Shown: positions 1 to 10,063, numbered from the stretch's first letter. The stretch: 10,063 nt of DNA from Candidatus Electronema aureum (GCA_004284765.1 NQJD01000058.1:1-10063); one strand, 5' to 3'. A program made the numbers and translations. Notes: generated by a model from the letters alone, not told the origin.

Positions 1-85
1 GTAAGGTGTCATAATCTGCTGTCCGAACCGGATCATCCGGCATGGTGAGGGCGTTCGGCTTTGGCCGCCATTGCACTGTTTTCAT
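1..85 (-). CDS. Partial CDS (first 28 codons; continues beyond window start). Small protein with similarity to the extreme C-terminal (post/late COR-B) tail of the two ROCO proteins.
   Basis: Reverse-complement reads ATG(85..83) MKTVQWRPKPNALTMPDDPVRTADYDTL. An AGGAGA Shine-Dalgarno sits about 7 nt upstream (rc of 92-97). Residues 13-28 (LTMPDDPVRTADYDTL) align with ELIPMPDEPYITADYETL of the 793-aa protein and GIPLPDTPSIIADYNTL of the 678-aa protein. It is too short to appear in the ORF track because it is truncated by the window edge. Confidence 0.45.
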   Translation of the reverse strand, partial: MKTVQWRPKPNALTMPDDPVRTADYDTL

Positions 86-146
86 GGTAGGTCTCCTGTT
101 GGGTTGAGGGGTGTTGTGGCGTAAGGGCGAAAGATTTTTCGCCTCT
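86..146 (-). repeat. Intergenic module copy 1, start-proximal half. Contains a degenerate hairpin and is interrupted by the IS at 147.
   Basis: GTTGTGGCGTAAGGGCG (113-129) matches GTTGATGGCGTAAGGGCG (1761-1778). Stem GGCGAAA (126-132) pairs with TTTCGCC (137-143) around loop GATT. The outer part of the arm is lost or diverged exactly where the IS left end begins. Confidence 0.6.
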
Positions 147-163
147 AGACCTCTTGCATAAGT
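147..163. repeat. IS left terminal inverted repeat (IRL)
   Basis: AGACCTCTTGCATAAGT is the exact reverse complement of 1011-1027. Confidence 0.85.
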
Positions 164-188
164 AAAATTTATATGCTAACGATAGTGA

Positions 189-1011
189 ATGAAATACGAA
201 ACAGTGCATATCCTCAGAGAAGAAGATTGTAAACGGTCAACAGGTGTTCAGCGTTCGACCTTCGCCAAGATGCTTGAGGTTGTCGAGCAAGGGCTGCGCA
301 ATTTTGACAGACCGCCAAAATTGGGCCGGGCCGATCAGCTCCTGCTGACCTTGATGTATTGGCTCGAATATCGGACTGAATTTCACATTGGCCTTGCTTA
401 TGACATCAGCGAGTCGGCGGTGTGCCGGACGATTAAAAAGATTGAAAACGCACTCATTAAGTCGGAGCAATTTCATCTACCCAATAAAAAAGCACTTCAG
501 TCCGACAGCATGAAATTTGAAATTATCCTTGTTGATGCCACAGAACAACCGATTGAACGCCCAAAAAAAACAGCGGCAGCATTACAGCGGCAAAAAAAAG
601 TGCCATACTCAGAAAGCGCAGATAATTGCAGAGATGGATACTGGAATGATTCTTGCTGCCGCCTTTTGCACAGGGAGGAAACATGATTTTCAGCTTTTCC
701 AAGAAAGCGGAATCAAATTACCGCCGCATGTCGTGCTGCTGGCAGATGCTGGTTATCAAGGCGTGGCTAAAATACATCCCAACAGTCAGACATCGTTCAA
801 AAAAACTAAACTGCATCCGTTAGACAAAGAACAAAAAACGAGCAACAGGGCTTTATCTCGGAAACGTATTGTGATTGAACATATTTTCCGCAAACTCAAA
901 GTGTTCCGTATTTTGAGCGAACGGTATAGAAACAGGAAAAAGCGTTTCGGTCTCCGCTTTAGCTTGATCGCCGCCGTCTATAACATGGAGCTGAAAATTG
1001 CTTGCGGATGA
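189..1011 (+). CDS. IS5-family DDE transposase (N-terminal HTH plus Harbinger/PIF-like DDE core), encoded in two overlapping frames. It needs a +1 shift (or one fewer A) to be contiguous.
   Basis: The frame of 189 gives an HTH-like N-terminus (LTLMYWLEYRTEFHIGLAYDISESAVCRTIKKIE) and the first catalytic D (ILVDATEQPIERPKK). The frame of 517 continues with QRQHYSGKKKCHT, GRKHDFQLF, LLADAGYQG (second D), RIVIEHIFRKLKVFRIL (E) and YRNRKKRF. These motifs are typical of IS5-family/DDE_Tnp_4-type transposases. The junction is at the A8 run 563-570. Confidence 0.8.
563..570 (+). other. A8 homopolymer at the transposase frame junction (frameshift, slippage or mutation site)
   Basis: The upstream frame reads CCA AAA AAA ACA. 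The downstream frame reads CAA AAA AAA CAG CGG CAG CAT TAC (QRQHYSGKKK). Seven A residues instead of eight would give a single contiguous ORF. A second A8 run lies at 593-600. Confidence 0.6.
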
Positions 1012-1027
1012 CTTATGCAAGAGGTCT
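1011..1027. repeat. IS right terminal inverted repeat (IRR)
   Basis: ACTTATGCAAGAGGTCT is the exact reverse complement of 147-163. Confidence 0.85.
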
Positions 1028-1056
1028 TCTGTAGGAATCATCTTCAGAGGCACCCA
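1028..1056 (-). repeat. Intergenic module copy 1, stop-proximal half (separated from its other half by the IS)
   Basis: TCTTCAGAGGCACCCATCA (1041-1059, ending in the vapC stop) aligns with TCCTCAGAGGTGCCTTTCA (1806-1824) and TTCTCAAGGGTGCCCATCA (4267-4285). Each ends at the stop codon of the upstream gene. Confidence 0.55.
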
Positions 1057-1484
1057 TCAGCACGCTTTGTATGGATTGCAGACTGTCAAAGTGCCGTTGA
1101 CAGTCAGGCCGTCCTGCATGTCCTCAGACAGAAACCAGCGGCAGCCCATGTCCAAGGCGCATTGCACATGCAGGGAATCATAGGGGGAGAGCTTGTATCT
1201 GTCGCACAGCTCCTTGCCCGCAGGATGACAGCCGGGGTGACGGCCATTGGCTGCCATGCCTCCAGCAGACGGATGAACTGCCTGCGCGCCTCTTTGTCAA
1301 CAAGATGGGGGAACTTCCTCACCATGACGTTGCGCCATTCAGAAAGCACCTGCACGGAGATGCGCCCCATGCCCGTCTGAGCGAACGCCGAGACGCGCTG
1401 CTTGTCTGCCGCATTGCTGTCGTGCAGATAGACAAAAATGTTGGTGTCCAAATAGCAGACATCGCGTAGGATGCTATCGTTCAT
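1057..1484 (-). pseudogene. vapC: PIN-domain VapC-like toxin, disrupted by a 1-nt frameshift
   Basis: The N-terminal frame (ATG at 1484) gives MNDSILRDVCYLDTNIFVY..VQVLSEW, then becomes nonsense after ..PAVILRA. The C-terminal PIN consensus KELCDRYKLSPYDSLHVQCALDMGCRWFLSEDMQDGLTVNGTLTVCNPY lies in a second frame (ORF 1057-1257). The frames meet near 1213-1220, where CTGCGGGCAAGGAGCTG would read LRAKEL with one extra base. Confidence 0.8.
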
Positions 1485-1743
1485 TCATCTCCTCGCGGCT
1501 CAGTTTGTTGTCCGCCCAGTTGAGCGGAAAGGTCGGGGGGCTGCTGAAGTATTCCGCCGCCTGCTGGTGCAGCACCTTTTCCCGTGTCTGCCGCCGCTGC
1601 CTGATCAGCAGCTCAAGGCTGGCCGCATCGTCGGTGAGCCAGCTGTTGAGCAGCTGCGCCGCTGCCTGCTTCTCCGCTGTTGTCGCGATGCGGTACCGCC
1701 GGGCCGCCAAGGGGTCAATGTGCTCAATCCTCAAGCTGCTCAT
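1474..1743 (-). CDS. Putative antitoxin partner of the PIN toxin (VapB-like by position; family not recognised)
   Basis: An 89-aa ORF lies directly upstream of the PIN gene and overlaps it by 11 nt (its stop is 1474-1476; the toxin ATG is at 1484). An AGGAG Shine-Dalgarno lies upstream of the ATG at 1743. Size and arrangement are typical of type II TA operons. Confidence 0.55.
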   Translation of the reverse strand: MSSLRIEHIDPLAARRYRIATTAEKQAAAQLLNSWLTDDAASLELLIRQRRQTREKVLHQQAAEYFSSPPTFPLNWADNKLSREEMNER

Positions 1744-1821
1744 GATCTTGCTCCTGTGGAGTTGATGGCGTAAGGGCGGTTCGCGAACCGCCCTTACAGA
1801 AATAATCCTCAGAGGTGCCTT
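1744..1821 (-). repeat. Intergenic module copy 2 (78 nt) with a perfect 28-nt palindrome
   Basis: GTAAGGGCGGTTCGCGAACCGCCCTTAC occupies 1770-1797. It lies 24 nt after the stop of the 793-aa gene and 26 nt before the antitoxin ATG. No U-tract follows on either strand. Confidence 0.75.
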
Positions 1822-4203
1822 TCATCTTCTTGCCTGCTGCTGTCGCTGTTTATCCCAAACCCGTATTTGTTTGAACAGTTCAGCAAGGTTCATTTCAACA
1901 GATGTGGGTGCGAGCGGCTTATCAAAAAAGTCATTAACTGTTGTCATGAAGGATTTCTTCTCGTCCGGCTGCAAGTTCATCTTCTCTGGAATCACAGACA
2001 GCTCTTTCGCATTCTTCGGCTGCACCAAGCCGAGCAGCTTACTCACGCTGTATTCCTTGTTTGAACCCGCCGGAAAATAGACATCAATCAGTCGGCCAGC
2101 ATATTTCAGCAGGGTCTCATAGTCAGCGGTGATATATGGCTCATCAGGCATTGGTATCAGCTCCATGGCCTTGATCTTCTCAAACTTACCGTTGATATCG
2201 GCAAACAGGTAGCGGAGATAGTGCAGATACTCCCTGCGGCGTTTGCCCTGCACCCAGATATTGATCCGCCGCGCCTCGTGATCAGCCTTGACCACCGCCT
2301 CGCTGCCGCTCTCCTTGTCGTGTAGCACCACGCCGGTGCGCCAGCAGGTTTTCGCCTTGATGTCCTTATGCACCTTGACCATGAAGCGGGGGAAGACCGA
2401 AGGCGGTAGGAAGTCAGGATAATGGAGGGCAAAACGGAGCGAGTCGCTGTAGTCGAAACTGAATTCCGGTTCCGGCACACGGAGGAGCTGCGGGATGAGG
2501 ACAGCCTCCTCGCCGAAGGGGTAGCACAGCTTGAACTTCTTCATCAACTCAATAAGATAAGCGTGCGTGTGCGCAGGGTAAGAGTATTTTTCATATCTAC
2601 CATGCCGCAGGATGTTCCGCAAACTGTCAAAGCGGAGTATCCCCTTGCTGGCCGCCAGTTCCTCGGCAGTGAGGATTGTATAGACAGCATTGGTGACCCA
2701 AATTGGGTCCAGCACGTGCATAGCATCCAAGATATAATCCTTGAAATGCACCGCTACTCCGAGATCATGGAGGAAATCAAGCAGCGTCTCGCTGCTTTGC
2801 TCATTGGCAATGCCTGCCTCTGCGCAATAGCCCTTGTACTCCTTCGCGCTGATATAGGGCTTATCCATCTGCTCCAGCCTGCGCTTGACAGTAAACCAGG
2901 TACCGGGCCAGCTAATGCCGATCATCTCGACCTTAGGCAGCTCTGCTATGAGTGCCTCTTTTAACTGGGCAATGCCCTTGCCGGTCTTGCAAGAGGCGTG
3001 GAAGAATGCCTGTATACCGGGATATTTTTCCCGCAGGAAAGGACGGTTAATATCGAATCCTGGGTTGGCATCCTGCTTGTTCAGCACAATCAGCACCGGC
3101 GAGTTCCCGCCGAAAGATTCTATGTGCCGCAGCCAGTATTCCGCCCGTTCATCCTTGCGACCATCGAGCACGAGGACATACAGGCTCCGCTTGGACAGGA
3201 AGAACTGGTGCGTGGCGTGCATGATCTCTTGGCCGCCGAAGTCCCATACATTGATCCTGATCCGCTGGCCGTCAGCCTCCACTTCCCAGCCCCGGATGCT
3301 GATGCCATGCGTCGTGTCCTCTTGTTCATCAAATGATTGGCCGAGGAGCTGCTTGACTAAGGAGGTCTTGCCTACTGCCCCGTCTCCGACCAAAAGCAGC
3401 TTCACCTCATTGAGAGACTGCTTGCTTTTTTCCAGTTCACTGAAGTACTGGCGTATCGCCCCAATTCCCTTCTCAGTGATTTCTTGTGGCGGGGAGATGA
3501 GGGGATTATTGGCAATGCCGAGATGTTTCAGCTTCATCAGGAGGCAGATTTCAGGCGGCAGGACAGCAAGTTGATTGTCGTTAAGGTAAAGCTCGATTAG
3601 ATTTTTCAGGTGGCAGATTTCAGGTGGCAGGGAGGCGAGTTGGTTACTGCGAAGGTCAAATACGGTTAATTTCGTTATCTGGCAGATTTCATACGGCAGG
3701 GATATTAACTGGTTGCTGCGGAAATGAAGTGTGGCCAGCTTCGTTATCTGGCAGATTTCTCGTGGCAGTGTAGCAAACAGGTTGCTGCTAAGGTCAAGCG
3801 TAGTCAGCTTCGTTAGCTGGCGTATTTCCGGCGGCAGAGTGGTGAGTTGGTTAATACCGAGGTTAAGCCAAATCAGACTGGTGAGCTGAAACAGTTCCTG
3901 CGGCAGGATGGCAAGCAGGTTGCTGCTGAGGTTAAGCGTGGTTAAATTCTTTAGCTGGCAGATTTGAGGCGGCAGAGTGGCAAGCATATTGCCGCTAAGG
4001 TCAAGCGTAGTCAGCTTTGTTAGTTGGCAAATTTCCTGCGGCAGGTTGGTGAGTTGGTTAATACCGAGGTTAAGCTCAGTCAGGCTGGTGAGCTGAAACA
4101 GTTCCTGCGGCAGGGTGGCAATTCCATTCCCGCTGAGGTCAAGCTCAGTCACCCCACTTGCCTTAGCATCTTCTATCACCTTCAGCAGTTCTTCGTTCGT
4201 CAT
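1822..4203 (-). CDS. ROCO-type GTPase A: 10 leucine-rich repeats, a Roc (Ras-of-complex) G domain, a COR domain and a C-terminal tail; 793 aa
   Basis: Residues 18-247 are ten 23-aa LRRs (LxxLxLxxNxLxxLPxEIxQLxx). Roc motifs are GDGAVGKT (P-loop, nt 3364-3387), DFGGQ, NKQD and SCK. COR-like blocks are WFTVKRRL, ETLLDFLHDLGVAVHF, LIPQLL, FLPPSVFPRFMVKVH and WRTGVVL. No kinase or other enzymatic effector domain is recognisable. Confidence 0.9.
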   Translation of the reverse strand: MTNEELLKVIEDAKASGVTELDLSGNGIATLPQELFQLTSLTELNLGINQLTNLPQEICQLTKLTTLDLSGNMLATLPPQICQLKNLTTLNLSSNLLAILPQELFQLTSLIWLNLGINQLTTLPPEIRQLTKLTTLDLSSNLFATLPREICQITKLATLHFRSNQLISLPYEICQITKLTVFDLRSNQLASLPPEICHLKNLIELYLNDNQLAVLPPEICLLMKLKHLGIANNPLISPPQEITEKGIGAIRQYFSELEKSKQSLNEVKLLLVGDGAVGKTSLVKQLLGQSFDEQEDTTHGISIRGWEVEADGQRIRINVWDFGGQEIMHATHQFFLSKRSLYVLVLDGRKDERAEYWLRHIESFGGNSPVLIVLNKQDANPGFDINRPFLREKYPGIQAFFHASCKTGKGIAQLKEALIAELPKVEMIGISWPGTWFTVKRRLEQMDKPYISAKEYKGYCAEAGIANEQSSETLLDFLHDLGVAVHFKDYILDAMHVLDPIWVTNAVYTILTAEELAASKGILRFDSLRNILRHGRYEKYSYPAHTHAYLIELMKKFKLCYPFGEEAVLIPQLLRVPEPEFSFDYSDSLRFALHYPDFLPPSVFPRFMVKVHKDIKAKTCWRTGVVLHDKESGSEAVVKADHEARRINIWVQGKRRREYLHYLRYLFADINGKFEKIKAMELIPMPDEPYITADYETLLKYAGRLIDVYFPAGSNKEYSVSKLLGLVQPKNAKELSVIPEKMNLQPDEKKSFMTTVNDFFDKPLAPTSVEMNLAELFKQIRVWDKQRQQQARR
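3463..4152 (-). repeat. Ten tandem 69-bp coding repeats (LRR array of ROCO A), including a 207-bp higher-order duplication
   Basis: The repeats are in frame with a 23-codon period. Segments 3788-3907 and 3995-4114 align at an offset of exactly 207 bp, with about 11 mismatches in 120 bp by eye. Confidence 0.9.
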
Positions 4204-4282
4204 GGCCTGCGCCTCAGTGGTGTTTTCAGCGTAGGGGCAAAAAATCTTTTGCCCCTACATGCGCCATTCTCAAGGGTGCCCA
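4204..4282 (-). repeat. Intergenic module copy 3 (79 nt) with a 12-bp stem / 4-nt loop hairpin
   Basis: GTAGGGGCAAAA-AATC-TTTTGCCCCTAC occupies 4231-4258. It lies 24 nt after the stop of the 678-aa gene and 27 nt before the ATG of the 793-aa gene. This is the same geometry as copy 2, with compensatory base changes in the stem. Confidence 0.75.
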
Positions 4283-6319
4283 TCAGCGGCCCGACTCCTT
4301 CTGCCGCTGCTTATCATACGCCCGTGCCTTTTTGAATATCTCAGTGAGGTTGATCGTAGCAAAACCGAGTGGTATCTCAAACGTAACAACATTGATCAGC
4401 CAATCTGTCAAAGATTCCTTATCGGCAGGCTCAAGTGGCATCTTCTCTGCAAAGGCAAGCAGTTCATCTTTATCTTTCGGCTGCACCAAACCAAGCAGAT
4501 CGCTCACGCTATATTCTTTACCAGAACCTACGGCAAAATAGACATCGATCCCCCGGCTCGCATACTTCACTAAGGTGTTATAATCTGCAATAATAGAAGG
4601 AGTGTCAGGCAAAGGAATCCCCTCATTGACATCTAAGATGTCAAAGCTGCCGTTAATCTCCAGCAGCGAATACCAAAGGAAGTTGAGGTACTCCTTACGG
4701 CGCGAGCCACGCACCCAGATTTCAATGCGATTGGTGTGCCGATTCGATTTGACCACCGCCTGCGTGCCGCTCCGCTGATCCTCTAACAGCACGCCTGTCC
4801 GCCAGCAGAGATTGTCTTTGATGTCCTTATGCACCTTGACCATAAAGCGGGGGAAGACCGAGGGCGGCAGAAAACTGTCATACCGGAGCACAAAACGAAG
4901 CGTGTCGCTATAGTCAAAGGAAAAGGCTGGCTGTTCAGCAAAGAGCACTTGGGGGATCAGAACCGTTTCCTCATCGATATTGTAGCACAGCTCGAATCGT
5001 CGCATTAATTTCAATATGAAAGGGTGTGTATCCTTTGGACAGCAACATCTCCCCCCTTCCTTGTGATGCAGGATTTCTCCCATACTGTTCACTTCAAGGC
5101 GGCCTCCCTTTTGTATCGTTTCCTCAGCAGTGACAAGACGATAAACCGCCTTTGTCACCCAGTCTGGCCTAAGCACGTGCATGGAATCCAAGATGAATTC
5201 CTTGAAATGCACAGCCACGCCGAGATCATGGAGGAAGTCAAGCAGCGTTTCTCGACTCGCCTTTTCGGTGATGCATGCCTCTTGGCAGATGGTTTCATAT
5301 TCCTCCGCCTTAATGTAGTGCCCATCCATCCGCTCCATGCGCTGCTTGACAGTCAGCCAGTTCTTCGGCCAGCGGATGGCAGTCATCTCCACCTTAGTCA
5401 GCTTGTCTATGAGTGCCTTTTTAAACTGGACAATGCCTGTATCGTTCTTGCAAGAGGTGCGGAAGAAGCGACGGATGTTCGGATATTTTTGCTGTAGATT
5501 GGCATGATCGAGATTATATTGAGGGCTGATATCTTGCTTGTTAGTAACAACCAAGACGGGTGAGTCGCCGCCAAAAGCCTTGATGTGATGCAGCCAGTAT
5601 TCCGGCTCTTCCTCTCTGCGGCCATCGAGAACTAAAATGTACAGGCAGCGCTTGGAGAAGAAGAACTGATGCGTGGCGTGCTGCATCACCTGCCCGCCAA
5701 AGTCCCAGATATTGGCTTTGAGCTTCCGCCCGCCGACCTCCACATCCCAGCCCCGGATATTGATGCCGTGCGTAGGATTTTCGGCTTGATCGAATATCTC
5801 ATTGAACAGCCGCTTAACTAAGGAGGTCTTGCCAGCTTCCCCGTCACCGACCACGAGAATCTTCACCTCGTTGAGGAACTGCGTGCCACTGTTCAGCTCC
5901 GCAAAATACTGACGCATGGCCTCGATGCCCTGAGTGGCGATCTCCAGTGGAGGGGAGACGAGCGGGTTGTCGCCAAGCCGGAGCGTTTCCAGCTCAGGCA
6001 GCTTGCATATCTCAAGCGGCAGGCTATTCAACTGGTTGCCGCTGAGGTCAAGCCATGTCAAATTGGTGAGCTTGCTGATCGCAGACGGCAGGCTGTTTAG
6101 CTGATTGCCGCTGAGGTTCAGCCATGTCAAATTGGTAAGCTTGCTGATCGCAGACGGTAGGCTGTTTAGCTGATTACCGCTGAGGTTCAGCCAAGTCAGG
6201 TACCGTAGCTGGAACAGCTCCGGCGGCAGGGCGGTGAGCTTGTTTAAACTGAGGTCAAGCGCAGTTGCCTTGCTTGCCTTCACCTCTTCGATCACCTTCA
6301 GCAGCTCTTCATTCGTCAT
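4283..6319 (-). CDS. ROCO-type GTPase B: 5 leucine-rich repeats, a Roc G domain, a COR domain and a C-terminal tail; 678 aa; paralog of A
   Basis: It shares the N-terminus MTNEELLKVIE with A. Residues 18-132 are five 23-aa LRRs. Roc motifs are GDGEAGKT (nt 5825-5848), DFGGQ, NKQD and SCK. It is collinear with A over all 546 post-LRR residues. A GAGGTG Shine-Dalgarno lies upstream of the ATG at 6319. Confidence 0.9.
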   Translation of the reverse strand: MTNEELLKVIEEVKASKATALDLSLNKLTALPPELFQLRYLTWLNLSGNQLNSLPSAISKLTNLTWLNLSGNQLNSLPSAISKLTNLTWLDLSGNQLNSLPLEICKLPELETLRLGDNPLVSPPLEIATQGIEAMRQYFAELNSGTQFLNEVKILVVGDGEAGKTSLVKRLFNEIFDQAENPTHGINIRGWDVEVGGRKLKANIWDFGGQVMQHATHQFFFSKRCLYILVLDGRREEEPEYWLHHIKAFGGDSPVLVVTNKQDISPQYNLDHANLQQKYPNIRRFFRTSCKNDTGIVQFKKALIDKLTKVEMTAIRWPKNWLTVKQRMERMDGHYIKAEEYETICQEACITEKASRETLLDFLHDLGVAVHFKEFILDSMHVLRPDWVTKAVYRLVTAEETIQKGGRLEVNSMGEILHHKEGGRCCCPKDTHPFILKLMRRFELCYNIDEETVLIPQVLFAEQPAFSFDYSDTLRFVLRYDSFLPPSVFPRFMVKVHKDIKDNLCWRTGVLLEDQRSGTQAVVKSNRHTNRIEIWVRGSRRKEYLNFLWYSLLEINGSFDILDVNEGIPLPDTPSIIADYNTLVKYASRGIDVYFAVGSGKEYSVSDLLGLVQPKDKDELLAFAEKMPLEPADKESLTDWLINVVTFEIPLGFATINLTEIFKKARAYDKQRQKESGR
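5924..6268 (-). repeat. Five tandem 69-bp coding repeats (LRR array of ROCO B), with two near-identical adjacent units
   Basis: Units 6052-6120 and 6121-6189 differ at only 3 of 69 positions (6068/6137, 6089/6158, 6107/6176). All three changes are synonymous, and both units encode LTWLNLSGNQLNSLPSAISKLTN. Confidence 0.9.
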
Positions 6320-6406
6320 GACGTATACACCTCGGTTATTCGTAGGAAAGGGGCAGGTGTTGCGTCTGTCCGCAGAAAGGCTCCACTGGACTAAGCCAGC
6401 GGAACC

Positions 6407-6434
6407 AGCATACCAATCCTGCCATTTTTTTCAA
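6407..6434 (-). promoter_or_regulatory. Candidate sigma70-like promoter for the ROCO cluster (speculative)
   Basis: On the minus strand, TTGAAA (6434..6429), a 16-nt spacer, then TATGCT (6412..6407). It lies about 90 nt upstream of the ATG at 6319. This is a pattern match only. Confidence 0.25.
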
Positions 6435-6545
6435 CAGGATAATTGCCCTGCTCTTAATGCAGAACGGCTGGCAGATTCTGTAGGCAGGCAGCTTGACGCA
6501 GGCAGGCGGAGCAGGAATAAAACTGGAGGGTGACTACTAAGCAAT

Positions 6546-6590
6546 CTGGAGGGTACCCATCAGGCATTCTGGTGGGTACCCTCCAGTTTT
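6546..6590 (+). terminator. Strong intrinsic-terminator-like hairpin followed by TTTT (plus-strand polarity)
   Basis: CTGGAGGGTACCCA (6546-6559) pairs perfectly with TGGGTACCCTCCAG (6573-6586). The stem is extendable through a U-G wobble and CAG/CTG (6561-6563 with 6569-6571) to about 18 bp with a 5-nt loop. TTTT follows at 6587-6590. A third arm copy, AAAACTGGAGGGT, lies at 6519-6531. Confidence 0.6.
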
Positions 6591-6614
6591 AGCGTTGGGC
6601 AGCTATAAATTCCA

Positions 6615-6644
6615 TTGGTCAATGCCAGGCGGGATGGTTATAAT
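6615..6644 (+). promoter_or_regulatory. Candidate sigma70 promoter of the terC-mntP operon
   Basis: TTGGTC (6615-6620), an 18-nt spacer, then a perfect TATAAT (6639-6644). It sits immediately downstream of the terminator hairpin and about 310 nt upstream of the TerC ATG. Confidence 0.5.
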
Positions 6645-6650
6645 GATCAC

Positions 6651-6953
6651 GCAGCGTTATGCCGGGCCGGAAATCGGCGGGGCCTCAACTTCACCTGCCA
6701 GCTGCGTGACGGTGGAATAAGCTCCGCACAAGGTATGCTGGGTATGAGCAAGCATGTTTGCTCGCGCAGAGACACGTTTGCGCCTCTGGCAGTGCAGCCT
6801 GCAAGGAAGTGCTCTTCCTGCTGAACTCCTTGCAGGGTATGAAGCAGAATGGTACGCTGAGATGGAGGCGGGTGCGGTCAGGTCTTACGGCATTTCTGGT
6901 GCAGCCGCTGTCACTTTATAACTAGATACTTACACAACAAGGAGATTCCGCAC
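6651..6953 (+). promoter_or_regulatory. Long structured 5' leader of the terC-mntP operon (candidate cis-regulatory RNA; class unresolved)
   Basis: About 300 nt lie between the predicted promoter and the ATG, with several strong pairings: TCACGCAGC (6647-6655) with GCTGCGTGA (6701-6709); hairpin GAGCAA-GCATGT-TTGCTC (6746-6763); CCTGCAAGGA (6798-6807) with TCCTTGCAGG (6828-6837), which competes with an internal AGGAAG/CTTCCT hairpin. An AAGGAG Shine-Dalgarno lies at 6939-6944. Confidence 0.4.
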
Positions 6954-7727
6954 ATGATTTGGCTCGCCGACCCTCAAGCCTGGATAGCCTTCCTCACCCT
7001 CGTCCTCCTCGAACTCGTCCTCGGCGTGGACAACGTGATCTTCATTTCCATCTTGGCTGGGAAACTCCCGCCACATGAGCAGGCGCGCGCGCGGACAACC
7101 GGCATCATGCTGGCTATCGGCACGCGTATTCTACTGCTGCTCTCGCTCTCTTGGATCATTGGCCTGACTGAGCCGATGTTCTCAGTCCTCAGCTATCCAA
7201 TCTCAGGGCGAGACATCATCCTGATTGTCGGCGGCCTCTTTCTGATTGGCAAAAGCACCCATGAGATTCATGAGAAGCTGGAAGGCGAGGAAGAGCACGT
7301 CTCCAGCAACGGGCAGAAACGAAACGGGCCGTCCTTTGCCAGCGTGATCATCCAGATCCTCCTACTTGACGTGGTCTTCTCGCTCGATTCAGTCATCACG
7401 GCAGTAGGCATGGTTGATCAGCTGTCTGTGATGATCGCCGCTGTTGTTGTCTCAGCCTGCGCAATGGTCTTTCTGGCGGGCACCATCAGCAACTTCGTCA
7501 ATCGTCACCCAACCGTGAAGATGCTGGCTCTGAGCTTTCTGCTGCTGATCGGCTTCACCTTGATCGTCGAGGGCTTGCACCAGCATATTCCCAAGGGCTA
7601 CATCTACTTTGCTATGGCCTTCTCAGTTTTTGTCGAGACGCTCAACCTGCGCCTGAAGAAAATCGGCAGAACACCCGTGCAGCTGCGCACGGCCTACACC
7701 AGCGAAGCTGACAGCACGGCGAAGTGA
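6954..7727 (+). CDS. TerC-family integral membrane protein (YkoY/Alx-like; the family is implicated in Mn2+ export and metalation)
   Basis: A 257-aa polytopic membrane protein with the family signature near the N-terminus (LLELVLGVDNVIFISIL) and a second-half repeat (LLLDVVFSLDSVITAVG). A strong AAGGAG Shine-Dalgarno lies 9 nt upstream. Confidence 0.9.
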   Translation: MIWLADPQAWIAFLTLVLLELVLGVDNVIFISILAGKLPPHEQARARTTGIMLAIGTRILLLLSLSWIIGLTEPMFSVLSYPISGRDIILIVGGLFLIGKSTHEIHEKLEGEEEHVSSNGQKRNGPSFASVIIQILLLDVVFSLDSVITAVGMVDQLSVMIAAVVVSACAMVFLAGTISNFVNRHPTVKMLALSFLLLIGFTLIVEGLHQHIPKGYIYFAMAFSVFVETLNLRLKKIGRTPVQLRTAYTSEADSTAK

Positions 7728-8287
7728 GTTTCTTTGAAATCGTTGTCATTGCCTGTGGCTTGGCAATGGATGCAGCGGCAGTCTCCCTGGCTGCCGCTGC
7801 CGCAGGCTTTGTTCAAGATGTCCGCTCCTCCTGCCGCCTCGCCTTTCATTTTGGCCTCTTCCAGTTTCTCATGCCAGTGCTGGGTTGGCTGGCTGGAGTC
7901 AACTTCGCTGCCTCGTTCGCCACGTTCGACCACTGGATTGCCTTTGGTCTACTGACCTTTGTCGGCGGCAGGATGCTGTGGAACGGCTTTAGTCAGGAAC
8001 AGGAGGAAGAAAGCATTGCTAATGACCCTTCACGCGGCCTGACCTTGGTGCTGCTCAGTCTCGCCACGAGCATTGACGCGCTGGCTATCGGTCTCAGTCT
8101 TTCCATGCTGGAGGTGACGATTTGGTATCCAGCAGCCATGATCGGCATTATCACCGCCCTGCTTTCCGCACTTGCCATCATGATCGGGAAGAAGGTGGGG
8201 ACAAAGGCAGGAAAACGGATGGAGATATTCGGTGGCGTGATTCTGGTGGTTATTGGAACACGTATTTTGATTACACATCTGCTTTGA
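7724..8287 (+). CDS. mntP: Manganese efflux pump MntP (DUF204/YebN family)
   Basis: A 187-aa membrane protein with the duplicated DUF204 motif (GLAMDAAAVSLA and ATSIDALAIGLS). Its GTG start overlaps the TerC stop (GTGA, 7724-7727), which suggests translational coupling. Confidence 0.88.
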   Translation: MSFFEIVVIACGLAMDAAAVSLAAAAAGFVQDVRSSCRLAFHFGLFQFLMPVLGWLAGVNFAASFATFDHWIAFGLLTFVGGRMLWNGFSQEQEEESIANDPSRGLTLVLLSLATSIDALAIGLSLSMLEVTIWYPAAMIGIITALLSALAIMIGKKVGTKAGKRMEIFGGVILVVIGTRILITHLL

Positions 8288-8295
8288 AGCCCACT

Positions 8296-9471
8296 ATGAT
8301 CACTATCGGCATTGAACAGCTCATTTCTGATCCACCGCCTTTCCTTGCCGGGAAGCGGCTAGCCCTGCTCTGTAATCAGGCTTCCACGGACAGCCGCTTC
8401 CGCCACAGCCGTGATCTGATCATGCAGGCGTTTCCCGGCCAGCTGGTCTGCCTCTTCTCACCGCAGCACGGCTTCTTCAGCGAGAAGCAGGACAATATGA
8501 TTGAGTCCGGGCATGGTCGGGATGCAGCCACGGGCTTGCCGGTTTTCTCGCTCTACGGAGAAACACGCGAGCCAACCGCAGCGATGTTCGAGGGCTTTGA
8601 TATTCTGTTGATTGACCTGCAAGATGTGGGTACGCGGGTCTATACATTCATTTGGACAGTAGTGCATTGCCTACGACAAGCGGCGGCGACAGGGAAAAAG
8701 GTGGTTGTCCTTGACCGCCCGAACCCAGTCGGCGGTGTGCTCCTTGAGGGCAACCTGCTCAAGCCGGAGCTACGTTCCTTTGTTGGCCTGCATGAGATAC
8801 CCATGCGCCACGGCTTGACGATGGGCGAATTGGCCTTGCTCTGTAACCGGGAACTGGGCATTCACGCTGATCTTGACGTGGTGCAGATGCAGGGCTGGAC
8901 ACGCGAAATGTTCTTTGCTGACACCGGCTTTCCTTGGGTCTTCCCCTCGCCGAATATGCCCACGCCTTTGACTGCGCTGGTTTATCCCGGCCAAGTGATC
9001 TGGGAAGGCACCAACGTCTCTGAAGGACGCGGCACCACGCTGCCCTTTGAGCTGGTTGGTGCGCCATTCATCAAACCGCAGCAGGTGCTTGCTCGGTTAA
9101 GCCGCACGGACTTGCCCGGCTGTGTGCTTCGCCCGTTAGTCTTTGAGCCGACCTCTGGTAAATGGGCTGGTCATGCCTGCGCAGGCTTTCATATCCATGT
9201 CACAGAGCCGCGCTGCTTCCTCTCGTACCGGCTCAGTCTTGCCCTGCTGGAAGCCTTCCTCCATCTCTACCCGCACGACTTTGCTTGGAAACAGCCTCCT
9301 TACGAATACGAATACGACAAGTTGCCCATCGACCTGATCCTTGGTGACCAGAGTGTGCGTGAGGCCTTGGAGCAAGGCGCAAACATTGTCGAGCTCGAGC
9401 GGTCTTGGCAGGAGGAATTGGCTGCCTTCGATGAGCGGAGGCGGGTTGTTTTCCTTTACCCTGAGCGATAG
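8296..9471 (+). CDS. DUF1343 family protein (NamZ/YbbC-like exo-beta-N-acetylmuramidase family)
   Basis: 391 aa counted from the ATG at 8296, 8 nt after the mntP stop. The N-terminus IGIEQL..LAGKRLALLCNQAS is typical of the family, as are SPQHGF, LYGETREPT, DLQDVGTRVYTF, LDRPNP and PSPNMP. The ORF-track start at 8122 lies inside mntP and is rejected. Confidence 0.85.
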   Translation: MITIGIEQLISDPPPFLAGKRLALLCNQASTDSRFRHSRDLIMQAFPGQLVCLFSPQHGFFSEKQDNMIESGHGRDAATGLPVFSLYGETREPTAAMFEGFDILLIDLQDVGTRVYTFIWTVVHCLRQAAATGKKVVVLDRPNPVGGVLLEGNLLKPELRSFVGLHEIPMRHGLTMGELALLCNRELGIHADLDVVQMQGWTREMFFADTGFPWVFPSPNMPTPLTALVYPGQVIWEGTNVSEGRGTTLPFELVGAPFIKPQQVLARLSRTDLPGCVLRPLVFEPTSGKWAGHACAGFHIHVTEPRCFLSYRLSLALLEAFLHLYPHDFAWKQPPYEYEYDKLPIDLILGDQSVREALEQGANIVELERSWQEELAAFDERRRVVFLYPER

Positions 9472-9674
9472 AGGCCATTCTGCTGGATAAGAAACTGTAC
9501 ACGGTGCTGCCGGTTTTCTGCTTGGATGAATTCGAGATGCTGCTGAAGCTGATCAAGCCGTAGGTGCCTTGGCCCGGCAAAATATCGAGGCAGCACTCGA
9601 ACCAGACTGGAGTTAGTACTCGAGCAGGCAGGCACCGCATGGCCGCGCAACAATGCCAACCACGGAGATACCCC

Positions 9675-9923
9675 ATGCAATACGTGAAAAAATGCCTCCA
9701 GCTACTGTACTGGATCTATTTCAAGCCCTACACCCTCAAGCGGCATGCGCTGTCCTGCGTGCGGGATCAGAAAAGGAGTACGTTTACTGCTCACGCGCTG
9801 GGGTGCATGAACGAGGTGGAAACCCACCGCCTGACCAGTGGCACGCCTACCTCCCGCGCAGATATAACCGACGACGTGGTGCGGCCTTTACACCGAGTGG
9901 ATTCTTATTGTAAACTAGTCTGA
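9675..9923 (+). CDS. Hypothetical short ORF (82 aa), possibly the 5' fragment of a disrupted gene
   Basis: GGAGA lies 6 nt upstream of the ATG at 9675. The N-terminus is MQYVKKCLQLLYWIYFKPYTLKRH. The remainder has unremarkable composition, and the stop falls where the sequence turns AT-rich. There is no recognisable domain. Confidence 0.3.
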   Translation: MQYVKKCLQLLYWIYFKPYTLKRHALSCVRDQKRSTFTAHALGCMNEVETHRLTSGTPTSRADITDDVVRPLHRVDSYCKLV

Positions 9924-10063
9924 AATTAGTATAGACACCTAATGTGCAACTCTTTTAAACTTGATTAGGCAGCAATCAAGCCATCCAAGTCAAGTGGAGG
10001 GCGGTTATAGACCAAATTAAGGAAGACACAAACAGTGTGCGCCAAAATTTTACGAATCAGACG

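Follow-up and report, generated by a model that had tools for sequence, protein, structure and literature searches.

The two large genes of this locus encode new members of a known prokaryotic protein family, the group 1 (LRR-Roc-COR) ROCO proteins. Together they form a conserved module in which a gene with a short LRR region (ROCO_B) is followed after exactly 79 nt by one with a long LRR region (ROCO_A), an arrangement that occurs in four cable-bacterial lineages with differing flanks. We consider it probable that these family members and their B-A module serve as a GTPase switch rather than in defence, and none of the tests made here gave a specific indication of phage defence. The window analysed is the whole 10,063-nt draft contig of the freshwater cable bacterium Candidatus Electronema aureum GS, and coordinates are positions in it unless a locus identifier is given.

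Domain architecture and fold of ROCO_A and ROCO_B

ROCO_A (1822..4203, 793 aa) and ROCO_B (4283..6319, 678 aa) are co-oriented on the minus strand, and both display the order LRR-Roc-COR-A-COR-B. In ROCO_A, an N-terminal helix and 10 LRR units (~4158-3469) precede Roc (~3435-2929), COR-A (2907-2482), COR-B (2445-2032) and a conserved tail (2031-1825). The corresponding parts of ROCO_B are an N-terminal helix followed by five LRR units (~6274-5930), the Roc G domain (~5896-5390), COR-A (5368-4943), COR-B (4906-4493) and the conserved tail (4492-4286). The LRR unit is 23 aa long, in agreement with a 69-nt periodicity of the DNA, and two of the ROCO_B units are identical.

Pfam searches revealed matches to LRR_8, Roc, COR-A and COR-B in ROCO_A (5.6e-29, 7e-33, 9.8e-40 and 5.2e-27, respectively) and in ROCO_B (1e-18, 6e-29, 9.2e-37 and 1.5e-25). 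The COR-A and COR-B matches span the full profile length directly C-terminal of Roc in both proteins, and LRR_8, LRR_4 and LRR_14 all match within the N-terminal LRR region. Motifs G1-G5, read from the translations, are intact: GDGAVGKT in ROCO_A and GDGEAGKT in ROCO_B, followed by THG, DFGGQ, NKQD and SCK in both. Alignment of the two proteins gave 55% identity over 665 aa. An earlier sequence-only reading of this DNA had proposed two same-strand LRR-Roc-COR genes 79 nt apart with all G motifs intact; the open reading frames, profile matches and translations bear this out, and the fold search agrees.

A phmmer search of the PDB with ROCO_A returned 6hlu (1.7e-136) and 4wnr (8.2e-124). Using the AF2 model of ROCO_B (mean pLDDT 89.3), Foldseek ranked CtRoco 6hlu best (E 6.5e-45), with 6hlu, 3dpu and 4wnr leading and LRRK1 and LRRK2 following. 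Both genes thus carry the full domain set with intact G1-G5, and a CtRoco-like fold is confidently predicted for their products, whose nearest solved relatives are CtRoco and MbRoco2. CtRoco (Chlorobium/Chlorobaculum tepidum; PDB 6HLU, 3DPU, 8R4B), the top match in both sequence and fold, shares the LRR-Roc-COR-A-COR-B architecture and the G motifs, including switch II DxxGQ. Compared with CtRoco, however, the window proteins have far fewer LRRs, reach only 28-33% identity in structural alignments, end in a tail without counterpart in the CtRoco C-terminal region, and form a heterotypic tandem pair.

The closest solved Roc-COR-A belongs to Methanosarcina barkeri Roco2 (4WNR, RocCORdeltaC; 52% identity to ROCO_B, TMt 0.90, rmsd 2.3 Å). 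This archaeal protein has a longer LRR region, its gene neighbourhood is conserved with MobA and MoaE-MobB, unlike the window, and its solved construct contains neither COR-B nor the tail. Human LRRK2 and LRRK1 (ROCO group 2) have the LRR-Roc-COR core fold in common with the window proteins (Foldseek E ~1e-27 to 1e-29), which lack their kinase, WD40, ankyrin and armadillo domains and show only 18-21% identity to them. LRR-Roc-COR, seen in CtRoco and in M. barkeri Roco2, is the simplest domain arrangement of the prokaryotic family. Every prokaryotic Roco known at the time was LRR-RocCOR (Wauters et al. 2019, PMC6337361). Such proteins commonly serve as structural surrogates for LRRK2, the Parkinson's-disease kinase; in the literature we searched they figure solely as model systems for structure and biochemistry, with no biological role assigned.

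No catalytic or effector domain beyond LRR-Roc-COR was recognisable in either protein with Pfam or PADLOC. Past COR-B, each protein continues for ~69-70 aa as three helices with a basic C-terminus, so that the tail previously put at roughly 110 aa is in fact ~70 aa long by the Pfam COR-B limit and the AF2 model, whose confidence over this part is only 62-80. The tail is conserved in 61 of the 89 ROCO proteins of the loci, and the Methanosarcina homologues carry this same motif at their C-terminus; no convincing case was found in non-ROCO proteins. Pfam gave no match to it, nor did single-sequence and profile searches of the PDB. The tail's amphipathic, basic character (mean hydrophobic moment ~0.62, net charge ~+4) does not significantly exceed that of composition-matched shuffles (z ~0.5), so that an amphipathic membrane anchor is no more than a speculation. 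Participation of the tail in output, possibly through membrane or partner binding, is speculative. The conserved tail is missing from every solved ROCO construct.

Conservation of the B-then-A pair across lineages

Only three further contigs yielded B-type proteins, and in each an A-type gene follows after 79 nt, so that all four B-type genes (4/4) have an adjacent A-type partner. In L002, the reciprocal best matches are 7954-9921 for ROCO_B (87.5%) and 10001-12658 for ROCO_A (76%). The flanks differ from one lineage to the next. Here they are TerC and vapBC; in L002 the pair is flanked by a sigma-54 regulator and a histidine kinase, in L084 by EptA/HAD and by an aminotransferase-CobQ fusion, and in L085 by a DHH-CBS-polyA polymerase. 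A TerC/MntP/NamZ flank is absent from all 80 ROCO loci compared, and three related genomes carry the orthologous MntP-NamZ block without an adjoining ROCO gene. Because the short-then-long order and the 79-nt spacer recur in four lineages with four sets of flanks, the pair behaves as a two-gene module, and its genes may function together.

The spacer itself (4204..4282, minus strand) is 79 nt long in 4/4 lineages. It carries a GGGCACCC motif immediately past the ROCO_B stop codon and a perfect 28-nt hairpin at 4231-4258, GTAGGGGCAAAAGATTTTTTGCCCCTAC (dG -18.6 kcal/mol), which is identical in L002; a scan of the spacer revealed no terminator-like site between the two genes. Upstream of ROCO_B lies a conserved leader (6320..6589, minus strand), 90% identical in L002 and also common to L085, L084 and L011. 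It includes a promoter-like site at 6434-6407 (TTGAAA-16-TATGCT, promoter scan) and paired GGGTACCC palindromes at 6543-6589 (inverted repeat I2). Judging from this gene arrangement, the pair would be co-transcribed from the putative promoter ~90 nt upstream of ROCO_B, and ROCO_A and ROCO_B may heterodimerise through COR-B.

A probable GTPase switch weighed against other roles

By analogy with CtRoco, each protein would act as a GTPase switch, alternating between a COR-B-mediated dimer in the nucleotide-free or GDP state and a GTP-bound monomer. The basis for GTP binding, hydrolysis and dimer-monomer cycling is motif conservation together with the CtRoco literature, in which dimerisation proceeds through the C-terminal half of COR and CtRoco passes through a monomer-dimer cycle, acting as a homodimer (Wauters et al. 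2019). The LRR would fold back on Roc-COR, as in CtRoco, and offer a protein-interaction or regulatory surface. With no enzymatic effector present, the output would most likely be a shift in oligomeric state or in the partner that is bound.

Whether the two genes act together is a separate matter, and it is possible, if less likely, that they are independent tandem duplicates, each a homodimeric ROCO switch, whose adjacency is only historical. CtRoco itself works as a homodimer, identity between the paralogues is only 55%, and homodimers suffice in general because most family members are solo genes, as are most homologues in the best 80 of at least 480 loci. Against this, the B-then-A order, the 79-nt spacer and the identical hairpin have been kept in four lineages despite completely reshuffled flanks, and a B-type gene without an A-type partner was never found among the four. 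The conserved heterotypic pair is a system in which the question of hetero- versus homodimerisation could be addressed.

The sequence-only reading had instead proposed an NLR-like sensing or defence locus. Spelled out as an intracellular sensor for defence or conflict, this would mean that the LRRs sense an invader, Roc-COR oligomerises, and an unrecognised effector, residing in the tail or in an outside partner, brings about abortive infection. The architecture does resemble STAND/NLR sensors such as Avs and bNACHT in fusing a repeat array to an NTP-driven oligomerisation switch, and that part of the comparison stands; the NTPase, however, belongs to another class, being a Ras-like Roc GTPase and not a STAND ATPase. 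Pfam matched only Roc, Ras and Arf small-GTPase models and no STAND-class module (NACHT, NB-ARC, AP-ATPase), and the repeats are N-terminal in the window proteins. The setting is also typical of defence genes, since the site is lineage-specific and holds TA modules and an IS. Moreover, the pair moves as a unit between genomic contexts, cable-bacterial genomes contain many paralogues each, and one related genome has a TIR-domain gene upstream of TerC at the equivalent position. In addition, Kaur, Burroughs, Iyer and Aravind (2020) count Roc-COR "AP-GTPases" as one of the domains that make up the vWA-MoxR conflict systems found in multicellular prokaryotes. These ternary (VMAP) systems resemble the window proteins in coupling Roc strictly to COR and in occurring in multicellular prokaryotes. 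Their GTPase, unlike the window proteins, is fused to the vWA component, and the window locus lacks vWA, MoxR, VMAP and effector-associated domains; no gene of the 22-kb locus L001 has a Pfam annotation as vWA or MoxR.

Several results argue against defence and make it quite unlikely. PADLOC-DB 2.0 models gave zero matches for ROCO_A, ROCO_B, VapB and VapC. As the sequence-only reading had noted, no nuclease, protease, TIR or kinase effector is recognisable with Pfam and PADLOC, and a search of the proteins and of the 22-kb locus turned up no fused or adjacent effector. We surveyed 215 neighbours lying at most two genes away from ROCO homologues in the best 80 of at least 480 genomic loci, using crude ORF calls, and a weak defence association could be missed because of these calls and of the restriction to the best 80. 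Most neighbours are housekeeping genes. PADLOC matches among them are few, and those identified member by member are RecQ and MutS: the strong "DpdF" and "PsyrT" matches at L045 and L080 are RecQ helicases (RQC, HRDC, RecQ_Zn_bind), the "mad8" matches are canonical MutS, and both were discarded as defence signals. A single Type I methyltransferase and a single RT-protease were also matched. No recurrent partner or effector emerged from the 215 neighbours; all-versus-all clustering yielded nothing beyond generic families (ABC transporters, two-component systems) and synteny specific to Methanosarcina. In this count over 80 loci, which is not a genome-wide statistic, homologues showed no enrichment beside known defence genes, and the locus has no defence-island context.

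Sequence conservation and the paralogues point in the same direction. The LRRs are not hypervariable, since the ROCO_B LRR is 100% identical to its orthologue and Roc-COR 90%. In four cable-bacterial genomes assigned to both genera (Electrothrix laxa, Electronema PJ, Electronema JM and an unclassified Desulfobulbaceae MAG), the gene immediately upstream of mutS is a sister paralogue, ROCO_C, and Methanosarcina ROCO loci are syntenic with molybdopterin genes. Viral contigs contained no relatives, plasmids gave 14 matches, mostly cyanobacterial and at ≤40% identity, and the literature searched on ROCO/COR proteins in phage defence held nothing relevant. A more specific version, in which the B-A pair is a relocatable immune or conflict module of multicellular cable bacteria that heterodimerises through COR-B and signals through its basic helical tail, for example by membrane binding or perturbation or by partner recruitment, is highly improbable; if true, it would make the pair a GTPase analogue of the STAND/NLR sensors and reveal a first biological function for prokaryotic Roco proteins. 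For automated screens, the locus is a caution that a repeat-plus-NTPase protein beside TA modules and an IS is insufficient for calling a defence system.

The same housekeeping neighbours and the paralogue fixed beside mutS would also suit a family devoted to signalling in large or multicellular body plans (filament integrity, cell-cell coordination, membrane or cytoskeletal organisation) rather than conflict. Its best homologues cluster in cable bacteria, filamentous cyanobacteria, Beggiatoa-like bacteria, Thiomargarita, Achromatium, Methanosarcina and ANME archaea. We regard this role as unlikely: the phyletic pattern, drawn from the best 80 of at least 480 loci, is impressionistic rather than statistically tested, the homologue list also holds Zixibacteria, Aminicenantes and Acidobacteria, and Kaur et al. 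(2020) report the same phyletic pattern for conflict systems.

Rearranged surroundings of the pair

The rest of the flagged region is rearrangement debris in a variable, repeat-rich spot. The variable character had been proposed from the repeats, IS and TA module, and the ROCO-free MntP-NamZ blocks of the three related genomes fit it. The debris comprises a mobile vapBC cassette whose toxin gene has since been frameshifted, an IS5-family insertion and the chimeric stump of a third ROCO gene. In cable bacteria the ROCO family has undergone strong expansion and rearrangement.

The vapB-like antitoxin gene (1474..1743, minus strand, 89 aa) is apparently intact, with a weak RHH_10 Pfam match and 87-89% amino-acid identity to the L002 and L009 orthologues, and overlaps vapC by 11 nt. 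The vapC (PIN) gene (1057..1484, ORF 1104-1484, minus strand) is a pseudogene whose PIN Pfam match falls below the gathering threshold. Aligned at the DNA level with its L002 and L009 orthologues, which are intact and encode 147 aa, it shows a 1-nt deletion near 1215, causing a frameshift, and an in-frame 15-nt deletion near 1390; restoring one base yields a colinear PIN protein. The antitoxin/PIN pair reported earlier is thus present and decaying, and with its PIN toxin gene broken it is not an intact VapBC type II toxin-antitoxin.

The neighbouring IS, likewise noticed before, is an 881-bp IS5-family element (147..1027, plus strand) with a DDE transposase, 17-bp perfect terminal inverted repeats (AGACCTCTTGCATAAGT) and a TCT target-site duplication. 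Two ORFs (189-686 and 517-1011), which overlap at A8 runs (563-570, 592-599), share the transposase between them; they match HTH_Tnp_4 and DDE_Tnp_1/DDE_Tnp_4 in Pfam, and cover NCBIfam NF033581 profile positions 4-135 (ORF1) and 132-285 (ORF2). The split at an A8 run may reflect either programmed frameshifting or inactivation. The empty target site is present in L002 at 4320-4480.

Beyond the IS, a chimeric pseudogene begins at 85 and runs off the window edge (1..85, minus strand). Its product is 77% identical to ROCO_A residues 685-714 before the frame changes (tblastn), its RBS and first 13 codons derive from the gene after vapBC in L002 (match at L002 4382-4490), and the remainder is the 3′ end of the third ROCO gene, ROCO_C, with frameshifts beyond the window. 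This 3′ end and the downstream RelB-like TA show 88% DNA identity to the full-length ROCO locus L011. The small gene thought to resemble the ROCO C-terminus is therefore ROCO-related, but it is a frameshifted chimeric remnant rather than a discrete gene, and as a decayed fragment its product drops out as a possible output.

The repeated intergenic modules, earlier likened to cassettes, are not integron-like but dispersed palindromic repeats found throughout cable-bacterial genomes; Rfam returned nothing in the window. Between ROCO_A and vapB lies a perfect 28-nt palindrome (1770..1797, strandless; GTAAGGGCGGTTCGCGAACCGCCCTTAC, dG -19.9), a second sequence variant of the spacer hairpin family, and a third copy (121..146, strandless) has its edge clipped by the IS insertion. 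Further copies of the 28-nt hairpin and of the GGGTACCC palindrome lie between kdpA and kdpB and around mutS.

Domain architecture, fold and proposed cycle of the two ROCO proteins

Pfam searches identified LRR, Roc, COR-A and COR-B domains in both ROCO_A, the long-LRR (A-type) protein of 793 aa (1822-4203, minus strand), and ROCO_B, the short-LRR (B-type) protein of 678 aa (4283-6319, minus strand), with E values of 1e-18 to 1e-40, and the G motifs quoted in the sequence-only reading are all readable in both translations. The 23-aa LRR units number ten in ROCO_A and five in ROCO_B, two of the latter being identical copies. Among solved structures, the C. tepidum Roco protein (6HLU, E 1.7e-136) and M. 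barkeri Roco2 (4WNR, E 8.2e-124) score best. An AlphaFold2 model of ROCO_B built from 100 homologues (mean pLDDT 89.3) returned 6HLU, 3DPU and 4WNR as the top Foldseek matches, followed by LRRK1 and LRRK2, with 52% identity and a TM of 0.90 against 4WNR. Because Pfam domains, G motifs, solved relatives and fold matches agree, ROCO_A and ROCO_B are bona fide group-1 ROCO proteins, and the Roc, COR and LRR identity originally read from sequence is confirmed by HMM and structural searches. Their LRR-Roc-COR architecture is that of all prokaryotic Roco proteins known in 2019 (Wauters et al. 2019, PMC6337361). Both genes are new members of a known family, set in a decaying and rearranged neighbourhood. 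The draft annotation of ROCO_A (CDV28_1587) spans 571 aa only and misses the LRR region; the 793-aa ORF begins MTNEELLKVIE, an N-terminus conserved in paralogues and orthologues.

Conservation of the G motifs, COR-A, COR-B and the fold suggests, by analogy, a CtRoco-type cycle for both proteins, in which a dimer formed via COR-B in the nucleotide-free or GDP-bound state would give way to a GTP-bound monomer, the LRR folding back onto Roc-COR; the nucleotide-dependent monomer-dimer cycle itself comes from the literature (Wauters et al. 2019, PMC6337361). The most economical guess for the output would be an altered oligomeric state or binding partner, in which the conserved tail may be involved, and heterodimerisation of ROCO_A with ROCO_B is plausible.

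This C-terminal tail had been put at about 110 aa, an overestimate: the region beyond COR-B measures only ~69 aa. Three helices are predicted in it at lower confidence (pLDDT 62-80), and cable-bacterial, other bacterial and Methanosarcina homologues share a conserved motif, approximately LLGLVQPKD...DEKES...PxxFGIxxNLNELFKRxL followed by a K/R-rich end. Of the 89 ROCO proteins in the loci collected, 61 have the tail, and no convincing example of it came from a protein outside the family. Searches against the PDB, including a profile search, returned no match for it, and the C-terminus of CtRoco has no match to the tail of the window proteins. The tail end is basic and amphipathic, although not significantly above shuffled controls. 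The conserved ROCO pair and this uncharacterised tail are modestly interesting leads.

A conserved gene pair in a rearranged neighbourhood

Candidatus Electronema aureum GS is a freshwater, filamentous, multicellular cable bacterium. The window is contained in its closed 2.94-Mb chromosome (OW818638.1; the surrounding 22-kb locus is termed L001), and the E. aureum genome is unusually IS-rich (Sereika et al. 2023). Divergent from the ROCO genes, the housekeeping genes for TerC, MntP and NamZ (6954-9471, plus strand) form a tight same-strand block, with the TerC stop and the MntP start overlapping. The 449-aa NamZ ORF as listed starts within MntP; its true start probably lies near 8296 (391 aa, the length in P0121). 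A second TerC gene is located ~8 kb off (L001 15517-16485), on the opposite side of the ROCO/TA/IS island. The surroundings of the MntP-NamZ block differ between genomes: genuine conflict-type genes lie near it in related Electronema-like genomes, in one a gene for a 1495-aa Trypsin-nSTAND1-WD40 protein with a Trypco1 partner and PIN/MazE modules (L083 13022-17893), in another a TIR_2/beta-helix gene on the upstream side of TerC (JGI contig, 5966-7486).

The two ROCO genes are tandem paralogues, as proposed from sequence, being 55% identical and 79 nt apart. B-type proteins are rare, with only two besides ROCO_B itself among billions of sequences searched, and four genomic instances were found in all, including one in the related ROCO locus L002. 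In every instance (4/4), an A-type gene follows the B-type gene after exactly 79 nt, and each instance has different flanking genes, revealing a conserved two-gene module newly found here. In three related genomes, the orthologous block of MntP and NamZ has no ROCO gene next to it, and our scan detected a promoter-like site ~90 nt upstream of ROCO_B and nothing resembling a terminator from ROCO_B through ROCO_A to vapB. Judged by the fixed 79-nt order, the differing flanks, the ROCO-free MntP-NamZ blocks and the uninterrupted interval, the pair behaves as a relocatable operon. This behaviour lends some support to the joint action of ROCO_A and ROCO_B proposed earlier; as a counterweight, most ROCO family members are solo genes. 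Several ROCO paralogues have a leader of ~260 nt in common.

The ORF at the window's left edge (start at 1-85, minus strand, continuing past the edge) had been described as a COR-tail mini-gene, a reading that did not survive comparison: in the closed genome it is a 48-aa ORF, with ROCO-tail homology running on in two further frames. At its 5' end, the RBS and 13 opening codons (MKTVQWRPKPNAL) correspond to the beginning of a 384-aa gene after vapBC in L002, while the remainder, together with a downstream RelB-like TA, aligns at 88% DNA identity with the 3' end of a full-length ROCO gene of Electronema sp. PJ (L011) and the sequence following that gene. Because the 5' part matches the L002 gene and the 3' part the L011 ROCO 3' end, this ORF is no gene but a deletion chimera, the stump to which a third paralogue, ROCO_C, has been reduced in E. 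aureum. In four cable-bacterial genomes, those of Electrothrix laxa, Electronema PJ, Electronema JM and an unclassified Desulfobulbaceae MAG (L004, L005, L010 and L014, about 10001-15150 in each), canonical mutS is directly preceded by an orthologue of ROCO_C, with a RelB-like, vapB-like or PIN cassette inserted between the two genes in some loci. Immediately to the left of the window, a gene for a RelB-like antitoxin and a 69-aa RelE/ParE-like ORF that ends abruptly (..RIGDYSASVFRSS*) may constitute a second decaying TA module (L001 14519-14934); copies of this DNA in L002, L011 and L014 show 87-93% identity.

The vapB (1474-1743, minus strand) and vapC (1104-1484, minus strand) genes had been read as a decaying vapBC-like pair. 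Both the pairing and the decay were borne out, and vapC itself is a pseudogene: relative to the intact 147-aa genes of L002 and the related locus L009, it has lost 15 nt in frame and, elsewhere, a single nucleotide, and restoring one base yields a colinear PIN protein. The vapBC cassette (1104-1743 versus L002 3594-4383 and L009 5013-5753) shows 85-88% DNA identity across three species; this exceeds the identity of the neighbouring ROCO_A (about 72-78%), suggesting that the cassette moved horizontally not long ago. The insertion sequence noted beside the ROCO genes (147-1027, plus strand) proved to be an 881-bp IS5-family element bounded by perfect inverted repeats of 17 bp and a duplicated TCT target, and its empty target site is preserved in L002. 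Two ORFs overlapping at A8 runs (563-570, 592-599) jointly cover the 285-aa NCBIfam transposase profile. Programmed frameshifting or transcriptional slippage, rather than inactivation, could account for this split.

Evidence bearing on a defence role

The sequence-only reading took the tandem genes for an NLR-like sensing or defence locus. Circumstantially, the pair does occupy a variable spot rich in TA modules and with an IS, the many ROCO paralogues show evident gain, loss and rearrangement, and the family features prominently among prokaryotes that are multicellular or giant. However, PADLOC models matched none of ROCO_A, ROCO_B, VapB and VapC (0/4). Among 215 proteins lying at most two genes from ROCO homologues (the best 80 of at least 480 loci in a species-representative genome collection), PADLOC matches were few, including a single methyltransferase and a single RT-protease match, and neither a recurrent effector nor, by all-versus-all clustering, a family-wide partner gene was found. 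Only three of these neighbours are PIN proteins, and their Pfam census is a housekeeping miscellany with, among others, MutS, RecQ, MobA/MoaE-MobB, epimerases, PEP carboxylase, DXP synthase and a tRNA synthetase. Per-member searches reassigned the strong "DpdF" and "PsyrT" matches to RecQ helicases and the "mad8" matches to MutS.

In the four cable-bacterial genomes named above, the position of ROCO_C is fixed next to mutS, and the Methanosarcina ROCO loci are mutually syntenic. Comparison of orthologues by region revealed LRRs without the hypervariability of arms-race sensors: among A-type orthologues, identity is 68-78% in the LRRs (with a four-repeat indel separating E. aureum from the two orthologues), 78-82% in Roc-COR and 52-72% in the tail, and the corresponding B-type values are 100% (with a one-repeat indel), 90% and 72%. 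A search of viral contigs yielded no relatives, those on plasmids are few and distant, and no paper in the literature searched ties ROCO or COR proteins to phage defence. Roc-COR "AP-GTPases" are listed as rare components of vWA-MoxR conflict systems (Kaur et al. 2020); vWA and MoxR genes are both absent from the 22-kb ROCO locus. Taken together, these tests give the defence reading no support, and we consider such a role for the pair improbable.

In Methanosarcina, the ROCO genes (L016, L019, L025, L026, L028, L030, L062, L065) are syntenic with molybdopterin-cofactor genes (a MobA-like NTP transferase and a MoaE-MobB fusion) and a DUF7847 protein, and some of these loci contain tandem ROCO copies. 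The best plasmid relative (Nostoc plasmid NZ_CP117771.1, 183668-185092), annotated "SAV_2336 N-terminal domain-related protein", may have a ROCO architecture different from that of the window proteins.

Dispersed palindromic repeats

The intergenic modules earlier described as cassette-like are real repeats, but they are not specific to this locus, as both families occur across Electronema and Electrothrix loci. The first is an intergenic 28-nt perfect palindrome, GTARGGGC-N12-GCCCYTAC, with two core variants (AAAAGATTTTTT, GGTTCGCGAACC) that are fully compensated so that the stem stays paired (dG ~ -19 kcal/mol). Copies lie at 4231-4258, 1770-1797 and 121-146 in the window and, among others, at L002 19212-19239, L014 12384-12411, 15182-15209 and 15412-15439, L018 4755-4782 and L047 4682-4709; about 10 of 16 hairpin copies adjoin ROCO genes. 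This palindrome looks like a REP-like element, and an Rfam search of the window returned no match. Both families are also found between kdpA and kdpB and around mutS.

The second family is a dispersed palindrome of ~40 nt centred on GGGTACCC (for example CTGATGGGTACCCTCCAG), with copies at 6543-6589 and 4262-4281 in the window, nine or more in L009, and others in L010, L011 and L022. It may be a recombination hotspot. The element occurs in both orientations, often starting on or overlapping a stop codon, and delimits the conserved ROCO_B leader on the upstream side.
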